Of a DNA stretch of 64,000 nucleotides, positions 1 to 64,000 are shown in pieces. Both the position numbers and the translations under genes were made by a program. The DNA is from an uncultured Clostridia bacterium (GTDB lineage Bacteria; Bacillota; Clostridia; Christensenellales; UBA1242), in assembly GCA_944360075.1 (NCBI GenBank), contig CALVTE010000002.1, forward strand, positions 14,638 through 78,637, written 5' to 3'. How positions within the stretch are numbered: the first letter of the stretch is position 1; every line of letters starts with the position of its first letter. Under the pieces are notes generated by a model. That model was not told the origin of the DNA. It did not search any database and saw only the letters and a list, made by a program, of their open reading frames with translations.

Positions 1-179
1 AAATAATCAAACAGTTTTGTTGCTTTGTTGATGGTTATTGGCAGCAAGCCTTCACCAAGCACGTCAAGCGTGCCAAGATGTCCTGCTTTGTTTGCTTTAA
101 GCATATATTTAACTTTGTTTACAGCAGAATTTGACGAAATTCCCGCTGGTTTGTTTAAAAGAATGATTCCATTTTGCAT
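1..179 (-). CDS. truB: tRNA pseudouridine(55) synthase TruB, first 59 codons only (gene runs off the left edge)
   Basis: Absent from the ORF track because there is no stop in the window. Hand translation from ATG at 179 gives MQNGIILLNKPAGISSNSAVNKVKYMLKANKAGHLGTLDVLGEGLLPITINKATKLFDY. This fits the TruB KPxGxxS ... GHxGTLD ... G.L ... ATK pattern. The position after rbfA/nrnA is as expected. Confidence 0.8.
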   Translation of the reverse strand, partial: MQNGIILLNKPAGISSNSAVNKVKYMLKANKAGHLGTLDVLGEGLLPITINKATKLFDY

Positions 180-279
180 AATATTCTCTCTTATTATTTT
201 TTTAAGATGAGTTTTTGATGAGCAAAGCACGCAGAAAACTTTGCAAGCATTATTGAAAAGTGGTTTAGCAAATTTCTCA

Positions 280-1248
280 TCAAATTTTTGGATAGAATTT
301 TTTAATTTCTTTCAGCACCAAGTTTTTAACGCTTTCAACACTTGCATTTTCGTCACAAATTTTTCCAGCACAAGCATATTCATGCCCGCCGCCTCCAAGG
401 TTTTGAGCAATCTCTCGGGTTGGATAATTTGTTTTTGACCTGAAGGAAAAATAAAATTCCTTAGGTTGTTTTTCCACCACGCTGAAGGCGATGTTTGATT
501 TTGCAAAGCTTATCAGTTGGCTGCTGATAGACGAAAAATCTTTTGCCCCCGCTTTCAAGTTTTTCATATCTTGTTGCGAAACAAGGCAATAGCAGATTGA
601 ACCGTTGAATTTGAAATTGTTGTAAACAAATTTTTTTATTTCCATCTCTTTTTTGCTGATGGAACGATAAAAAATTTCGTTAAACTTTGTTGTTTGCGCG
701 CCAAGTTTCAACAGTTTTTGAGCAACTAAAAAGGAATCGGAGTTTGTGTTGCTGTTGATGAAAGAATTTGTGTCTGCTGAAAGCCCAGCATACAAAACAG
801 TTGCTGTTTTTTCGTCTATTTTTATTTTGCCCTTTTCAAGAATTTCAAAAACAAGTTCGCAGCAAGAACTGCGAGTTGTGTTTATATAGTTAAGTTTGCC
901 TTTGAGCTCCAAATTTTTGTGATGGTCAATAACTATAGATGGAGTGTTTTGTGAAAAACATTCAGGATTTTGGCATCTGGTTGTTGTTGGATTGTCAACC
1001 GAAACAAAAAGGTCGTAATTTTTTTCGTTGAAGTGCTTTTCACTTATGTTTTCGCCAAAAAAATTTGTTGCTGTTTGGCTCATCTGTTCGCTACAAATAT
1101 AGTCTGCTTTTTTGCCCATGTTGTTAAGAGCATATTTCAGCCCTAGAGAAGAGCCAATCGCATCAAAATCAGGGTCAGAATGCGAAAAAATTGCAACACT
1201 TTTTGCCCTCTTCAAAGCTTTGAGTATTTTTTTAATTTCCTTCATCAT
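280..1248 (-). CDS. nrnA: DHH-family phosphoesterase (NrnA-like oligoribonuclease / pAp phosphatase)
   Basis: 322 aa. DHH motifs SHSDPDFDAIGS and VIDHHKN, plus DHHA1 GGGGH near the C-terminus. Lies between rbfA and truB. Confidence 0.8.
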   Translation of the reverse strand: MMKEIKKILKALKRAKSVAIFSHSDPDFDAIGSSLGLKYALNNMGKKADYICSEQMSQTATNFFGENISEKHFNEKNYDLFVSVDNPTTTRCQNPECFSQNTPSIVIDHHKNLELKGKLNYINTTRSSCCELVFEILEKGKIKIDEKTATVLYAGLSADTNSFINSNTNSDSFLVAQKLLKLGAQTTKFNEIFYRSISKKEMEIKKFVYNNFKFNGSICYCLVSQQDMKNLKAGAKDFSSISSQLISFAKSNIAFSVVEKQPKEFYFSFRSKTNYPTREIAQNLGGGGHEYACAGKICDENASVESVKNLVLKEIKKFYPKI

Positions 1249-1603
1249 CTTCCCCTTTTGGAATATTGAGAGTTTGCAAAATTTGATTGATTCTTATGCT
1301 TGCACTTGTGCCCTTATCAATTTCAAATTGAAGTTTTGGCATATGAGGCATATCAACTGCTTTTGCAAGCTCTCTTTTGATAAATCCTTCTGACTTTTGA
1401 AGAATTTCAATGGTTTTTTTCAGCTCGTTTTCGTCATCATCATCCAGTGCAATCTTGACTTTGCAATACTGAAAATCAGGTGTGACATTGACCGAGCTGA
1501 CATAAATAAAAGGAGACAACCTTGGGTCATTCATTTTGTTTTGCAAAATCAACGCAATTTGTTTTTGAAGTTGACTGTTTGCTCTTTCAAATCTGTTTGA
1601 CAT
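1232..1603 (-). CDS. rbfA: ribosome-binding factor A
   Basis: 123 aa of RbfA size and sequence style (VSSVNVTPDFQYCKVKIAL ... IKRELAKAVDMPHMPKLQFEID). AAAGGAGAA RBS. Immediately downstream of infB. Confidence 0.9.
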   Translation of the reverse strand: MSNRFERANSQLQKQIALILQNKMNDPRLSPFIYVSSVNVTPDFQYCKVKIALDDDDENELKKTIEILQKSEGFIKRELAKAVDMPHMPKLQFEIDKGTSASIRINQILQTLNIPKGEDDEGN

Positions 1604-1623
1604 AAGTTTTCTCCTTTATTTAA

Positions 1624-4098
1624 TTAAACTCGTTTTACAACCTCTTTGACGTAGAAGTCGATGGTGTCGCCTTCTTTAAAGTCGATGTTGTCGTGCAATT
1701 TTATGCCGCACTCAAAACCTTTTGCAACCTCTGCTTTTTCATCTTTAACAATTTTCAAAGAGTCGACAGTAGTGCTTCCGATTTCTTCGCCGTTACGCAT
1801 AACTTTTGCGATTGCATTTCTGACAACTTTGCCATCTTTGACATAACTTCCGGCAACTTTTCCGGCAGTTGAAAGCTTGAATACAACCCTAATCTCAGCA
1901 TTTCCGATATATTTTTCTTCATATTTGATGCTGAGCATTCCGTTGATGGCATTTGTAACATCGTCGACAACGTCGTAGATGATATTGTATTCTTTGATTT
2001 CAATTTTTGCAGAATCTGCAATGTTTTTCACTCGAGCCGAGGTTTTTTGGTTGAAATTGATGATGATTGCGCTTGTTGTTTGAGCAAGCGTCACATCACT
2101 TTCTGTGACTGCACCTGTTCCGCTGTGAACGATATTGACTTTAGCCTCTTCATTTCTGATGGCAAGAAGAGCATTTTTCAAAGCTTCAACTGACCCCATG
2201 GTGTCTGCTTTGAGAATAATATTAAGATTTTTCAAAGCCCCTTCTTGAACTCTGTTCATAAAGGTGTCGAGAGTCACGCCAGAAGACTGTTTTGCCCGTT
2301 CTTTTTTAAGTTTGTCAATTCTTTCTTGGATGACTTGTTTTGACAGCGTTTCTTCAACTGCATAAACTTCATCGCCAGAAGAAGGCACTTCGTTAAGCCC
2401 AAGAATAGCAACAGGTTTTGAAGGTTCGGCCGTTTTTACAGGTTTTCCATGGTCGTCAACCATTGCTCGAACTTTGCCGTAAGTAAGGCCAGATATGATT
2501 GAATCGCCCACACGGAGAGTTCCGTTTTGAACAATGATGTTTGCAACAGGCCCACGGTTTTTGTCGAGTTTTGCTTCAATAACCACAGCCACAGCCATTT
2601 TGTTTGGATTGGCCTTCAACTCTTGCATTTCAGCAACAAGCAAAATGGTTTGCTTCAGTTCGTCAAGGCCTGCCCCTGTTTTGGCAGAACATGGCACGCA
2701 TATAGCGTCACCGCCCCATTCTTCAGGCAGAATGTTGTTTTCAGCAAGCTGTTGTTTGATTCTGTCAGGATTTGCCTCTGGTTTATCCATTTTGTTGATG
2801 GCAACAATCATAGGCACGCCAGCTGCTTTGATATGATTGATGGCCTCAACTGTTTGAGGCATAATTCCATCATCAGCGGCCACAACAAGAATGGCAATAT
2901 CTGTCGCCTTTGCCCCTCTTGCACGCATTTGTGTGAAGGCTGCGTGGCCAGGAGTGTCGATAAAAGTGATTTTTTCGCCGTTGAATTCGATTTGATAAGC
3001 TCCAATGCTTTGTGTTATGCCGCCCGCTTCACCGCTGACAACATTAGTTTTTCGAAAGGCGTCAAGCAGCGAAGTTTTTCCATGGTCAACATGACCCATA
3101 ACAGCCACGATTGGCGGCCTTTTAACCAGATTTTCTTGCTCGTCTTCAACATGAGCGCTTTCCAGCAATTTTTCTTCGTAAGATTTTTCCGCTTTGAGTT
3201 CGAGTGTGATGCCAAAATCACTTGCAACCAGTTCTGCCGTTTCAAAATCGATGTTGGAGTTGATGGTTGCCATAACGCCAAGCAGCATCAATTTTTTAAC
3301 AATTTCTGTCACAGGTTTGCCGATTTTCTCGCTAAACTCTTTGACTGTAAACTCTTTTGAAGTCATAACTGCATGAGTGATAACCGTCACTGGCGCTTTC
3401 TTTTCTTCTTTCTTCTTTTTTACAACGCTTTTTCGTGAGCCGTAAGAGATTTCTTCAAAGCCATTTTCATCTTCAATAAAAATGTTGTTTTTGCGTGAAG
3501 AAGTGCTCTTTTTATTTTGATTTTTGCGTTCATCATTTCCAGAAGAATGCTTTTGTGCAAATTTAGCCTTGCTTGCATAGTTACGCTCTGCTTTAAGGTC
3601 AATTTCAGGAGCTTCATTTGAAGAAAACGATCTGAAATTGTTTGTTTTTGTTGAAACAAAATTGTTTCCAAATTTTTTGTTTTGGCCTTTGTTGAATTGT
3701 GAGTTTTGCCCTTGTGGTTTTTTTGCAAAAGCATCCTTTTTATCGTTTGGTCTTTGCTCGCGATTGAATGGTTTTTGTGAAAATTTGTTTTCTGGTTTTG
3801 AGTCAAACTTTCTAAAGTTGTTGTTTTGATTTTTTTCATTAGAAAAAGTTTGCGCTCTGTTCTCGGCGACAATTTTGGCAGGTTCTACTTCTTTTGGTTT
3901 GGCTGCTGCTTCGATATCTTTCAATCTTTTTGAAAGTTTTTGCGCAAAAGACTCAACAAGCCCTTTTGATTGTCGAACTTGCCCGATAAGACCGTTTATC
4001 AGTCCTTCTTTTTGCATATCATGGATGATTTTTAGATTATTAAGTTGATTAGCCAAATTTTCACTCCTTTTCTTCGCATAATTTTTGGATGTTTTCAC
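1624..4098 (-). CDS. infB: translation initiation factor IF-2
   Basis: 824-aa ORF. G-domain motifs [17 protein letters not shown] and NKMD. Low-complexity N/K/Q-rich N-terminal region. The ORF-track start is GTG at 4098. An in-frame TTG at 4056 lies 7 nt after AAGGAG and may be the real start. Confidence 0.95.
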
Positions 4099-4354
4099 TA
4101 AGTTGTTTGTTTTTTATTGCGCAAATTTTGCAATTTTTTATAGAGACCAAATCGCCCAAAGCTTCAACTTCAACAATTTGGCAGGATTGGTTTTTGAGTT
4201 TTTCTATCAGCTTCAAGGTGTTTTTGCCGCAAGAGGAGTCATACAAAACAAGATAAAACTTTTTGTTATATTTTTCCAGTTTTTCTCCACCTATTATAAG
4301 ATAATTGGCTTTTCTGCAAATATTCAACAATCCTTTGATTTTATCTGTTTGCAA
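4061..4354 (-). CDS. ylxQ: L7Ae-family RNA-binding protein YlxQ
   Basis: Conserved ylxR-ylxQ-infB position. Core LLNICRKANYLIIGGEKL. The ORF extends to 4390, but the TTG at 4354 lies 6 nt after GGAGG and avoids a 50-nt overlap with ylxR. Confidence 0.75.
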   Translation of the reverse strand: MQTDKIKGLLNICRKANYLIIGGEKLEKYNKKFYLVLYDSSCGKNTLKLIEKLKNQSCQIVEVEALGDLVSIKNCKICAIKNKQLSENIQKLCEEKE

Positions 4355-4598
4355 TCTCTTCCTCCAACTGCTTATATATTTTCTCTTCAACCATACATTT
4401 GAAAGCTTTGTTTAAGATTTTTTGTTTTTTCAATTTCTCGAGGCATGACTGGTTTGTGCAGACATACGCTCCCCGACCGTTTGCTTTGCCGCTGCTGTCG
4501 ACAAAGATTTGCCCTTCTTTGTTTTTCACAACTCGTGTGAGGTCTTTTTTGTCAAACATTTGTCGGCAAGCAATGCACATTCTTTGTCGTTTTTCCAT
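4341..4598 (-). CDS. ylxR: YlxR/RnpM family (DUF448) RNA-binding protein
   Basis: Sequence RMCIACRQMFDKKDLTRVV ... GRGAYVC is typical of YlxR. ATG at 4598 lies 6 nt after AAGGGG. The ORF-track start (TTG at 4613) abuts the nusA stop. Confidence 0.85.
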   Translation of the reverse strand: MEKRQRMCIACRQMFDKKDLTRVVKNKEGQIFVDSSGKANGRGAYVCTNQSCLEKLKKQKILNKAFKCMVEEKIYKQLEEEIANR

Positions 4599-4613
4599 TA
4601 TTTTCCCCTTCAA

Positions 4614-5771
4614 TTATTCTTCATCGTCAATTGGAGAAAGGTCTTCAAGTTCTTCAAGATCGCCAAGGTCGTCAAAAGATTCATCGCTAAGTTCGGTAAG
4701 CTCATATTCAGGTTCTTTTGTGGCAGGTTTTGCAACTGAACTTTCGCTTTTGACTTCAATTTTCCAGCCTGTCAGCCTTGCAGCCAAGCGAACATTTTGA
4801 CCATTTTTGCCAATAGCAAGCGAAAGTTTGTCGTCAGGCACGATAACTCTTGAAGCTTTCAAGCTTTCGTTGGTTTCAACGCTCAAAACTTTGGCAGGGC
4901 TCAGTGCGCGAGCAATGTATTCAAGTGCATCGTCGGTGTATTCAATAAGGTCGATTTTTTCGCCGTTAAGTTCAGAAACGATGGTGTCAATTCTTTGGCC
5001 GTGGAAGCCAACGCAAGTGCCGATAGGGTCGATATTTTGCTTTTGAGTGAAAAGTGCCACTTTGGTTCTGTTGCCAGGATCTCTTGCAATGTTTTTGATA
5101 ACAATGTCGCCGTTTGCAACTTCTGGAATTTCAAGTTCAAACAATTTTCGAACAAAACCAATGTTGCTTCTGGTGACTTGGATTTGTGTGCCTTTGAAAG
5201 AATCTTTGATTTTTTTCACGTAGACTTTGACTCTGTCTCCCACATTAAATTTTTCGCCCGGAATCTGGTCAGATGGCAGCATCACGCCTTCAGTATGAGT
5301 GTTTGAAATTTGAACATAAACAGTGCCGTTGTCAATTCTTTTTACAATGGTTGTCAAAAGTTCATCTTCTTTTTCTGCAAGTTCGTCAAGAGCATTTTGG
5401 CGTTCCATCTCTTTAAGTTTTTGCATCACAACCTGTTTTGCAGTTTGAGCAGCAATTCGGCCAAATTCCTTGGTGGACTCTTCGCTTTGAACAATATCGC
5501 CAACCTTGAAGGACTTTTTGATAAGTCTTGCCTCAGCCAAAGAGATTTCTTTGTCAGGGTCTTCAACATTGTCAACGATGGTTTTGTAGGAATAGATGCG
5601 AATGGTGTTTTTTTCTGGATTGAGTTTGACCATTGCGCTTTTTGCTTCGCCATACATTTTTTTGTAGGCAGAAGTCAAAGCAGTTTCAAGAGTTTGGATA
5701 AAAGAATCTTTGTCAATCTTTTTTTCTGCTTGCAAATCTTCAAGTGCTTGAAAGAAATCTTTGTTAATCAT
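4614..5771 (-). CDS. nusA: transcription termination/antitermination factor NusA
   Basis: 385 aa. S1 and tandem KH regions (GDIVIKNIARDPGNRTKVAL, GKNGQNVRLAARLTGWKIEV) and an acidic C-terminal tail. AAGGAGAA RBS. Confidence 0.95.
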   Translation of the reverse strand: MINKDFFQALEDLQAEKKIDKDSFIQTLETALTSAYKKMYGEAKSAMVKLNPEKNTIRIYSYKTIVDNVEDPDKEISLAEARLIKKSFKVGDIVQSEESTKEFGRIAAQTAKQVVMQKLKEMERQNALDELAEKEDELLTTIVKRIDNGTVYVQISNTHTEGVMLPSDQIPGEKFNVGDRVKVYVKKIKDSFKGTQIQVTRSNIGFVRKLFELEIPEVANGDIVIKNIARDPGNRTKVALFTQKQNIDPIGTCVGFHGQRIDTIVSELNGEKIDLIEYTDDALEYIARALSPAKVLSVETNESLKASRVIVPDDKLSLAIGKNGQNVRLAARLTGWKIEVKSESSVAKPATKEPEYELTELSDESFDDLGDLEELEDLSPIDDEE

Positions 5772-5784
5772 AAATTTGTTCTCC

Positions 5785-6273
5785 TTAAAATTTTATTATA
5801 GGCACAATATGTGCAATCTTGTCTTTTTGAAGGGTAATCTGTTCTTGGTTTGCTTGTTTTCCCTTTTTGTCAGGCAAAGGTTTGATAGTAACCGTGTTTT
5901 GGTCAAATTCTACCAGCTCGCCTTCAAAATTTTTCACTCCGTTTTGTTTTGCAAAAAGAGTTACCGCGATTTCTTTGCCCAGATGTTTTTTTAAATCTTT
6001 GTCCGTTTTGAGCGGTCTGTCAATGCCGGGCGAGCTTACATTGAGAATATATGCTTGGTCGTCAGTCGGGTTAAGTTCGTCGAGAAGAGGGTCGATAGTT
6101 TTGCTGACAGCCTCGCAATCGTCGACGTCAATTCCACCATCCTTGTCAATAAAGAAAGTCAAATTCATGCCGTCTGTTTTTTTTGCGTATTCCACTTCCA
6201 CAACCTCGTAACCCATCCGCTCTATGACAGGAACGATTTTTTCTTCGCATAACGATTTGGTTTTGCTTGCCAA
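5785..6273 (-). CDS. rimP: ribosome maturation factor RimP
   Basis: 162 aa. TTG start 6 nt after AGGAGG. RimP-like LNVSSPGIDRPLK. Immediately upstream of nusA. Confidence 0.9.
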   Translation of the reverse strand: MASKTKSLCEEKIVPVIERMGYEVVEVEYAKKTDGMNLTFFIDKDGGIDVDDCEAVSKTIDPLLDELNPTDDQAYILNVSSPGIDRPLKTDKDLKKHLGKEIAVTLFAKQNGVKNFEGELVEFDQNTVTIKPLPDKKGKQANQEQITLQKDKIAHIVPIIKF

Positions 6274-6296
6274 TTTGTGCCTCCTTATCTATGAAG

Positions 6297-6327
6297 CAGG
6301 GAGTGAACAAAAACTGCTCACTCCCCG
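6297..6327 (-). promoter_or_regulatory. stable stem-loop in the rimP 5' leader
   Basis: Minus strand GGGGAGTGA-gcagtttttgt-TCACTCCCT, 20 nt upstream of the rimP RBS. No U-tract follows it. Confidence 0.35.
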
Positions 6328-6345
6328 CATCATCTAGTCAACCAT

Positions 6346-6374
6346 ATTTTAACACAAAACAAAGATAAAATCAA
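6346..6374 (-). promoter_or_regulatory. possible promoter of the rimP-nusA-infB operon (extended -10)
   Basis: Minus strand TTGATT-17 nt-(TGt)TAAAAT. Confidence 0.45.
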
Positions 6375-6387
6375 CTGTTTGATAAAA

Positions 6388-7920
6388 TTATTTTTTTATT
6401 TTGCAAAGTCCAAGCAGCACTTGTGCCGTTGCAAAAGCATCGTTATAGGCTCTATGCGCGCCTTCCAAAGTCAAACCTAGTGCCGAAACTATTGTGCCAA
6501 GCTTATAGTTTGCCAGCCTTAGCGAAGATGTTCTTGCAAGGATGAGAGTGTCGATGATTTGATTTTTGAAATGCAGCCCTGCTTTTTCAGCTGCTTTTTT
6601 GATAAACTTAAAGTCAAAACCTATAGCATTATGCCCGCAAAGCAAGCAACCTGTGCAAAAATCATAAAAATCATATATAACATCTTTTATCGAAGGAGCA
6701 TCTTTGACCATTTCGTTTGTGATATGAGTCAACTGTTGCACTTCTTGAGGAATAGAAATTGAAGGCTTTACAAAGCTTGCAAAACGCTCACAAATCACAC
6801 CGTCCACAACTTTGACGGCTCCGATTTCTGTGATTTCGTCATTTTCTGAGTCAAGACCAGTGGTTTCGATATCAAACACAACGATTGTTTTGCCGCGCAC
6901 AGTGTCGTTATAATCAATCTTTTTCTCAAAAAGTGATGACTGCTCTTCAATTTCGATTTTTTCAGGAAAAACCACCTGCTTATGCTGATAATCTTCTTCT
7001 CTTTGCGCTTGTTGACCTTCTTTTAGATGAGCCCACGACATTTTTCTTACATAATAAGTCAAATTGCCATTGAGACCGTAGTTGAGATCGCCAACGCACA
7101 ACACAGACATATTGTTTTCAAGGCTGTCCATCACCTTCTCATTGGTTTTCGAGCAAAAATAGACGCATTCAATTTTCGATCCGTCATCAAGAGTAAAGGT
7201 GTAAAGAGCTTTTTCTTGACCGGCACGTTTGCCCTTTTTTATAGTAAAGGTCTTTTTTGCAATGTTTGAGATGTTTCCAAACAAGATGACAGACTGCTTT
7301 GGTTTGTTGTTGTTTTTTATGTATTCAGGCTTTGGAGTAATCTCTCCACCGACGATTTTTTTTAGGATTTCCACCTGATAACGCTCAACTTTGTTTGAAG
7401 CAGTTGGCTCTAAATCGGGAGAATCAATTTGCTGAGGAAGGCTGTCCTCATTTGCCAGAAAAACAACAGAAAAGTTGGCTATAAATTTTTCGCTAAGATA
7501 TTTTATCAGACCAGTTTTAAGTTCTTGCTCATCCAGCATAGAAAGCACGTCTTGATTGATTTTGATTTGCACTGAAATATCGTAATCATCTTGTGTGATT
7601 GTGATGTTCTCGTCAAAAATGTAAGGAGCGACAGATTGTTTTTCAGATTTAAAAAACCGGCCTATTTCACGCCTTATCAAAACCTCGTCTAAAAAGCTTT
7701 TTTTGAATTTGACTTTAACATCGCAGTTGAACGAAAAGGTGTCTTTGATAAACTGCTCAATTTCTTTTCGGTCTTGCGGCTGCAAATCTTCGTGTGAAAA
7801 AGGGAACAAAAAAGTAAAAGTGCATAGGTTTGAATTTTTGTCAAAAAGCACTTCATATAATTTTAAAAAACTGTATTTATCGTCAAACTTTTTGTTGAGT
7901 TTTTGTAAAATCTCGTTCAT
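6388..7920 (-). CDS. PolC-like N-terminal/OB-fold/DnaQ-type 3'-5' exonuclease protein lacking PHP and polymerase domains
   Basis: 510 aa. C-terminal DEDDh exonuclease motifs: IVVFDIETTGL (ExoI), GHNAIGFDFKF (ExoII) and HRAYNDAFA (ExoIII). The central segment VILFGNISNIAKKTFTIKKGKRAGQEKALYTFTLDDGSKIECVYF resembles the PolC OB fold. The N-terminus resembles PolC NTD (NLCTFTFLFPF). Occupies the rseP-[polC]-rimP slot. Confidence 0.7.
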   Translation of the reverse strand: MNEILQKLNKKFDDKYSFLKLYEVLFDKNSNLCTFTFLFPFSHEDLQPQDRKEIEQFIKDTFSFNCDVKVKFKKSFLDEVLIRREIGRFFKSEKQSVAPYIFDENITITQDDYDISVQIKINQDVLSMLDEQELKTGLIKYLSEKFIANFSVVFLANEDSLPQQIDSPDLEPTASNKVERYQVEILKKIVGGEITPKPEYIKNNNKPKQSVILFGNISNIAKKTFTIKKGKRAGQEKALYTFTLDDGSKIECVYFCSKTNEKVMDSLENNMSVLCVGDLNYGLNGNLTYYVRKMSWAHLKEGQQAQREEDYQHKQVVFPEKIEIEEQSSLFEKKIDYNDTVRGKTIVVFDIETTGLDSENDEITEIGAVKVVDGVICERFASFVKPSISIPQEVQQLTHITNEMVKDAPSIKDVIYDFYDFCTGCLLCGHNAIGFDFKFIKKAAEKAGLHFKNQIIDTLILARTSSLRLANYKLGTIVSALGLTLEGAHRAYNDAFATAQVLLGLCKIKK

Positions 7921-7929
7921 ACCGACATT

Positions 7930-9111
7930 TTACAACACAAAATGCAAAATGTCAATCAATATGACAGCAGCAAACAAAACCAGCAAACCCACCGTGTGAA
8001 TCATGTTTTCAACTTCTCGCTTTATTGGTTTTTTTCGTATGCTTTCAATCATTGTAAACATCACATGTGAGCCATCGAGCGAGGGCAAAGGCAGAATATT
8101 GAACACTGCCAAATTGGCGGAAATAAGAGGAATTAAAATCAAAACATTTGCAAGGTTTGCTTGTGTGAATGAAGCAATCGTTTCAATGGTGGTCAAAGGT
8201 CCGCCTATTTGCGACAAAGGCAACTGGAAGGTGATAAGCAGCCACAAAGATTTAAGCACAATCCAAGCAAGACCAACGGCAAAAGGCACGCAACGCTCCA
8301 AGGCTTCCCAAAAGGTGTGAACATAGGCCTTTGCGCTTATACCAGTCGTGTAAATTGTTTCGCTTTCGCCAAGCTGATACTGCCCTGTTTGGCTGTCAAC
8401 AGACTTGATTGGAGAAAGAGTGACAACAGAAAAACCAGTATAAGCCGTTTGATACTGTCCATTTCGTCGAACTGTCAGCTCTAAAAGCGGATAATCTGCC
8501 ACGCTTGCATTGTTCTCTTCCGCCCACTTTTTGGCAGCATTTTCATGCTTTGTGATGGCGTCATTATAGTTAATTCCATAAGCAAAGTCGATTTTTTCGC
8601 CGTTTATGGCAAGAATGACATCGCCTTTTTGAAGACGCAAACTCTCTTCAAGGGTGAAAATTTTTGAATTTTGCTCAACTTTTGAAATTATATAACCATT
8701 TTGAGGCTGGTCTGAGGCAGTAGGATAGGCAAAGGAAACAACCTCTGGGATGTCATAGCCAATTGTGCAAAGCAGAATCAAAGAAAAAATTACGGCGGTT
8801 GCAAAATTGAAAGAAACCCCTGCCACAAACACCAAAATTCTTTTCCAAGGTGGCTGCGAGTTAAAACTATCTTTTCCATCACTGCTTTCTTCTTCGCCTT
8901 CAAAAGCACAGTATCCACCAAGCGGAAAAAGACGCAAAGAAATCAATTCTCCGCGTTTGTTTTTACGAGAAATAAGGGCTTTTCCAAACCCTACCGAAAA
9001 CTCTGTAATTTTAAAATTTAACATTCTTCCAATGCAATAATGCCCAAATTCATGCACCAAAACCATAAACAGCAAAATCACAATGGCAAGAATGATATAA
9101 AGCACAAACAT
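7930..9111 (-). CDS. rseP: RIP zinc metalloprotease RseP/RasP (M50 with PDZ)
   Basis: 393 aa. HEFGHY zinc motif in TM1, a central PDZ-like region, and NILPLPSLDGSH. Downstream of cdsA. Confidence 0.9.
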   Translation of the reverse strand: MFVLYIILAIVILLFMVLVHEFGHYCIGRMLNFKITEFSVGFGKALISRKNKRGELISLRLFPLGGYCAFEGEEESSDGKDSFNSQPPWKRILVFVAGVSFNFATAVIFSLILLCTIGYDIPEVVSFAYPTASDQPQNGYIISKVEQNSKIFTLEESLRLQKGDVILAINGEKIDFAYGINYNDAITKHENAAKKWAEENNASVADYPLLELTVRRNGQYQTAYTGFSVVTLSPIKSVDSQTGQYQLGESETIYTTGISAKAYVHTFWEALERCVPFAVGLAWIVLKSLWLLITFQLPLSQIGGPLTTIETIASFTQANLANVLILIPLISANLAVFNILPLPSLDGSHVMFTMIESIRKKPIKREVENMIHTVGLLVLFAAVILIDILHFVL

Positions 9112-9190
9112 TTGACCATCCTGTAATTTTATTTCAAACTTATCAGTATTATATTGTCAAAAAATTTTAAAAATACCCTGCAAAAATTTT

Positions 9191-10156
9191 TTATAAAACC
9201 AAAACAATGATGGCAAAGGCAATGAAAACAAAAGGCATCACAAACATATAAGAATCGCATCGATCAAGCATACCGCCATGGCCTGGCAAAAGCCTGCCGC
9301 TGTCTTTTACGTCGGCTTGTCTTTTGAACAAACTTTCTGTTATATCGCCAATTTGAGCAAGGATTGACCCGAGAAATGATATCACCATAACTTGCCAAAA
9401 CGCAAAACCTGTTTGCACAAAAACAGCTTTTAACTCTGGAATGGAATAGAGAATAAAATAGACTGCAACAGAGAAAAGAAGGCAAGCCAAACTTCCACCA
9501 ATAGCCCCCGAGATGGTTTTGTTTGGGCTGATTTTTGGGCAAAGTTTTTTACCGCCAAAAATTCCCCCAACAAGATAAGCAAAAGTGTCAGTAAAGATTG
9601 GAATTAAAAATGCAAACAGCAAGGCAATCAGCGATAGATAGCCTTCAAACTGCCCCACTTGCGCAAAGGAAGTGGTCATTTCGTCAAAGTGGTTTAAAAG
9701 CGACATAAAAATCAGCAAAAAGGAAGGATAGACAAAGCAAAAAGCCGTGTTCATTGCCTTTTTGAAGGCATAGTTTGACAGTGAGATGTTTAATTTTTTA
9801 TAACGAATTTCTTTGACAGATTTATCTTTTGTTATAAGAGTTGAAGTATAGCTGACAGCAAAGAAAATCACAATCAAAGAGATTAAAATCACGATGTTGT
9901 AAATTATGCCAATGGAAGAGTCAAAGGCGATGTTTAAAAGCACGGCCAGCATCAGAAATGCTGGAAAAATCGTTGCTAAAATTTTGTTGTTAGGCTTGTC
10001 CATTTTCGTCATCAATTTGCTCATTTCGTAGGCGCAATAGACAGAAATAAACAAAATCAAAGCATCAAAAAAGTATGGGCTTACATAACTTTTCAGCACA
10101 AACATGAGTGCCAAAACGGCCACAATCAAAATTGATGTCATAAGTCTTGTTTTCAT
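9191..10156 (-). CDS. cdsA: phosphatidate cytidylyltransferase
   Basis: 321 aa, polytopic. Signature SLFKRQADVKDSGRLLPGHGGMLDRCDS. ATGA overlap with uppS. Confidence 0.9.
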   Translation of the reverse strand: MKTRLMTSILIVAVLALMFVLKSYVSPYFFDALILFISVYCAYEMSKLMTKMDKPNNKILATIFPAFLMLAVLLNIAFDSSIGIIYNIVILISLIVIFFAVSYTSTLITKDKSVKEIRYKKLNISLSNYAFKKAMNTAFCFVYPSFLLIFMSLLNHFDEMTTSFAQVGQFEGYLSLIALLFAFLIPIFTDTFAYLVGGIFGGKKLCPKISPNKTISGAIGGSLACLLFSVAVYFILYSIPELKAVFVQTGFAFWQVMVISFLGSILAQIGDITESLFKRQADVKDSGRLLPGHGGMLDRCDSYMFVMPFVFIAFAIIVLVL

Positions 10157-10848
10157 TTTATTCCTCCAAATCTTCGATCTCTTTTGCTGTAAATTTTCAA
10201 GGCTTTTTTCAGCTCGTTTTCGTCAAAATCTGGCCATAAAACTTTTGGAAAATATAGTTCGCTGTAAGATAGTTGCAGCATCATGAAATTTGACAGCCTG
10301 TTTTCGCCAGACGTTCTGATCACAAAATCTGGGTCAGGCAAAAAGCAGGTGTCAAGCTGGGCAGATATTTCTTTGTAGGTTTCAACTTTTTTACCTTTGC
10401 CTAAAAGTTTGTTGAAAGTTCTGACAATTTCATCTCTACCGCCATAATTTAAGGCCAGAGTAAGAATAAGTTTGTTGTTTTTTGCAGTGGATTTTTCAGT
10501 GCTTGTAAGTTGCGTGGTCAAGTCGTCTGGAAAAGCTGAAATATCGCCAATATGTTTGACGCAGATGCCTCTAGACGAAAAATAATCAGGATTATCTTTT
10601 AGATAGTCACGCACGAGCGAAAAAATACCGTCAATTTCTTGTTTTTCTCGCTTCCAATTTTCTGTGGAGAAAGCATAAAAAGTTGCATATTTTATGCCAT
10701 GTTTGCAGCAGGCATCAACTGTTTTTTCAAGTGCTTTTATTCCCCTTTGATGGCCGGCGTTGCGCGGCAGCCCTCTTTTTTGAGCCCATCTGCCATTGCC
10801 ATCCATAATAAAGGCGATGTGCTGAGGCGTTTTTAAATATTTTGACAT
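10153..10848 (-). CDS. uppS: isoprenyl transferase (undecaprenyl-diphosphate synthase)
   Basis: 231 aa. Motifs HIAFIMDGNGRWA and FSTENWKR. Confidence 0.95.
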   Translation of the reverse strand: MSKYLKTPQHIAFIMDGNGRWAQKRGLPRNAGHQRGIKALEKTVDACCKHGIKYATFYAFSTENWKREKQEIDGIFSLVRDYLKDNPDYFSSRGICVKHIGDISAFPDDLTTQLTSTEKSTAKNNKLILTLALNYGGRDEIVRTFNKLLGKGKKVETYKEISAQLDTCFLPDPDFVIRTSGENRLSNFMMLQLSYSELYFPKVLWPDFDENELKKALKIYSKRDRRFGGIK

Positions 10849-10869
10849 TCTAAATCCTTAATGCGAAAA

Positions 10870-11436
10870 TTATACTTCCAAAATTTCCTTTTCTTTGGTT
10901 TTGAAATTTTCGTCGATTGTGTCGCAGGCGCTGTCTACAATTTTTTGCACTTCTTTTTCAGCCACTTTTTGTTCATCTTCGCTTATTTCACCGCTTTTTT
11001 CAAGTTCGTCAATCATATCCATAGCGTCGCGTCTTGCCCCTCTCACACCAATTTTGGCATCTTCTGCAATCTTTTTGATGTCTTTGACAAGGTCTTTTCT
11101 TCGCTCTTCAGTCAGCATTGGAAAAACCAGTCTGATCACCTTGCCATCATCGTTTGGAGTGACCCCAAGGTCTGCCATAGAGATTGCTTTGATAACATTT
11201 TTTGTTTGGCTTTGGTCCCAGACTGAAACGCAAAGCATTCTTGCTTCAGGCACAGTGATGCTTGCCATGTTTTTGAGCGGCGTTGGCACACCATAATAAT
11301 CGATAAAAACTTTGTCAAGAATGTGCGGATTAGCTCTGCCTGCCCTGACAACCATATACTCACCTAGTTGATGGTTGATGGCTTTTGCAGTCTCGTCTTT
11401 GCAGGAGGCGAGAATTTCATCTATCATTTCATTCAT
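10870..11436 (-). CDS. frr: ribosome recycling factor
   Basis: 188 aa from ATG at 11436, which has AAGGAG 8 nt upstream. The ORF-track start (TTG at 11454) overlaps that RBS. RRF-like sequence throughout (VRAGRANPHILD, DLGVTPNDDGKVIRL). Confidence 0.95.
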   Translation of the reverse strand: MNEMIDEILASCKDETAKAINHQLGEYMVVRAGRANPHILDKVFIDYYGVPTPLKNMASITVPEARMLCVSVWDQSQTKNVIKAISMADLGVTPNDDGKVIRLVFPMLTEERRKDLVKDIKKIAEDAKIGVRGARRDAMDMIDELEKSGEISEDEQKVAEKEVQKIVDSACDTIDENFKTKEKEILEV

Positions 11437-11573
11437 TATATATGCTCCTTGCAAATAAGTTTACACAAAAAACCTTTATTTTGCAAATGTTTTTGTGTTT
11501 TATTGCCAATAATTTTGATAATTTTGTCATTTATAATTGAAAAATAATTACAGCAGCCAAAAAATCTTGTTGC

Positions 11574-11602
11574 AATAAAAAATTCTCGAAAAATTCGAGA
11601 AT
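11574..11602 (-). terminator. intrinsic terminator after tsf
   Basis: On the minus strand: TCTCG-loop-CGAGA hairpin followed by TTTTTTATT, 5 nt after the tsf stop. Confidence 0.6.
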
Positions 11603-11606
11603 TTTG

Positions 11607-12260
11607 TTAGTTACCTTTCATCTGTTTTGCAACTTCTTCTGCCAAGTTGTCATTTCTTTTTTCAAGGCCTTCACCAAGTTCATAACGAGTAAATCTTCTG
11701 ATAGAAATTTTTTCTCCAATTTGAAGAGTTTTTTCGTTGATGTATTGAGTGATAGTGATGCTTGGGTCTTTGACGAAAGTTTGCTCCATAAGGCAAACAT
11801 CTTGATAGAATTTCTTAACTCGACCTTCCACCATTTTTTCAATGATTTGAGCTGGTTTTCCTTCGTTGAGTGCTTGATTTCTTAAAATTTCTTTTTCTTT
11901 TTCAAGTTCATCGGCAGGAACTTCTTCAATTCTGACATATTTTGGAGCAGAAGCAGCAATTTGAAGGGCAACATCGTGGCAGATTTCTTGGAAAGCGTCT
12001 GTTTTTGCAACAAAATCAGTTTCGCAGTTGATTTCAACAAGCACACCAATTTTTCCGCCCATGTGAATGTATGAAGCAACAGCCCCTTCAGATGCAATTC
12101 TTGATTGTTTTTTTGCAGCAGCAGCAATTCCTTTTTCTCGAAGCCAAATTGCAGCTTTTTCAAAATCACCATTGCAAGCAGTCAAAGCTTGTTTGCAGTC
12201 CATCATTCCTGCATTTGTTCTAGCTCTTAAAGATGCAACATCTTTTGCTGTAAATTCCAT
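11607..12260 (-). CDS. tsf: elongation factor Ts (short form)
   Basis: 217 aa. UBA-like N-terminus [19 protein letters not shown]. Directly follows rpsB. Confidence 0.95.
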
Positions 12261-12262
12261 AA

Positions 12263-13156
12263 CTATTCTCCTTTCTTTTCTTCTTCTTTTTGCTCTTCAG
12301 CCTTTTTCTCAGTTTTTTCTACCTTTTTCTTAGCAGGTTTTTTCTTAGCAGGTTTTTTGTTTTTGTTCTCTTCGCCAGCTTCTGCTATTTCAAGGTTTGG
12401 CTTTGTTTCAGCAAGCACTTTTTCAATGTCGATTTGTTCTTCTTCGCTGCTCTCTTCTTCTTTCTTCATCGAAACACCTTCTCTTGCTTCGATAACAGCA
12501 TCGGCGATAGCGCTAGCAATAAGTTTAACAGACCTTATAGCATCATCATTTCCTGGAATAACAATGCTGATTCCGTCTGGATTGCCGTTTGTGTCAACAA
12601 GTCCGACCATAGGAATTCCAAGATTTTTGCATTCGTTGACGCAGATGTGTTCAACGCATGGGTCAACAACAAACACAACGCCTGGAAGTTCTCTCATTTC
12701 TTTGATGCCGCCAAGATTTTTTTCAAGTTTGTCTCTTTCGGCTTTTAAAAGAGTAACTTCTTTTTTTGGAAGAAGGTCAAATTCTCCAACCTTTTCCATT
12801 TGATTGAGTTTATTGAGTCTTTCGATTCTTGACTTGATTGTTTTGAAGTTTGTCAGGCAGCCACCAAGCCAACGAGAGTTTACGAAAAACATTCCGCATC
12901 TTTCTGCCTCTTCTTTAATTGCTTCTTGAGCTTGCTTTTTTGTGCCAACAAAAAGAACATTTTTGCCTGAAGCAACAATATCACGAACAAACAAATATGC
13001 TTTGTCAATTTGAGCAGATGTGTCTTCAAGATTGATGATGTGAATATCGTTTCTTGCAGTGAAAATGTATTTTTTCATTTTAGGGTTCCACTTTCTTGTT
13101 TGGTGACCGAAGTGAACTCCAGCTTCAAGAAGTTGTTTCATTGAAATAACTGACAT
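12263..13156 (-). CDS. rpsB: 30S ribosomal protein S2 with K/E-rich C-terminal extension
   Basis: Starts at ATG 13156, 5 nt after AGGAGG, giving [27 protein letters not shown]. The 16 upstream codons in the ORF track are 5' UTR. The last roughly 65 aa are low complexity ([31 protein letters not shown]). Confidence 0.95.
12327..12358. repeat. in-frame 15-bp tandem duplication inside the S2 tail
   Basis: The plus strand reads ttcttagcaggtttt twice in tandem, encoding [10 protein letters not shown] on the minus strand. Confidence 0.7.
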
Positions 13157-13332
13157 ATTTTCCTCCTTTTGTTTTTCTTCTTCCCCAAAGTTTTCTAGCT
13201 CCAACCTGCGACCACAGAGCTTATGATGGCAAGCTCTTCATTGCAAAACTGTGTGGTTTTTTGTTTTGCAACTTTTTGGCAACTGCAGTTGAATCTGCTT
13301 TGAGTGCAAATTTGTCTTCAATGACAAGAGCG

Positions 13333-13361
13333 ATTATATCAAAACCGATTTTTTTTGTCAA
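13333..13361 (-). promoter_or_regulatory. sigma-A-type promoter of rpsB-tsf
   Basis: Minus strand TTGACA-17 nt-TATAAT, both hexamers exact. This predicts a 5' UTR of about 170 nt. Confidence 0.7.
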
Positions 13362-13422
13362 GTCAAAACGGCCAGAAATTCAATATTTTTTAATAAAAAA
13401 AAGAGAAAAACTCTCTTTTTGT

Positions 13423-14487
13423 TTAAATAAATTTTCTCTTTTTCTTTATCGGTTTATAAACGCAGTAATACATTCCGTTTGTAACGAAAACTGCGCTATA
13501 AAAATTTACAACAGCAGAGACAAGCAAAGCCAAAGCAAAGAATCGCATATTTGCAGAAGGAGCAAAAGCGATAAGCAAAATTGAAAGAACAAAAATTGCT
13601 GCATAGATGTATAAATTTGTTTTCAGGTTTGCTTTTGTTGTTTCGTTTGCAACCGCCTTTCCATTTGCTTGGTCAACACCTCCGCTTGCAGTGAGCTCTT
13701 TTGCTTTGCTGTAGAAAATCATAAGGTTTATCACACTCATAAAGAAGGTAAAGCAAATCACTCCAATAGTTGCAAGATTGAAAGGTATACGAGTGATAGC
13801 AATCAAAGCAAGCGTAAGTAAAATGTTGTGTGCAATGGTCAGAAAAACTGTGACAAAAGCAGGTTTTTCATATCTGCAGACCATGTAAACCATTGCAAAC
13901 ACTGCTGCAACAATTATGGCAATGATGGATGAGTAGATGATGGTTTTGTTATGGTTATAGTCTGTCAAAATCGAGGCGTCACTCACGCCATTTTCAAGAG
14001 CAATTGCATCCTGAGTCTGATAGCCAAAAGCCAGCATGATGTCTGTTTTGATTTGGCTGTTTAAAGCCTTTTGTTCTTCTTCAGTTAAAGATGGGTCGTT
14101 AAAGAAAGTGATTTCAACGGCTTTTGCATCGATAATGTTTTGCTCCAAAAAGTCAACAGTTGTTTTTTGAGCAGATTGAATTGAAGTGTTGTGTTTTGCA
14201 AGAACTTGGTCAACTTTTTCAAGCACCAAATTATAATCTTCTGCGTTTTCAATGTCATAACTTTCAAATGTTTGAGTATAGCCTTCTGAGTTTGTGTAGA
14301 CTTTTATGCTGCTTAGCGAGGCAAAATCTGAGCCGAGATTATACCCAACAAAACCAGCCACAAAAGCTCCTGCAATGATGATTGCAAGCGAGATAAATAT
14401 GAAAATCAAAAACAGTTTTGAGAAGTTTGTTTTGCAGTTTGCAATTTTTCTGTCAAATTTTTGATTGAGAGTAATTTTGTTTTTCAT
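13423..14487 (-). CDS. secF: protein translocase subunit SecF
   Basis: 354 aa. One N-terminal TM, a periplasmic-type loop, then a C-terminal 5-TM SecD/SecF block. TAATG overlap with the preceding secD. Confidence 0.8.
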   Translation of the reverse strand: MKNKITLNQKFDRKIANCKTNFSKLFLIFIFISLAIIIAGAFVAGFVGYNLGSDFASLSSIKVYTNSEGYTQTFESYDIENAEDYNLVLEKVDQVLAKHNTSIQSAQKTTVDFLEQNIIDAKAVEITFFNDPSLTEEEQKALNSQIKTDIMLAFGYQTQDAIALENGVSDASILTDYNHNKTIIYSSIIAIIVAAVFAMVYMVCRYEKPAFVTVFLTIAHNILLTLALIAITRIPFNLATIGVICFTFFMSVINLMIFYSKAKELTASGGVDQANGKAVANETTKANLKTNLYIYAAIFVLSILLIAFAPSANMRFFALALLVSAVVNFYSAVFVTNGMYYCVYKPIKKKRKFI

Positions 14488-15878
14488 TATGCCTGCCCTC
14501 CTTCAATTTCGGAGTCTGTTTTTTGGTCTGCTTGAGAAGGCACTTCTTCTTTGATTTCTTTCACATTCGCCTCTCGGTAAAGTTTCATTTTTGCAGGTTT
14601 TGTGCTGTTTAAAGGCAGATATGAGTTGAGCATGAAACGGAACAAAACATATAGACAGAAGAAAGAAACCAAAGATGCGATAAACACAACTCCGCCAAAA
14701 TATGAGATTGTGTATTTGCCAATCAAAAGCATAAGCACAGATGAAACAAGAGCGATTATATGAAGGTCAAACAATCTCCAGAAAGATTTTTTGAAGCCGT
14801 TTTTGCAAGCAACGTGAATTCTGTTGCCAATTGAATACTCTTTGCTTATACGCTCAAGAATAACAATCTGGCTGACCACGAAGAGAAGGATTGACAGGAA
14901 GATGGCTATTGCCCCACCCAAATCCAATCTGACAAATGGAATTGCTTGCATAAAGAAAAACTGCAAGGAAACAAAGAAGACAAGAATAAGGTTTGCGATA
15001 AGCCCAAGGTCACCATGTCTGATCCACAAAAATGCCATCAGCGCAACAATAAACGCAAGAAGAGCAACTAGCGTCCACATCCAAGCATTTTCGCCCAGTT
15101 TTGGAGTGATTGTTGTCATGGACTGCTGAGAAAGTTCAACAGCAAAAGTGCCCACAAAAATGTTGCTTGCTGTTTGATATGCCTCTGAGTATGCTGACGA
15201 GGTGTTTGAGGCTGAAGAAGAAGAGATAAACATGGTTTGCCCAAGTTTGTCCACCGCAATTTCTCCATATAAATTTGAAGAATTGATTTCGTCAAGATAA
15301 ATATAAACAGTGTCAGAGCCCACAATATCAGCCTGCGATTTAAGGCTTTCAAGGCTGAGTTTGCCAAGATTTGTCAAGGTTAAATTGATGCCATAGACAG
15401 CGGCATTTTGGTCGTAAGAGACCTCAGCAAAAGAAATGTCACTGCTGGAAAGATAACTTGTTGGAGTCAGTTCGTCAGAAGCTTCTTCCACCGTGAAAAA
15501 GATTTGCTGAGGGCTTTCAAGCAAAGAGAGCATAACAGAAGAATACTGCTCTTTCAAAACCTCAACTTTGATTTGGTCATCCCCTTGCTTTTTTATAGAA
15601 TACTCAGAAAACCCGTGGTATGAGAAAAAGCGGTCAAGTTTTGAAAGTGTTGACTCAATTTCTTGCGAAAGAGTATTGTCAGAGTTTTGAGTTTTTTCGG
15701 CATTATAGACAACAGAAACTCCGCTTGCATAGTCAAAACCAAGCGGAATTGAATTGATAAATCCATTATAATTTGTTGACGTGAAAGGAATTGTGAAACT
15801 GCAAACAGTCAGCAGCAGCATAATCAAAGCAATGATTGACATTATCACGAATCTTGCAATAGAACGTCTTTTAACCAT
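14487..15878 (-). CDS. secD: protein translocase subunit SecD
   Basis: 463 aa. N-terminal TM, a large extracytoplasmic domain and a C-terminal 6-TM SecD/SecF block. Paired with secF. Confidence 0.8.
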   Translation of the reverse strand: MVKRRSIARFVIMSIIALIMLLLTVCSFTIPFTSTNYNGFINSIPLGFDYASGVSVVYNAEKTQNSDNTLSQEIESTLSKLDRFFSYHGFSEYSIKKQGDDQIKVEVLKEQYSSVMLSLLESPQQIFFTVEEASDELTPTSYLSSSDISFAEVSYDQNAAVYGINLTLTNLGKLSLESLKSQADIVGSDTVYIYLDEINSSNLYGEIAVDKLGQTMFISSSSASNTSSAYSEAYQTASNIFVGTFAVELSQQSMTTITPKLGENAWMWTLVALLAFIVALMAFLWIRHGDLGLIANLILVFFVSLQFFFMQAIPFVRLDLGGAIAIFLSILLFVVSQIVILERISKEYSIGNRIHVACKNGFKKSFWRLFDLHIIALVSSVLMLLIGKYTISYFGGVVFIASLVSFFCLYVLFRFMLNSYLPLNSTKPAKMKLYREANVKEIKEEVPSQADQKTDSEIEGGQA

Positions 15879-15929
15879 GAAAGTCCCCTTTTCAATTTGA
15901 AAGCATATATAGATATATTTATCAGTCTA

Positions 15930-15958
15930 ATTATATAAGAACTTTCACAACCTGTCAA
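15930..15958 (-). promoter_or_regulatory. sigma-A-type promoter of secDF
   Basis: Minus strand TTGACA-17 nt-TATAAT, exact. Confidence 0.65.
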
Positions 15959-15971
15959 ACATTTTTACACT

Positions 15972-16388
15972 TTAATTTACAGATTTTTTTAAATTTACAC
16001 AGATAATGCCGCAAATTGCACCCATAACCGCTCCAAACAAAAGGTCTGTCAAAAGAGTTAAGTCAAAAGCAAACACTCCGCCAAGACATGAGAAAACCAA
16101 AAAGGCAACAATTGTGTAAATAAGGCCGATAAGCAATCCGCTGACCAGACCAAGTTCTTTTTTCCGCTTAAGACCAACAAAAACACCCATCAAAATTGAC
16201 AGCCCTTTTATCACTTGATTGACTGGTTTGATTGTGCTTTCTGGAATGTTTGTAAATTTAAGCAAAAAAGCAAACAGCAAAACCAGCACAAGCGAAATGC
16301 AAACAGCCACCATAACCCCCTTTGCCACAGAGATTGAGTTGCTGTGGTCGGCAATTTTTAAAGTGTTTTTTTTAGCTTTCAATTTCAT
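15972..16388 (-). CDS. small 4-TM membrane protein (YrzE/TIGR04086-like)
   Basis: 138 aa. Four hydrophobic helices with Gly-rich segments (GLLIGLIYTIVAF, GAVMGAICGIICV). The family assignment is from memory only. Confidence 0.4.
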   Translation of the reverse strand: MKLKAKKNTLKIADHSNSISVAKGVMVAVCISLVLVLLFAFLLKFTNIPESTIKPVNQVIKGLSILMGVFVGLKRKKELGLVSGLLIGLIYTIVAFLVFSCLGGVFAFDLTLLTDLLFGAVMGAICGIICVNLKKSVN

Positions 16389-16463
16389 GATTGACTCCTT
16401 TTGAAAAAATTATACCAATTTTCAAAAGTATGGTATGATGACTGACTAAAAAAAATGACAGCG

Positions 16464-17210
16464 TTAAGATTTTTCGCAGTCATCTTTTTCATCTTCACTT
16501 GTGATTTTTTTGTTTTGTTCACTTTGGCAAGCTTTCAAAACCTTCTCTCTGTTTAAAAAGTAATCCAAACAATCAAAATCATGTGTTTTCAAAATTTTTA
16601 TGTCTTTCACTATCGTTATGGTATCCAATTGGCTTATAGGCAAAAAATTGAAAAGTTTCATATAAAGGTCTGCATCCATTATAACCCCATGAGACCCGTC
16701 AAAAATTTGGTCTTTGCCATTGAAAGAAAAACGGCAAACAGAGTGCAAGAAACCCTTTTTCTCCATTTTGTCAGGCTCCAATGTGTCTTCCAAACGATTA
16801 TAAAAGCCAGTCAAAATAACAGGCAAGTTTTCAATATGGCGGATAGCAAATATATAGGCTGCAATATGGCACTTTTTGCGTTTGACGAAAACTTTTTTAT
16901 CAAACGTTTTTGGCGAATAGAAAATGCCTGTCCCGTATTTGCACACAAGTTTATGGATTCCATCAGCACTATAACACACTACAGTTTTTGGGTTTTTGAT
17001 TATTGATTTTTGAGAGCTAGGCTTGGTCTCCTTTGCTGATGGAAGAATAATTTTAAAATCGCTGCTAAACGAAGAATCTGATTTTATAACAGATTTGATA
17101 AAATCAGTCAAATACTTTTTATCGCTATAATGTTCTTTGTCAATATAGCTATCAATCAGTTTTGATTCATTTTCCGTGATTTTGTTAAGCCATTGTTGAT
17201 AATTTTTCAT
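16464..17210 (-). CDS. hypothetical protein, possible transglutaminase/papain-fold Cys-His-Asp enzyme
   Basis: 248 aa. KKCHIAAYIFAIRHIENLPVILTGF, then LHSVCRFSFNGKDQIFDGS, resembles the TGase-core order Cys ... His ... Asp. Has its own promoter and a GGGGGAAA RBS. Confidence 0.3.
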   Translation of the reverse strand: MKNYQQWLNKITENESKLIDSYIDKEHYSDKKYLTDFIKSVIKSDSSFSSDFKIILPSAKETKPSSQKSIIKNPKTVVCYSADGIHKLVCKYGTGIFYSPKTFDKKVFVKRKKCHIAAYIFAIRHIENLPVILTGFYNRLEDTLEPDKMEKKGFLHSVCRFSFNGKDQIFDGSHGVIMDADLYMKLFNFLPISQLDTITIVKDIKILKTHDFDCLDYFLNREKVLKACQSEQNKKITSEDEKDDCEKS

Positions 17211-17227
17211 TTTCCCCCTCTGCTTAT

Positions 17228-17255
17228 ATTATAATTATTTCTGAAAATTTGTCAA
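17228..17255 (-). promoter_or_regulatory. sigma-A-type promoter of the 248-aa orphan gene
   Basis: Minus strand TTGACA-16 nt-TATAAT. Confidence 0.55.
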
Positions 17256-17269
17256 TATTGCTCAAAAAA

Positions 17270-17296
17270 TGAAAAAAGAAAGCTTATTTGCTTTCC
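17270..17296 (-). terminator. intrinsic terminator after yajC (hairpin spans the stop codon)
   Basis: Minus strand GAAAGC-aaataa-GCTTTC followed by TTTTTTCATTTTTT. Confidence 0.6.
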
Positions 17297-17739
17297 TTTT
17301 TATCTTCTGATTTCACTTTGCTTTTTTTTGCGCTAACTGCTTTTTCAGCAGGTTTTTCTTCCACCTTGCTTTCTGTTGAAACTGAAGCAGGCTCTGCTTT
17401 TTCGGCAACTTCTTTTTTCTCTTTGTTTGGCTCTTGGTTTGCTGGTGAAAAATTGTCATTCAAAACGCTGTAGATGGCGTAAGCATCTATAGACATATAC
17501 CCTTTGTTTTTGCCCATGCCAGTTTCGATTGTCACAAGCTTGCGTTCGCCTTCTTGGTGCAAATCCACGATTGTGCCAACAATGCCACTTGTGGTCATCA
17601 CTTTGTCGCCACGTTTTAAAGAATTTGTTTGCTCGTCAAGTTTTTGCCTTTCCTTTTTGTTTCTTGAGCTGACAAGAATAGGATAAGCAATAATCAAAAC
17701 AACAATAACGCCTACTAAAATCCATTGTGAAATATCCAT
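17284..17739 (-). CDS. yajC: preprotein translocase subunit YajC with K/E/A-rich C-terminal tail
   Basis: 151 aa. Single N-terminal TM. YajC core LKRGDKVMTTSGIVGTIVDL. The last roughly 55 aa are low complexity (EKKEVAEKAEP ... KKSKVKSEDKKESK). Confidence 0.85.
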   Translation of the reverse strand: MDISQWILVGVIVVLIIAYPILVSSRNKKERQKLDEQTNSLKRGDKVMTTSGIVGTIVDLHQEGERKLVTIETGMGKNKGYMSIDAYAIYSVLNDNFSPANQEPNKEKKEVAEKAEPASVSTESKVEEKPAEKAVSAKKSKVKSEDKKESK

Positions 17740-17751
17740 AAAAACAACCTC

Positions 17752-17826
17752 CTATTTTTTCATAAACACGAAAATAAATAAAAATGCGAAGAAAATGACG
17801 GCAAGTGCTGCAACAATCCCATTCAT
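17752..17826 (-). CDS. 24-aa hydrophobic micro-protein upstream of yajC
   Basis: Hand-found, below the ORF-track cutoff. AAGGAGG lies 8 nt before ATG at 17826. Product MNGIVAALAVIFFAFLFIFVFMKK. Its TAG overlaps the yajC AGGAGG RBS. Confidence 0.45.
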   Translation of the reverse strand: MNGIVAALAVIFFAFLFIFVFMKK

Positions 17827-17852
17827 TTCAAGTTCCTCCTTAGTCTAACACA

Positions 17853-17880
17853 ATTATATTCATTTTCAAAATGATTTCAA
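17853..17880 (-). promoter_or_regulatory. sigma-A-type promoter for micro-ORF and yajC
   Basis: Minus strand TTGAAA-16 nt-TATAAT, starting right after the thrS stop. Confidence 0.55.
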
Positions 17881-19650
17881 CTATATTTTTTTAGAATTTT
17901 CTTCATTTTTAAGTCTTTCGATAAAATCTTGCAAATTTAGACCTGTTTTGTTTTCGTTTCCACGGCCTCTGATGGAAATTGTGTTGGCACTTTCTTCTTC
18001 ATCGCCAACGATGATAAGATATGGCACTTTCATAGAAAGGGCTTCTCTGATTTTGTAGCCAATCTTTTCATTTCTCGTGTCAACTTCAGCCCTAAAGCCA
18101 AGGTCAAAAAGTTGTTTTTTGATTTTTTCTGCGTAGTCATTGTTACGCTCAGTCAGAGAAAGCACTCTCACCTGCTCAGGCGCAAGCCAAAGCGGAAATG
18201 CTCCTGCATATTTTTCAATAAGGTAAGCCAATGTTCTTTCGTAACAACCTATGCTAGTTCTATGAATTATATAAGGAGTCTTTTTTGAACCATCTTTATC
18301 TGTATATTCCATACCGAATTTTTCAGCAAGCATTTGGTCAATTTGAATTGTTATTAAAGTATCTTCTTTCCCAAAAACATTTTTAATTTGTATGTCTAGT
18401 TTAGGTCCATAAAATGCAGCTTCGCCAATGCCTACAACATATGGAATTTTCAAGTGATCAAGGATTTTTTTCATAGTTGCTTGTGCTTCGTCCCATTGTT
18501 CTTTCGTGCCAATGTATTTTTCTTTGTCATTCTCATCCCATTGAGAGAAACGATATGAAGCATCTTCATAAAGCCCTAAAGTTTTTAACATAAATATTGC
18601 AAGTTCTAGGCAATTTTTGAATTCTTGTTCAAGTTGATCTGGTCTACACATTAAATGGCCTTCAGAAATTGTAAATTGTCTAACTCTTATAAGTCCATGC
18701 ATTTCGCCGCTAGCTTCATTTCTAAATAATGTTGAAGTTTCGTCATATCTTAAAGGCAAATCCTTGTATGACCTAGGTTTATTTAAATAAGCTTGGTATT
18801 GGAAAGGACAAGTCATAGGTCTCAAAGCAAATACTTCTTCATCTGTCTTTTCATTACCCAAAACAAACATTCCATCTTTATAGTGGTCCCAATGTCCAGA
18901 AATTTTGTATAGATCACTCTTTGCCATAAAAGGAGTCTTTGTAAGTTGCCAACCTCTTTTAGCTTCTTCATCTTCGACAAATCTTTGCATTATTTGAATG
19001 ACTTTTGCACCTCTAGGTAATAAAATTGGCAAACCTTGACCGATATAATCAACAGTAGTAAATAGCTCAAGCTCTCTACCTAATTTGTTATGATCTCTTT
19101 TCTTTGCCTCTTGCAGCATTGCAATATGGTCAGCGAGTTCTTTTTTGGTTTTGAAAGCATAGCAGTAAACTCGTTGCAGCATTTTGTTTTTCTCGTCCCC
19201 TCTCCAGTATGCGCCATTAACGCTATGGATTTTGAAGCCATAGTTTTGCACTCGTTTTGTGCTGTCAATATGAGGTCCTCTGCAAAGGTCAAAAAAGTTG
19301 TCGCCGGTATAGTAGATTGAAACTTCTTCGCCGTCAGGAAGCTCATTTATAATTTCAGTTTTATACTGGTTGTCAGCAAAAAGTTTGAGAGCCTTTTCTT
19401 TTGAAACAACTTCTCTTCGAAATTCTTCGCCCCTATTTATAATCTCTTGCATTTTCTTTTCAATGGTTTTAAATTCGTCTGGCGTGATAGATTGGTCAAG
19501 GTCGATATCGTAGTAAAATCCATCTTCAATCGCAGGTCCAATGGTGAGTTTGGTGTTTGGATAAAGCTCCACCAGTGCTTTTGCCAGCACATGAGCAAGC
19601 GAGTGCCTTGCTTTTTCAAGTTCTAAATCTTTTTCCTTTTTAATTTCCAT
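17881..19650 (-). CDS. thrS: threonine--tRNA ligase lacking the N-terminal TGS domain
   Basis: 589 aa from ATG at 19650. Starts directly in the editing/SAD domain (ARHSLAHVLAKA, LCRGPH), followed by a class II core and an anticodon-binding domain. The 35 extra codons in the ORF track overlap the T-box terminator. Confidence 0.95.
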   Translation of the reverse strand: MEIKKEKDLELEKARHSLAHVLAKALVELYPNTKLTIGPAIEDGFYYDIDLDQSITPDEFKTIEKKMQEIINRGEEFRREVVSKEKALKLFADNQYKTEIINELPDGEEVSIYYTGDNFFDLCRGPHIDSTKRVQNYGFKIHSVNGAYWRGDEKNKMLQRVYCYAFKTKKELADHIAMLQEAKKRDHNKLGRELELFTTVDYIGQGLPILLPRGAKVIQIMQRFVEDEEAKRGWQLTKTPFMAKSDLYKISGHWDHYKDGMFVLGNEKTDEEVFALRPMTCPFQYQAYLNKPRSYKDLPLRYDETSTLFRNEASGEMHGLIRVRQFTISEGHLMCRPDQLEQEFKNCLELAIFMLKTLGLYEDASYRFSQWDENDKEKYIGTKEQWDEAQATMKKILDHLKIPYVVGIGEAAFYGPKLDIQIKNVFGKEDTLITIQIDQMLAEKFGMEYTDKDGSKKTPYIIHRTSIGCYERTLAYLIEKYAGAFPLWLAPEQVRVLSLTERNNDYAEKIKKQLFDLGFRAEVDTRNEKIGYKIREALSMKVPYLIIVGDEEESANTISIRGRGNENKTGLNLQDFIERLKNEENSKKI

Positions 19651-19675
19651 GTTTTTCTCCTTTTCTTGACGCTTA

Positions 19676-19862
19676 AAATAAAAAAGCGCCCTTAAAAACT
19701 TAAGGACGATTTGTAAAATCAAACCGCGGTTCCACCTTAATTGCAAAAGTGCCACTTAATTTATGCTCTTCTCCGCTGCAGTGGTTTCGTTTTTCATCTA
19801 GCCAAGGTTTTTCACCAACCAACCCTTCTCTGAACGCATCAAATCAAACTACTTGTCTGCTG
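19676..19862 (-). promoter_or_regulatory. T-box riboswitch leader (Thr, ACC specifier) with terminator
   Basis: Read on the minus strand: AGAGA bulge, GGTGAAA distal loop, GAA-ACC-A specifier (ACC at 19783-19785), T-box sequence AATTAAGGTGGAACCGCGG (19724-19742), and a terminator CGTCCTTAA-tttt-TTAAGGGCG followed by CTTTTTTATTTT (19676-19708). Confidence 0.85.
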
Positions 19863-19868
19863 CTCCAA

Positions 19869-19897
19869 GTCTAATCAAATTATATTCTTATTTGCAG
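19869..19897 (-). promoter_or_regulatory. sigma-A-type promoter of the thrS T-box leader
   Basis: Minus strand TTGACA-17 nt-TATAAT, exact. Confidence 0.7.
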
Positions 19898-19926
19898 AAG
19901 TTGTCAAGCGATTGTATAGGAAAAAA

Positions 19927-20688
19927 TCAGATTTTTCCAAAATTGTTTATCTTTGACGAGTTTTTGTTGGTTATGCGCTCGTCAAACAGCCTGTGAAGCA
20001 GAGTGATTGCCCTGCTTTGGTCAGAACAGTATAGATTGATTTTTTGAGGCGACAGGTCGATTATCGAAGAGACCAAACATTCTTCTGAAAAATCCTTGTT
20101 TTGATACTGTTTGTCGCTCACATAAATCTTATAGCTGTGGTCAGCACTTTGATATATGCTGATTTCTTCTTCACAAATTTCAAGGTTGTCAATCAAAAAT
20201 TTTAATAGGTCTATAAAACTTTCTGTAGAGGTCAAATATTCACGATTTTCATTTGCAAGCGTGACAAGCTCTGTCCATTTTGATTTGAGCGTGGAAAGTT
20301 TGAACTGATAAAAGCTTTCGAGAAAAAAATCTTTTTCAAGCTTAAGACATTTTTTAACCAAATATCTGTCAGTTTCTTTATCAAAGTTAAGAAGAGCCTT
20401 TTTGAAGGCGTTTAAACCAAGATTGTCAAGGTTTGGCAAAATAAGTTGAGAGTCTAAAAAACTGGATTTAAAAACGGTGCATATCACCTCGGTAATGCAG
20501 TTTGAAAGATAGATTTGAGTTTTTTCTCGCTCTTGCTCTTTGACTGCAACAAGAATGGAAATATACCCTTGCTGCTCTACCGACGTGACAACTGCGTGAT
20601 ATTTCGAGCAAAAGAGAGAAAGATTGTTGTGAATAAACTTTGCAAGTTGATAATTTTCAGTCTTAAGATTGAGCGAAAACTCCCACAT
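19927..20688 (-). CDS. hypothetical protein, possibly sporulation protein YtxC
   Basis: 253 aa. The only argument is position immediately upstream of thrS (as ytxC is in Bacillus) and similar size. No motif was verified. Confidence 0.35.
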   Translation of the reverse strand: MWEFSLNLKTENYQLAKFIHNNLSLFCSKYHAVVTSVEQQGYISILVAVKEQEREKTQIYLSNCITEVICTVFKSSFLDSQLILPNLDNLGLNAFKKALLNFDKETDRYLVKKCLKLEKDFFLESFYQFKLSTLKSKWTELVTLANENREYLTSTESFIDLLKFLIDNLEICEEEISIYQSADHSYKIYVSDKQYQNKDFSEECLVSSIIDLSPQKINLYCSDQSRAITLLHRLFDERITNKNSSKINNFGKI

Positions 20689-20815
20689 AGAAACTCCTTA
20701 CTCTCCTATTCTATGCAAGCAAAACAAAAATACTCAAAAAAAATATGTTTTCTTATAAATAATTTGACAAAAAAAATAAAATAATCAATAATAAAGATAT
20801 AAAAGGAAAGGGAAT

Positions 20816-21559
20816 ATGAAAAGTAAATTCAAATTTGTTTTATCGCTCTTGCTTCTTATGCCGCTTATGTTGCTTGCAGCTTGCGACATCACAAATTACT
20901 ATACCATCACTTGCCGCTCTAGTGATGAAACTCTTGGCCTAGCAAGTGGAGGAAGCGACGTGGCAAAAGCAGATGGCAGCGAGTTAACTTTGGTTGCAAC
21001 AGAACTTAATCCTGAGCAAAACCCTTTTGTTTGCTGGATAAAAGATAACAGCAAAGTTGTTTCTTTTGACAAAAACTATTCACTGACCTATTCCGCGCAA
21101 ACTCAAGGCAACTACACAGCCTTTTATCACGAAAATCCAAACGGAGTTGCCTATGCCACCGTCACAGACATCAAGATTGAAGGCGTAAGCAGCGGAACCG
21201 TGCAAGTGCAATATGCAAGCACAAATTCTTCAACCAACTATCGCACGCTAGAAAATTTGTCTTTCAGCAGCGGAACTTGCCAAACAGACAAGACCAATTT
21301 GATTTATTTTGGCGGCGCAAGTGGCAGTGATGGCAGAAATGAATTTGTTTTCAGAGTTATTGTGTCGCAGCCAACAAGCACTGGCGGAGAAACAAGCTAT
21401 ACAATCATGATTGACTCAATATTGACAAACGCGGCCTCAGCCAGCCAAAATCAAGCAAATTTCGACAGCCAAGGCCAATGCACTTTGACAGGCACAAACA
21501 ACGATAACATAACTTTGACCATCACTTTATCAAAAATTTCAGCCACCATGTATGCTTAA
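20816..21559 (+). CDS. lipoprotein of unknown function
   Basis: 247 aa. Signal peptide with lipobox LLAAC at residues 19-23. Ser/Thr/Asn-rich mature part. AAAGGAAAGGGAA RBS. Confidence 0.7.
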   Translation: MKSKFKFVLSLLLLMPLMLLAACDITNYYTITCRSSDETLGLASGGSDVAKADGSELTLVATELNPEQNPFVCWIKDNSKVVSFDKNYSLTYSAQTQGNYTAFYHENPNGVAYATVTDIKIEGVSSGTVQVQYASTNSSTNYRTLENLSFSSGTCQTDKTNLIYFGGASGSDGRNEFVFRVIVSQPTSTGGETSYTIMIDSILTNAASASQNQANFDSQGQCTLTGTNNDNITLTITLSKISATMYA

Positions 21560-21570
21560 AATTAAAAAAG

Positions 21571-21601
21571 AAAAAAGAAGACAGCATCTGTCTTCTTTTT
21601 T
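21571..21601. terminator. bidirectional intrinsic terminator
   Basis: AAAAAA-GAAGACAG-cat-CTGTCTTC-TTTTTT between two convergent genes. Confidence 0.75.
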
Positions 21602-21610
21602 GGTTGAAAA

Positions 21611-21745
21611 CTACCTAGAACAGCTTTTTGTTTCAGATTTTGAAGCTTTGCTGTCGCGTGATTTAGCCTCTTTTGCGCTTTCAACATTTCTTGTTGTTTT
21701 GGCGCGTTTTGAAGACTTGTTCATTTTGGAATTTTTACCAAACAT
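21611..21745 (-). CDS. 44-aa highly basic Ser/Lys-rich small protein
   Basis: AGGAGG lies 8 nt before ATG at 21745. Product MFGKNSKMNKSSKRAKTTRNVESAKEAKSRDSKASKSETKSCSR. The longer ORF-track form (73 aa) lacks an RBS. Confidence 0.5.
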   Translation of the reverse strand: MFGKNSKMNKSSKRAKTTRNVESAKEAKSRDSKASKSETKSCSR

Positions 21746-21866
21746 AGTTTTCACCTCCTGTTTATTCAAGGATAAGCTCCTTGTAAATTTAGTGTGCCCT
21801 GAGATTAAAGAAATTATACTATCTTTAAGCATTTATTAAATTTTTTTTGCAAAAGCCAAGCAAAAA

Positions 21867-21899
21867 CAAAAAAAGGACGCTTGTTTTGCGCCCTTTTTT
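21867..21899 (-). terminator. intrinsic terminator after the DUF1292 gene
   Basis: Minus strand AGGGCGC-aaaacaa-GCGTCCT followed by TTTTTTTG. Confidence 0.7.
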
Positions 21900-21911
21900 C
21901 AAACTTTCAGC

Positions 21912-22391
21912 TTATTTTTTGCTTGCTTTTTTTGCTGGAGCTTTTGCTGGTTTTTCTTCAGCTTTTTTTCCTGCAGCTTTTGCTGGCTTTTTTGCTTCAG
22001 CTTTTGCTGGAACTTTTTTTGCAGCTGGTTTCTTTTCTTTTTGTTTTGACATTTCTTCTTCAAGAAGGTCATAGTATTCGTCAAAAACATCGATTGCAAC
22101 ATCTTCGTCTTCTTCGATTTTCAAAACAGTGTTGCCATCTTTGTCTTGGTCAACCAAGAAAACGATAGCATCGTTGTCGTTAAGGCCTTCAATTTTGTCA
22201 ACAGGCTTTAAAATAGCGAAAAGTTTTTTCTCTTTTTTCACTTCGTGAACAATCATTGCGATTTGTTCAAAAGAAATTTGTTTGCCTTTTTCATCCATCA
22301 AAGTGATTGGATCTTTGTTTTCTTTGTCAAGAAGTATGTCAAGAAGGTCAACTGGTTGAACTTCTTCTTTATTTTCCACTTTTTTACTCAT
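21912..22391 (-). CDS. DUF1292 (YrzB/UPF0473-like) protein fused to a PAKA-repeat lysine-rich tail
   Basis: 159 aa. Core ITLMDEKGKQISFEQIAMI ... LFAILKPVD ... AIVFLVDQDKDGNTVLKIEEDEDV ... VFDEYYDLL. Follows ruvX as yrzB does in Bacillus. Tail KKPAAKKVPAKAEAKKPAKAAGKKAEEKPAKAPAKKASKK. Confidence 0.7.
   Translation of the reverse strand: MSKKVENKEEVQPVDLLDILLDKENKDPITLMDEKGKQISFEQIAMIVHEVKKEKKLFAILKPVDKIEGLNDNDAIVFLVDQDKDGNTVLKIEEDEDVAIDVFDEYYDLLEEEMSKQKEKKPAAKKVPAKAEAKKPAKAAGKKAEEKPAKAPAKKASKK
21927..22028. repeat. coding 12-mer repeats (agcttttgctgg) underlying the PAKA tail
   Basis: Exact copies at 21939-21950, 21975-21986 and 21999-22010, with partial copies flanking them. Confidence 0.7.
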
Positions 22392-22393
22392 AT

Positions 22394-22822
22394 TTAACCC
22401 CTTTTTGTTTGATTGAGATATGTTTGCAAAATAATCTGCGCCGAAATTTTATCGATAAGTTCCTTTCGCTTTTCCCTTCGAACTTTGCTTTCAATCAAAA
22501 TTTCTTCTGCTTCAGCCGAGGTTAAGCGCTCATCAACAAAAGCGACTTTGACACCTGACAATTCAGAAAGTTTTTGCCCTATCTCTCTGTGAAGTTTTGC
22601 TCTTTCACCCTCGCTACCATCCATATTGAGCGGCAGTCCCATTGCAACTTCGTCAACATTAAACTGTTTGATAAGATCGTTTAAATGCTGTAAAGATTGC
22701 TCAGGAGAAAGATTTTGAAAAACTTCGTATGGGCTTGAGATAATGCACAGAGCGTCTGTCAAAGCAACTCCGATGCGTTTGTCTCCATAATCAACTCCCA
22801 TTTTTCTTGTCCGTTGCATCAT
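22394..22822 (-). CDS. ruvX: Holliday junction resolvase-like protein RuvX (YqgF)
   Basis: 142 aa. MGVDYGDKRIGVALTD N-terminal motif, then VDERLTS. The real start may be the ATG at 22801. Confidence 0.9.
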   Translation of the reverse strand: MMQRTRKMGVDYGDKRIGVALTDALCIISSPYEVFQNLSPEQSLQHLNDLIKQFNVDEVAMGLPLNMDGSEGERAKLHREIGQKLSELSGVKVAFVDERLTSAEAEEILIESKVRREKRKELIDKISAQIILQTYLNQTKRG

Positions 22823-22890
22823 AACTCACCTATACTATACAATTTTTAAATAATTTAGTCAAACAAAAAAGTCTATATTTACAAAAATAA

Positions 22891-23568
22891 TTAAAATTTT
22901 ATAAAAGATAAGATGCTCATCAAATCGTCCGTTTTTTCAACTGCGTGCGTCCAAATGCTTTTATCCTTAAAATTAGTATGCAAAGGATTAAGGCAGACAG
23001 TCTCAACACCGCTTTTGGCAGCATCCTCATCATTGAAAGAATTGCCCACAAAAACAACTTCCTCTTTTTTCAGATTGTATTTTTCCATCTGCTTCAAAAT
23101 AAAGTCGCTTTTGCCTTCCACATTTGTGCTGGGCATAATGCTTCCATTCACCACGCCATTGTTGTCAACAGTCAAAGTGATGGCTTCAACATGAGTGATA
23201 TATTTTTTCATGCTTTTAAGTTTTTGGTCGATAATATTTTTAATTCCATTTGACAAAACGCAAATTTTTATGTTGTTTTGATAAAAAATTTTAAAAACCT
23301 TTTCGCAGTTGTCCAATAATTTTATCTTTCTCGTCACAGATGCAAACATCTTGTTTCCAACTTTATTTTCTCTGAAAATGTCTAAAACTTTGTCAAGCCA
23401 CTCTTTGTAATTTATTTTTTTTGCCACATACATTTTGTAAAGCGTCTCAGCCTGCTGGTAAAGCCCAATTTTATCCCAAATTCTAGCCCAAGCATTGTCA
23501 AGTCTGTCAGGTTTTGTCAAGGTTCCGTCAAAGTCAAAAATCACAAGTTTTGTTTTATTTGCATTCAT
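22891..23568 (-). CDS. HAD-superfamily hydrolase (phosphoserine-phosphatase-like subfamily IB)
   Basis: 225 aa from ATG at 23568, with GGGAGAA 7 nt upstream. Motif I VIFDFDGTLTK, motif IV GNSFNDEDAA. Overlaps the polA end by 14 nt. Confidence 0.8.
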   Translation of the reverse strand: MNANKTKLVIFDFDGTLTKPDRLDNAWARIWDKIGLYQQAETLYKMYVAKKINYKEWLDKVLDIFRENKVGNKMFASVTRKIKLLDNCEKVFKIFYQNNIKICVLSNGIKNIIDQKLKSMKKYITHVEAITLTVDNNGVVNGSIMPSTNVEGKSDFILKQMEKYNLKKEEVVFVGNSFNDEDAAKSGVETVCLNPLHTNFKDKSIWTHAVEKTDDLMSILSFIKF

Positions 23569-26044
23569 ACAAACTTTCTCCCACGCCAATGGAAACTTTC
23601 AAAGGCACTTTTAAAGTGGTTATATTTTCCATTTCAGTTTTCAAGATGTTTTTCACAGAGTTTTCTTCGCCAGGATAGCAGTCGACAATAAGCTCATCGT
23701 GAATTTGCAAAATAAGTTTGCTTTTAAGATTATTCTCTTGCAAAACTTTTGCAACCTTTATCATTGCAAGTTTGATTATGTCGGAAGCGGTGCCTTGAAG
23801 CGGCATATTCATCGCCACCCTTTCGGCAAAATTTCGAACGGCATATTTTGAAGAATTGATATCGCCGATTATTCTTCGTCTGCCAAATTTTGTCTTAGCA
23901 TAGCCGTGATTTTTGGCAAACTCGACATTTGAATCCATAAACTGTTTGACTTTTGGATATTTTTCAAAGTAGTTGTCAATATATTGCTTCGCGCTTGCCC
24001 TTGAAGATTTGATGTTTTGCGAAAGGCCATAATCACTTATGCCATAAATTATTCCAAAATTCACTGCTTTGGCATCTCGGCGTTGAGCGGCAGTGATTTT
24101 TTCAAGAGGAAGATGGAAAATTTCTGATGCAGTGATGGTGTGTATGTCTAGCCCTTGGTTGTAGGCCTCAATCAATTTTTCTTCACCAGACATATCGGCA
24201 AGCAGTCTTAGTTCAATTTGATTATAGTCGGCAGAAATGATTTTTCCGTTTTCAAATTTTGAAACGAAAATTTTTCGCAGCTTGTTGCCTTCAATGTCTC
24301 TTGTTGGAATGTTTTGCAAGTTTGGCTCGCTGCTTGAAAGCCTGCCTGTGTTTGTCAAAGTTTGATTGAAAGTGGTGTGAATCACATCGCTACCGCTTTG
24401 AAGCAGCTCTTTATACACATCGATATACGTGTTTTTGATTTTTGCAAGTTTGCGATGCTCCAAAATATGCCCCACAACAGGGATATATGAAAGCTCTTCA
24501 AGCACAGTTTTTGCAGTTGAGCGTTTTTTGTTGTTATAAGCTTTTATTCCAAGATTGTCGAAAAGCACTTTGGCTGTCTGCTGCGTGGAATTAATGTTGA
24601 ACTCCTCGCCCGCTTCTCTGTAAATTTCTTCTTTGAGCTTTTGCAGTTTTGAAGAAAAATATTGGTCAAGCTCTTCCAACTTTTCGCCATTGATTTTAAA
24701 GCCTTCCTTCTCCATTTCAAACAAAATTTTGCAAAGTGGCAGTTCAATTTGATTAAAAATAAATCTCAGCCCATCATCCATTTTGTCAAGATAGGATTTA
24801 AGAGAAGAAAACAGCCGTTCGGTCTCGATAGACTTTTGCATATTGCCGCCAACATTGACCACGTAATTTGCCACCATGGCATCTGTGTAGTTTATTAGTT
24901 TGATGCCAAATTTGTCAAGAATATGCATATCTTCTTTTGCTGCAGAGCTGATTTTCAAAACGTTTTCATTTTCAAAAACATTTTTTAGTTTTGTTGCTAT
25001 CTCTTCAAAAGAAAGGCCCCCATCAAACATTTGAAAGTTTTGCTCAAGATAATATAATTTTCCGTTAAAAATAAATTCAAGTTTTTGAAGATTGTAAATA
25101 AATTCGCCTTCACTTATCTTTGACATTTTTTCAAGCACAGACTGGTCAAGAACAGCTTTTTCAAAACTATTTTCTTGACTTTTTTCTTGCCTTTCGCCAA
25201 AAAGTTCAGCCTTTAAAAGTGAAGAAAAATCCCAGCTCTGAAAAAGGTTGTAGCAGTCCTTGGAAAAAGGAAGCGAAAAATCAAGTTCAGACATGCTATA
25301 GTCAAAATGGCAGTCACGTTTTATTGTGGCAAGTTTTTGCGACAAGAAAGCAGAATTCTTGTCATTTTCGAGTTTTTCTTTGAGTTTGCCTTTGATTTGG
25401 TCAAGATTTTTATAAACCTTTTCAAGGTCGCCAAACTGCTCAAGCAAACCAAGTGCAGTTTTCTCGCCCACGCCGCTCACGCCTGGAATGTTGTCTGAGC
25501 TGTCTCCCATCAAAGCTTTCAAATCCACAATCTGCTCTGGCAAAAGCCCATACAATTCTTTCAATCTTTTTCTGTCAACTTTTTCAACAACTGAAACGCC
25601 TTTTTTTGTAAGCCAAACAAAGGTGTTGTCAGAGATAAGTTGCAACAAATCTCTGTCGCCTGAAAGAAGATATTTTTCTCCATTGAGTTGTTTTGAAAGT
25701 GTGCCGATGATGTCATCTGCCTCAATGCCTTCCACTTCAAGAGTGCAAATCCCCATGGCTTTGAGCATTTTTTTGATAAGAGGAAATTGGCTTACAAGTT
25801 CCTTGGGCGTTTCCTTGCGTTGCGCTTTGTATTGGCTGTAAATTTCGTTTCGAAAGGTTTTACGTGAGTGGTCAAAAGCCACAGCAATTTTGTTTGGTTT
25901 TAGTTCTGAGATGATTTTTATCAAAATGTTTGCAAAGCCAAAAACTGCACCAGTTGGCTGGCCTTCATGATTTGACAAAAATGGCAAAGCGTAAAAGGCT
26001 CGGTTTGCAAGGCTGTTGCCGTCGATAATCAAAATTTTATCCAT
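23555..26044 (-). CDS. polA: DNA polymerase I
   Basis: 829 aa. 5' nuclease domain (LIIDGNSLANRAFYA). Pol motif A ADYNQIELRLLA, motif B RRDAKAVNFGIIYG, motif C LQIHDELIV. Confidence 0.95.
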   Translation of the reverse strand: MDKILIIDGNSLANRAFYALPFLSNHEGQPTGAVFGFANILIKIISELKPNKIAVAFDHSRKTFRNEIYSQYKAQRKETPKELVSQFPLIKKMLKAMGICTLEVEGIEADDIIGTLSKQLNGEKYLLSGDRDLLQLISDNTFVWLTKKGVSVVEKVDRKRLKELYGLLPEQIVDLKALMGDSSDNIPGVSGVGEKTALGLLEQFGDLEKVYKNLDQIKGKLKEKLENDKNSAFLSQKLATIKRDCHFDYSMSELDFSLPFSKDCYNLFQSWDFSSLLKAELFGERQEKSQENSFEKAVLDQSVLEKMSKISEGEFIYNLQKLEFIFNGKLYYLEQNFQMFDGGLSFEEIATKLKNVFENENVLKISSAAKEDMHILDKFGIKLINYTDAMVANYVVNVGGNMQKSIETERLFSSLKSYLDKMDDGLRFIFNQIELPLCKILFEMEKEGFKINGEKLEELDQYFSSKLQKLKEEIYREAGEEFNINSTQQTAKVLFDNLGIKAYNNKKRSTAKTVLEELSYIPVVGHILEHRKLAKIKNTYIDVYKELLQSGSDVIHTTFNQTLTNTGRLSSSEPNLQNIPTRDIEGNKLRKIFVSKFENGKIISADYNQIELRLLADMSGEEKLIEAYNQGLDIHTITASEIFHLPLEKITAAQRRDAKAVNFGIIYGISDYGLSQNIKSSRASAKQYIDNYFEKYPKVKQFMDSNVEFAKNHGYAKTKFGRRRIIGDINSSKYAVRNFAERVAMNMPLQGTASDIIKLAMIKVAKVLQENNLKSKLILQIHDELIVDCYPGEENSVKNILKTEMENITTLKVPLKVSIGVGESLYECK

Positions 26045-26053
26045 ATTTTCCCC

Positions 26054-26359
26054 TTAAAATTTTATAAGTGCGGTGTTGTCTTCAATGATGTGAAAAAGTT
26101 CTCTGAAAGTGTCTGGCATCACAGCTGTCAAAACCAAGAAAACCGTTGCAAGCACAAGCAAGATAAAGAAAGCGATTTTAAGCGGATTGCCAAAAAAGTT
26201 TATGGCAGCATAGGCAAGCATAATGGCAAGCCCGCCATAATTTGCAATCATTCTGATCGTTTCATTGACCTCCACGGCCACATTGCAATAGCATAAAAGA
26301 GCAATATAGCCTATCGTCAAAACGGCAAGCACAAAATACAAAACAGTTTTCATTTCCAC
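26054..26359 (-). CDS. 3-TM membrane protein, unknown function
   Basis: 101 aa with three hydrophobic helices. Starts 9 nt upstream of polA. Confidence 0.5.
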   Translation of the reverse strand: MEMKTVLYFVLAVLTIGYIALLCYCNVAVEVNETIRMIANYGGLAIMLAYAAINFFGNPLKIAFFILLVLATVFLVLTAVMPDTFRELFHIIEDNTALIKF

Positions 26360-26416
26360 TCCTTTTGACTTGTTTAAAATATTTTATCACACTTTTTTTT
26401 ATTTAACAAACAAAAA

Positions 26417-26446
26417 TATAAAAAAGAGCCTTAAATTGACTCTTTT
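26417..26446 (-). terminator. possible intrinsic terminator after the acyltransferase-like gene
   Basis: Minus strand AAGAGTC-aatttaa-GGCTCTT (one mismatch) followed by TTTTATATTTTT. Spans the stop codon. Confidence 0.4.
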
Positions 26447-27522
26447 CTATTTCTCTTTTCGGATTGTTTTTCTTTTTTCTGTTCTTCTTTAAGTCGTTTT
26501 TGCTGCAGTTTTTTCTCTTTATTTGCCTTTGCAGCCGCCTTTTTTGCCTCATGTTTTTCTCTGTTAAACAAAGGCTTTATTTTTTTAGATTTTGACTTTT
26601 CTTTTTTGGTTCTCTCTTTTTTAGGCTTGCGTTTAAGTTTTTTGAATTTGACAATCTTGGTGGCTTTCTTTGGAATTGAGCCGTCGTCTGGAAGTGAAGT
26701 TTTCAAGTTGTCAGGATTTTTGATGTAGTCAGAAAATAGCCTTAAACTTTTGCCCATATAAAGCCCGTCAGCAACCCTTTCGTCAAGGCTGAGCCCCAAA
26801 GTGAGCATTTTTGCAATGGTGAGTTCTTTGTTGTTTTCAACATAAGGCTCAACTCTCTCTTTGCCCATGGCAATAAATATGGTGGTTGTTCCAAAATTAT
26901 AAAGATGATGAAAAATGTAGTTAAGTTTGATTGACTTTAAGTTTGTGAGAAAGCAGCTTGTGTGAAATGGGCTTGCTTTGATAAGAGCTTTTGGAAGCAT
27001 GCCATGCCTATCAAGAAAGCGCACAAAAGCCATTGCCCATCGAAACATAAAATCTGGCAAATGAGTAAGCTTTCCAGCTGCCTTTGTTGTTGTGTGCACT
27101 TCGTCTTCTTTCAGATTTTTGGCAATTTCGTCATCAATAATTTTTTTGACTTCTTCAATGCTTTCTCTGCCGCTGAACATCATTTTAAGAGTCACCTGCT
27201 CGCCATCGTCTTCAAGTTTTTTCTTGATGTCCATTGAAACAGAAATGGTGTTGCGTTGATAGATTGAGCCGCGCATAATAAACCTGTTCAGCTTTTTTCT
27301 GACATACAAAATTCTGACAATGGCAGCAATCACAATGTGCATATAGTTGTAAGAGATGCCATTTTTGCGCTCTCTTGCAATAAATTCATCAATGCTGTCG
27401 CACTTAAGCTTGACTGTTGTGTAGTTGACAGCATCAATTCGCTGTGGCATAAAAAATGGCTCAGCCTTATCAATTATGCCCATTCCTTTTACTTTTTTTC
27501 CGTCACTTCTAAAACCAAACAT
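26431..27522 (-). CDS. 2-oxoacid dehydrogenase E2 / CAT-fold acyltransferase-like protein with lysine-rich tail
   Basis: 363 aa. The E2 catalytic-domain-like block SLDERVADGLYMGKSL aligns to the DHRxxDG motif, with His replaced by Glu. No lipoyl or E3-binding domains. About 85 aa of K/E-rich tail. Confidence 0.55.
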   Translation of the reverse strand: MFGFRSDGKKVKGMGIIDKAEPFFMPQRIDAVNYTTVKLKCDSIDEFIARERKNGISYNYMHIVIAAIVRILYVRKKLNRFIMRGSIYQRNTISVSMDIKKKLEDDGEQVTLKMMFSGRESIEEVKKIIDDEIAKNLKEDEVHTTTKAAGKLTHLPDFMFRWAMAFVRFLDRHGMLPKALIKASPFHTSCFLTNLKSIKLNYIFHHLYNFGTTTIFIAMGKERVEPYVENNKELTIAKMLTLGLSLDERVADGLYMGKSLRLFSDYIKNPDNLKTSLPDDGSIPKKATKIVKFKKLKRKPKKERTKKEKSKSKKIKPLFNREKHEAKKAAAKANKEKKLQQKRLKEEQKKEKQSEKRNRKESI

Positions 27523-27529
27523 AACTCAC

Positions 27530-28807
27530 CTATTTCTCTCTAAATTTTTTTCTTACCAAATTTTTTTCTCGACCATTCTGGCTTGGGTTGTAATACACCC
27601 TGTCTTTCAAAGCATCTGGCATATATTGCTGTTTGACATATCCGCCATAATCATGCGGATATTTATATTTGCCATGCCCGTCAGCATTGGTTGATGGGTG
27701 ATTTTTCAAATGATTTGGCACTTTGTTGTCGTTGCAAGAAAGAGCGTCTTCTTTTGCAAGAGCCATTGCTTTGACAACAGAGTTTGATTTTTCAGCCTCG
27801 CAGACATAAATTATGGCGTGCGAAAGCGGAATCAAGCCCTCTGGCGCTCCCATTTTTTCCACAGCATACATAGCGCTCGTTGCCAGTAGAAGCGCATTTG
27901 AGTCAGCCATGCCCACATCTTCAGAAGCATGAGCAACAAGACGCCTTGCAATAATCATAGGGTCACAACCGGCTTCTATCAGCCTCTGGCTGTAAAATAG
28001 TGCGGCCTCGGTGTCGCATCCACGCAGCGATTTGCAGAAGGCTGACAGAACATCGTAATATACATTTTCGTCAAGGCTCAACGCCTTTCTGTCGGTGGAT
28101 TGTTCGGCAATTTTTTTGTCAATATGTATGATTTTATCTTTGCTGGCTGGCGTTGTCATCACGGCAAGTTCCAAACTGTTAAGAGCATTTCTTAAATCCC
28201 CGCTGCTTGCATAGGCGATATATTTAAAAGCCTCTTCTTCTACCAAAACATTCAACTTGCCAAGCCCTTTTTCTTTGTCTTCAACCGCTCTTTTCAAAGC
28301 AGAGATGATTTCTTTGTCTGAGATTGGCTTAAACTCAAAAATGCGGCATCTTGACACAATCGCACGCGTCATTGAAGTGTATGGGTTTTCAGTGGTTGTG
28401 CCGATAAGATAGATATCTCCGTTTTCAATCGCTTCAAGCACACAATCTGATTGTGCTTTGTTCCACCTGTGGCATTCATCCAAAATCAAAAAGGTGTCTT
28501 TGCCCAGCATTGCCTTGTCAGTTCTTGCCCGCTCGATAACTGCTTTGGCATCACTAACTCCGCTTGTCACAGCGTTGAGTTTGACATAGTTTGCTCGCAA
28601 AGTTTTTGCGATGATATTGCCAAGAGTTGTTTTGCCAGTGCCTGGTGGGCCATAAAAGATGCAGCTGCCAAGTGTGCCATATTTGATTGCTCGATAAAGC
28701 AGAGTGTTTTTTCCAATAATATGTTGCTGTCCGACAAATTCTTCAAAACAAGTCGGCCTCATTCTTTCAGCGAGCGGTATTCTTGTTTCCATAGCCACAT
28801 TATACAC
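27530..28807 (-). CDS. rarA: replication-associated recombination protein A (RarA/MgsA AAA+ ATPase)
   Basis: 425 aa. Walker A GPPGTGKTTL, Walker B FLILDECHRWNK, and the MgsA C-terminal block (YDVLSAFCKSLRGCD, HLKNHP ... YKYPHDY). Confidence 0.9.
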   Translation of the reverse strand: MYNVAMETRIPLAERMRPTCFEEFVGQQHIIGKNTLLYRAIKYGTLGSCIFYGPPGTGKTTLGNIIAKTLRANYVKLNAVTSGVSDAKAVIERARTDKAMLGKDTFLILDECHRWNKAQSDCVLEAIENGDIYLIGTTTENPYTSMTRAIVSRCRIFEFKPISDKEIISALKRAVEDKEKGLGKLNVLVEEEAFKYIAYASSGDLRNALNSLELAVMTTPASKDKIIHIDKKIAEQSTDRKALSLDENVYYDVLSAFCKSLRGCDTEAALFYSQRLIEAGCDPMIIARRLVAHASEDVGMADSNALLLATSAMYAVEKMGAPEGLIPLSHAIIYVCEAEKSNSVVKAMALAKEDALSCNDNKVPNHLKNHPSTNADGHGKYKYPHDYGGYVKQQYMPDALKDRVYYNPSQNGREKNLVRKKFREK

Positions 28808-28809
28808 AC

Positions 28810-30033
28810 TTATCTGTCAAAAGACAAGTAGATTTCATTGTTTTTTTTGAAAATTTCTTTTGTAAGCAAAAAAAAGTTGAAATACTTGGTGTTGTCAGCA
28901 AACATATACCTTGCTCCATTATGAACAATAAAAATCCGTTTCCACCTTTGATTTCGGTATAAACAGACCTCTTTAAGCCCCTTAAAATTTTCGTTGATTT
29001 GCTCGCCATTTTCAAATTTTTTAAGCACAGAATTTTTGATTTTTAGATAGGAATTTTCACTTTCTTCATCGTGTTCATTTTTTTGCCATTTTTCCCAGAT
29101 TTTTCTTGGCAAAGAGCGATTGAAAGTCTCGTCAAAATCACTGTTTTTTGTTTTGAGCTGCAAATCAAAAATTTCAAACATCTTTTGCTGACTTAAATTG
29201 AAAAATTCGTTCATATCAAGAGAAGAATGAAAGCAATATTTTTTGTCTCCAAAATTGAAATATATTTTTCTTTGTTCTTTTGGAAGAAGTTTGAGCTCCA
29301 CTTCAAAATTTATGCAAGCAAAAGATGAAAACTCAAGGCCGTCAACGTTGGCAAAATTGAACCTTGCGTTGCGACAGAAAAAGTTGAAAAAGGCTCTGTC
29401 TTTGCTGGTGAGATTTTTGATTTCAACATAGTCTTTTTGTCTGTTGAAAAAGTAATAGCCTCTAGGCAAAGGCAAATTTAGTTCCACCCTCACGCTCTGG
29501 CAAGTTTTTTCTATATTAGTCAGCGAAATGAGAAAATTTTTGCCGTTACACAAAAATTCTTTTATATCAACAACAATCCCCTTCTCACAAAATTTTTTGT
29601 GCAGATAATATGGAGAAAAAGATAGCTCGACCTGCTTTCCGTTTATCGCCAAAAACTCATCATTATATTTCACTTTATAGTTTGAGAAGGCGGGATAATT
29701 TATATTCAAGGCGTCCAAAGAGTAATAAAAATTCTGCCCCATTTCTTCTGGCAATATGACAAACACATTTTTCAAAGATTTGATTTTTTTTGCTCCCACA
29801 CAAGGCTTTTTGGTCAAAATCAAGTTGAACTGGGCTCTTTTTTGCGCTTTTTTGAAGGCTTTAAAAAAGATTTGTGTCAGTGGCTTTTTAAAAATAAAAA
29901 CAGGCAAAGTGGTGTTGATGCCAACAATATTCAAAATCTCATAGTCAACTTCTTTGTTCAAATTTGGTGCGTGATACTTTATTTTGTTAAAAATAAGCTC
30001 TTCCAATTTTGATATATACTCTTTTTTTGTCAT
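28810..30033 (-). CDS. hypothetical protein (orphan), translationally adjacent to rarA
   Basis: 407 aa, Asn/Lys/Phe-rich, no motif recognised. Its stop lies 2 nt before the rarA start. No Shine-Dalgarno and no clear promoter between it and the rnpB terminator. Confidence 0.5.
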   Translation of the reverse strand: MTKKEYISKLEELIFNKIKYHAPNLNKEVDYEILNIVGINTTLPVFIFKKPLTQIFFKAFKKAQKRAQFNLILTKKPCVGAKKIKSLKNVFVILPEEMGQNFYYSLDALNINYPAFSNYKVKYNDEFLAINGKQVELSFSPYYLHKKFCEKGIVVDIKEFLCNGKNFLISLTNIEKTCQSVRVELNLPLPRGYYFFNRQKDYVEIKNLTSKDRAFFNFFCRNARFNFANVDGLEFSSFACINFEVELKLLPKEQRKIYFNFGDKKYCFHSSLDMNEFFNLSQQKMFEIFDLQLKTKNSDFDETFNRSLPRKIWEKWQKNEHDEESENSYLKIKNSVLKKFENGEQINENFKGLKEVCLYRNQRWKRIFIVHNGARYMFADNTKYFNFFLLTKEIFKKNNEIYLSFDR

Positions 30034-30067
30034 AGTTTTCTTATTGCCCTAAAAAAACTTTCTAAAC

Positions 30068-30088
30068 AAAAAAAGTGGCAAATGCCAC
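30068..30088 (-). terminator. intrinsic terminator after rnpB
   Basis: Minus strand GTGGC-attt-GCCAC followed by TTTTTTTG. Confidence 0.7.
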
Positions 30089-30090
30089 AA

Positions 30091-30413
30091 GTCAGTTATG
30101 CTGTAAGCCGAGTTCTGTATTTGACAATCATCTATCTAGTTTTGCAGTTGCCTGCAAAATCAAGCGGTCTAAAAGGGCGTGAGAGAACGCACATTTGCCC
30201 TTCAGCCTTGCATCAGGTGGGGTTTACAGAGCAAAAACTATCTCTAGTTTTCCGGTGGTCTCTTACACCACCTTTCCATCCTTACCAAAGTTTTGGCGGT
30301 TTATTTCTGTTGCACTTTCCTTAGGGTCGCCCCCACAGGCCGTTAGCCTGCACCATGTTCTCTGGATGCTCGGACTTTCCTCATCTTGCGATGCGATTGT
30401 CTGCATAACTGAC
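30091..30413 (-). ncRNA. rnpB: RNase P RNA (type A-like, compact, about 323 nt)
   Basis: Minus strand GAGGAAAGTCCGAGC (P4 5' strand), GTAAGAGACCACC, GTAAACCCCACC and ACAGAACTCGGCTTACAG (P4 3' strand). P1 pairing of GTCAGTTATGC (30403-30413) with GCATAACTGAC (30091-30101). Confidence 0.9.
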
Positions 30414-30419
30414 ACGAAT

Positions 30420-30448
30420 ATTATACAAAACAATTCAAGAATTGTCAA
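30420..30448 (-). promoter_or_regulatory. sigma-A-type promoter of rnpB
   Basis: Minus strand TTGACA-17 nt-TATAAT, exact. The predicted start falls at about 30413, the first P1 nucleotide. Confidence 0.7.
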
Positions 30449-30467
30449 TATTTTAAAAAAATTGCTC

Positions 30468-30496
30468 TTGACAAATCAGAAAAATTGTGCTAACAT
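30468..30496 (+). promoter_or_regulatory. promoter of the two-gene orphan cassette (extended -10)
   Basis: Plus strand TTGACA-17 nt-(TGc)TAACAT. The -10 ends 1 nt before the first ATG of the ORF, so translation must start at ATG 30503 or 30509. Confidence 0.55.
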
Positions 30497-30913
30497 ATGG
30501 GTATGAAAATGATAGAGAGAAGTTTCAACAAAAATAGCTCAAAGGTTGCAAAGCCAATGTTAATTGCTCATACGGATGAATTTAAGGCCTTGGTTGAAGG
30601 CAAGCCGAAAAACCTGAGGCAGATTTCAAACGCTTTGCAAGAGCTTATACGCAACGGCGTGGTGGTTGGTGTTGTTGACATTGCAAACATCATAAAGCAT
30701 TTTCATGCAGCAAATCCAGAATTTGACACCTCCGAATTCAAAAGAATGCTTATTGAAAAGTTGAAAACCACCGACGAATACTTTGTAAGCATTGTGACTG
30801 ACATGATAAACAAAGAAGATGACCTTAAAAACGCCTTCACAAACGAAGAACTTATTGAAATCGAAACCGTGTTGTTAGGTTTTAAGAGCTCAGTCAACCA
30901 AGAACACATATAA
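30497..30913 (+). CDS. hypothetical protein (orphan cassette gene 1)
   Basis: 138-aa ORF with no recognised motif and no SD. The probable real start is ATG 30503 (leaderless) or 30509 (MIERSFNKN...). Confidence 0.5.
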   Translation: MGMKMIERSFNKNSSKVAKPMLIAHTDEFKALVEGKPKNLRQISNALQELIRNGVVVGVVDIANIIKHFHAANPEFDTSEFKRMLIEKLKTTDEYFVSIVTDMINKEDDLKNAFTNEELIEIETVLLGFKSSVNQEHI

Positions 30914-30938
30914 TATAGCATAAGGAGTGTTTGGCAGC

Positions 30939-31361
30939 ATGATAGAACGCATCAATAACAAAGATATATCTAATAAATTTCTTCTGCATTATTTAAAGTG
31001 CGCTGCTGTTATGTCGCAATATGAAATAAACGATTTGATGAGTTTTATGAAATCGAATAAAAAATTATTCGAAGATGCACATTTTTCTAAGTTTTTGTAT
31101 TTTCAAATAATTTTGAAGAATAGAGGCCTTTGTTTTGATAAAAAGTTTCTCGACAACATGGCTGTAGGCGCCTTAAACTCTCTATACAAATTTTTACTGG
31201 GCAAAAATAAAGCTTTGACACAAAAAGATGACAATTATTATTGCAAAAACTTTGAATTGTTTGAAAGATTGTCGGACAATATCGACGTCAAAATTCTGCA
31301 AAAAATCAAATATGTGCCAAAACTAGACCACTGGAAAGAGCTTGAAATGCTAGAGGCTTAA
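30939..31361 (+). CDS. hypothetical protein (orphan cassette gene 2)
   Basis: 140 aa from ATG at 30939, with AAGGAG 11 nt upstream. Starts MIERINNKD. No recognised motif. The ORF-track GTG at 30927 overlaps the RBS. Confidence 0.5.
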   Translation: MIERINNKDISNKFLLHYLKCAAVMSQYEINDLMSFMKSNKKLFEDAHFSKFLYFQIILKNRGLCFDKKFLDNMAVGALNSLYKFLLGKNKALTQKDDNYYCKNFELFERLSDNIDVKILQKIKYVPKLDHWKELEMLEA

Positions 31362-31371
31362 CAACCTAAAG

Positions 31372-31397
31372 AAAAACACCCGTTTGGGTGTTTTTTT
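31372..31397. terminator. bidirectional intrinsic terminator
   Basis: AAAAACACCC-gttt-GGGTGTTTTTTT between the convergent cassette and the DAC-like gene. Confidence 0.75.
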
Positions 31398-32766
31398 AGC
31401 CAACTGTAAACAAAGTTTTGATTTTTCCATTTTTTCTGTCGCTATATAGCGCTGTTAAATTGCCGTCCTGCGAAATTTTTATCGCAATGCCATATTTTGC
31501 CAGCGTTTGAGCAGCAGCCAATCTTCCGCCCCCTTCACTGCCCGCTTCGATTTTGATTATAGCGCCGATAGCGATAACGTTTCCATCGCTGTCAAGCACA
31601 GTTGCTCCATCCATGCTGACAAGTTCTTGGCGAAGTTTGCGGCTCAAATCTTGAAAAGGCCTGTCCGCAATGATTTTCCGTAGTGCCAAAGCTTTATAGC
31701 ACTTTTCTTGTTGAAGAAAAACTCGGTAAGGCACTTTGTAGGTCTTTTCGGTGGAAGCAAGGCGCTGAAAGTTATAGAGTTTGTTTGCCTCTTCAAGTTC
31801 TTGCTCTTTTTTCATCTCAAAGTATTTTTCCATTATAATATCATGTGCATCGATGTGGGTTAAGGCCTGCTCAACCGAGTCTTTGTTGAGATAAACAAGG
31901 CACCCGCCCGAATAAGAGAAAGAGGTGTCAAGCGCTGTGAAATATATTGAGCGTCTGATATCCTTAAGCGAGTATGTGCCGCGGCTGAGAAGAAGTTGGA
32001 TGACTTCGTCATGCGAAAAAACATTCCAGCGGCCATTTCGTTTGGCAAACAGCAAAGTTCTGTTTTTGAAAATTAAAAAATCACCATATGAGGTCAAAAC
32101 AAGACCAATCCTTTTGTCGTTGCAATATTTGGCAATAGCTTCATATTTGTATGGCGAAACTGAAGGAGCACCTTTGCGTGAAAGAATTTGCACGTAGCCA
32201 TTGAGTATTCCATTTTTGTCAAATTCAACGGCCGAATATTCACCGTCTGTCAAAAGAGCATAAAAATCTTTGTCCATCACGTCGGTGTAGGAAATTCCAC
32301 CTTCTTCTTGAGAAAGATCCATAGAAAGATTAAGCACTGTGCAAATTGATATTTTTTTGCCCTCATAAGTGCGAGAAGACCACCTGTCAAGCTCGGAAAG
32401 AATGCCAAGCATCACAGAGACTGTTTCTTCGTTGTCACACAAACTGCGGCAGATTGACTTTTCAATGGCGTGAGATTGCAGGTTTACAACATAGTTTGCA
32501 TCATTTAAGTTAAGTTCTGAAATAGTGTTGATTTCAGAAAGAATTGATTTGAGCAAGGCAATTTCAAAATTTTGGAAAGCTTGTCCACGTTTCAAAACAA
32601 GACGATATTCATCCTGTTTTGAAGGCTTAAGCAAAAGTGAATTTTTTTTGCCGATAGCCACTTCGCTATCTCGAGATGAAGATTCAGCTTCTCCATCAAT
32701 ATATGAACCTGTAAACAGAGGCAAAACAAGTTTCTGCAAGATATTATAGAATTCAGCTTTTTCCAT
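31396..32766 (-). CDS. divergent tandem DAC (DisA_N, diadenylate-cyclase-fold)-like protein
   Basis: 456 aa from ATG at 32766, with AGGAGG 7 nt upstream. C-terminal module: GGCLVYL ... SMDGATVLDSDGNVIAIGAII ... GGGRLAAAQTLAKYGIAIKISQDGNLT, matching the DAC landmark order GALIVI / DGA / GTRHRAA / VSEETG. A second degenerate copy lies upstream: ISICTVL ... LTDGEYSAVEFDKNGILNGYVQI ... YKYEAIAKYCNDKRIGLVLTSYGDF. Confidence 0.55.
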   Translation of the reverse strand: MEKAEFYNILQKLVLPLFTGSYIDGEAESSSRDSEVAIGKKNSLLLKPSKQDEYRLVLKRGQAFQNFEIALLKSILSEINTISELNLNDANYVVNLQSHAIEKSICRSLCDNEETVSVMLGILSELDRWSSRTYEGKKISICTVLNLSMDLSQEEGGISYTDVMDKDFYALLTDGEYSAVEFDKNGILNGYVQILSRKGAPSVSPYKYEAIAKYCNDKRIGLVLTSYGDFLIFKNRTLLFAKRNGRWNVFSHDEVIQLLLSRGTYSLKDIRRSIYFTALDTSFSYSGGCLVYLNKDSVEQALTHIDAHDIIMEKYFEMKKEQELEEANKLYNFQRLASTEKTYKVPYRVFLQQEKCYKALALRKIIADRPFQDLSRKLRQELVSMDGATVLDSDGNVIAIGAIIKIEAGSEGGGRLAAAQTLAKYGIAIKISQDGNLTALYSDRKNGKIKTLFTVG

Positions 32767-32785
32767 CTTTTGCCTCCTTTTTTTC

Positions 32786-32815
32786 ATTATAATTCAATTT
32801 TTTTGTTTTTTTCAA
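32786..32815 (-). promoter_or_regulatory. possible sigma-A-type promoter of the DAC-like gene
   Basis: Minus strand TTGAAA-18 nt-TATAAT in the 77-nt gap after sigK. The -10 overlaps the upstream in-frame ATG at 32787, which argues for the 32766 start. Confidence 0.4.
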
Positions 32816-32843
32816 GCAAAATAACACAATTTTCTCAAATTAT

Positions 32844-33545
32844 TTAATATTTTTCTTCATTTGGCAATTTGTTTCGAATGATTGCCAAGGCTTTTGTTTC
32901 AATTCGAGACACGTAAGAGCGAGAAATTCCAAGTTTGTCAGCAACTTCTTTTTGGGTTAAAGATTTGTTGCCGTCAAGCCCGAATCTGAGAATAACCACC
33001 GCCCTTTCTCTCGGCGAAAGATTGTTGTCTAAAATTTTGTGGACATCTGACATAAACAAATTTCTTTCCACCGAATCGATAACATCTTCGCAATTTGGGT
33101 CGCAAATCACTTCAAAAAGTTCAAGTTCGTCACCCTTGCCATTGTTTGGAACGGTTGTGTGATAAGATATGGTACAGTTATGCTTTTTGCTTGCCCTTAT
33201 GGCCATCAAAATTTCGTTTTCAATGCATCGCGAGGCGTAGGTGCCAAGTTGTGCATTTTTTTCTGGTTTGAAAGTGTCGATGGCTTTTATCAGTCCAATC
33301 GTGCCAATAGAAATCATATCGTCCACTTCCAAACTGCCCGAAAATTTTTTGACAATATGGCTGACCAGCCTTAGATTATGCGTGATAAGTTTTTCGCGAG
33401 CGTCTTTGTCACCTTTGGCCAAAAGTTGCAACAGCTGCTGCTCTTCTTCTTTTGATAAGGGCTTTGGAAACCCTTGAACGCTACCCACAAAATAGGTAAA
33501 GTTGGAAATTTTTCCAACTATAGTAAGCAAACTTTCATAAAACAT
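32844..33545 (-). CDS. sigK: sporulation sigma factor, pro-sigma-K type
   Basis: 233 aa. FPKPLSKEEE, NLRLVSHIVKKF, ISIGTIGLIKAI, YASRCIENEILM and GISRSYVSRIE match SigK better than SigE (which has LPPPLS, VYIARKF, ISQSYISRLE). Short hydrophobic pro-sequence. Uninterrupted. Confidence 0.75.
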   Translation of the reverse strand: MFYESLLTIVGKISNFTYFVGSVQGFPKPLSKEEEQQLLQLLAKGDKDAREKLITHNLRLVSHIVKKFSGSLEVDDMISIGTIGLIKAIDTFKPEKNAQLGTYASRCIENEILMAIRASKKHNCTISYHTTVPNNGKGDELELFEVICDPNCEDVIDSVERNLFMSDVHKILDNNLSPRERAVVILRFGLDGNKSLTQKEVADKLGISRSYVSRIETKALAIIRNKLPNEEKY

Positions 33546-33619
33546 ATTTCCCTCTCAATTTCTAGTAAGAATATATGTTGAAATATGTCGAATTTTGCTT
33601 GTCTAATCAAAAATTGACA

Positions 33620-33645
33620 AAGAAAAACACAACCATATGGTTGCG
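33620..33645 (-). terminator. intrinsic terminator after ftsY
   Basis: Minus strand CAACC-atat-GGTTG followed by TGTTTTTCTTT. Confidence 0.5.
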
Positions 33646-33660
33646 TTTTGTAAAACTATA

Positions 33661-34557
33661 TTAAAACAAATTGTCCACAAACTCGTCACTATTGAATTGT
33701 TCAATATCATTTTCGCCCTCGCCAACTCCAACAAAAACAACAGGCAAAGCATAGTCTTTTTCAATGGCAATCACAACCCCGCCCTTTGCTGTGCCGTCAA
33801 GTTTTGTCAAAATTATGCCGTCAATTTTTACAAAATCATTGAAAGCAGAAATTTGAGAAAGTGCATTTTGCCCAGTGGTTGCATCCAGCACAATAAAGGT
33901 ATAGTGATGCGCCTGTGGATATTCTCGAGTTATAACTCTGTCAATTTTTTTAAGTTCTTCCATCAAATTTGTTTTGGTGTGTAGTCTTCCAGCCGTGTCA
34001 ACAAGCACAACATCGGTTTTGCGAGCTTTTGCACTTGCAATGCCATCAAAAACCACAGAGGCTGCATCTGCGCCTTCGTTTTGCTTGACAATTTTGGTTT
34101 TTGTGCGGCTGGCCCATTCGTTTAACTGGTTTGCTGCAGCAGCCCTAAAAGTGTCACCAGCCACAAGCAAAACATCTTTTTTGTTGTCTTTAAAGTATTT
34201 GGCAAGTTTGCCTATTGTGGTGGTTTTGCCAACGCCATTAACGCCAATAATTGTTATCACTGCTGGATAATCTATAGAGATTTGATTGAGCGAAGCAAAA
34301 TCATTTTTCAAAATTTGTTTAAGTTTTGCTTTGACCTCTTCGGCCGTTCTGATTTTTTCTTTTCTCGCGCTCAGCCTCAGCTGCTCAACAATATCCAGAC
34401 TGGTTTTGACTCCCACGTCACAAGAAATCAAAATGTCAGTAAGTTCGTCATAAAAATCGTCATCAATTTCTCCATGACTTAAAAGAGCGTCAATTTTGCG
34501 AGCGATGGCTTCTCTAGTTTTTCTCAGAGCATTGCCAATTTTTTTAAATATCCCCAT
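33661..34557 (-). CDS. ftsY: signal recognition particle receptor FtsY
   Basis: 298 aa from ATG at 34557, 1 nt after the smc stop. Motifs GVNGVGKTTTIGKLA, DTAGRLH, TKLDGTAKGG. Confidence 0.95.
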   Translation of the reverse strand: MGIFKKIGNALRKTREAIARKIDALLSHGEIDDDFYDELTDILISCDVGVKTSLDIVEQLRLSARKEKIRTAEEVKAKLKQILKNDFASLNQISIDYPAVITIIGVNGVGKTTTIGKLAKYFKDNKKDVLLVAGDTFRAAAANQLNEWASRTKTKIVKQNEGADAASVVFDGIASAKARKTDVVLVDTAGRLHTKTNLMEELKKIDRVITREYPQAHHYTFIVLDATTGQNALSQISAFNDFVKIDGIILTKLDGTAKGGVVIAIEKDYALPVVFVGVGEGENDIEQFNSDEFVDNLF

Positions 34558-34558
34558 T

Positions 34559-37500
34559 TTAATTCTCCTGAGCATGTCTGATAGCATCTGAAAGCTGAAC
34601 AGACACAATTTTTGAAACGCCTTTTTCTTCCATAGTCACGCCAAACAACGCTTGAGCATATTCCATGGTAGGTTTTTTGTGAGTTATAAGAATAAATTGA
34701 GTTTCGTTTGACAGTTTTTTAAGATATTTGTCAACAATTTCAACGTTGGAGTCATCAAGAGCGGCTTCAACTTCGTCAAACAAGCAAAATGGCAAAGGTT
34801 TTATTCTTAAAATTGCAAAAATCACAGCCATTGCGGTAAGCGATTTTTCTCCGCCAGAGAGAAGTGTCATGTTCTGAATTTTTTTGCCAGGCGGTTGAGC
34901 AAAAATTTCCACTCCGCTTTCAAGCGGGTCGTTTTCATCACACAAAGCAAGTTTTGCCGTTCCGCCACCAAACAATTCTTTGAAAGTCAGTTTAAAGCTT
35001 TCATTTATTCGATTAAGTTCGTTATTAAATTTTTCAATCATAATGCCTGAAAGGTCTTTTATAATCTTGTTCAAGTCGTCTTGTGCTTTTTCAAGGTCCT
35101 GCGCCTGAGTGCTAAGGTCGTCATATCTTTCATAAAGCACTTTGCAGTCTTCGATGGCATTGACGTTGACATAGCCGAGAGCGTTGATGGATTTTTTAAG
35201 CCTTGAAATTTCTGGCAGCGCTTGATTTATGTCAAAATCGGCTCGGCGAAGTTCTTGCGATGTGGAGTAGGTCAAAGAGTATTCTTCATATATGCGCTCT
35301 TGCATGTTTTCAAGTTCGCTGTCTACTTTTGACAAATTCATCTCTTCTCTAAATTTTTTGTCATGCAGAGAAGAAAGTTCGTCCATAAGCGAAGTTTTGG
35401 TCACATCAAGCTCTTTGATTTTTTCATTTATCGCTTGTTTTTCACCTTCAATATCAGCCCTTCTTTGCGTGCACTTTTCAAGCTCTTGCTTTTTTGAAGA
35501 AGTTGGAGCAGCTGCCAATTTTTCTTTGATAAGCTGCTCTGACTGACTGATAAACAAATCATTTTTCTTGATTTGCTCTTCAATCTCAACAAGAGTCTGC
35601 TTCAATCTGCCCTCTTCATTTTCCAGCCTGAGTTTTTCGTTGTCAGCATTTGAGAGTTTGGTTCTGATTTGCGCCATTTCAACTTTGACAGTCAAAATAT
35701 TTTCATTCACGTCATCTCTCTCTTTTCTGAGATGCTCAAATTTTTCTCGTTTTTCTTTCACAATTTCGTCTGCGTCTTCCTTGTTGCCAGACAGTGCACT
35801 TTCAAGTTTTTCAGCTTTGGCAAGTTCTTGCTCAATAAGTTGCAATTTGTTTTTCACAGTTTGGCTTTCCATCTCGCTGACTTGCAAGTTGTCGGCGGTT
35901 TCAACAAGACTCGACGAGAATTGCTCAATTTTTTCTTTATCTTTTGCAATTTCCACTTCAAGCAAACTTATCTGATTTCTTTTTTCAGCAAGACTTACGT
36001 GCGTTTTTTCAATATCGGCAGAAATTTGTTTGAGAAGGCTGTTGATTTGTTCAATTCTGACATTAAACTTGACAATCTCGTCGCCAAGAGTTTCAATCTC
36101 TCGCTCTCTGCCCATAATATTTGAAGATTCAGCCTTTTTGCTTCCACCTGTAAGCGAGCCTTGCGGATTGACAACATCGCCATCGAGAGTGACAATGCGA
36201 TAGGCGTAGCCGCTATTTTTTGCAACTTCCACAGCCACCTGCAGGTTTTCAGCAATAACGGTGGCTCCAAGCAAGTTGCTGACAACATTGTCGATAGATT
36301 TGTCGAAGTCAACAAGCTCAGAAGCAATTCCATAAATGCCCTGCTTTCCATCCACATATTTGCGGTCAAGACTTCTTCTTTTCATGGAAGTGATTGGCAA
36401 AAAAGTTGCTCTGCCAAAAGAGTTTTCTTTTAAGAATTTGATAAGCGCTTTTGCTTCTTCTTCATTGTGAGTGACAATGTTTTGCACTGCCCCGCCAAGA
36501 GCCACTTCTATGGCCGTTTCAAGTTTTTGAGGAACTTTGATAAGAGAAGCAATCACGCCAACAATCTTTGATTTGATTTGAGGATTTTTTTCACTTTCTT
36601 TAAGCAATTTTTTGACAGCATAAGCATAGCCGTCATATTCATTTTGCAGCTCGGTCAAAAGTTTTCTTCTGTTTTCAAAAACTTTGACTTGCGTGTTGAT
36701 GTTGGCTTTTTCGTTTTCAAGTTCTTTATTTTTACGCTGGTTTATAAAATCTTGGCTGGCCAAAAGTTTTTCTTGCTCTTTGAGCGACAATAGCTTATTT
36801 TCTTTTTCACTTAAAGCGTTTTTGGCCTCTGTTGCCAATTTTTTGCTTTCATCTTGCTTATTTGACAGCTCGCCGATATCATTTTCCAAATTTTTCAAAC
36901 TTTCACTCAAAAGGGCTTTTTCAGTTTTCAAACGAGAAACATTGCTCTTTATATCTGAAAGCGAGCCAAGCGTTTCGATAATCTTTTGCTGACTTGCTCC
37001 CGCCTCATCTTCGCTCAAGGCAAGTTCGTTTGCCAGCGCAAGATACTTGTCAGAAAGTTCGTTGAAAGACTCTTCAAGAATTTTAAGTTCGTTTTGCAAG
37101 GCTAAAATTTTATCTTCAAGTTCTTTTTTGTTTTCCTGGCAAAGCTCAAGAGCGGTCAAAGAGTTTGTTCGGTCAAGATGAAGTCGGTCATTTTCTTTGT
37201 TGGTATAGTTGATGCGCTCTCTGGCGAGTTTTGTCTCGCCTTCCTGTTTTTCAAGCCCTACGGTAAGGTCAAGGATTGTTTGGTTGATGCTTGCCAAAGT
37301 TTTGTCAAAGTTTTCAACAGAGCTCATCGCTTGACTGTATTGCTCATTTGCTTTGTCAAGGTCTGATTGTCTGATGTCTATCTGCTTTGCAAGGGCGTCG
37401 AGTTTTAATCCGATTTGTTCTTTGACAGTGCTTGCATTTTCATATTGATAGATATATGCATTGACTTCCAAATCTTTCAGCTGGCCTTTATATTCCAAAT

Positions 37501-38143
37501 ATTTTTTGGCATTTTCAGCTTGTTTTTTCAGCGGCCCCATCTGCCTTTCAATTTCACAGATAATGTCTTTAACGCGCGTAAGATTGTCAGTTGTTCGCTC
37601 TAATTTACGTTCTGCTTCTCGTTTGTCGTTTTTGTATTTAGAAATTCCCGCTGCATCTTCAAACATTGCTCTTCGGCTTTCTGGTTTTGCATCAACAAGT
37701 TCAGTGACTTTGCCCTGGCTGATAACTGAATAGCCATTTTTGCCAAGTCCGCTGTTATACAAAAGATTGGTGATATCTCTCAAGTGGCAAGTGTTGCGGT
37801 TGATAAGGTATTCACTTTCGCCAGAACGATAAAGTTTTCTTGTGATGGCAAGCTCGTCATAATCAAAATTGAAAAAACGGTTTGTGTTGTCAAATGTCAG
37901 CGTAACTTCGCAGTAAGAAAGACTCTTTCTTTTTTCTGTTCCATTGAAAATAACATCTTGCATGCTGTCACCACGCAAAGTTTTAGGACTTTGTTCACCC
38001 AAAACCCACCTTATTGCATCAGAAACATTGCTTTTGCCACAGCCGTTTGGCCCGACAATCGCAGTAAAGTTGTCGTTAAACTCAATCACAGTGCGATCTG
38101 CGAAAGATTTGAATCCAATCATTTCAATTTTTTTAAAAATCAT
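34559..38143 (-). CDS. smc: chromosome segregation protein SMC
   Basis: 1194 aa. Walker A GPNGCGKSN, long coiled coils, a hinge, signature LSGGEKSLTA, and Walker B LFDEVEAALD. Confidence 0.95.
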   Translation of the reverse strand: MIFKKIEMIGFKSFADRTVIEFNDNFTAIVGPNGCGKSNVSDAIRWVLGEQSPKTLRGDSMQDVIFNGTEKRKSLSYCEVTLTFDNTNRFFNFDYDELAITRKLYRSGESEYLINRNTCHLRDITNLLYNSGLGKNGYSVISQGKVTELVDAKPESRRAMFEDAAGISKYKNDKREAERKLERTTDNLTRVKDIICEIERQMGPLKKQAENAKKYLEYKGQLKDLEVNAYIYQYENASTVKEQIGLKLDALAKQIDIRQSDLDKANEQYSQAMSSVENFDKTLASINQTILDLTVGLEKQEGETKLARERINYTNKENDRLHLDRTNSLTALELCQENKKELEDKILALQNELKILEESFNELSDKYLALANELALSEDEAGASQQKIIETLGSLSDIKSNVSRLKTEKALLSESLKNLENDIGELSNKQDESKKLATEAKNALSEKENKLLSLKEQEKLLASQDFINQRKNKELENEKANINTQVKVFENRRKLLTELQNEYDGYAYAVKKLLKESEKNPQIKSKIVGVIASLIKVPQKLETAIEVALGGAVQNIVTHNEEEAKALIKFLKENSFGRATFLPITSMKRRSLDRKYVDGKQGIYGIASELVDFDKSIDNVVSNLLGATVIAENLQVAVEVAKNSGYAYRIVTLDGDVVNPQGSLTGGSKKAESSNIMGREREIETLGDEIVKFNVRIEQINSLLKQISADIEKTHVSLAEKRNQISLLEVEIAKDKEKIEQFSSSLVETADNLQVSEMESQTVKNKLQLIEQELAKAEKLESALSGNKEDADEIVKEKREKFEHLRKERDDVNENILTVKVEMAQIRTKLSNADNEKLRLENEEGRLKQTLVEIEEQIKKNDLFISQSEQLIKEKLAAAPTSSKKQELEKCTQRRADIEGEKQAINEKIKELDVTKTSLMDELSSLHDKKFREEMNLSKVDSELENMQERIYEEYSLTYSTSQELRRADFDINQALPEISRLKKSINALGYVNVNAIEDCKVLYERYDDLSTQAQDLEKAQDDLNKIIKDLSGIMIEKFNNELNRINESFKLTFKELFGGGTAKLALCDENDPLESGVEIFAQPPGKKIQNMTLLSGGEKSLTAMAVIFAILRIKPLPFCLFDEVEAALDDSNVEIVDKYLKKLSNETQFILITHKKPTMEYAQALFGVTMEEKGVSKIVSVQLSDAIRHAQEN

Positions 38144-38180
38144 AACTACCTCGCATTTTTTCTCAGGTTACCTTGTCAAA

Positions 38181-38822
38181 TCAAACCAAAAATAGTTTTT
38201 CTATTGCCGCTTTTGCAGCATTCTGTTCAGCTTCAATTTTGCTTTTGCCTTCCCCCGTGCTTATGGCGTCTTCGTCCATAAAGAAGGTGGACTCAAAACC
38301 TTGGTCGGAAGGTTGAGTTTTATACTGCATATGACACTTAAAACCACTTTGCACAAGTTCTTGCAACTTTGATTTGTAATTATCGTCCACAACGCTTTCA
38401 AAATTTTTCAAGTCAAAATTTTTGTAAATAAATTCTTTGGTTTTTTCAAGCCCACATTCAAGATATATGGCTGCAATCACAGCCTCCACAACATCTGCTT
38501 TGACAGCCTTTGAAATTTGTCCCTGATAACTTTTGCCCACCATTACAAATTGGCCAAGATTTAAAAGGTCAAAAATTTTGCAGAGGTTGCTTTCAGATAC
38601 ATAGTGACTGCGCAAAACGGTCAATTTGCCTTCTTGAGCTTTGGAGTGCAAAAACAGATATTCCCCCACAACAAAGTCAAGAATTCCATCTCCCAAAAAT
38701 TCAAGCCGCTCGTAATTGATTTCGCTTTTCGAGCTGTGAGTGAAGGCTCGAGAAAATAGTTCCACGTTTTGCACATTGATTTCGATTGTTTTCGACAGAA
38801 GTTTGAACTGGTTTTTATTCAT
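38181..38822 (-). CDS. rnc: ribonuclease III
   Basis: 213 aa from ATG at 38822. Signature ERLEFLGDGILDF and a C-terminal dsRBD. The start overlaps the plsX stop by 8 nt. Confidence 0.9.
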   Translation of the reverse strand: MNKNQFKLLSKTIEINVQNVELFSRAFTHSSKSEINYERLEFLGDGILDFVVGEYLFLHSKAQEGKLTVLRSHYVSESNLCKIFDLLNLGQFVMVGKSYQGQISKAVKADVVEAVIAAIYLECGLEKTKEFIYKNFDLKNFESVVDDNYKSKLQELVQSGFKCHMQYKTQPSDQGFESTFFMDEDAISTGEGKSKIEAEQNAAKAAIEKLFLV

Positions 38823-39825
38823 TGCTCTCAGCCTCGAGATTTTGGATTGATTTTTCGATTTTTTCAATAAGTTTGTTTTTGTGCAGAAGCATGGTCTGCT
38901 CAATGGAAGCGCAGATATTCATTCTTTTGCAAGAGCCGTGGTTTTTGACAACAAGCTTTTTACAGCCCAAAAGTGGACTTCCAGCGTGTTTTTTCTGCAC
39001 ATCAATGCGATTTTTGATTTCGTCAAAAGTCTTTTTCATAAACAAAGCACCAAGCATGCTCAATTTATGAGATTTTATGCTGCGCTTAAGAATGCTCATC
39101 ACTGCAGCCACTGCACCTTCAGTGCCTTTGAGTAAAGCATTGCCAGCAAAGCCATCTGCCACCATAACATCCACTTCGCCACTCATAAAATCGCCACCTT
39201 CACGATTGCCAATAAAGTTGATGGCTGCTTTTTTGAGAAGTGGATAGGCTTCTTTGACAAGTTCGTTGCCTTTTTCTTCTTCCACACCGTTATTTAGCAG
39301 CGCAACCCTTGGTTGAGGCTTGTTGTAAATTATGGAATAATACGCACTGCCCATCAAAGCAAAATGCAAAAGATTGACAGGCTTGCAATCAATGTTTGCT
39401 CCGCTGTCAATGATGATCACATCGCTTTCTGCTTTTGTTGGAAGAATTGGAGCAAGTGCAGGCCTGGAAATGCCTTTTATTCTGCCGATTTTCATAATAG
39501 CACCAGCAAGAACCGCTCCTGTGCTGCCAGCGCTGACCATGCCAACAACATCATCGCGCTCTTTTAAAATATCATAAGCCTTGACGAGAGAAGAATCAGT
39601 TTTATGCCTGATCGCCTCTGTTGGTTTGTCATTATTTGTTATCACATCTTTGGCATCAACAATTTCAACACGCTCATTTCGTCCGTTTAAAATCTTTTCG
39701 ATTTCTTCTTTTTTGCCTGTCAAAACAAGTTCAAGGTCTTTGTTTTTTTCAATAGCCATCAAAGCCCCTTCAACAATTTCAACAGGAGCGTTGTCTCCGC
39801 CAAAAGCATCTACCACGATTTTCAT
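38815..39825 (-). CDS. plsX: phosphate acyltransferase PlsX
   Basis: 336 aa from ATG at 39825 (AAGGAGAAG RBS). MKIVVDAFGGDNAP. The 12 upstream codons in the ORF track carry the RBS. Confidence 0.95.
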   Translation of the reverse strand: MKIVVDAFGGDNAPVEIVEGALMAIEKNKDLELVLTGKKEEIEKILNGRNERVEIVDAKDVITNNDKPTEAIRHKTDSSLVKAYDILKERDDVVGMVSAGSTGAVLAGAIMKIGRIKGISRPALAPILPTKAESDVIIIDSGANIDCKPVNLLHFALMGSAYYSIIYNKPQPRVALLNNGVEEEKGNELVKEAYPLLKKAAINFIGNREGGDFMSGEVDVMVADGFAGNALLKGTEGAVAAVMSILKRSIKSHKLSMLGALFMKKTFDEIKNRIDVQKKHAGSPLLGCKKLVVKNHGSCKRMNICASIEQTMLLHKNKLIEKIEKSIQNLEAESNE

Positions 39826-39960
39826 TGTCTTCTCCTTTTCATGCTGTATATATAATAACAAATATAAGGCAAATAATCAAAATGATTTTTGCAATTTTAT
39901 TGAAAAACTTAAAATAAAATACATTGATTTAAAAAACACTTTTGGCAGAACATATTGTGA

Positions 39961-39981
39961 CTATTATGCGCTGCATAATAG
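39961..39981. promoter_or_regulatory. perfect 9-3-9 palindrome upstream of plsX (candidate operator)
   Basis: CTATTATGC-gct-GCATAATAG, with imperfect symmetry extending about 12 bp on each side. Lies 136 nt upstream of the plsX start and just downstream of the rpmF terminator. Confidence 0.3.
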
Positions 39982-40024
39982 CACATATAGTGTTTTTGAT
40001 TTGATTTGGCCAAGTTTAAAATAA

Positions 40025-40052
40025 CAAAAAACTCGCCCTAAAAAAAGGCGAG
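40025..40052 (-). terminator. intrinsic terminator after rpmF
   Basis: Minus strand CTCGCC-loop-GGCGAG followed by TTTTTTGTT. Confidence 0.7.
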
Positions 40053-40061
40053 AGCTTTGAT

Positions 40062-40253
40062 TTATTTTGATTTTTCTTTTTTCTCTATAACAGTTTCATT
40101 TTTATAGCTTCCACACTTTTTGCAAACTGTATGAGGTTTTTTCATCTCATGACATTTTGGGCATTCAACAAGTGTTGGCGCTGTTGCTTTGAAATTTGCA
40201 GAATTTCTTGTGTTTCTTCTTGCTTTTGAAACTTTACCCTTTGGAACAGCCAT
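40062..40253 (-). CDS. rpmF: 50S ribosomal protein L32 (zinc-ribbon form)
   Basis: 63 aa. MAVPKGKVSKARRNTR, plus CPKC ... CKKC. AAAGGAGGAAAG RBS. Confidence 0.95.
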   Translation of the reverse strand: MAVPKGKVSKARRNTRNSANFKATAPTLVECPKCHEMKKPHTVCKKCGSYKNETVIEKKEKSK

Positions 40254-40301
40254 TGTCTTTCCTCCTTTAGATTTCTTGCTTTAATTTTCCTTGCCTAAGC
40301 A

Positions 40302-40330
40302 AGTATATTGATTTTTGACCAAATTGTCAA
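40302..40330 (-). promoter_or_regulatory. sigma-A-type promoter of rpmF
   Basis: Minus strand TTGACA-17 nt-TATACT. Confidence 0.6.
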
Positions 40331-40395
40331 GTGTTTTTTGCTTATTTTTAAATTCTTTTTGCTAAAAGGCTTTTTTGCAACCTTAAAACAAACAT

Positions 40396-41595
40396 TTATT
40401 TTTGTATCAACTGCAAAGTATCTCTTGCAATCAACAACTCTTCGTCTGTTGGAATTCTGTAAATTTTTACTTTTGATTTTTTTGTGCTGATAAGCTCTGC
40501 CGTGCCTCTTGGAAGAGAATTGTTCTTCTTTTTGTCAAGTTCAATTCCATATACTTCAAGGCCTTCAAGCGCTTCTTCTCGCAAATCTTCTTGGTTTTCA
40601 CCCACCCCGCCTGTAAAGACGATAGCGTCAACTTTTCCAAGCACAGCCATATAAGAGCCGATAAACTTTTTCGTTCTATACTTGAGCATATCAAGGGCGA
40701 GCTTTGCTCGTTTGTTGCCTTTTGAAATTGCATCATTGATTTCTCGAAGGTCACTTGACACGCCGCTTATTCCAAGCATTCCGCACTCTTTGTTGAGATA
40801 TTTCACAACTTCTTGAGCGCTCTGACCTTTCTTTTCAGCCAAATATGAAACAACAGATGGGTCAAGATCACCCGACCTTGTGCCCATGATAAGCCCTTCC
40901 AGCGGTGTCAAACCCATTGTTGTATCAACGCTTTGACCATTTTTGATGGCTGTTATTGAAGAACCATTGCCCATGTGCACTGTGATAAGATTGAGCTGGT
41001 CAAGTTTTTTGCCCATAAGTTTTGCGCAAGCATTTGCCACATATCGATGGCTTGTGCCGTGAAAACCATATTTTCTGATATGGTATTTTTCTGCGTCTTG
41101 ATATTTTATACCATAGTTATAGGCTTTTTCAGGCATAGTAGCATGAAAAGAGGTGTCAAACACAAGCACTTGAGGCACTTTTGGCATAACTTCCATGCAG
41201 CCTTTGATGCCAGCCATGTTTGCTTGAGCATGAAGTGGAGAAAGGTCTGTCAATTTTTCAAGGTCTTTAAGCACTTTTTTGTTGACAAGCACGCTTTGAT
41301 TGAAAATCCAACCGCCTTGAACCACTCTGTGTCCGCAAGCTGAAATTTCTGAAAGGTTTTTTATCACACCTTCCTTTTCGTCAGTCAGCATTTTAAGCAC
41401 GTTTTCAAGTGCTTGAACATGGTTTTCCATTTTTGTTGGAACTTCTTTTTTGTTCCCATGCATTGATATGGTGATAAAAGAAGATGCAAGCCCAATTTTC
41501 TCGCAATTTCCTTTGGCTATCACACTTTCATTTGTCATGTCAAAAAGTTGAAATTTCAGGGATGAACTTCCCGCATTGATAACTAAAATTTTCAT
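40396..41595 (-). CDS. ackA: acetate kinase
   Basis: 399 aa. MKILVINAGSSSLKFQLF, GHRVVQGG, FHGTSHRYV. Confidence 0.95.
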   Translation of the reverse strand: MKILVINAGSSSLKFQLFDMTNESVIAKGNCEKIGLASSFITISMHGNKKEVPTKMENHVQALENVLKMLTDEKEGVIKNLSEISACGHRVVQGGWIFNQSVLVNKKVLKDLEKLTDLSPLHAQANMAGIKGCMEVMPKVPQVLVFDTSFHATMPEKAYNYGIKYQDAEKYHIRKYGFHGTSHRYVANACAKLMGKKLDQLNLITVHMGNGSSITAIKNGQSVDTTMGLTPLEGLIMGTRSGDLDPSVVSYLAEKKGQSAQEVVKYLNKECGMLGISGVSSDLREINDAISKGNKRAKLALDMLKYRTKKFIGSYMAVLGKVDAIVFTGGVGENQEDLREEALEGLEVYGIELDKKKNNSLPRGTAELISTKKSKVKIYRIPTDEELLIARDTLQLIQK

Positions 41596-41597
41596 AT

Positions 41598-42575
41598 TTA
41601 CTCCTTTTCTGCTTGCAATGCTGTGATTGCAGTTATTGTGACAATATCTTCCACGCTGCAGCCTCTAGACAGGTCGTTGACAGGCTTTTTAAGCCCTTGC
41701 AAAATTGGCCCAACAGCATTAAGACCGCCTATATATTGAATTGCTTTGTAGCAGATATTTCCACTGTTTAAGTCTGGAAAAATCAAAATGTTTGCATCGC
41801 CTTTGATCGCGCTGTTTGGAGCCTTGCTTGCTGCCACTTTTGGCACCATTGCACTGTCAAACTGCAACTCGCCATCGCAGCAGATGCCACTTTTTTTGAA
41901 TTTTTCATAAGCCTGAGCCATCTTATCAGCACTTTCATGTTTTGCCGAACCTTTTGAAGAAAATGATAAAAAGGCAACTTTTGGCTGACCAAGCCCAAGC
42001 GTGTTGAAGGTTTTGACGCTGTCACTGGCAATCTGAGCAATCTCGTCAGCAGTTGGACAAGGCAAAACGCCACAATCAGCCAAAATCAAGGCTTTATCCT
42101 TCAAAAACTTGTTTTTCCCGTAAACAAGGAAACAAGAGTTGACCGGACTTCCTTTTTTCTGCGCTTTTATAATCTGAAGAGCTGGCCTAACAGTGTTTGC
42201 TGTTGAAGCTTCAGCGCCTGCAACCATGCCGTCTGCATAGCCTTCTTCAACCAGCAAAGTGGCAAAATAATAAGGGTTTAAAGCAAGTTCTTTTGCCTCT
42301 TCCAAACTCAAGCCTTTTTCTTTTCGTTTTGCATACAAACTTTTGACAAGCCTGTCAAGATGCTCAAACGTTTTTGGATTGATGATTTGAAAGCCTAGCA
42401 GCGACTTATCTCTCAGCACCAGACCGCTTTCGTCACCGATAAGGATTGGTTTTGCGATTTTCTTTTTGGCGATAATTTTGACAGCCTGCAAAGTTCTGTC
42501 ACTAAATTCTGCTTCAGGAAAAACAATGGTTTTTTGAAGCTTTGCAGCCTTTTTGTAAATGTTTTTAATTTTCAT
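41598..42575 (-). CDS. pta: phosphate acetyltransferase (short form)
   Basis: 325 aa. PTA_PTB family features (VFPEAEFSDRTLQA, ADGMVAGA, LSRGCSVEDIV). Immediately upstream of ackA. Confidence 0.85.
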   Translation of the reverse strand: MKIKNIYKKAAKLQKTIVFPEAEFSDRTLQAVKIIAKKKIAKPILIGDESGLVLRDKSLLGFQIINPKTFEHLDRLVKSLYAKRKEKGLSLEEAKELALNPYYFATLLVEEGYADGMVAGAEASTANTVRPALQIIKAQKKGSPVNSCFLVYGKNKFLKDKALILADCGVLPCPTADEIAQIASDSVKTFNTLGLGQPKVAFLSFSSKGSAKHESADKMAQAYEKFKKSGICCDGELQFDSAMVPKVAASKAPNSAIKGDANILIFPDLNSGNICYKAIQYIGGLNAVGPILQGLKKPVNDLSRGCSVEDIVTITAITALQAEKE

Positions 42576-42681
42576 TTTAACCTTCTAAAAAAATATTTTT
42601 ATGAATAAATTGTTTTATAGTGAATTGATACAAAAAAATTATAAATATAATGCCAACTTTTGTCAAATAAAATGGTGAAAA

Positions 42682-43620
42682 ATGCAAAAAACAACAAAAA
42701 TAAATTTTCTAAAATTGCTGCTTACGGTGTTTATTTTATACATCCTTTGCTCAATAGCGCTGCGTCCACAATTTTTTCTACAGACAACCTTTGATGGACT
42801 CTGCGCTTGGGCTGTGAATGTGCTGCCGAGTTTGCTGCCCTTTGTTTTCTTTACCAAACTGCTTTCTCATCTTGGAGTTGTTGACAAAATCTCAAAGGTT
42901 TTTGCTAAAGTTGTTGAAAAATTATATAAAACGCCCCCGCTTTCTGCCTACTGCTTTTTTTCTAGTATGATTTCTGGCTATCCTGTGGGAGCAAAAGTGA
43001 CGGCGGATTTATATCAAGCGGGCAAAATTTCAAGAACAGACGCCTGCAAAATGCTCAGTTTTTGCTCAACTTCAGGCCCTATGTTTGTGATTGGCGCAGT
43101 TGGGGCTGGAATGTTTGGGAGCGCTCTTGCTGGCTATATCATCTTTGCATCTCATCTTCTTGGAGCATTTTTTAACGGGATTTTCTATCGAAAAATAAAA
43201 CTGAAAGAATTTAAAAATGTTGCCAAGCCAAAAGAGGAAAAAGTTTTTGATTTATCTTCCACCATACTCGACTGCTGCCATAGCGTGATTTCTGTTGGCG
43301 CAATTATCGCTATATTTTTTGTGGTGATTTCTTCTCTCTCGCCTCTTTTGTCGCTTTTCCCTTCGCCTATATCTGCCTTTTTGGGCGGACTTGTTGAATT
43401 GACCAAAGGCTGCCTAGACATTTCAAGCACACTGCCTTTTAAAACCGCCATTATCTGCGCCAGTTTCATTATAAGTTTTGGCGGTTTCTCCACCATGGTT
43501 CAAACTCAAGCACTGACCACGCATTTGAAAGTGCCAACCACACTTTTAGTTCTTCAAAAACTGACCCATGCCTTGCTGTCTTGTTTGATTGCCACCGTTA
43601 TGGTTTTGATAATTTTTTGA
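42682..43620 (+). CDS. ylbJ: sporulation integral membrane protein YlbJ-like (nucleoside-recognition/Gate domain)
   Basis: 312 aa, polytopic. FDGLCAWAVNVLPSLLPFVFFTKLL and MISGYPVGAK resemble YlbJ. Confidence 0.6.
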   Translation: MQKTTKINFLKLLLTVFILYILCSIALRPQFFLQTTFDGLCAWAVNVLPSLLPFVFFTKLLSHLGVVDKISKVFAKVVEKLYKTPPLSAYCFFSSMISGYPVGAKVTADLYQAGKISRTDACKMLSFCSTSGPMFVIGAVGAGMFGSALAGYIIFASHLLGAFFNGIFYRKIKLKEFKNVAKPKEEKVFDLSSTILDCCHSVISVGAIIAIFFVVISSLSPLLSLFPSPISAFLGGLVELTKGCLDISSTLPFKTAIICASFIISFGGFSTMVQTQALTTHLKVPTTLLVLQKLTHALLSCLIATVMVLIIF

Positions 43621-43621
43621 T

Positions 43622-43650
43622 AAAAAAAAGCCTCAGCTTGTTGCCGAGAC
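43622..43650 (-). terminator. probable intrinsic terminator after the DUF378 gene
   Basis: Minus strand CTCGGC-aacaa-GCTGAG (one mismatch) followed by GCTTTTTTTT. Confidence 0.45.
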
Positions 43651-43654
43651 TTTA

Positions 43655-43888
43655 TCAAACGCTAGCGGTTGTTTGTGCAAATTGACGAAGAAGAATTCCG
43701 CCATCGATAATGCAAGCAATAATCAGATATATTGTTGCAAGCAAAACCAAAATATAGATGATTCTTTCAACAATTTTGCTGCCCATGCTAAGCCAAGCCA
43801 CCAGATTGAAATTTGCAAGTCCAATAATCCCCCAGTTAAGACCGCCAATCATCAAAATGATAAGGGCTATATAATTTGCTATAATCAT
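43655..43888 (-). CDS. DUF378 small membrane protein
   Basis: 77 aa. IGGLNWGIIGLANFNLVAWL is the DUF378 hallmark. Confidence 0.8.
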   Translation of the reverse strand: MIIANYIALIILMIGGLNWGIIGLANFNLVAWLSMGSKIVERIIYILVLLATIYLIIACIIDGGILLRQFAQTTASV

Positions 43889-43951
43889 GTTTTACCTCCC
43901 TAGGTGTATTTTGCCCATGTAACAAATTTTTATGCCAAAACATAAGGCGAC

Positions 43952-43975
43952 AAAAAAAAGCAAGAAGCTCTTGCT
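43952..43975 (-). terminator. intrinsic terminator after mnmA
   Basis: Minus strand AGCAAGA-gct-TCTTGCT followed by TTTTTTTTG. Confidence 0.75.
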
Positions 43976-45052
43976 TTAATTTTTATAACTTTTATCGATA
44001 ATTCCCCCGCCAAGGCACAGGCCTTTTTCGTCATACAAAACCACAAATTGACCAGGAGTTATTGCGCGCTGCTTTTGGTCAAAATCAACAGTGATTGTCT
44101 TTTCTCCTGTGATTTTGACTTTGACTTTTTGATCGGGCTGCCTATAGCGAAACTTGGCAAAGCAAACAAATTCATCTTGCTTTGGTCTTTCAGGAATCAA
44201 GTTGAAATCGGTTGCAGCAAGCCCGTCGCTAAAAGGGTGTTCGTCTTGGCCTTGGCTGACAATAAGTCTGTTGTTTTTTATATCCTTTTCAAGCACAAAC
44301 CAGCGCTGCCCATTGCCACCTTTAAGGCCTCCGATATTAAGCCCTCTCCGCTGTCCCAAAGTATAATACATCAGTCCGTCATGCTTGCCAACAACTTTGC
44401 CATGATTGTCAACAATATCTCCTGGCTGAGCAGGCAAAAACTCGCTTAAAAACTTTTTGAAGTTTCGCTCGCCGATAAAGCATATGCCAGTTGAATCCTT
44501 TTTTGCAGCTGTTGAAAGCTCAAGTTCTTTGGCAATTTGGCGAACTTCTGGCTTTGAAATTTCAGCAAGTGGAAAAATCACTTTTGAAAGTTGAAATTGA
44601 CTGAGCTGGTTCAAAAAATATGACTGGTCTTTGTTAAGGTCGTCAGCTTTTGCAAGATAGAATTTGCCATCTTTTTCAATCTTTTTTGCGTAATGCCCTG
44701 TTGCAATCATATCCGCGCCCAAAGCAAGCGCCTTGTCAAGAAAGGGGCCAAATTTGATTTCTCTGTTGCACAAAACATCTGGATTTGGCGTTCTTCCAGC
44801 TTTGTATTCATCAAGAAAATATTTGAAAACTCTCTGGTAATATTCTTTTGCGTAGTTGACAGAAAAATATGGTATGCCCAGTCTGTTGCAAACTCTTTTC
44901 ACATCTTCGTAGTCTTCTTCAGCCGTGCAAGCGCCGTCTTTTTCTTCCCAATTTATCATAAAAAGCCCAATAACTTCATGCCCCTGTTTTTTGAGCAGAT
45001 AGGCAGCCACTGATGAGTCTACGCCCCCGCTTATCCCAACAACAACTTTCAT
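43976..45052 (-). CDS. mnmA: tRNA 2-thiouridine(34) synthase MnmA
   Basis: 358 aa. PP-loop [16 protein letters not shown], plus GHYA and CFIGE motifs. Confidence 0.95.
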
Positions 45053-45573
45053 TTTTCTTCTTCCTTTTGCAAATTTTCTTTGTTTGGCTGGTCGCTAGAA
45101 AGGTCAATCCCCACTGGCACCTTAAATTTTTTCAGGCCAATCATAAAAATATCCCAAAACCAAACAAAAAGCACAAAGCCGGCAATGGTGCATAAAACAG
45201 CCACCAAAGTTTCGCTGTAAAGAATAAGAGGAGTGTTGAAAATCGTCAGGCACACAATCATAATAAAATTTAGCAGCAATAGCGTTGCTCTGCCATATCT
45301 TCCAACATAAAAGCAGTGGCCGCCAACAAAGCCTGTAAAAATTGCCAGACACAAAAGTTTTACAAAATTCACGTCATTTGGCAGCGTTGTGGTGTTGACA
45401 ATAAATTTCCTTTCCCCTCGCCTTTTTAGCGCTTTTGCATCCTTGTTGGTGGCAATGGCAAGACGCGAAAAAACAAGGCCGCAGTCTGGACACTCTTCAC
45501 AAGAAGAAGGCACTTTAAGCTGGCATCTTGGACATATTTTTTTGCTTTCAAAAGTTTTTGTTCTCACAGCCAA
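45049..45573 (-). CDS. zinc-ribbon plus TM2-domain membrane protein
   Basis: 174 aa. CPRCQ ... CEECPDCG zinc ribbon, then TM2-like [22 protein letters not shown] overlap with mnmA. Confidence 0.65.
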
Positions 45574-45605
45574 AATTTTAGCACCTTAGCGGCAAATTTG
45601 TCAAG

Positions 45606-46946
45606 TTAATTTTCGCATTGGTTAAGATATAAAATTGCCGCCTTATCATTTGGATTTTCTTTCAGCAAATTTTCAAAAATCAGTTTGGCACGCTGCTGCT
45701 GCCCCTGATAGAAAAATTGCACCCCCTTTTCAAAGGCTTGCTTGTTTTTGTCAAGCAGAAACCTTTTATGGCGGTTGTAAACTTCAAGGCTTTCAAAACA
45801 GTTTACATTTTGCCCAGTAAGAGCGCCGATAAAACGATATTTCAAAAAATAATTTTCTGGCAAAGCGTCAAGAACGGCATTTGAAAAAATCAAACAGCAG
45901 TCTGCCTTTTTTGAAAAATCTATAATCTGGCTGAGAGCGACTGTGTCTTCTTCATTGACCAAAAGCTTTCCATTTTTATTAAGCAGGCAGCAAACTTTGT
46001 GACCATCAACGGCAACAAAACAGTTTATCTTGCAGCCAATGCGCTTGGCCTTTATTTTGACAGCACGGCACACCGCATGAGAAAAATCCAAAGCGTCTTG
46101 CGAGCGAAAAAACACTCCAAGGCAGCCAAAAGAACAGTTGTCAACGCCAAGACCATTAAATCTTTTTATAAGCGGTTGAGCAGCTTCCATATACAATTTC
46201 AGTGTCTGATAATTTCCTTTCAATCCGCTTGCTCCAACATCTTGGATGACACAAAGGCTGAGATAGCCGTAGCGACTGACCAGCTGTTTGTTTTGCAATT
46301 TTTCAATTTCCATTTTGTTTGCAAACTTGTTGAGCGCTTTTGGGATTTTTTGCAAACCTTCCTCCTCGCCTTCATCAAACTTTCTGTTTATTTTAAGCAG
46401 CGAGAGCCCAATATGCGCAAACTGCTTTCCACCACCAAGGCGAAATTTTTTTTCTTTAATCCGCCCTTGCCCAAGCCGCTCTAGCAGCTTTTCCATTTTA
46501 TACAAAGGTTTTGTGACAACAAAATAGATTATAAACAGCAGCAAAATATACAAAATGGTCAGCAAAACGGCCCACAAGAGGGAATTGTAGTGATTTTTTG
46601 TTGTGATGTTGAGCAAAGTTTTGACAGAGTTTGCAAAAGCATTATTCAAATTTGTCAGATAGGCAACACAGTAAAGAGAAATGCCATAAATAATCGTCAA
46701 CGGTAAAGTTGAAAAAAACAGAACTTTGTTGAGAGAAAGGGTTTTTAAAAACTTAAAATAAAGCACATTGCCAAACAAATTTGATAAAACAAGCAAGCCA
46801 AGCGCTGTGTAGCCAAGTGGCGAAAAATCAAAAGACAATTTTGCATTTTCAAATTTGACGGCGGCTGATAGGTGCGGAAAAAGCACCACCGAGGCAACCG
46901 AAGTCAAGGCAAACAAAACAAGAAAGATTTTTGTTGAGGTTTTCAT
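45606..46946 (-). CDS. membrane HAMP / class III nucleotidyl-cyclase-like (degenerate) / TPR protein
   Basis: 446 aa. 4-5 N-terminal TMs, a HAMP-like segment (KPLYKMEKLLERL ... FAHIGLSLLKINRKF), a CHD-like block (YLSLCVIQDVGASGL ... VAVDGHKVCC), and a C-terminal TPR-like segment (AKLIFENLLKENPNDKAAILYLNQC). Confidence 0.45.
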   Translation of the reverse strand: MKTSTKIFLVLFALTSVASVVLFPHLSAAVKFENAKLSFDFSPLGYTALGLLVLSNLFGNVLYFKFLKTLSLNKVLFFSTLPLTIIYGISLYCVAYLTNLNNAFANSVKTLLNITTKNHYNSLLWAVLLTILYILLLFIIYFVVTKPLYKMEKLLERLGQGRIKEKKFRLGGGKQFAHIGLSLLKINRKFDEGEEEGLQKIPKALNKFANKMEIEKLQNKQLVSRYGYLSLCVIQDVGASGLKGNYQTLKLYMEAAQPLIKRFNGLGVDNCSFGCLGVFFRSQDALDFSHAVCRAVKIKAKRIGCKINCFVAVDGHKVCCLLNKNGKLLVNEEDTVALSQIIDFSKKADCCLIFSNAVLDALPENYFLKYRFIGALTGQNVNCFESLEVYNRHKRFLLDKNKQAFEKGVQFFYQGQQQRAKLIFENLLKENPNDKAAILYLNQCEN

Positions 46947-47040
46947 AGCTATATTTTTTGCAAGATGTTTGGAAAATATGTAAAGAGCAAATAGGAATAA
47001 AAATATAAAAATTGCACAAAAAAACCTAAGGAGAAATTTT

Positions 47041-47490
47041 ATGGAAGAAGTGAAAAAAGAAGATTTAGAAAATTATTTAAACGCCGTCTATCAAAACATT
47101 CGAACGGCAGTTCAGTCAATTGATGAGCTTTTGCCAAAAGTCAAAGACAACAATTTGAAAAAGGAGCTGGCCTCGCAGCAGGATGTTTACATTGCCTTGC
47201 AAAAGGAATGTGAAGTTTTTTCGCAAGGAGAAAAACTTGAAAAAATCAAAGACAACAACTGGCTGGAAAAGGCAAGACTGTGGTCGAGCATCAATCTTTC
47301 AACTTTGACAAACAAAACCACCCGCCACATTGCAGAAATGATGCTTTTTGGCACTTTTATGGGCTATATCACCTGCGTAAAAGACCTTTATGACCATAAA
47401 AACCTTTCAAAAGAAATAGATGATATACTGTCGCGCCTCAAAGAGTTTGAAAGAAAAAACTTAGACTCTTTGATGCCTTATTTGGTCTAA
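47041..47490 (+). CDS. hypothetical all-helical protein
   Basis: 149 aa. AAGGAGAA RBS. Predicted helical-bundle style sequence with no motif recognised. Its 3' end overlaps the convergent M50 gene by 30 nt. Confidence 0.5.
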   Translation: MEEVKKEDLENYLNAVYQNIRTAVQSIDELLPKVKDNNLKKELASQQDVYIALQKECEVFSQGEKLEKIKDNNWLEKARLWSSINLSTLTNKTTRHIAEMMLFGTFMGYITCVKDLYDHKNLSKEIDDILSRLKEFERKNLDSLMPYLV

Positions 47491-48324
47491 AATCTCGCCG
47501 ATTGAAAGTGTTAGAGGAAAATTTAAACTCAATTTGAAAAGATTGTCTTGCCCAAGAAAAATATTTTTGCCCTTAAACTCGACAACAAAAATGGTATATC
47601 TGCACCAATCAACCTTGCTCAGCATTTTTGCAAGCGTGGTTGATTTTTTGACATACAGCAATTTGACCTTGGCAAAATTTTTCACTTTTTTGTTTAAGCG
47701 GAAGGCAAGAGTGTATTTTGCATCGTTGTTTGCAAGCAAACTTAAAATCAAAAAAATGCCAAGCAGTGCAAAAGTGGGATTGAAATCAACAAAGCAAGAA
47801 AGAAAAAATAAAAAGAAAAAAATGATTGATAAAACAACGTTTAAGCCACTTATAAGCTTTACCGCCCTTTCTCTGCTCGTCACATTTTGCAGAATTGAAA
47901 GAGCGCATCTTCCCCCGTCAAGCGGGTAACATGGAAGCAAATTGACAAGGCCAAAAAAATAAGATTGGCGGGCAAACTGAGCAGTCAGATTATATAATGA
48001 AGGAAAAGCCCACCAAAGAGCGACCACAATTGTTGCGCAAACAATATTGCAAAGAGGGCCGGCAAAAGCAATCAAAAATTCATCGTTTTTGTCCAAGATT
48101 TTTTGTTTAAAGTCAAGCGAAGCTCCATAGGCTGCAAGAGAAAACTTTTCAAGTTTATAACCTAGTTTTTTCGCCACCAAAAAGTGCGCAAATTCGTGAA
48201 GAGCAACCACGCAAACAAAAATCAAAAAACTGCTCATGCCTTCTGTGAAAATCAAATATAGCGCAAGCAAAAAAAATGCAGGCGTTATTGGCGAATTGAT
48301 TTTTTTTAAAATCCCGTTGCCCAC
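47461..48324 (-). CDS. spoIVFB: M50 site-2 metalloprotease, SpoIVFB-like
   Basis: 287 aa (GTG start). HEFAHFLVAKKLGY (HExxH) and NLLPCYPLDGGR (compare SpoIVFB NLLPIWPLDGG). SpoIVFB-like length with a C-terminal soluble domain. sigK is in the same window. Confidence 0.6.
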   Translation of the reverse strand: MGNGILKKINSPITPAFFLLALYLIFTEGMSSFLIFVCVVALHEFAHFLVAKKLGYKLEKFSLAAYGASLDFKQKILDKNDEFLIAFAGPLCNIVCATIVVALWWAFPSLYNLTAQFARQSYFFGLVNLLPCYPLDGGRCALSILQNVTSRERAVKLISGLNVVLSIIFFFLFFLSCFVDFNPTFALLGIFLILSLLANNDAKYTLAFRLNKKVKNFAKVKLLYVKKSTTLAKMLSKVDWCRYTIFVVEFKGKNIFLGQDNLFKLSLNFPLTLSIGEILDQIRHQRV

Positions 48325-48455
48325 AGCACACCAAGCACTATTTCAACAACAAGAAGAAAAAGCAAAAATATATTGAAAATTATCCCTCGTTTCAGCCTGT
48401 ATTTGACCTTGTTTTGATTATATTTCTGTCCATAAACCCTGATTTTTTTCTGCAT
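48306..48455 (-). CDS. possible 49-aa single-TM micro-protein overlapping the M50 start
   Basis: Hand-found. ATG at 48455. Product MQKKIRVYGQKYNQNKVKYRLKRGIIFNIFLLFLLVVEIVLGVLWATGF. Overlaps the M50 GTG start by 19 nt. No convincing RBS. Confidence 0.25.
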   Translation of the reverse strand: MQKKIRVYGQKYNQNKVKYRLKRGIIFNIFLLFLLVVEIVLGVLWATGF

Positions 48456-48535
48456 AAAACATCTTATTATTTTCTGCTGCCATTTATGCTTTTTGGCATA
48501 AAAAAGAGCCTTGTAAGGCTCTGGCTATAAGGTTT

Positions 48536-49213
48536 TCAGGCAATCGTTCCGTCATCTGCTGAAATCGTTTGCACATCTTCCCCTTTCAAAAAGTCTGGCA
48601 AATCTTCTTCAAATTCAATATCGTCAACATTTTTAAAAAGAGTGTCTTGCTTTTCTTGGTCTTCTTCTTGTCTGATAGTTTTGATGCGCTCGAGCAACTC
48701 TTCATAGTCTGGAAGCTGATTGATGTCTTTCAAATTGAAGCGTTTTAAAAAACTTTCAGTCGTGCCAAACAACAAAGGTTTGCCCACGGCATCTTTTCTT
48801 CCAACAACTTCAATCATGTTTTGATCCACCAAAATTTGCACTGCATAGTCAGAATTAACCCTTCGAATATCTTCAACTTCAAGTTTTGTGATTGGCTGTT
48901 TGTATGCGATGATGGCAAGCGTTTCTAGTGCTGCTCTCGTCAAAGATTTTTCGCGAATAGGATTGAGCACGTCCGATATGTAGCTGGCATAATTTGGATT
49001 TGAAGCAAGTTGAATTTTGTTTTTATACTCAATCAAATGCACTCCTTTGTCTCCGTCAAGTTCTTGCTTCAACTGCGAAATTGCCTTGTCAAGTTCTTTT
49101 TGGCTAACCTGCAATTTTTCGGCGATAAAAGATTTCTCAATTCCATCACCTGCCACAAACAGAATTGAAAACAAAACCTCTTTTAAATTGTATGCTGTGT
49201 CGATTGTGCTCAT
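48536..49213 (-). CDS. scpB: segregation and condensation protein B
   Basis: 225 aa. ScpB-like winged-helix repeats (VLFSILFVAGDGI, TRAALETLAIIAYKQPITKLEVEDIRRV). Follows scpA. Confidence 0.9.
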   Translation of the reverse strand: MSTIDTAYNLKEVLFSILFVAGDGIEKSFIAEKLQVSQKELDKAISQLKQELDGDKGVHLIEYKNKIQLASNPNYASYISDVLNPIREKSLTRAALETLAIIAYKQPITKLEVEDIRRVNSDYAVQILVDQNMIEVVGRKDAVGKPLLFGTTESFLKRFNLKDINQLPDYEELLERIKTIRQEEDQEKQDTLFKNVDDIEFEEDLPDFLKGEDVQTISADDGTIA

Positions 49214-49215
49214 AA

Positions 49216-49986
49216 TTAAACCTCGTTTGAAATGATATTGATTTGTTTGAAAATTCCCGCCTGTTCCACCCTGACAGCTTGCAATTTCAAAAGCTCTAAA
49301 AGTGCCAAAAACACGTTTATCATTTCGCTTTTTGTCATGTCTGGCGTATAAATTTCTTCAAACGGAAAACGTTTATGCTCTCTGGCATAAGAGCGGATTG
49401 AAACAATTTTTTCAGCCACGGTAAAACGGTCTTTAACAATTTTTTTCGGTTCTGGCTTATCTTCTCCGCGCGCCTGCGCTTTGGCAAGCAAGTTGGCAAA
49501 GGCGTCAAGCAGTTTGTCAAGCACCATGTCTTTGATCACAATTTTGACCTTTTCAGTTTCCTTGCCCGGCAGACGATACAGTTTGTTTATATCCTCAATT
49601 TCTTTAAGCCTTTTTCCAGTTTCTTTAAACAGTTCATATTCTTTCAGCCGCTCAAGCAAAAGCGCTTCGCTGTCTTCTTCGTCTGCCGTCTCATCTTGCT
49701 CGACAGGCAACAGGTGCTTTGATTTGATTTCGATAAGTGTTGCTGCCACAGTTATAAACTCGCTTGCCCTGTCCATATCAATAGAGTCAAGGTCTTTCAT
49801 ATACTCAAGATATTGCTCAGTTATATCAGCAAGTTTGACAGTCATAATATCCATTTTAGCATCTTTGATAAGGTGCAATAAAAGGTCAAGCGGTCCTTCA
49901 AAATTGTCGAGCTTAAACCTATACTTGTCGTCAACAAAACTCATCTGTTCTGTTGCAAGCACGTCTTGTGAATTGTTCTGATCCAT
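49216..49986 (-). CDS. scpA: segregation and condensation protein A
   Basis: 256 aa from ATG at 49986 (AAGGAAGGAG RBS). FEGPLDLLLHLI motif. Confidence 0.9.
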   Translation of the reverse strand: MDQNNSQDVLATEQMSFVDDKYRFKLDNFEGPLDLLLHLIKDAKMDIMTVKLADITEQYLEYMKDLDSIDMDRASEFITVAATLIEIKSKHLLPVEQDETADEEDSEALLLERLKEYELFKETGKRLKEIEDINKLYRLPGKETEKVKIVIKDMVLDKLLDAFANLLAKAQARGEDKPEPKKIVKDRFTVAEKIVSIRSYAREHKRFPFEEIYTPDMTKSEMINVFLALLELLKLQAVRVEQAGIFKQINIISNEV

Positions 49987-50061
49987 CTCAAAATCTCCTT
50001 CCTTGAGTTTTGTTTCCTTATAGTTTAAGTATAATCTTCTCCCCGCCAAATTGCAAGCAAA

Positions 50062-50697
50062 TTAAAGAGCAATCACTTCAAATGTTAAGGAATAATCATA
50101 TTGATAAAAATCAAAAGTCACAAAGCCGTCTTCTTTTGCCGACAAAAAGTATCCAAAAGCCACCTTTTCGATGGAAATATTTTCTGGGTCAGAACTTGAA
50201 AGCTTCACCTTGGGATTTAAAATCAATTTGTTGAATTGGTCATAAACTGAAAGTGAAAATTGACAAGACGACGATGTCAAATAGATTTTGTTGTTATAGA
50301 TTTTGCAGTTGTCATTTTCTGTCAAGGCATAGCCTAGGCCATCACTAGCAACCGAAACGACAAAACTGCAAAAAGCTTGTTTGCCCTGATATTCCGCTTC
50401 GACCTTGACCATAGTCTCTCCAGCGCTAAGAGCAGTAATTTTGTTGTTTTTTATCATGACGATGCTTGAGTTTTCAATCTGATAGCACAGCTGCGCCTCT
50501 TGATAAGAAACTTCCAGCGGAAGAGGCTTTATTTGACCAACTTGCATTTCAAGGTTTGGACAACTTATAGTGAAAGCGTCACTACCTTGAGTTTTTTGAC
50601 GAAAGGCTGAAAAATACACGACAAGCACTATAATGCTTGCCAACATAAAAGCAATAGCTGAGAGTAAAATAATTTTCTTTTTCTTGTTTTCCGTCAA
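50062..50697 (-). CDS. membrane-anchored protein with bacterial Ig-like (Big_2-type) domain
   Basis: 211 aa. N-terminal TM anchor. The segment MQVGQIKPLPLEV ... ITALSAGETMVKVEA is Big_2-like. Confidence 0.5.
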   Translation of the reverse strand: MTENKKKKIILLSAIAFMLASIIVLVVYFSAFRQKTQGSDAFTISCPNLEMQVGQIKPLPLEVSYQEAQLCYQIENSSIVMIKNNKITALSAGETMVKVEAEYQGKQAFCSFVVSVASDGLGYALTENDNCKIYNNKIYLTSSSCQFSLSVYDQFNKLILNPKVKLSSSDPENISIEKVAFGYFLSAKEDGFVTFDFYQYDYSLTFEVIAL

Positions 50698-50781
50698 TTT
50701 TGTCCTCTGCCTTTACTGTTGTATAATAGCAAAAATTGTCGAAAAATCAAAATAAAATTTATAATATTATAAAAGAAATTT

Positions 50782-50817
50782 AAAAAAAAGGCTGCTAAAA
50801 TCTCTTCTAACAGCCTT
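50782..50817 (-). terminator. intrinsic terminator after the D,D-carboxypeptidase gene
   Basis: Minus strand GGCTGTTA-loop-TAGCAGCC (one mismatch) followed by TTTTTTTTAAA. Confidence 0.6.
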
Positions 50818-50834
50818 GTTTAATTTTTCATTTT

Positions 50835-51986
50835 TTACCACGAATAAGCGATTTTTTCAAAACAATCTTTAAGCGAGAGCGGTTCAATATCGTTTTTAAC
50901 GGTCAAATCAATCTCTTTGACAACCACACCGCCTTTTGAAACCACCGCTTTCCCAACAATATCACCCGCCTTTGTTGGCGCGCTAAGTTTTTCAGGAAGA
51001 ATATAATCGATTTCAAATTCATTCTGCTTGCCCTTTTTACTTGTCACGCTGTAGTCTTCACAAGCATAAATCTCAGCGCTATCAACTTTGCCTTTGCTTA
51101 CGGCCAGGCTTTTGATGGCACAGGTCGAATCCAGCAGGCTTTTATTTTCAAAATTTGCAAAACCATAGTTGAACAATTTTGAACACTCATTAAACCTTGT
51201 TTGGCTGTTTTTTGCACCTATAACCACAGAAATCAAACGCATATTGTTTCGCTTTGCTGTGGCTGCAAGGCAGCAGCCTGCCTCATTTGTAGAGCCAGTT
51301 TTTCCGCCATCGCACCCCTCATAATATCGCACTAATCTGTTGGTGTTGACAAGTTCAGTTTTTCTGCCCGATGGATGCACAAGTTCGTCCATCCAAATGG
51401 TTGAAAACTGATGATATTTATCAAATTTTGAAACTTCCTTAAGCACGATTGCGCTATCTTTTGCACAAGAATATTGTTCTGGAGCAGGCAACCCGGTGCA
51501 GTTGACATAATTTGTATCGTTCATTCCAAGTTGTTTTGCTCTTTCATTCATTCTGACCACAAAATTATCTTCACTTCCACTGATATGCTCAGCAAGTGCC
51601 ACAGAAGCATCATTTGCCGAAGCCATAATCACACTTTTAAGCATATCTTTTGCCGAGTATTGCACATAGGGGTCAATAAACACCTGACTGCCGCCCATGG
51701 AAGAGGCATTTTCAGTGGTTTCAATCATCGTTTCGTCTGTGAGATTACCTTTTTGATACTCCTCTAAAGTAAGAAGTATGGTCATCATTTTCACCATGCT
51801 TGCAACTGGCAAATGAAGTGTTGCATCTTTTTGATAAAGCACCTGACCAGAAGAAAAATCAACAAGACAGGCCGACTTGCTTGCCAAATCAACTTCTGCT
51901 GCTGCAAAAACTGCTGGTTGCATACTAGCACAAAATGTTGTGGCTAGTATGCAAAACATAATACTAAATATGACAAATCTTTTCAT
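50835..51986 (-). CDS. D-alanyl-D-alanine carboxypeptidase (S11, DacB/DacF-like)
   Basis: 383 aa. Signal peptide. SMVK (SxxK), SAND (SxN) and KTGST (KTG) in the canonical order. AAAGGAG RBS. Confidence 0.9.
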   Translation of the reverse strand: MKRFVIFSIMFCILATTFCASMQPAVFAAAEVDLASKSACLVDFSSGQVLYQKDATLHLPVASMVKMMTILLTLEEYQKGNLTDETMIETTENASSMGGSQVFIDPYVQYSAKDMLKSVIMASANDASVALAEHISGSEDNFVVRMNERAKQLGMNDTNYVNCTGLPAPEQYSCAKDSAIVLKEVSKFDKYHQFSTIWMDELVHPSGRKTELVNTNRLVRYYEGCDGGKTGSTNEAGCCLAATAKRNNMRLISVVIGAKNSQTRFNECSKLFNYGFANFENKSLLDSTCAIKSLAVSKGKVDSAEIYACEDYSVTSKKGKQNEFEIDYILPEKLSAPTKAGDIVGKAVVSKGGVVVKEIDLTVKNDIEPLSLKDCFEKIAYSW

Positions 51987-52043
51987 AACAAAAACTCCTT
52001 TTCATGCACTAGTTTAAGCAAAAAAGAGTTTTCTATTCACTTG

Positions 52044-52655
52044 TTAGATGACTAAAATCACATTGACGCTTAAAATTGCAAGTAAGATTGATTCAACAAC
52101 GCTGACAACAAAAATTGCAATAAAAAAGCCCAAGCCTATACACAACCTTTGCTTTGCAAACCTATACCCTCCAAAATTGCAGTAATCTTGTCTTGTTCTC
52201 AAAGCAAGAATGTAAAACAGTGACAGCAAAGCCAAGCACACAAGATGGCAAGGCAGTATAATAAAAACAGATAAAATTGCGCCTGAAAAACCGAAAAGAA
52301 GGATCATAAAACAAATGTTTAGCCCCAGAAGATAACTTCTGTATGCAAGTAAAATTAGCCCCAAAGGAAATAAAAATTTGTTCAGCGAAAATACAAAGAG
52401 CAAAAGCATAATCAAAAGCGAAGACAATACCCTTGTGAAAAATGAAGAAGTTATGATTTGAAAAGAGCCTTCTTTCAAAGCGTAACCAAAAATATTGTCA
52501 GGATTGTTTGTCCCCGTTTTGCACGCCACAATCACACCCGTCAAAAACAAGAGCAGGCAAAAAGCGAGAACAAACAAACTTTTCAGTTTATGAAGCCTTA
52601 GGCTTTCAAATATAAAATCTTTTACTGGCGAAAATTGTCGCATTTTGTTTTTCAT
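52044..52655 (-). CDS. polytopic membrane protein, possibly stage II sporulation protein M (DUF95)
   Basis: 203 aa. Topology and sequence style similar to SpoIIM (N-terminal amphipathic segment then TMs, ILPCHL compared with LPQNL). Not verified. Confidence 0.35.
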   Translation of the reverse strand: MKNKMRQFSPVKDFIFESLRLHKLKSLFVLAFCLLLFLTGVIVACKTGTNNPDNIFGYALKEGSFQIITSSFFTRVLSSLLIMLLLFVFSLNKFLFPLGLILLAYRSYLLGLNICFMILLFGFSGAILSVFIILPCHLVCLALLSLFYILALRTRQDYCNFGGYRFAKQRLCIGLGFFIAIFVVSVVESILLAILSVNVILVI

Positions 52656-52710
52656 ACTTTATATTTATGACGCCTTTATAAAAAAAGAACAACGCAAGAG
52701 CTAAATAAAC

Positions 52711-52741
52711 AAAAAAGCCTTGACTAAAATCAAGGTTTTTT
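52711..52741. terminator. bidirectional-type terminator (spans the stop of the P-loop gene)
   Basis: AAAAAAG-CCTTGA-ctaaaa-TCAAGG-TTTTTT. Confidence 0.65.
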
Positions 52742-53278
52742 GTTGAAATCAAATCCGAATTTTTTTATTATATCTTCCAGAAATTCTTTTTGACCAAATT
52801 CATAATGTAAAGCAGAAGAATTTTCTTGTATGTCTGACAAGTAAAGCTCATAAAAATTTTCGTAATTTTCTGTTACTGTTGATTCGGGGTTGCCCCTCAG
52901 CCTCATTCTTCTGGCTATTTCTTCTTGCATAGTTTTATTTGGGTAGACAAAACAATATTTGATATTGCGACTTGCAAAATAATCTTGAAAAATAGAATGA
53001 GGAGAGGCGATTATCGTCTTGCCTTCTTCACGGCATTTATCAAGTTGCTCAAAAATTTTTTTGTCAAGCTCGTCGCCATGATACTGTCTTTGAAACAATC
53101 TTTCCCCTTTTGTTGATTCAAGCTGCTCTCGCGACAAATCTTTAGGCACATTGTATTTAAGTTTCAGCCTAAGTTCGTCAGCATCGACAAAGAGCTCTGG
53201 ATATTTATCACACAAAAACGACTTGCCGCAAGCAGGCGTTGCCATAATGGCTTCAAAATCAATACCATTATATTTCAT
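52730..53278 (-). CDS. small P-loop NTPase/kinase-like protein
   Basis: 182 aa. Walker A-like MATPACGKSF near the N-terminus, followed by VDADE. No further assignment. Confidence 0.4.
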   Translation of the reverse strand: MKYNGIDFEAIMATPACGKSFLCDKYPELFVDADELRLKLKYNVPKDLSREQLESTKGERLFQRQYHGDELDKKIFEQLDKCREEGKTIIASPHSIFQDYFASRNIKYCFVYPNKTMQEEIARRMRLRGNPESTVTENYENFYELYLSDIQENSSALHYEFGQKEFLEDIIKKFGFDFNKKP

Positions 53279-53365
53279 AAGCCAATTATATTACAACATC
53301 AGAAAAATTGCAAGTGCTTTAAAAAATTTGGTGCTTTTTTCAAAATAAAGTTGTTGCTTAAAGTT

Positions 53366-54571
53366 TTAGTATAATTTGTCAAGTTCTTGTGCAAAAATTT
53401 TTATATGCTCATAGGTCAGCCCGCCCTGAAAATAGGCAATATATGGTTTTTTGATAGGGCTATCGCAAGAAAGTTCGATTGACGAGCCCGAAACAAAAGT
53501 GCCGGCAGCCATTATAACTTGGTCTTGATAGCCTGGCATATCCCAAGGCAATGGAACGATAAATGAATCTATCGGAGAAATTTTTTGAACAAGTTGAACA
53601 AATTTGACAAGCTGCTCTTCACTATCAAAAACCACCGATTTTATGATATCATCAGGCTGTTCGTCATTTGATGGAATGATTTTAAACCCTTTAGATTTCA
53701 TCACTTCGCCCACCAACATTGCTCCTTTAAGAGCCTGCGCAACGGTGTGCGGAGCCATAAAAAGCCCTTGATAGAAAAGCCTGTAACCCATTTCAAATGA
53801 GCCCACTTCAAGCATGAGCGATGGAGAGGTGAATCTTGTTGAAATCATGTCGATTGCTTTTGTTTTGCCGCAAATATACCCACCTGTTGGAGCTAGGCCT
53901 CCGCCTGGATTTTTGATAAGAGATCCAACCACCACGTCGGCACCAACCTCGGTCGGTTCTTTTTCTTCCACAAACTCTCCATAGCAGTTGTCCACAACAA
54001 TAAATGGTGGATTTTTGGCTTGTTTTATCACCTCAAAAATCTCTTCCATCTGTTTAATAGAAAGCGCTTTTCTGTTTGTGTAGCCTCTTGAACGCTGCAC
54101 AAAAACAACCTTTGGTTTATACTTTTTTATGGCTTTTAGCACGGCGTTTTTATCAAAATCATTTTGGGCAAGTTCCACCTGTTTAAATTTTATATTAAAA
54201 CTTTCCAAAGACCCATTTTCTTTGCCAAACAAAGTGTCGTAGAGCGTGTCGTAAAGCTGGCCGCTGATTGACAGAAGTGTGTCACCCGGTCTTAAAAGCC
54301 CATAAAGCACTGTTGAAATTGCATGACTGCCGCACGTTATAAGCGGAGAGACAATGGCTTTTTCAGTTTTAAACACTTTGGCAAAAACGCTGGCAAGTTT
54401 GTCTCTCCCTTGATCGTCATAGCCATACCCCGTTGTGCCTGCAAAGCACTGAGTGGTGATTTTGCATTCTGCAAAACTGTCAAGCACTTTTTTTTGGTTG
54501 AAAAGCGCAATCTCATCAATCTTTCTGAATTGTTTTTCAAGATTTTTTTCAAACTTTACAAGTTGATCCAT
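53366..54571 (-). CDS. ynbB: PLP-dependent YnbB / 'aluminium resistance' family protein (Cys/Met-metabolism fold)
   Basis: 401 aa. The segment FAGTTGYGYDDQGRDKLASVFAKVF ... GSHAISTVLYGLLRPGD is typical of this family. Follows miaA as in many Firmicutes. Confidence 0.8.
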   Translation of the reverse strand: MDQLVKFEKNLEKQFRKIDEIALFNQKKVLDSFAECKITTQCFAGTTGYGYDDQGRDKLASVFAKVFKTEKAIVSPLITCGSHAISTVLYGLLRPGDTLLSISGQLYDTLYDTLFGKENGSLESFNIKFKQVELAQNDFDKNAVLKAIKKYKPKVVFVQRSRGYTNRKALSIKQMEEIFEVIKQAKNPPFIVVDNCYGEFVEEKEPTEVGADVVVGSLIKNPGGGLAPTGGYICGKTKAIDMISTRFTSPSLMLEVGSFEMGYRLFYQGLFMAPHTVAQALKGAMLVGEVMKSKGFKIIPSNDEQPDDIIKSVVFDSEEQLVKFVQLVQKISPIDSFIVPLPWDMPGYQDQVIMAAGTFVSGSSIELSCDSPIKKPYIAYFQGGLTYEHIKIFAQELDKLY

Positions 54572-55458
54572 TTTTCTATCTCCTTAAAAATCTGCTGCTC
54601 TGCTGCTTTTGTGTTTTCTCCATCAACAAAGCGCACGTTGCTGATAGATTTGATAAAGGTCAGCTGCCTTTTTGCGTAATTTCGCGAGTGCTGCTTGATA
54701 AGATTGACGGTCTCTTCTTTTGACTGTTCCCCCTTTATGTAAGGCAAAAACTCTTTATAGCCAATAGCTTTAAAGGGTTGAACATCTTGGCCATATTGCT
54801 TTAAGAGGCTTTTCACTTCATTTTCAAGACCGCTTTCAAACATTTGTTCCACCCTTTTGTTGATCGCCTGATAAAGTTTTTCGCGCTCTCTTGTCAAAGC
54901 AAAAATTTTGCAGTCATATTCGCTTTCGCTTTTGCCTTTGCTATGGCCTGATAAAGCAATCTCCAAAGCTCTTAAAACCCTAACGGGATTTTTTAAGTCA
55001 ATTTTTTCACTTTTCTCACCCAAAGTTTGTTTAAGCTTCTGCGCCATAAAATCAAGCCCCTTTGCCTTCAACTCTTCACCAAGTTTGGCACGCAATTCTT
55101 GATTAAATTGGCCGCCAAGGTTATAATTTTCAACCAAAGCTTTCACATACAAGGCCGTTCCACCAACAATTATGGGCAATTTGCCTTTTTGAGAAATTTG
55201 CTCTATTGCTTTTTTTGCCATCGCAACAAAATCGAAAGTGGAAAATTGTTCTGTGGGCAGAACTATATCGATGCCGTAATGTTTTACCCCTTCCATTTGC
55301 TGCGGCAAAAGTTTGGCTGAACCTATGTCAAAACCCTTATACACCGCGATTGAATCGGCCGAAATAATCTCGCCATCAAATTTTTTTGCAATTTCAATGC
55401 CAATTTTTGACTTTCCCACCCCAGTTGGGCCGATAAGTGCAACTATTTTTGTTTTCAC
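54556..55458 (-). CDS. miaA: tRNA dimethylallyltransferase
   Basis: 300 aa. GTG start overlapping the mutL TAG by 1 nt. P-loop GPTGVGKS. IIVGGTALY. Confidence 0.95.
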   Translation of the reverse strand: MKTKIVALIGPTGVGKSKIGIEIAKKFDGEIISADSIAVYKGFDIGSAKLLPQQMEGVKHYGIDIVLPTEQFSTFDFVAMAKKAIEQISQKGKLPIIVGGTALYVKALVENYNLGGQFNQELRAKLGEELKAKGLDFMAQKLKQTLGEKSEKIDLKNPVRVLRALEIALSGHSKGKSESEYDCKIFALTREREKLYQAINKRVEQMFESGLENEVKSLLKQYGQDVQPFKAIGYKEFLPYIKGEQSKEETVNLIKQHSRNYAKRQLTFIKSISNVRFVDGENTKAAEQQIFKEIEKWINL

Positions 55459-57377
55459 TAAACAATCCTTTTAAACATTTTTTCAAATTCTTTTTTTGAA
55501 ATCACCAAAGTCACCGGTCTGCCATGAGGGCAAAGCATCACCCCTTTGCGGACTTGTTCGATAATATAGGCGCATTCGTCAATAGTTATGCTGTCACCCG
55601 CTTTTATGGCGTGTTTGCAAGCCGATTGACAAAGTTTGTTATGCACAAAATCGCTTCGTTTTTTATCCCATTGCACACCTTCTTTCACGATTTCGTCAAC
55701 AAAGCTATCAAGCGATATGGTTGAAAGAACCATTGGCACAGCGGTGATTGAAATTTTTTGTCCACTCTCTTCCAGTCCAAACCCAAGTTGACGAAGATTT
55801 TCCATCATTTGACTTAAAGATTGATATTCTTTGGCAGTAACCGTGAAAGTGTAAGGCACCAAAAGTTGCTGGGTGGCCACCGATTTTTGGTCAACTTCTT
55901 GAAGCAGTTTGTCATACAAAAGCCTTTCATGAGCTGCGTGTTGGTCGATAAAATACAAATTTTCGTCGTATTCTATGGCGATGTAGGTTTTAAACACGGT
56001 CCCCAAAATTTTCATCTCATCACGAACACTTGCTTGAAGAAATTTCTCATTCTCGTGTTTTGATTTGATATTGTTTAGAAAATCCTTGTCGTCTTGGTCG
56101 AAGAAAACCACATTGTTTTTCCCGCCAGCAGGAACATCCCTTTCAGCAAGTTCTATATTGGCAAAGTTTGGCAACTGGCTATTTTCTGTCTCTTTCGTTT
56201 TAACTTTTGGTTCTATCTCAACTTCTTTGTCAAGAATCGTCACGGCGTCAGCATAGCTTTGACCTTGCGATGTTTGAAGTGGCTGGCTGAAAATTGGCTG
56301 TTTTGCCATCTCTGTGTCATAGTGCGGCAATATAGTTTTTCTGGCAAATTCGTTTTTACTTTGCTCGCCAGAAATAAATTTGCTGACTTGGTCATCTTGC
56401 AAAAGTGCATTTTCAACCGCTCTTCGCACAAGCGAAAACACATAGTTTGGATTTTCAAACTTGACTTCTTTTTTTGACGGATGAACATTGACGTCAACGC
56501 ATTGAATTGGCAAAGTCAAGTTTAAAACAAAAAATGGAAACCTGCCCTTCATCAAAAAGTTTTCATACACACTTTGAACGGCCGAGGATACAATATAATT
56601 TTCAACATAGCGTTTGTTGACAAAAAAGGACTGATAGCTTCGATTTGACTTTGAATAAGTTGGCCGGCTGACAAAACCGCTAAGGCAATAACCGTTTTCT
56701 TCAAAGGAAACAGGAAGCAGACTATTATAGGTCTCTTTGCCGTATATCGTATATATTATGTCTTGCATACTACAAGATGTTGTGTTGTAAATCAGTTCTC
56801 CGTCGACAAAATATTTAAAGCAAATGTCGCTTCTTGAAAGCATAAACTTTTCAACAAGATGCGTTATTTCACTTTCTTCAGTTTTTGTTTTTCTCAAAAA
56901 TTTTGCTCTGACTGGGGTGTTGTAAAACAGATTGCTGCAACTGATTGTGGTACCTCTGCTGCGAGCAATTTCAGTGACTTTTCCATAGACTCCACCTTCA
57001 ACAGTGATTGAATAACCTTCAGCACTATCTTGCGTTTTGGAAGACAACACCACCTGGCAAACTGATGATATGCTTGCCAAAGCTTCCCCTCGAAAACCCA
57101 AACTTGCAATGTTGTCAAGGTCTTCAACAGAGCCAATCTTGCTGGTTGCGTGTGGCAAAAAAGCAAGAGGCAAATCGTCTTTTGCAATCCCACTTCCGTC
57201 ATCAGAAACGGTGATGCTTTTTTTGCCGCCTTCTTCAATCTCGATGGTGATGTTTTTTGCGCCAGCATCCAAACTGTTTTCCACAAGCTCTTTCACAATC
57301 GAGGCTGGCCTTTCCACAACCTCACCAGCACTTATTCGATTATAAACCTTTGGCTCTAGCACGTTTATTTTGTTCAT
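55458..57377 (-). CDS. mutL: DNA mismatch repair protein MutL
   Basis: 639 aa. GHKL N-terminus (ISAGEVVERPASIVKELVENSLDAGA, DDGSGI) and a C-terminal dimerisation domain (ACKHAIKAGD, CPHGRP). Confidence 0.95.
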   Translation of the reverse strand: MNKINVLEPKVYNRISAGEVVERPASIVKELVENSLDAGAKNITIEIEEGGKKSITVSDDGSGIAKDDLPLAFLPHATSKIGSVEDLDNIASLGFRGEALASISSVCQVVLSSKTQDSAEGYSITVEGGVYGKVTEIARSRGTTISCSNLFYNTPVRAKFLRKTKTEESEITHLVEKFMLSRSDICFKYFVDGELIYNTTSCSMQDIIYTIYGKETYNSLLPVSFEENGYCLSGFVSRPTYSKSNRSYQSFFVNKRYVENYIVSSAVQSVYENFLMKGRFPFFVLNLTLPIQCVDVNVHPSKKEVKFENPNYVFSLVRRAVENALLQDDQVSKFISGEQSKNEFARKTILPHYDTEMAKQPIFSQPLQTSQGQSYADAVTILDKEVEIEPKVKTKETENSQLPNFANIELAERDVPAGGKNNVVFFDQDDKDFLNNIKSKHENEKFLQASVRDEMKILGTVFKTYIAIEYDENLYFIDQHAAHERLLYDKLLQEVDQKSVATQQLLVPYTFTVTAKEYQSLSQMMENLRQLGFGLEESGQKISITAVPMVLSTISLDSFVDEIVKEGVQWDKKRSDFVHNKLCQSACKHAIKAGDSITIDECAYIIEQVRKGVMLCPHGRPVTLVISKKEFEKMFKRIV

Positions 57378-59983
57378 TCGTCATTCTCCTTTGCTTTTAA
57401 GATAAAATCGTTGAGAAGCTCAAAAGCATACATTGGCGAGACTTTGTTTATATCGATATCTTTCAGTGAAGCCAAAATCGACATCGCCTTTTTTGTGTTG
57501 TTTTTTGCTTTGTCTTTGTTTTCTTTGAAGATGTTTAAATCAAGTTTATTGTTCACGCTCTCAAGATTTTGAGATATTTCTTTTGCCCTTTTCAGCACTT
57601 CTTTTGGAAGTCCTGCCAGAGTTGCAACTTCTATGCCGAAGCTGCGATTTGTGCCACCACGAACAATTTTTCGCAAAAATACTATATTATCATCAATCTC
57701 TTTGACAGCAACTGAATAGTTTTTTATCCCCTTTATCACGCCTTCAAGTTCGGTCAGTTCGTGATAATGTGTGGCAAACATGGTTTTTGCCTTAAAATTG
57801 TTGGCAATATATTCAATCACAGCCCAAGCGATGCTCAAACCGTCAAAAGTTGAAGTGCCTCTTCCGATTTCGTCAAGAATAATCAAACTTCGGTCTGTTG
57901 CGTTTGCCAAAATAAGTGCCACCTCACTCATTTCCACCATAAAAGTGCTTTGTCCAAAAGCAAGGTCATCGCTGGCACCCACTCTTGTGAAAATGCGGTC
58001 CGTGATTGCAATCTCGGCTTCTCTTGCAGGCACAAAACTGCCCACATGGGCCATATAAGTTATAATCGCACTTTGGCGCATATAGGTGCTTTTGCCCGCC
58101 ATGTTTGGCCCTGTGATAATCATAATGCGGTTTTCGTCAGAATCAAGATAAGTTTCGTTTGCAACAAATTGACCATTCTTGAGATATTGCTCAACAACAG
58201 GATGTCTGCCACCTTCGATTTTGATGTGTTTTATAGTTGAATTTATCACTGGTTTGCAGTAGTTGTTTTTGACAGCAACCTGTGCCAGCGACAAAAGAGC
58301 ATCAACTTGCGCTATACTGTCTGAAATCTGTTGAAGTAGCGGAATTTGCCCTATCAGATATTCTTTCAGTTTGGCAAAAATTTCACTTTCAAGTTTTATG
58401 GCATTTTCTTCAGAGTTGAGCACAACGTCCTCAATCTCTTTAAGGTCGGGCGTGATATATCGTTCGTTGTTTGCAATGGTTTGACGCCTTTTGTATCTGA
58501 GCGGCACACTTTCGGCGTCTTTTTTGTTGACTTCGATATAATAGCCTACCACCCTGTTGTAACCAATCTTCAAGCTACGAATGCCTGTCTGCTCAATCTC
58601 TTTTGCTTCCAGCTCTCTCACCCACTCCGTTGCCGATTTTTTTGCATCCCGAAGTTTGTCAAGTTGCTGATTGAAGCCTTTTTTTATGTAGCCGCCATCT
58701 TTTGTTGAAGAAGGCGCATCTTCAGAAATTGCGTTGTCAAGCAGCTGTCGCAGCTCGGCCAGTTCAAGCAAATTTTGATTGCACCTTTCTAGCAATTTGC
58801 TTTGGCAAGAAAACAAAATCTGTTTTATTTGTGGAATTTGGTTGAGAGTGTTTTTCAACCCCAGCAATTCTTTGGGCGAAACAGAGTTGTATCCAATTCG
58901 TCCGCTTATTCTTTCAACATCGTTGACTTTGGCAAGCGTCTGCGACAAATTGTCTCTTACAATAAGTTTTTTGAAAAGTTCCTCAACCGCCTCTAGCCTT
59001 AAATTGATTTCTTTTTCATCTTGCAAAGGGCTGTCAAGCATATTTCGAAGTTTGCGGCTGCCCATGGAAGTTTTTGTTTTGTCAAGCACCCACAAAAGCG
59101 AGCCTGTTTTGCTGCGGTCACGCATATTTTCAACAATTTCAAGATTGCGTCTAGAATTTGAGTCCACAGTCAAAAAGCGGCTATTTGAAATAAGACGAAT
59201 TTTGTTTATGCTTTTGAGCATCCTTTTTTGCGTTTCTTTCAAATATTCAATGGTAGCGCCCGCTGCCGCAATAAGTTCGTTTTGACCTTTAAGTTCAAAA
59301 ACCGATTGATAGTTTGAGCCAAATTGGTTTTCCAGATTTTGCTCTGCTCTATTCTTTGAAAAAGCCCACTCGTAATATGGATAAAAGTTTGGAAGAAAAT
59401 TGTTTCTTGTCTGTTTTATCTTGGCAAGTTCTTGGCTGCCACTTTCATTGCAAATGATTTCTGAAGGTCTGACTCTTGCAATAACGTCTGCAAGTTCTCT
59501 CGAAACATCTTTGCCACACGGCACAACATAAAATTCGCCTGTTGAAATGTCAACATAGCAAACTCCAAGTTTGTCATAACCTTTAAAAACCGTCATGAGA
59601 TAGTTGTTTTTGCCGCCTTCAAGCATTTCGTCTTCCACAATTGTGCCTGGAGTGACCACGCGAACAACATCTCGGTCAAGCACCTTAACCCCTTTCTGCG
59701 GAGTTGAGGTCTGCTCGCAAATTGCAACCTTATATCCTTTTGCAATCAGTCTTGCGATATAGTTTTGAGCGGCATGATAAGGCACACCGCACATAGGAGC
59801 TTTTTCCGTCAGGCCGCATTGTTTGCCAGTCAAAATAAGGTCAAGCTCTTTTGACGCAGTGATAGCGTCTTCAAAAAACATTTCATAAAAGTCGCCCATA
59901 CGATAAAACAAAATGCAATCTTTATATTGCTCTTTTGTCAGCAAATATTGTTTCATTGCAGGCGACAATTCTTCTTTTTTCAT
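57374..59983 (-). CDS. mutS: DNA mismatch repair protein MutS
   Basis: 869 aa. N-terminal PAMKQY ... GDFYEMFFEDA, Walker A GPNMAGKST, and DEIGRGTST. Confidence 0.95.
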   Translation of the reverse strand: MKKEELSPAMKQYLLTKEQYKDCILFYRMGDFYEMFFEDAITASKELDLILTGKQCGLTEKAPMCGVPYHAAQNYIARLIAKGYKVAICEQTSTPQKGVKVLDRDVVRVVTPGTIVEDEMLEGGKNNYLMTVFKGYDKLGVCYVDISTGEFYVVPCGKDVSRELADVIARVRPSEIICNESGSQELAKIKQTRNNFLPNFYPYYEWAFSKNRAEQNLENQFGSNYQSVFELKGQNELIAAAGATIEYLKETQKRMLKSINKIRLISNSRFLTVDSNSRRNLEIVENMRDRSKTGSLLWVLDKTKTSMGSRKLRNMLDSPLQDEKEINLRLEAVEELFKKLIVRDNLSQTLAKVNDVERISGRIGYNSVSPKELLGLKNTLNQIPQIKQILFSCQSKLLERCNQNLLELAELRQLLDNAISEDAPSSTKDGGYIKKGFNQQLDKLRDAKKSATEWVRELEAKEIEQTGIRSLKIGYNRVVGYYIEVNKKDAESVPLRYKRRQTIANNERYITPDLKEIEDVVLNSEENAIKLESEIFAKLKEYLIGQIPLLQQISDSIAQVDALLSLAQVAVKNNYCKPVINSTIKHIKIEGGRHPVVEQYLKNGQFVANETYLDSDENRIMIITGPNMAGKSTYMRQSAIITYMAHVGSFVPAREAEIAITDRIFTRVGASDDLAFGQSTFMVEMSEVALILANATDRSLIILDEIGRGTSTFDGLSIAWAVIEYIANNFKAKTMFATHYHELTELEGVIKGIKNYSVAVKEIDDNIVFLRKIVRGGTNRSFGIEVATLAGLPKEVLKRAKEISQNLESVNNKLDLNIFKENKDKAKNNTKKAMSILASLKDIDINKVSPMYAFELLNDFILKAKENDE

Positions 59984-61104
59984 CTTTTGCCCGTCTCCTT
60001 CTGAATTCTTTTTTCTTCTTGCAGCAATTTGTTCACACGCTCGTTTTTCACATTTTGTGGCACTTGGTTTTCCATTTTGCTGGCAACAGTGCCTTCTCTT
60101 GGCGAATACATAAAGGCAAAAATGCTGTCAAACTGCACCTGTTTGACGAGCGACAAAGTGTCATTAAATTCCTCTTCACTCTCGCTTGGAAAACCAACAA
60201 TAAAGTCAGATGTTATGCGGCAATTCGGGATTTTTGCCCTTATCTTTTCGATGATAGACAAATATTTTTCACGCGTGTATTTTCTGTTCATAAGCGCCAA
60301 AATTCTGTTGTTGCCACTTTGCGCTGGCAAGTGAATATATTTTTCAATCTTCTCTTCGTTTGCAATCACGTCAATCACTTCGTCAGTCAAGTCTTTTGGA
60401 TGCGACGTCATAAAAGAAAGTTTGAAATCGCCTTCCAAAGCGCAAATATCTTTCAAAAGTTTTGCAAACGACACAGGCTGTTTCAAATCTTTTCCATAAG
60501 AATTTACGTTTTGACCAAGAAGCGTGATTTTTTTATATTTTTTTTCAGATAAGATTTGTTTGATTTCGTTTAAGATGTTTTGCTCTTCTCGAGACTTTTC
60601 TCTTCCGCGCACATAAGGCACAATGCAATAGGTGCAAAAATTGTTGCAGCCCTGCATAATGTTGACCCAAGCGTTGTCGCCGCTTGTGCGTTTGTATGGC
60701 AATGACTCGTCAATATCGCCTTCTTGCCATATCTGCAACTGTCTGCCTTGTTTCACGGCCGCAATATAGTCGGCAAGCTTTGGCAAGTTAAAGGTGCCAA
60801 TCACAATGTCTACAAAAGGAAAAGTTCTCATCATTTTTTGAGCAGTTTCTTCTTTTTGAGTCATGCAGCCGCAAAGCACAATTATCAAATCTTTTTTGGC
60901 TTTTTTAAGTTTTTTCAAATTTCCCACATTGCCAAAAACACGCTCCTCCGCCCCTTCACGAATAGCGCAAGTGTTGAAAACAATGATATCAGCTTCTTCT
61001 CGTTTTTCACAGGGCTGATATCCAAGTTTTTCCAAAATTGCTGCAATTTTTTCAGACTCATGCACGTTCATTTGACAGCCATAAGTCACAATAAAATATT
61101 TCAT
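59980..61104 (-). CDS. miaB: tRNA methylthiotransferase MiaB lacking the C-terminal TRAM domain
   Basis: 374 aa. N-terminal cluster cysteines (YGCQMN, NTCAIR, CGCM) and radical-SAM CNNFCTYC. The protein ends about 20 aa after the radical-SAM domain, and its TGA overlaps the mutS ATG. Confidence 0.85.
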   Translation of the reverse strand: MKYFIVTYGCQMNVHESEKIAAILEKLGYQPCEKREEADIIVFNTCAIREGAEERVFGNVGNLKKLKKAKKDLIIVLCGCMTQKEETAQKMMRTFPFVDIVIGTFNLPKLADYIAAVKQGRQLQIWQEGDIDESLPYKRTSGDNAWVNIMQGCNNFCTYCIVPYVRGREKSREEQNILNEIKQILSEKKYKKITLLGQNVNSYGKDLKQPVSFAKLLKDICALEGDFKLSFMTSHPKDLTDEVIDVIANEEKIEKYIHLPAQSGNNRILALMNRKYTREKYLSIIEKIRAKIPNCRITSDFIVGFPSESEEEFNDTLSLVKQVQFDSIFAFMYSPREGTVASKMENQVPQNVKNERVNKLLQEEKRIQKETGKR

Positions 61105-61294
61105 ATCAAAATCCTTCTATAAAAGCCTTTCTAGGCAATCGTGTCAGTAATGCAATTAAGGCGGTTGCAACAAAAAAGTATGCAAAACGCTGCCTAACAC
61201 ATTTTCAATTTTATTATACAATACATTGATTAAATTTTCAAATAAAAAGCAAACTTGGCAAATATTTTTTTAAATTGTCGCCATAATAAAAAAG

Positions 61295-63517
61295 ATGAAA
61301 AAATTTTTGAAATGGTTTTTTATTGTTCTGACTATACTTGTTTTTGCAGGGCTGATTGCCCTTTGTTTCTATATCGGCTCAATTTACACTAGCGCCAGCA
61401 AAATCTCTATTGACAGTGCAAAACTTTCAGCCCCTTTCACAACTATAGAAATTTTTGACAGCAACAACAAGCCTCTCAAAGAAGACAACATGGTAAACGA
61501 GAATTTTGCAGAAATTTCTTCGCTTTCACAAAACACCATCAACGCTTTTGTCTCTATTGAAGACAAAGATTTTTTCAAACATCATGGCGTGAATTACAAG
61601 CGCATCGTCAAGGCTATGCTCAACAACCTCAAAGCGGGCAAATTTAAAGAAGGTGCCTCGACCATAACGCAGCAACTGATCAAAAACAGCCACCTGACAA
61701 GCGAAAAAACTTTTGAGCGAAAAATAACCGAAATTGCTCTTAGCAAAAAACTTGAAAAACAATTTTCAAAAGATGAGATTTTGCAGCAATACTTAAATAT
61801 CATATATTTTGGCAACAACTGTTATGGAATCGAGAATGCCGCGCAGTATTATTTTTCTTGCCCAGCATCTCAACTTTCACTGGCTCAAAGCGCTCTTCTT
61901 GCTGGTATGATCAAGTCTCCTTCAAAATATTCCCCTATCAAAAACCCAGAAAAAGCAATTCAAAGAAGAAACTTGGTGCTGAGCGAAATGGAAAAAGACG
62001 GCAAAATTTCTGCCCAAGAAGCCATGCTTGAAAAAAGCAAAGAACTGCAGCTAAAGATTGAAAACAGACATAAAAACAAGCTCAATTCTTACAGCCAAGC
62101 CGCCATTGACGAAGCGGAAGAACTTCTTCATCTTCCCGCTCAACAAATAGCCTTGCAGGGCTACAAAATATATACATATCAAAATGAAAAACTGCAAAAC
62201 AACCTTGAGGAAGCTCTTTTGAAAAGCAAACCTTCGTCAAACTACGCAGGCATTGTGATTGACAACAAAAAACACAGCATTGTGGCATACAACGGCGAAG
62301 GAGATTACAAAATTTTGGAGTGCAAACGGCAACCAGGCTCATGCATAAAACCCCTTTTGGTTTATGCCCCAGCCCTCAATGAAGACATCATCTACCCCTG
62401 CACGCAAATTTTGGATGAAAAAACAGAAATTGCAGGGTTTTCACCCAAAAATGTTGGCAACACCTATCATGGCTACATTTCTGCCAGAGAAAGTTTGTCA
62501 AAATCGGTCAATATTCCTGCTGTCAAAATTTTAAGTTATGTGGGAATTGAAAAAGCAAAAAGATATGCGCAAGAACTTGGCATAGAATTTGACCCAAAAG
62601 ATGAAGGCTACTGTCTGGCTCTGGGCGGAATGACTTACGGTCTCAACATAGCTCAGCTTGCTGGCGGATACACCACTTTTGCAAACAAAGGCCTATATTC
62701 TCCCCCACGCTTTGTCTCATTTATCGCTGACAAAAATGGTAAAATTGTGTATGTGCATCACGCCAAAGAAAAGCAGGTTCTAAGAGAAGACAGTTGCTAC
62801 CTGCTGACCGATATGCTCAAAACTTGCACAAAAAGCGGAACAGGAAAAAGACTGTCATCGCTGAATATGCCTCTTGCCAGCAAAACGGGAACGGTGGGCA
62901 AATCGAGTTCAAAGCAAAACCTTGACGCTTGGAACATCACGTATTCTCCGCATTTGACTTGCGGAGTTTGGCTTGGAAATCTTGACAACTCGCCCATAGA
63001 TTACACTGGCGGCAATCAGCCAACAGAAATAGTTAAAAACTTTTTTGTCAGCAACAAAAGTTTTGAAGATTTTGAAAAACCTTCTTCAATCGTCGAGCGA
63101 CAAATAGACACAACTGAACTTGAAGAAAATCATCGAATTGTGCTTGCAAACAAATTTATACCAGAAAGATACACAAAAAACGAACTTTTTTCCATTTTTA
63201 ATTTGCCAAAAAACACCTCTAAGAAATTTACCGAAGCACCCGCGCCAGTCTTCAACTGTCAGGTTGAAAATGACCAAGCAGAGCTAGTTTTTAACGCAAA
63301 TGAGTATATAACCTATCAAATTTTTGACGAAAACGGCCTGTTAAAAGAAATCTCAAACAAAACAGGCGAGCAAAAATTGAGTTTTGCAATGGAAAACGAG
63401 AGAAAAACTTTGAAACTAAAATGGTTCTATACCCTTTCGCCGCAGATAAAAGAAGAAAAAGAGCTTGTGCTTGTCAAAAGCAAAACCAGGCCAAACAACA
63501 AACGTTGGTATATGTAA
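61295..63517 (+). CDS. bifunctional class A penicillin-binding protein (GT51 transglycosylase / transpeptidase)
   Basis: 740 aa. N-terminal TM. GT51 motifs SIEDKDFFKHHG and GASTITQQL. Transpeptidase motifs SCIKP (SxxK), SVN and KTGT. Confidence 0.9.
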   Translation: MKKFLKWFFIVLTILVFAGLIALCFYIGSIYTSASKISIDSAKLSAPFTTIEIFDSNNKPLKEDNMVNENFAEISSLSQNTINAFVSIEDKDFFKHHGVNYKRIVKAMLNNLKAGKFKEGASTITQQLIKNSHLTSEKTFERKITEIALSKKLEKQFSKDEILQQYLNIIYFGNNCYGIENAAQYYFSCPASQLSLAQSALLAGMIKSPSKYSPIKNPEKAIQRRNLVLSEMEKDGKISAQEAMLEKSKELQLKIENRHKNKLNSYSQAAIDEAEELLHLPAQQIALQGYKIYTYQNEKLQNNLEEALLKSKPSSNYAGIVIDNKKHSIVAYNGEGDYKILECKRQPGSCIKPLLVYAPALNEDIIYPCTQILDEKTEIAGFSPKNVGNTYHGYISARESLSKSVNIPAVKILSYVGIEKAKRYAQELGIEFDPKDEGYCLALGGMTYGLNIAQLAGGYTTFANKGLYSPPRFVSFIADKNGKIVYVHHAKEKQVLREDSCYLLTDMLKTCTKSGTGKRLSSLNMPLASKTGTVGKSSSKQNLDAWNITYSPHLTCGVWLGNLDNSPIDYTGGNQPTEIVKNFFVSNKSFEDFEKPSSIVERQIDTTELEENHRIVLANKFIPERYTKNELFSIFNLPKNTSKKFTEAPAPVFNCQVENDQAELVFNANEYITYQIFDENGLLKEISNKTGEQKLSFAMENERKTLKLKWFYTLSPQIKEEKELVLVKSKTRPNNKRWYM

Positions 63518-63541
63518 AAAAACAGGCCAAGGCCTGTTTTA
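63516..63541. terminator. bidirectional intrinsic terminator between the PBP gene and recA
   Basis: AAAAAA-ACAGGCC-aa-GGCCTGT-TTT. Confidence 0.75.
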
Positions 63542-64000
63542 TACAATTTCATATTTTTCTTTAACTTTTTGAGTGATTTCGTCGTAAACATCTTGATGTT
63601 CTTCCAAAAACTGTTTGACATTTTCTTTGCCCTGTCCAATTTTTTCATCGTTATAAGAAAACCAAGAGCCTGATTTTTGAATAATGTCAGCATTGAGCGC
63701 AAGGTCAACCACGCATCCAGACTGAGATATTCCCTTGCCGTAGATAATGTCAAATTCTGCTGTTTTGAATGGTGGAGCAAGTTTGTTTTTGACCACCTTG
63801 ACAACCGTTCTGTTGCCCACAATGTTTGCACCATCTTTGATGGAGTCTTTTCTGCGCACATCAAGGCGAATGCTTGCGTAAAACTTTAAGGCCTTGCCGC
63901 CCGTTGTTGTTTCAGGCGAGCCAAACATAACCCCCACTTTTTCACGCAACTGATTGATGAAAATGACTGTTGTGTTGCTTTTGTTGATAACGCCCGTCAA
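63539..64000 (-). CDS. recA: recombinase RecA, C-terminal 153 codons (gene runs off the right edge)
   Basis: [38 protein letters not shown] is canonical RecA. Confidence 0.95.

Follow-up and report, generated by a model that had tools for sequence, protein, structure and literature searches.

A probable PolC descendant without polymerase domains occupies the polC locus in a branch of almost entirely uncultured Clostridia

The gene at positions 6388 to 7920 (minus strand) of the window, the whole 64,000-nucleotide stretch of DNA analysed here, encodes a 510-residue PolC-derived protein with an NTD-OB-CBM-Exo arrangement, as defined by the open reading frame list, domain searches and homologues of the same length. 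Its descent from PolC by domain loss, one of two origins offered by the original prediction, is supported by profile similarity over the N-terminal domain (NTD) and OB fold, by the location of the gene in the polC slot, by an exonuclease (Exo) domain whose closest relative is that of PolC, by intact catalytic residues and by conservation across a family. The bacteria that carry this protein, hereafter the remnant, appear from their gene content to replicate with DnaE1 alone and to have kept the remnant as a separate exonuclease. We consider, with moderate confidence, that the remnant descends from PolC and works in trans alongside DnaE1 as an exonuclease tethered to the clamp.

The open reading frame has an ATG start and a clean stop. 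It lies 9 nt from rseP (7930 to 9111, minus strand) on its upstream side, and its stop is separated by 114 nt from rimP (5785 to 6273, minus strand) on the downstream side. These two neighbours, assigned from the open reading frame list and synteny, mark the polC slot and are the ones originally named; the clean end before rimP was also correctly called, with the spacing being 114 nt rather than the 110 nt first given. The surrounding genes are all on the minus strand in the order rpsB-tsf-frr-uppS-cdsA-rseP-X-rimP-nusA-ylxR-ylxQ-infB-rbfA-nrnA-truB, where X is the 510-residue frame. In ten PolC-bearing relatives from the same order the arrangement is dxr-rseP-ispG-polC-rimP-nusA, and in five other families a gene of 508-534 codons occupies the polC slot in the arrangement dxr-rseP-ispG-[508-534 aa gene]-rimP-nusA. 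The position upstream of rimP-nusA-infB is common to the 510-aa gene and to polC of same-order relatives. The recurrence of the short gene in five other families argues against a misassembly that hides a full polC, a possibility raised at the outset. The source genus has neither dxr nor ispG at this locus; its genomes are small (0.8-1.3 Mb), and genome reduction is evident in it.

The NTD (residues 1 to 160; 7441 to 7920, minus strand, as are all features below) is homologous to the PolC NTD according to hhalign and hmmsearch, and its AF2 model (pLDDT about 85-92) comprises two α-β-β-α(-α)-β modules. The first is built from helix 2-11, strands 20-27 and 32-40, helix 48-62 and strand 67-75, and the second from helix 79-92, strands 106-111 and 114-122, helices 123-128 and 131-145, and strand 149-157. 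The string NLCTFTFLFPF is located at residues 31-41, and the domain is conserved throughout the family alignment, for example in a K-F-K-K-S-F-L-D motif. In a structure search the NTD model matches generic α-β-β-α-β modules only. A flexible and poorly conserved linker (residues 161-180; 7381 to 7440), with pLDDT below 50 at residues 166-176 and variable alignment columns, leads to a pre-OB strand and an OB fold (residues 181-300; 7021 to 7380) that are homologous to the PolC OB according to hhalign, Foldseek and Pfam. Residues R180-Y181, G191, P196 and P198-E199 are conserved around the pre-OB strand, and the OB-like stretch VILFGNISNIAKK...VLCVGDL covers residues 211-279. Pfam matches to OB families (tRNA_anti) are weak (residues 209-294, E 7e-4). 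The OB-Exo linker (residues 301-343; 6892 to 7020), delimited by the alignment and by low pLDDT at 303-310 and 325-327, stands in place of PolC PHP-N. Its approximately 40 residues include a conserved V-x-P-E piece and a candidate clamp motif, and contain no H-x-H or other PHP motif; no PHP family from Pfam matches the protein at E≤1.

The remainder of the chain is a DEDDh 3'-5' exonuclease domain of the PolC Exo type (residues 344-506; 6403 to 6891), as judged from Pfam RNase_T, PDB matches and catalytic residues. RNase_T (PF00929) spans residues 347-502 with E 5.9e-37 and 128 bits against a cut-off of 24. The motif strings FDIETTGL (349-356), GHNAIGFDFKF (429-439) and HRAYNDA (489-495) supply catalytic residues D350, E352, D436, H489 and D494, all of which are present. 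The score on TIGR00573 exceeds the threshold (99.7 bits against 71.5), and those on TIGR01406 and PRK05711 are under their cut-offs. The protein ends in ...LLGLCKIKK about five residues past the Exo domain and stops right after Exo III, so that a C-terminal α-binding segment of the E. coli ε type is absent. Palm, thumb, fingers and duplex-binding HhH are likewise absent from the frame with the Pfam and NCBIfam models. A complete DEDDh exonuclease in a protein devoid of PHP and polymerase parts, closed by a stop before rimP, is thus what the original prediction had described.

The best NCBIfam model for the protein is the PolC equivalog NF001688, of which only positions 417-585, the Exo insert, are matched, with a score of 163.4 bits that is below the cut-off of 873; for TIGR01405 only model positions 167-350 are matched, with 144.3 bits against a cut-off of 1043. 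Using the family profile, the Exo domain matches the T. maritima PolC Exo (PDB 2p1j) with E 2e-48 and PDB 9qpc with E 7e-36, and BLASTP identity to the Exo domains of two same-order PolCs is 45-48%. In single-sequence and HMMER comparisons with the PDB the similarity to PolC is limited to the Exo domain, BLASTP against the two same-order PolCs aligns nothing N-terminal, and the PolC N-terminal families in Pfam give no match at E≤1. Since single-sequence methods missed the N-terminal homology, profile-profile comparison and a family profile were needed. Using hhalign, family residues 1-340 match the N-termini of ten same-order PolCs with a Prob of 98.2% and E 2.7e-14, family residues 5-302 being colinear with PolC columns 10-332. 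The OB fold alone gives a Prob of 97.4% and E 1.3e-11 over PolC columns 221-332. The signal for the NTD alone is modest (E 1.8e-4, Prob 49%, residues 5-154 colinear with PolC columns 10-159), with the reversed-sequence control giving 0.038. A profile built from the N-terminal part only (A2) retrieved about 96 PolC-sized frames in other Clostridia (E 1e-5 to 3e-15), mostly of about 1220-1615 residues with some shorter, contig-cut frames, and three of these were confirmed as PolC with more than 1700 bits each. In hmmsearch, profile positions 8-310 align to PolC residues 11-304.

The structural comparison points in the same direction. With the full model the top Foldseek match is 9qpc (E 1.4e-18, 388 columns), and the N-terminal model is matched best by 3f2b, the PolC of G. 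kaustophilus (E 7e-5 over 106 columns, rmsd 3.0). The NTD has been deleted or is unresolved in every solved PolC structure (PMC12592400), which makes its structural comparison with PolC impossible. The alignment with PolC proposed earlier therefore reveals similarity over both the NTD, colinear from residue ~5-10, and the OB-like segment, as had been anticipated from the sequence, and not the lack of profile similarity that would have spoken against it.

The N-terminal 340 residues alone recover 94 homologous clusters of about 507-525 residues, and the N-terminal-only profile recovers 829 clusters at 50% identity. As hundreds of clusters match the N-terminal part, the architecture is not a product of chance or assembly. 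Within the family alignment, conservation is highest in the Exo domain, with the DEDDh residues intact in 213 of 213 full-length members. Across hundreds of clusters, the length, domain order, catalytic residues and linker motif are kept down to about 27% identity. The distribution of such proteins, a question raised with the original prediction, was examined in 301 genomes of the order (Christensenellales, assigned from record titles). The remnant is found in 144 genomes from 16 families and PolC in about 147 genomes from 24 families (137 over the cut-off and about 10 broken copies), and no family in this sample has both. One remnant-bearing genome, a single 1.8 Mb contig (G286), lacks PolC. 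In the DnaE tree one branch separates the remnant groups from the PolC groups with 100/100 support. Based on these sequences, the remnant-bearing lineage forms a clade that takes in at least 16 family-level groups of one Clostridia order, Christensenellales by record titles. This clade consists almost entirely of uncultured MAGs.

The source genome contains one C-family polymerase, DnaE1, which scores 1218 bits on TIGR00594, together with dnaN. In a search with PolC and DnaE models the only match to the PolC polymerase part is DnaE; the genome-wide search called for at the start thus returned DnaE1 and no full-length polC. PolC is also missing from all 24 congeners, several of which are 99-100% complete. 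A second match to the PolC models, on contig C6, corresponds to an unrelated 430-aa DEDDh-BRCT-like protein. The PHP signature of DnaE1, HHDHEHCDH, is intact in both remnant-bearing and PolC-bearing clades. A dead PHP site in DnaE1 of the remnant clade, which would have left the remnant as the only proofreader, was rejected on this ground, and a second proofreader is not obviously required. DnaE1 of the remnant lineage also carries an internal clamp motif, QxS[LIM]F. A search for a clade-specific DnaE1 insertion or docking motif yielded just three columns that discriminate between the clades, and no insertion that recurs consistently.

The OB-Exo linker harbors the sequence QSSLF (Q327-F331; 6928 to 6942), a candidate β-clamp-binding motif recognized from the translation and its conservation. 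It lies within the segment EIEEQSSLFEKKI, in a flexible part of the linker that AF2 models with low confidence. The sequence agrees with the β-clamp consensus QL[S/D]LF or QxxLF (PMC12309361). In a set of 46 sequences, all 46 have both Q327 and F331. In the wider set, 186 of 213 members (~87%) carry a strict Q-x-x-[LIMFV]-[FWY] about 20 residues before the exonuclease; counted by column, 202 members have the Q, 208 have L/I/M/F at position 4 and 194 have the F. Most of the remaining ~13% have a close variant at the same place, and a few have no Q. The motif keeps its position in members of only 27-31% identity. QSSLF is likely to be a sliding-clamp docking motif. In PolC the clamp motif is at the extreme C-terminus (PMC12309361), a region that the 510-aa protein does not have.

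These features suggest how the remnant might work. The gene is a polC from which the PHP domain, in both its halves, and everything that serves polymerisation, duplex binding and the C-terminus have been lost, and its product retains the NTD and OB fold of PolC along with the DEDDh exonuclease that proofreads there. Of the two pockets of the DnaN dimer, one would receive the remnant through QSSLF and the other DnaE1, and the OB fold and NTD may grip the single-stranded template or some other component of the replisome. The nuclease could then trim mismatched 3' ends let go by DnaE1, supplementing the PHP proofreader. The data show the descent from PolC, the syntenic slot, the absence of PolC and the strong conservation of catalytic residues and motif; from the sequence we infer exonuclease activity, clamp binding and action at the fork, and likewise the proofreading role and the coupling to DnaE1. 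In B. subtilis the Exo domain of PolC reportedly serves DnaE as a proofreader in trans, a result cited in PMC12926913. The lack of an ε-like α-binding tail and of a DnaE1 docking feature, the modest homology of the NTD alone, the intact PHP signature of DnaE1 and the ~13% of members that depart from the strict motif count against this reading.

With PolC (NF001688/TIGR01405; 3f2b from G. kaustophilus, 9qpc from E. faecium) the remnant shares the slot rseP/ispG - X - rimP, the NTD-then-OB order, the DEDDh Exo type and a QxxLF clamp motif. However, the remnant lacks PHP both before and after Exo, together with palm, thumb, fingers, HhH and the C-terminal part, its clamp motif lies in the OB-Exo linker, and it cannot polymerise DNA. 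Like E. coli ε (DnaQ), it stands alone as a DEDDh exonuclease where DnaE1 is the only such polymerase, a weak-consensus clamp motif adjoins the nuclease, and the arrangement proposed for it likewise gives one clamp pocket to the polymerase and one to the exonuclease. In contrast to ε, its origin is PolC and not the ε lineage, it has an additional 340-residue NTD and OB region, its clamp motif precedes rather than follows the nuclease, and it has no C-terminal α-binding tail. Moreover, the PHP site is intact in DnaE1 of the remnant lineage and not in E. coli α. A noncanonical mycobacterial DnaQ, described in PMC12926913 as working with the DnaE1 PHP proofreader, offers a further parallel as a second DEDDh exonuclease beside a PHP-intact DnaE1, with no stable DnaE1 binding expected. 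The two are nevertheless unrelated in lineage and architecture; the mycobacterial protein lacks the NTD and OB of PolC, and its gene lies outside a polC slot.

The intact PHP signature of DnaE1 and the lack of an α-binding tail or of any co-varying DnaE1 feature would also suit a clamp-associated repair or end-processing exonuclease that is not a fork proofreader, an alternative that we find unlikely but deserving of serious attention. Such an enzyme might act in mismatch-repair excision, removal of 3' flaps or blocked ends, or restart, its OB fold targeting single-stranded gaps and its clamp motif recruiting it to clamps that stay behind on the DNA. QxxLF motifs are common among repair proteins (PMC12309361), and the mycobacterial DnaQ is described in PMC12926913 as lacking stable DnaE1 binding. 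On the other hand, the polC slot by rimP-nusA-infB and the replicase-specific NTD have been retained throughout the history of the clade, the Exo domain belongs with that of replicative PolC and not with the ExoX, RNase T or DinG type, and the separate DEDDh-BRCT exonuclease in the genome is a more obvious repair candidate.

The family-wide conservation of the NTD and pre-OB region (K-F-K-K-S-F-L-D; R180-Y181; P-x-P-E) could instead reflect a structural part of the replisome, in which the NTD and OB fold would bind the clamp loader, helicase, primase or single-stranded template, with the exonuclease playing a lesser part. PolC polymerase activity does not require the NTD (deleted in 3f2b and not resolved in 9qpc; PMC12592400), and this suggests a role in interactions. 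We regard this possibility as quite improbable, given that every DEDDh residue is kept in all 213 members and that the Exo domain is the best conserved part of the alignment.

A polC that was split, relocated or lost in assembly, with the frame as its first piece only, is extremely improbable: the source assembly is only 85% complete in 24 contigs, but no PolC-type polymerase half was found in it, in any of the 24 congeners or in the 144 remnant-bearing genomes of the order, one of them a single contig, and the frame closes cleanly before rimP on the same contig in an arrangement repeated in five other families. The split or relocated polC put forward as the second origin in the original prediction is thereby refuted. 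A decaying pseudogene without function, or an ancestral short form later fused into PolC, is hardly credible despite the genome reduction seen in the genus, since the protein keeps its length, domain order, catalytic residues and motif at great divergence and PolC is present in the 24 other families of the order and across other Clostridia, which makes loss the parsimonious direction.

PolC is regarded as an essential replicase that defines the low-GC Gram-positive bacteria. In about half of a large gut-associated Clostridia order, the PolC polymerase is gone, with its proofreading front end long retained. Returning to the clamp-tethered exonuclease that we favor, we propose, tentatively and with rather less assurance, that this branch of gut Clostridia has rebuilt its replicase by dropping the PolC polymerase, relying on DnaE1 as sole polymerase and turning the PolC N-terminal half into a clamp-tethered proofreading subunit with a newly placed motif. 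If so, an α-ε-β arrangement like that of E. coli would have been reached independently, by fission, PolC would not be indispensable in Firmicutes, and natural insensitivity to PolC-targeting antibiotics would be predicted. PolC is the target of antibiotics in clinical development such as ibezapolstat (PMC12592400), and this class of commensals is predicted to be spared by PolC inhibitors. The clade may also serve as a natural experiment on which PolC parts are needed apart from polymerisation, on a DnaE1-only Firmicute replisome and on proofreading supplied in trans, and the polymerase-free protein makes the function of the PolC NTD directly testable. Literature searches for a truncated or polymerase-less PolC returned nothing relevant, and a PolC-derived NTD-OB-Exo protein is not described in two broad surveys of bacterial C-family polymerases (PMC3919608 and PMC12926913). 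Timinskas et al. 2014 (PMC3919608) reported that some Clostridia lack PolC and possess only one DnaE1, the same polymerase complement as in the remnant lineage; that survey removed fragments without a polymerase active site.

A promoter-like element, TTGACA-17-TAAAAT (7927 to 7955, 11/12 consensus match), is located inside the 3' end of rseP, and its -10 hexamer ends 7 nt before the ATG of the 510-aa frame. No Shine-Dalgarno sequence precedes this ATG. The gene may possibly be expressed as a leaderless transcript from this site. The -35 falls within conserved rseP coding sequence. In front of rimP there is a separate promoter-like site with a leader hairpin. The promoter-like element of the 510-aa gene and its spacing are kept at four further loci (L027-L030), down to 44% protein identity.

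The open reading frame at 6388-7920 on the reverse strand, located in the polC slot, has an ATG start and a clean stop and encodes a 510-residue protein, referred to here as the remnant; all sequence strings quoted in the original prediction were found in it. A Pfam search of the whole protein revealed a complete RNase_T/DEDDh exonuclease domain (Exo, residues 347-502, E 5.9e-37), two weak OB-fold (OB) matches (residues 209-294, E 7e-4) and no PHP or polymerase families. The top NCBIfam model was the PolC equivalog NF001688, with a score of 163 bits (cut-off 873), and its match is confined to the Exo insert (model positions 417-585). The prediction of a complete DEDDh exonuclease in a frame devoid of PHP and polymerase sequence is thus borne out. 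Among solved chains, the exonuclease of T. maritima PolC (2p1j) and the PolC of E. faecium (9qpc) come closest. Its sub-threshold score and its lack of a PHP domain and polymerase core place the remnant outside the PolC equivalog family; it is homologous to the N-terminal half of PolC and belongs to the DnaQ/DEDDh family in the broad sense. The missing alpha-binding tail and a different origin set it apart from epsilon of the E. coli type. In the AF2 model (mean pLDDT 87), the N-terminal domain (NTD) comprises two alpha-beta-beta-alpha(-alpha)-beta modules.

HMMER against the PDB and BLASTP against two same-order full-length PolCs aligned the remnant to PolC in Exo only (45-48% identity). We therefore compared profiles of residues 1-340 from 51 remnant-family members and of the pre-Exo region from ten same-order PolCs. 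Residues 5-302 were colinear with PolC columns 10-332 (Prob 98.2%, E 2.7e-14). The OB part alone reached E 1.3e-11; the NTD alone aligned at the right place (5-154 to 10-159) with E 1.8e-4, a modest indication of homology when taken by itself. Reversed-sequence controls for these separate-domain comparisons gave 0.038 and 0.66. A second profile (A2), built from the N-terminal ~310 residues without the linker motif or Exo, was searched against 399 genomes of the class. Outside the order Christensenellales it matched ~96 open frames (E 1e-5 to 3e-15), mostly of PolC size (about 1220-1615 residues), the few shorter ones being apparently cut at contig ends. Three of these frames and one same-order PolC were identified as PolC by NF001688 (>1700 bits), and hmmsearch placed the A2 match at the very N-terminus of PolCs (8-310 on 11-304, 17-308 on 19-301, 13-260 on 29-276). 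Foldseek returned 9qpc as the top match for the full model (E 1.4e-18, 388 columns) and the OB of G. kaustophilus PolC (3f2b; E 7e-5, rmsd 3.0) for the N-terminal model alone. Every solved PolC structure lacks the NTD, which was either removed or left unresolved (PMC12592400), and this rules out a direct structural comparison of the domain. The three sensitive tests agree that the N-terminus and OB are PolC-like, as originally predicted, and the proposed alignment, in which a lack of profile similarity to these domains would have counted against the prediction, thus yielded clear similarity.

The remnant gene lies in the run rpsB-tsf-frr-uppS-cdsA-rseP-X-rimP-nusA-ylxR-ylxQ-infB-rbfA-nrnA-truB, all on the reverse strand, where X is the remnant gene. 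The rseP gene (7930-9111) ends 9 nt upstream of it and rimP (5785-6273) starts 114 nt downstream. In ten same-order genomes with PolC the series is dxr-rseP-ispG-polC-rimP-nusA, with PolCs of 1397-1455 residues, and five genomes of other families in the order have a 508-534-residue frame in place of polC within the same series. The window's genus shows the same arrangement around the slot, minus dxr and ispG. Because its flanking gene order matches that of polC in relatives, the short gene is, on synteny, the positional orthologue of polC.

The genome holding the window (899 kb, 24 contigs, 85% complete) yielded three things with the PolC model: the remnant, an unrelated 430-residue DEDDh-BRCT-like protein, and weak matches inside one 1212-residue DnaE. 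The DnaE model found a single gene (1218 bits). The picture is the same, without PolC, in each of the 24 genomes sampled from the genus, many of which are 97-100% complete. We then sampled 301 genomes evenly across the order. PolC scored above cut-off in 137 and was present as contig-broken pieces in about ten more, all of them within 24 family-level groups. The remnant was found in 144 genomes from 16 other family-level groups (N-terminal profile, E 1e-22 to 1e-115), mostly as frames of 500-560 residues, some being shorter and contig-cut and a few reaching ~714. None of the family-level groups in this sample had both proteins, and about ten mostly incomplete genomes had neither at the thresholds used. 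Outside the order, A2 gave no strong remnant-type match in other groups of the 399-genome class sample.

A split or relocated polC, one of the two origins originally proposed, is rejected: the only C-family polymerase match in the window's own genome is one DnaE, and no polymerase half was found there, in the 24 congeners or in the 144 remnant-bearing genomes. Misassembly concealing a full polC is likewise excluded by the recurrence of the remnant without PolC, including in one genome assembled as a single 1.8 Mb contig (G286). In an unrooted maximum-likelihood DnaE tree of ten PolC-bearing and nine remnant-bearing genomes, one branch separates the two sets with 100/100 support. The direction and number of losses rest on parsimony and this unrooted tree, with which one truncation event would be consistent.

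The family is widely retained. The N-terminal 340 residues retrieved 94 clusters of 507-525 residues, down to 33% identity, and an N-terminal-only profile retrieved 829 clusters (50% identity), of which 303 reached E<=1e-30; the best 150 of the 829 are mostly ~500-550 residues long, the others being shorter fragments. The five DEDDh residues (D350, E352, D436, H489, D494) are invariant in 213/213 full-length members. This wide retention at like length and the invariant catalytic set rule out a decaying fragment, and the PolC remnant is almost certainly under selection.

In place of the PolC segment preceding Exo (PHP-N), the remnant has a 40-residue OB-Exo linker that is variable apart from QSSLF (residues 327-331, nt 6928-6942, reverse strand). 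Q327 and F331 are invariant in a 46-sequence alignment. Of 213 members, 202 have Q at position 1, 208 have L, I, M or F at position 4, and 194 have F at position 5. A strict Q-x-x-[LIMFV]-[FWY] is found in 186, and at the equivalent position most of the others carry Q-x-x-[FL]-L or x-x-x-[MV]-F. The motif lies about 20 residues ahead of Exo I even in members of only 27-31% identity. The model confidence falls below pLDDT 50 at residues 325-327, as would be expected for a linear motif. QSSLF fits the bacterial clamp-binding consensus QL[S/D]LF or QxxLF, in which positions 1, 4 and 5 are the most important (PMC12309361), and is thus a candidate clamp-binding motif. PolC's own clamp motif forms its final five residues (PMC12309361); since that part has been lost, the remnant seems to have acquired its candidate motif at a new position. 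A dnaN gene was found in the same genome (284 bits).

DnaE1 is the only C-family polymerase of the remnant lineage. In the window's own genome (contig C7, 38438-41674, outside the window) and in 18/18 relatives, DnaE has every element of the PHP signature (H-x-H...D, DH, E, H, C, D-x-H), which defines an 'active' PHP proofreader in PMC12926913. By this signature these DnaEs are classed as active, of the DnaE1 type usual in Clostridia; a clamp motif, QxS[LIM]F, lies within DnaE1. The comparison of DnaEs revealed no insertion or motif specific to the remnant clade. DnaE1 is 30-100 residues longer in most remnant-bearing genomes (1160-1279 residues vs 1148-1192 in PolC-bearing relatives; own genome and loci L117-L124). 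Part of this difference is an insertion directly after PHP in the window's genus and one other family, not common to all remnant-bearing families. Apart from the remnant, the genome encodes a single DEDDh exonuclease, the 430-residue protein (contig C6, 37722-38627; locus L001, 1462-2754; outside the window). It starts with a DnaQ-like domain, and the remainder, judged by eye, resembles BRCT and repeat-rich helical parts. We regard it as a possible repair nuclease.

In the remnant, an NTD and OB derived from PolC are joined to an intact DEDDh domain by a linker with a conserved QxxLF-type motif. We propose that it would occupy one pocket of the DnaN dimer and DnaE1 the other, that its OB and NTD would contact single-stranded template or another replisome part, and that its nuclease would trim mismatched 3' ends. 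According to work cited in PMC12926913, the PolC exonuclease proofreads DnaE in trans in B. subtilis, which provides a precedent for this mechanism. As worded in full, a PolC-derived, clamp-tethered exonuclease acting in trans beside DnaE1 is somewhat probable; that it serves as a replisomal trans-proofreader is an evenly balanced proposition. The chief alternative is a repair nuclease that associates with the clamp and is uncoupled from the fork; a lesser one is that NTD and OB act as a scaffold. A role as the only proofreader is rejected, the DnaE1 PHP signature being intact in all genomes examined. The situation resembles that of mycobacteria, in which a noncanonical DnaQ reportedly works together with a PHP proofreader (summarised in PMC12926913). 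Timinskas et al. reported some Clostridia with DnaE1 only, and their analysis excluded fragments in which the polymerase active site is missing (PMC3919608); according to the discussion there, PolCs without an integral exonuclease occur in clostridial genomes only. A 2026 survey of complete genomes describes three replicase combinations and no NTD-OB-Exo protein (PMC12926913), and our literature search found no description of a polymerase-less PolC remnant.

Several features of the locus were also observed. In same-order relatives dxr lies upstream of rseP, and ispG lies between rseP and the polC slot (window 7930-10156 compared with loci L012-L026). In the window's genus cdsA, rseP and the remnant gene are adjacent and both MEP-pathway genes are absent from the locus, which, together with genome sizes of 0.8-1.3 Mb, suggests a loss of isoprenoid precursor synthesis. 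A near-consensus promoter-like TTGACA-17-TAAAAT (7927-7955, reverse strand) lies within the final codons of rseP. The -10 hexamer overlaps the stop codon of that gene and ends 7 nt ahead of the ATG at 7920, which no Shine-Dalgarno sequence precedes. The element and its spacing are preserved in relatives (L027-L030) down to 44% protein identity. Synthesis of the remnant may start on a leaderless mRNA, or its translation may be coupled to that of rseP. The 114-nt spacer before rimP (6274-6387) contains, on the reverse strand, a promoter-like TTGATT-17-TG-n-TAAAAT with extended -10 (6346-6374) and a perfect 8-bp hairpin, GGGAGTGA...TCACTCCC (about 6299-6326), which has no T-run and stands directly ahead of the AGGAGG of rimP. 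These elements possibly form a regulatory leader of the rimP-nusA-infB operon.

Follow-up and report, generated by a model that had tools for sequence, protein, structure and literature searches.

A 64,000-nt stretch of DNA from an uncultured Clostridia bacterium (the window) carries, directly 3' of a sigK gene, a gene here called gene X. The original prediction saw in its product two tandem modules resembling diadenylate cyclase (DAC) domains with degenerate motifs, and this raises the question of whether the protein is a cyclase or a nucleotide binder that has lost catalysis.

Gene X and the modules of its product

The gene and the parts of its predicted product are as follows.

31396 to 32787, minus strand: open reading frame (ORF) of gene X, from the ORF list
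31396 to 32766, minus strand: gene X, encoding a predicted tandem pseudo-DAC/DAC protein of 456 aa
31396 to 31398, minus strand: stop codon of gene X
32773 to 32778, minus strand: Shine-Dalgarno sequence AGGAGG, read in the sequence 6 nt 5' of the ATG at 32766
32503 to 32766, minus strand: N-terminal module, residues 8-95, without family match and modelled with low confidence
32002 to 32502, minus strand: two-helix stalk and degenerate DAC-fold module, residues 96-262, from AF2, Foldseek and hhalign
32359 to 32370, minus strand: T140-Y141-E142-G143 motif, near-invariant, at the position where the 'GALIVI' strand starts
31399 to 31974, minus strand: C-terminal divergent DAC domain, residues 272-463, from Pfam DAC in homologues, Foldseek and hhalign

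The start of gene X was placed at the ATG at 32766, which is M8 of the ORF translation (residue numbers run to 463). This start is supported by the homologues, all of which are 455-456 aa long and begin with MEK, and it sets the gap to the sigK stop codon (32844) at 77 nt, the distance originally predicted. The ORF and every DAC-like motif string listed earlier were found in the translation: ISICTVLNLSMD at residues 146-157, LTDGEYSAVEFDKNGILNGYVQIL at 179-202 and YKYEAIAKYCNDKRIGLVLTSYGDFLIF at 213-240, followed by GGCLVYL at 294-300, SMDGATVLDSDGNVIAIGAII at 391-411, GGGRLAAAQTLAKYG at 419-433 and IAIKISQDGNLT at 434-445. The nucleotide ranges given for the two copies translate to residues ~145-250 (copy 1) and ~293-455 (copy 2) and coincide with two modelled beta/alpha modules. 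The members of the family are all annotated as "hypothetical".

The full-length model was of moderate confidence (pLDDT 69), with residues 1-69 below 50. In a Foldseek search with this model, the top 6 matches were DisA, DacM and DisA-3c1y (probability 0.98-1.0). Foldseek matched nothing among viral structures. Combined, the fold searches and the profile comparison bear out the proposal of two DAC-fold modules in tandem in one polypeptide, preceded by an N-terminal region without family assignment. In that region, LPLF(T/P)G and R67..F71 are conserved in the homologue alignment. The isolated N-terminal and middle modules of five family members gave no Pfam match at E<=10.

The DAC fold was recovered in both modules and the sequence signal in the C-terminal one. 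The gathering threshold of Pfam DAC (DisA_N, PF02457) is 27 bits. The window protein did not match this model at E<=1, and 9 of 34 close homologues scored 24.1-26.7 bits, all just under the threshold (best E=4.9e-6), with matches spanning profile positions 42-109 of 119; a distant member (P0264) was also marginal at 26.7 bits. Against the NCBIfam DisA model (PRK13482), the window protein reached E=0.011 and 14.9 bits for a cut-off of 201. When the C-terminal module was aligned with five solved DACs by hhalign, a match of P=0.0016 was obtained over 113 columns with the motifs in correct register. A helical insert specific to the subfamily is also present in the module, near residues 320-361. 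Searches of PDB sequences by phmmer and hmmsearch, with the whole protein and with whole-family, C-module and middle-module profiles, returned chance matches only (alpha-Rep, ARP8, eIF2B, TipC2), which places the DAC link out of reach of these searches.

The middle module was modelled alone with a pLDDT of 95.2, and its top 23 of 23 Foldseek matches in the PDB were DAC domains (probability 0.97-1.0), after which the next hit dropped to 0.02. Its sequence is related only weakly to that of the C-terminal module. In an hhalign internal-repeat test, a shallow alignment (62-95% identity) gave a probability below 1%, and only with a diverse alignment of 139 sequences did the result become suggestive (P=0.004-0.008 over 76-83 columns, probability 5-8%); the register proposed for copy 1 against copy 2 was recovered in this profile-profile comparison. 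Against canonical DACs, the match of the middle module was not significant (hhalign, P=0.17). These sequence values, together with Foldseek TM-scores of 0.41-0.51 at an rmsd of 6-8 A, would fit a protein with a single DAC-related domain, in which copy 1 is no relic of a duplication and owes its DAC-like topology to convergence or to an artefact of modelling. We regard this as highly improbable given the exclusively DAC matches followed by a sharp cliff, the confidence of the module model, the precedent in the literature of the DACNH domain of CdaG, and the conserved residues of the module, which occupy four DAC-motif-equivalent positions in the same order.

Conservation was counted over 139 diverse sequences chosen to represent about 1,200 clusters. 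In the middle module, E142 was found in 139/139, and Y141 and G143 each in 137/139. At the DGA position the window protein has D181-G182-E183 for a family consensus of N-G-x, so the DGA motif is absent there, and at the RHR-equivalent site the family consensus is P212-x-R214, with K in the window protein. Copy 1 is therefore not devoid of motif residues at the family level, where N/D181-G182 and P212-x-R214 occupy those sites. The strongly conserved pocket residues of the module are TYEG, N/D-G, P-x-R/K, R250 and W254. By its model, the middle module is a pseudo-enzyme in which the DAC fold is kept and the canonical catalytic residues are lost.

Predicted catalytic positions of the C-terminal domain

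Residues of the C-terminal domain were mapped by profile alignment onto Listeria monocytogenes CdaA (LmCdaA), taken as reference.

31603 to 31611, minus strand: DGA motif D393-G394-A395, equivalent to LmCdaA D171-G172-A173
31522 to 31533, minus strand: GGR motif G419-G420-G421-R422, replacing GTRHR, with G420-G421-R422 equivalent to LmCdaA G201-T202-R203
31462 to 31473, minus strand: S439-Q440-D441-G442, equivalent of SEE(T)G, with S439 for S222 and D441 for E224 of LmCdaA

D393 and G394 were present in all 139 representatives and A395 in 131. In the GGR motif, G420 and R422 were likewise invariant (139/139 each), and as R422 corresponds to R203 of LmCdaA, the first arginine of RHR is kept. 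The RHR motif as such is absent, L423 and A424 standing for H204 and R205. In the last motif, S439 (139/139), D441 (138/139) and G442 (135/139) are conserved, the change from E to D being conservative. Of the motif losses described originally, DGE in copy 1 and the missing histidine and second arginine stand, and the loss of the first arginine does not apply to copy 2. Active PanS DACs carry DG[F/A] and GGR, and mutants of these motifs lose synthesis (bioRxiv 10.64898/2026.08.10.743927). The argument from a loss of RHR in both copies to a protein that is non-catalytic or uses different chemistry was not upheld, since R422 is invariant, D393, S439 and D441 are kept, and PanS is active with DG[A/F] and GGR. 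Judging from its sequence, the C-terminal copy is probably active as a cyclase.

The reading preferred originally, in which both modules are pseudo-enzymes and protein X binds or senses a nucleotide such as c-di-AMP or a CBASS signal, draws on several observations: the equivalents of H204 and R205 are gone, the Pfam DAC scores all lie below the gathering threshold, the pseudo-DAC module shows that the fold can be retained without canonical motifs, and some family members adjoin a separate cyclase (CD-NTase), where a receptor role would fit. However, the acidic metal and phosphate positions D393 and D441, together with S439 and R422, are 98-100% conserved across the 139 diverse members, PanS needs the same reduced DG[A/F] and GGR set for catalysis, and defence by DS-2/CBASS-DAC requires the catalytic residues of the DAC and not those of cGAS. 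A purely binding or sensing protein is conceivable but on balance doubtful.

The sigK neighbourhood and the distribution of the family

The elements around gene X were located as follows.

32844 to 33545, minus strand: SigK-type sporulation sigma factor gene (NCBIfam PRK05803 SigK, 254 bits for a cut-off of 252)
32786 to 32815, minus strand: sigma-70/sigma-A-like promoter TTGAAA-18-TATAAT in the sigK-X spacer, an 11/12 match
31372 to 31395, minus strand: terminator-like hairpin with T-run directly after gene X
33624 to 33649, minus strand: terminator-like hairpin between ftsY and sigK, delimiting a possible sigK-X unit

In the window, gene X is neighboured by sigK and by two small soluble ORFs that have no hydrophobic segments. 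The order smc-ftsY-sigK-X-rnpB was found in 69 of 73 related loci, sigK lying directly 5' of gene X in these, and in the window lineage the conservation of protein X is similar to that of SMC and SigK. Gene X is a vertically inherited core gene in this uncultured gut Clostridia lineage, fixed just 3' of sigK. A regular-expression search for a canonical DAC (DGA...RH[RK]) found none in the 64-kb window, to which this search was confined.

As predicted, a hairpin scan revealed no terminator in the gap between sigK and gene X, and the gap holds the promoter-like site listed above. The site is conserved in relatives, and a match of at least 10/12 occurs in 43% of 75 loci compared to 6% of shuffles. 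Expression both from this promoter and by late mother-cell read-through from sigK had been suggested. The first part gained support from the conservation of the sigma-A-like site; the sporulation and read-through part is weakened by this promoter, by subfamilies that lie away from sigK and by the presence of the family in non-sporeformers. The same evidence bears on whether protein X could be a sporulation-specific cyclase, analogous to CdaS of Bacillus and expressed late in the mother cell on a transcript shared with sigK. The same-strand linkage to sigK, the lack of a terminator within the pair, the terminators on either side of it, and the existence in Bacillus of a sporulation-specific DAC, CdaS, would all suit such a role. 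It nevertheless appears unlikely: gene X has its own conserved promoter, the sigK-X spacer ranges from ~80 to ~950 nt among relatives, other clostridial subfamilies follow a nucleoside hydrolase gene or sit between lon and addBA, the family is common in non-sporeformers, and the conserved gene order of the region is that of an ordinary housekeeping block.

The family is large and patchily distributed; clustered at 50% identity, its sequences form about 1,200 groups from more than 12 phyla. It is not covered by Pfam, NCBIfam, PADLOC or PHROGs; PHROGs and PADLOC scans of the window protein and distant members gave nothing usable. Many family members are embedded in defence loci. Seven were found in type I restriction-modification (R-M) operons (L081, L083, L091, L096, L112, L119, L120), five of them (L091, L096, L112, L119, L120) inserted between hsdM/hsdS and hsdR with genes overlapping or separated by gaps of at most 30 nt. 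Others lie beside patatin and CD-NTase genes of CBASS (L082, L095, L169, all distant) or in other defence-like islands (L084, L087, L170). For the window copy, the idea that X is simply a defence gene was rejected, as the 80 closest loci have a fixed housekeeping synteny and no defence neighbours. A single obligate partner gene was also rejected; the nearest neighbours comprise 82 Pfam families among 93 proteins, and at most loci neither a partner nor an effector gene is conserved.

Probable function and relation to known DAC systems

We favour, as the probable reading, a three-part protein of the DAC superfamily: an unassigned N-terminal module, a pseudo-DAC and a predicted catalytic, divergent DAC with D-G-A, G-G-R and S-x-D motifs. 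The C-terminal domain would bind NTP and metal via D393, D441 and R422, and two such domains facing each other in an oligomer would join a pair of NTPs to form c-di-AMP or a variant cyclic dinucleotide. Regulation, sensing or scaffolding may be the task of the pseudo-DAC and of the N-terminal module, in parallel with the role proposed for DACNG and DACNH in CdaG/DS-2C. In the window lineage, the sigma-A-type promoter of the gene would drive its expression, with read-through from sigK possible. A more elaborate version, quite improbable in our view, predicts an asymmetric pseudo-dimer in cis, in which only the C-terminal module activates the triphosphate, the pocket of the pseudo-DAC (TYEG/N-G/P-x-R) holds the acceptor, and the product is a linear or asymmetric dinucleotide and not c-di-AMP; protein X would then be a domesticated, defence-derived housekeeping signal synthase, maybe the sole DAC-type enzyme in the small genomes of this lineage.

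For the favoured three-part DAC protein, the closest known architecture is that of CdaG/DS-2C (DACNG-DACNH-DAC, ~550-575 aa), compared here by description and family models. CdaG, DACNG and DACNH were reportedly defined by Galperin in 2023 in J Bacteriol. DACNH of CdaG is a degenerate DAC-like domain, DS-2C makes c-di-AMP in vitro, and catalytic mutants of DS-2C abolish defence. Protein X has the same layout, in which an N-terminal domain is followed by a degenerate DAC-like domain and then a DAC; the degenerate domain ahead of a true DAC, a feature of CdaG/DS-2C, is thus found in protein X as well. Like DS-2C, three relatives stand beside patatin and CD-NTase, and a weak likeness of the DGA hairpin to NCBIfam DS2_3 recurs in the family. 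In contrast, protein X scores 15 bits against NF053872 (DS2_3_antiphage) for a cut-off of 630, over profile positions 412-451 of 576, and distant family members score 10.7-13.7 bits or do not match. Its N-terminal and middle modules matched no family in the Pfam copy used. It is ~100 aa shorter than CdaG and has no C-terminal helix bundle, ending at its last beta-strand (E456-462 of 463). Unlike DS-2C, the window copy lies in the housekeeping block after sigK, and the 80 close loci are also without CBASS.

With PanS, the minimal DAC of Panoptoo/PanDA, protein X shares D-G-[A/F] and G-G-R in place of DGA and (T)RHR. PanS, however, is a single domain of ~150 aa with a 2TM-beta effector, PanE, whereas protein X has three modules in 456 aa, the DAC forming the last third, and no PanE-type effector adjoins its gene. 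With DisA, CdaA and CdaS it has in common the catalytic-domain fold, DGA, the first arginine, the serine and an acidic residue of SEE, and, from a reading of DisA sequences, an ISQ-type last motif as in DisA. It differs from all three in the absence of the histidine and second arginine of RHR and scores under the cut-off of every curated model. No residues follow its DAC domain, so the linker and HhH domain of DisA are missing, and it has neither the transmembrane helices of CdaA nor the two-helix N-terminus of CdaS, from which its architecture differs. Type I R-M operons can harbour accessory genes, for example of the PrrC type, and distant family members are likewise found within such operons; fold and presumed chemistry are unrelated to PrrC, and the window copy is in no R-M locus.

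A role for DAC enzymes in anti-phage immunity (PanS, DS-2C/CBASS-DAC) was first shown in 2026. Protein X presents a new combination of a CdaG-like layout of pseudo-DAC and DAC with a PanS-like reduced catalytic motif, features previously seen separately. The family also displays two genomic lifestyles, one within loci of type I R-M or CBASS across many phyla and the other as a sigK-linked core gene in uncultured gut Clostridia. If protein X is active, it would widen the repertoire of cyclic-nucleotide synthases and would offer a system in which the regulation in cis of a catalytic module by its pseudo-enzyme paralogue can readily be studied. A further question that it poses is which nucleotide signal these abundant gut Clostridia use.

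Gene X and its neighbourhood

The open reading frame of gene X is present as originally predicted, and its translation contains every peptide that had been quoted. The following features were used:

31396..32787, minus strand: ORF of gene X
32844..33545, minus strand: SigK-type sigma factor gene (NCBIfam PRK05803, 254 bits)
33661-34608, minus strand: ftsY ORF, listed with a TTG start and 315 aa
34559-38143, minus strand: smc ORF
30497-30913 and 30927-31361, plus strand: small convergent ORFs of 138 and 144 aa between X and rnpB
30088-30412, minus strand: RNase P RNA, bacterial class A (Rfam, 266 bits)
28810-30033, minus strand: 407-aa ORF, syntenic throughout the lineage (29-85% identity)

Functionally, X starts at ATG 32766 rather than at 32787. 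The ~520 homologues detected are all 455-456 aa long with the N-terminus MEK, a perfect AGGAGG is found 6 nt 5' of ATG 32766, and the upstream ATG (32787) shares bases with the -10 box of a promoter-like sequence. Counted to ATG 32766, the spacer from sigK is 77 nt, as predicted. Residues below are numbered from the upstream ATG.

Beyond sigK, ftsY and smc are located further upstream; downstream of X lie the two small ORFs and the RNase P RNA gene. The sigma factor (32844-33545, minus strand) passed the SigK subfamily model (254 vs 252 bits) and missed the SigK equivalog cut-off (247 vs 299), with a SigE score of 216; its safe label is 'SigK-type'. The listed ftsY ORF and the end of smc share 50 nt, and since ftsY is called at 298 aa in a close relative, the real start is probably downstream of the listed TTG. 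ORFs listed across the RNase P RNA gene (30082-30506) are spurious. Pfam, NCBIfam, PADLOC and PHROGs had no match for either small ORF. Conservation of the two is weak (28-45% identity) and confined to the three closest loci; the other relatives lack them, and the pair therefore looks like a variable insert. For the 407-aa ORF, a family match was absent from every library scanned.

A C-terminal DAC domain and a second DAC-like module

The window protein has no Pfam match. It is weakly matched by NCBIfam DisA (E=0.011, residues 387-455) and by the anti-phage model DS2_3 (E=0.0057), and 9 of 34 close homologues individually matched Pfam DAC (diadenylate cyclase) at 24-26.7 bits, below the gathering score of 27, over profile positions 42-109 of 119. 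When the full protein was modelled with AlphaFold2 (pLDDT 69) and compared with the PDB in Foldseek, the six best matches were all DisA or DacM (probability 0.98-1.0). When a diverse family profile of the C-terminal module was aligned by hhalign to five solved DACs (L. monocytogenes and B. subtilis CdaA and three DisA, with sequences verified from the PDB sequence set), a clean register was obtained over 113 columns (P=0.0016), with the following equivalents in L. monocytogenes CdaA (LmCdaA):

G294: Gly of GALIVI
D393-G394-A395: D171-G172-A173
G420-G421-R422: G201-T202-R203
L423, A424: H204, R205
S439: S222
D441: E224

D393, G394, G420, R422 and S439 are kept in 139/139 diverse family representatives and D441 in 138. 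The C-terminal module of X is a divergent DAC domain.

The middle module was proposed to be a second copy. A shallow alignment gave no sequence support for an internal repeat in hhalign; once 139 diverse sequences were used, hhalign matched the middle module to the C-module core over 76-83 columns (P=0.004-0.008) and the predicted register was recovered (DGEYSAV/DGATVL, P212-x-K/R214 with G-G-R422, LTSYGDF/ISQDGNL). Against canonical DACs, hhalign detected no relationship of the middle module by sequence (P=0.17). The decisive test for a DAC fold is structure, here a predicted one. Modelled alone (residues 95-262, 38-sequence alignment), the module reached a pLDDT of 95.2, and 23 of its 23 best PDB matches in Foldseek were DAC domains (CdaM, DacA, DacM, CdaA, DisA; E 1.6e-4 to 1.3e-2, probability 0.97-1.0), the next match having a probability of 0.02. 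As the DisA chain 9y4s_H is matched both by the full model (26% identity over 93 columns, likely the C module) and by the middle module (12% over 139 columns), the two modules appear to map independently onto one solved DAC. Y141, E142, G143, P212 and W254 are invariant in 137-139 of the 139 sequences and R250 in 134; partial equivalents of DAC motifs are N/D181-G182, P212-x-R214 and N-x-N-G235-E/D236. Models of the full protein and of the middle module support the tandem arrangement of DAC-like modules; the pseudo-dimer originally put forward is a candidate arrangement of the two.

Genomic position and spread of the family

Of 80 related loci surveyed, all from uncultured Clostridia/Firmicutes MAGs, 73 have upstream sequence, and 69 of these carry sigK immediately upstream of X in the same orientation, within the block pta-ackA-rpmF-plsX-rnc-smc-ftsY-sigK-X-rnpB-...-mgsA-polA. 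At the deepest divergence X (52-56% identity) is conserved like SigK (49-54%) and SMC (52-61%), FtsY being at 68-77%, and is therefore a constrained core gene. Of the dual expression originally proposed, the gene's own promoter is borne out: TTGaaa-17/18-TATAAT/TATACT stays conserved where the spacer (about 80 to about 950 nt) diverges, and of 75 loci 43% match at least 10 of 12 positions, compared with 6% of shuffled controls. Read-through from sigK is possible, since terminator-like hairpins flank the pair and none lies between the genes. We therefore take the adjacency to be lineage-specific synteny in which co-transcription is possible, and do not count it as evidence for a sporulation function.

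Elsewhere, homologues occupy other positions. In Desulfovibrio (loci L124, L126, L127, L128, L131) the homologue lies between the gene for a 747-aa SpoIIE/PP2C + HATPase_c_2 protein and rpoB, a fixed, non-defence position. In another clostridial subfamily a gene for an inosine-uridine nucleoside hydrolase always lies immediately before it in the same orientation (L085 5938-6879, L088 5990-6907; also L140-L143, L158, L165), a possible link to nucleotide metabolism. Several lineages, these two and the window's group included, keep it in a fixed housekeeping position. Other members have defence contexts: they are inside type I R-M operons (L081, L083, L091, L096, L112, L119, L120), often overlapping their neighbours or separated by gaps of 30 nt or less, adjoin patatin and CD-NTase genes (L082, L095, L169; with Cap2/Cap3 in one case), or belong to islands with Mrr/UvrD/DUF1156/DUF499, BrxC/TerB or HNH/NucS-like/recombinase genes. 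A single obligate partner gene was rejected, the 93 nearest neighbours being spread over 82 Pfam families.

Among 1.84 billion representatives, the family profile matched 1,219 clusters at E<=1e-3, of which 381 reach E<=1e-30; the majority are 400-490 aa long and aligned over their full length. Source names are all 'hypothetical protein' except one 'DisA' and one 'DisA nucleotide-binding domain protein'. A distant subfamily occurs in Cloacimonadota, Desulfobacterota, Verrucomicrobiota, Bacteroidota, Alphaproteobacteria, Planctomycetota, Actinomycetota, Cyanobacteria, Omnitrophota, Zixibacteria and Bacillota, and also on plasmids. A homologue (30% identity, covering 76% of X) is found at 46-1038 of MT837587.1, an unannotated 6.5-kb human-faecal contig from a phage collection, labelled 'Bacteriophage sp.' and of putative viral origin.

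Catalytic signature and relation to CdaG

Loss of RHR had suggested a non-catalytic protein. This is not supported, as the minimal DACs PanS are active with catalytic sites named 'DGF and GGR', whose mutation abolishes synthesis, and RePanS makes its contacts through D71, G72, G107 and R108 (10.64898/2026.08.10.743927). The C module of X resembles PanS in carrying DGA and GGR, with the pair of Ser and acidic residue, all invariant across the family; this invariance and the analogy with PanS tilt the balance towards a catalytically active X.

The closest architecture is that of CdaG, on which a companion preprint (10.64898/2026.08.10.743972) cites Galperin 2023. DS-2C of the DS-2/CBASS-DAC system, a CdaG family member, makes c-di-AMP in vitro (10.64898/2026.08.10.743927) and needs its catalytic residues for defence (PMC13092281, PMC13069673). 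The window protein shares the CdaG layout, a degenerate DAC-like module before the DAC, but its full model lacks the C-terminal helix bundle, and it scores 15 bits against NF053872 (DS2_3; cut-off 630). The N-terminal and middle modules of five members had no Pfam match even at E<=10. CdaG was compared by description and through the NF053872 model, and a distant relationship to DACNH may exist. The study of immunity based on DACs is very recent, and the family of X is outside current models. X is best seen as belonging to a large family, unannotated and CdaG-like, of pseudo-DAC + DAC proteins with a PanS-type catalytic signature.
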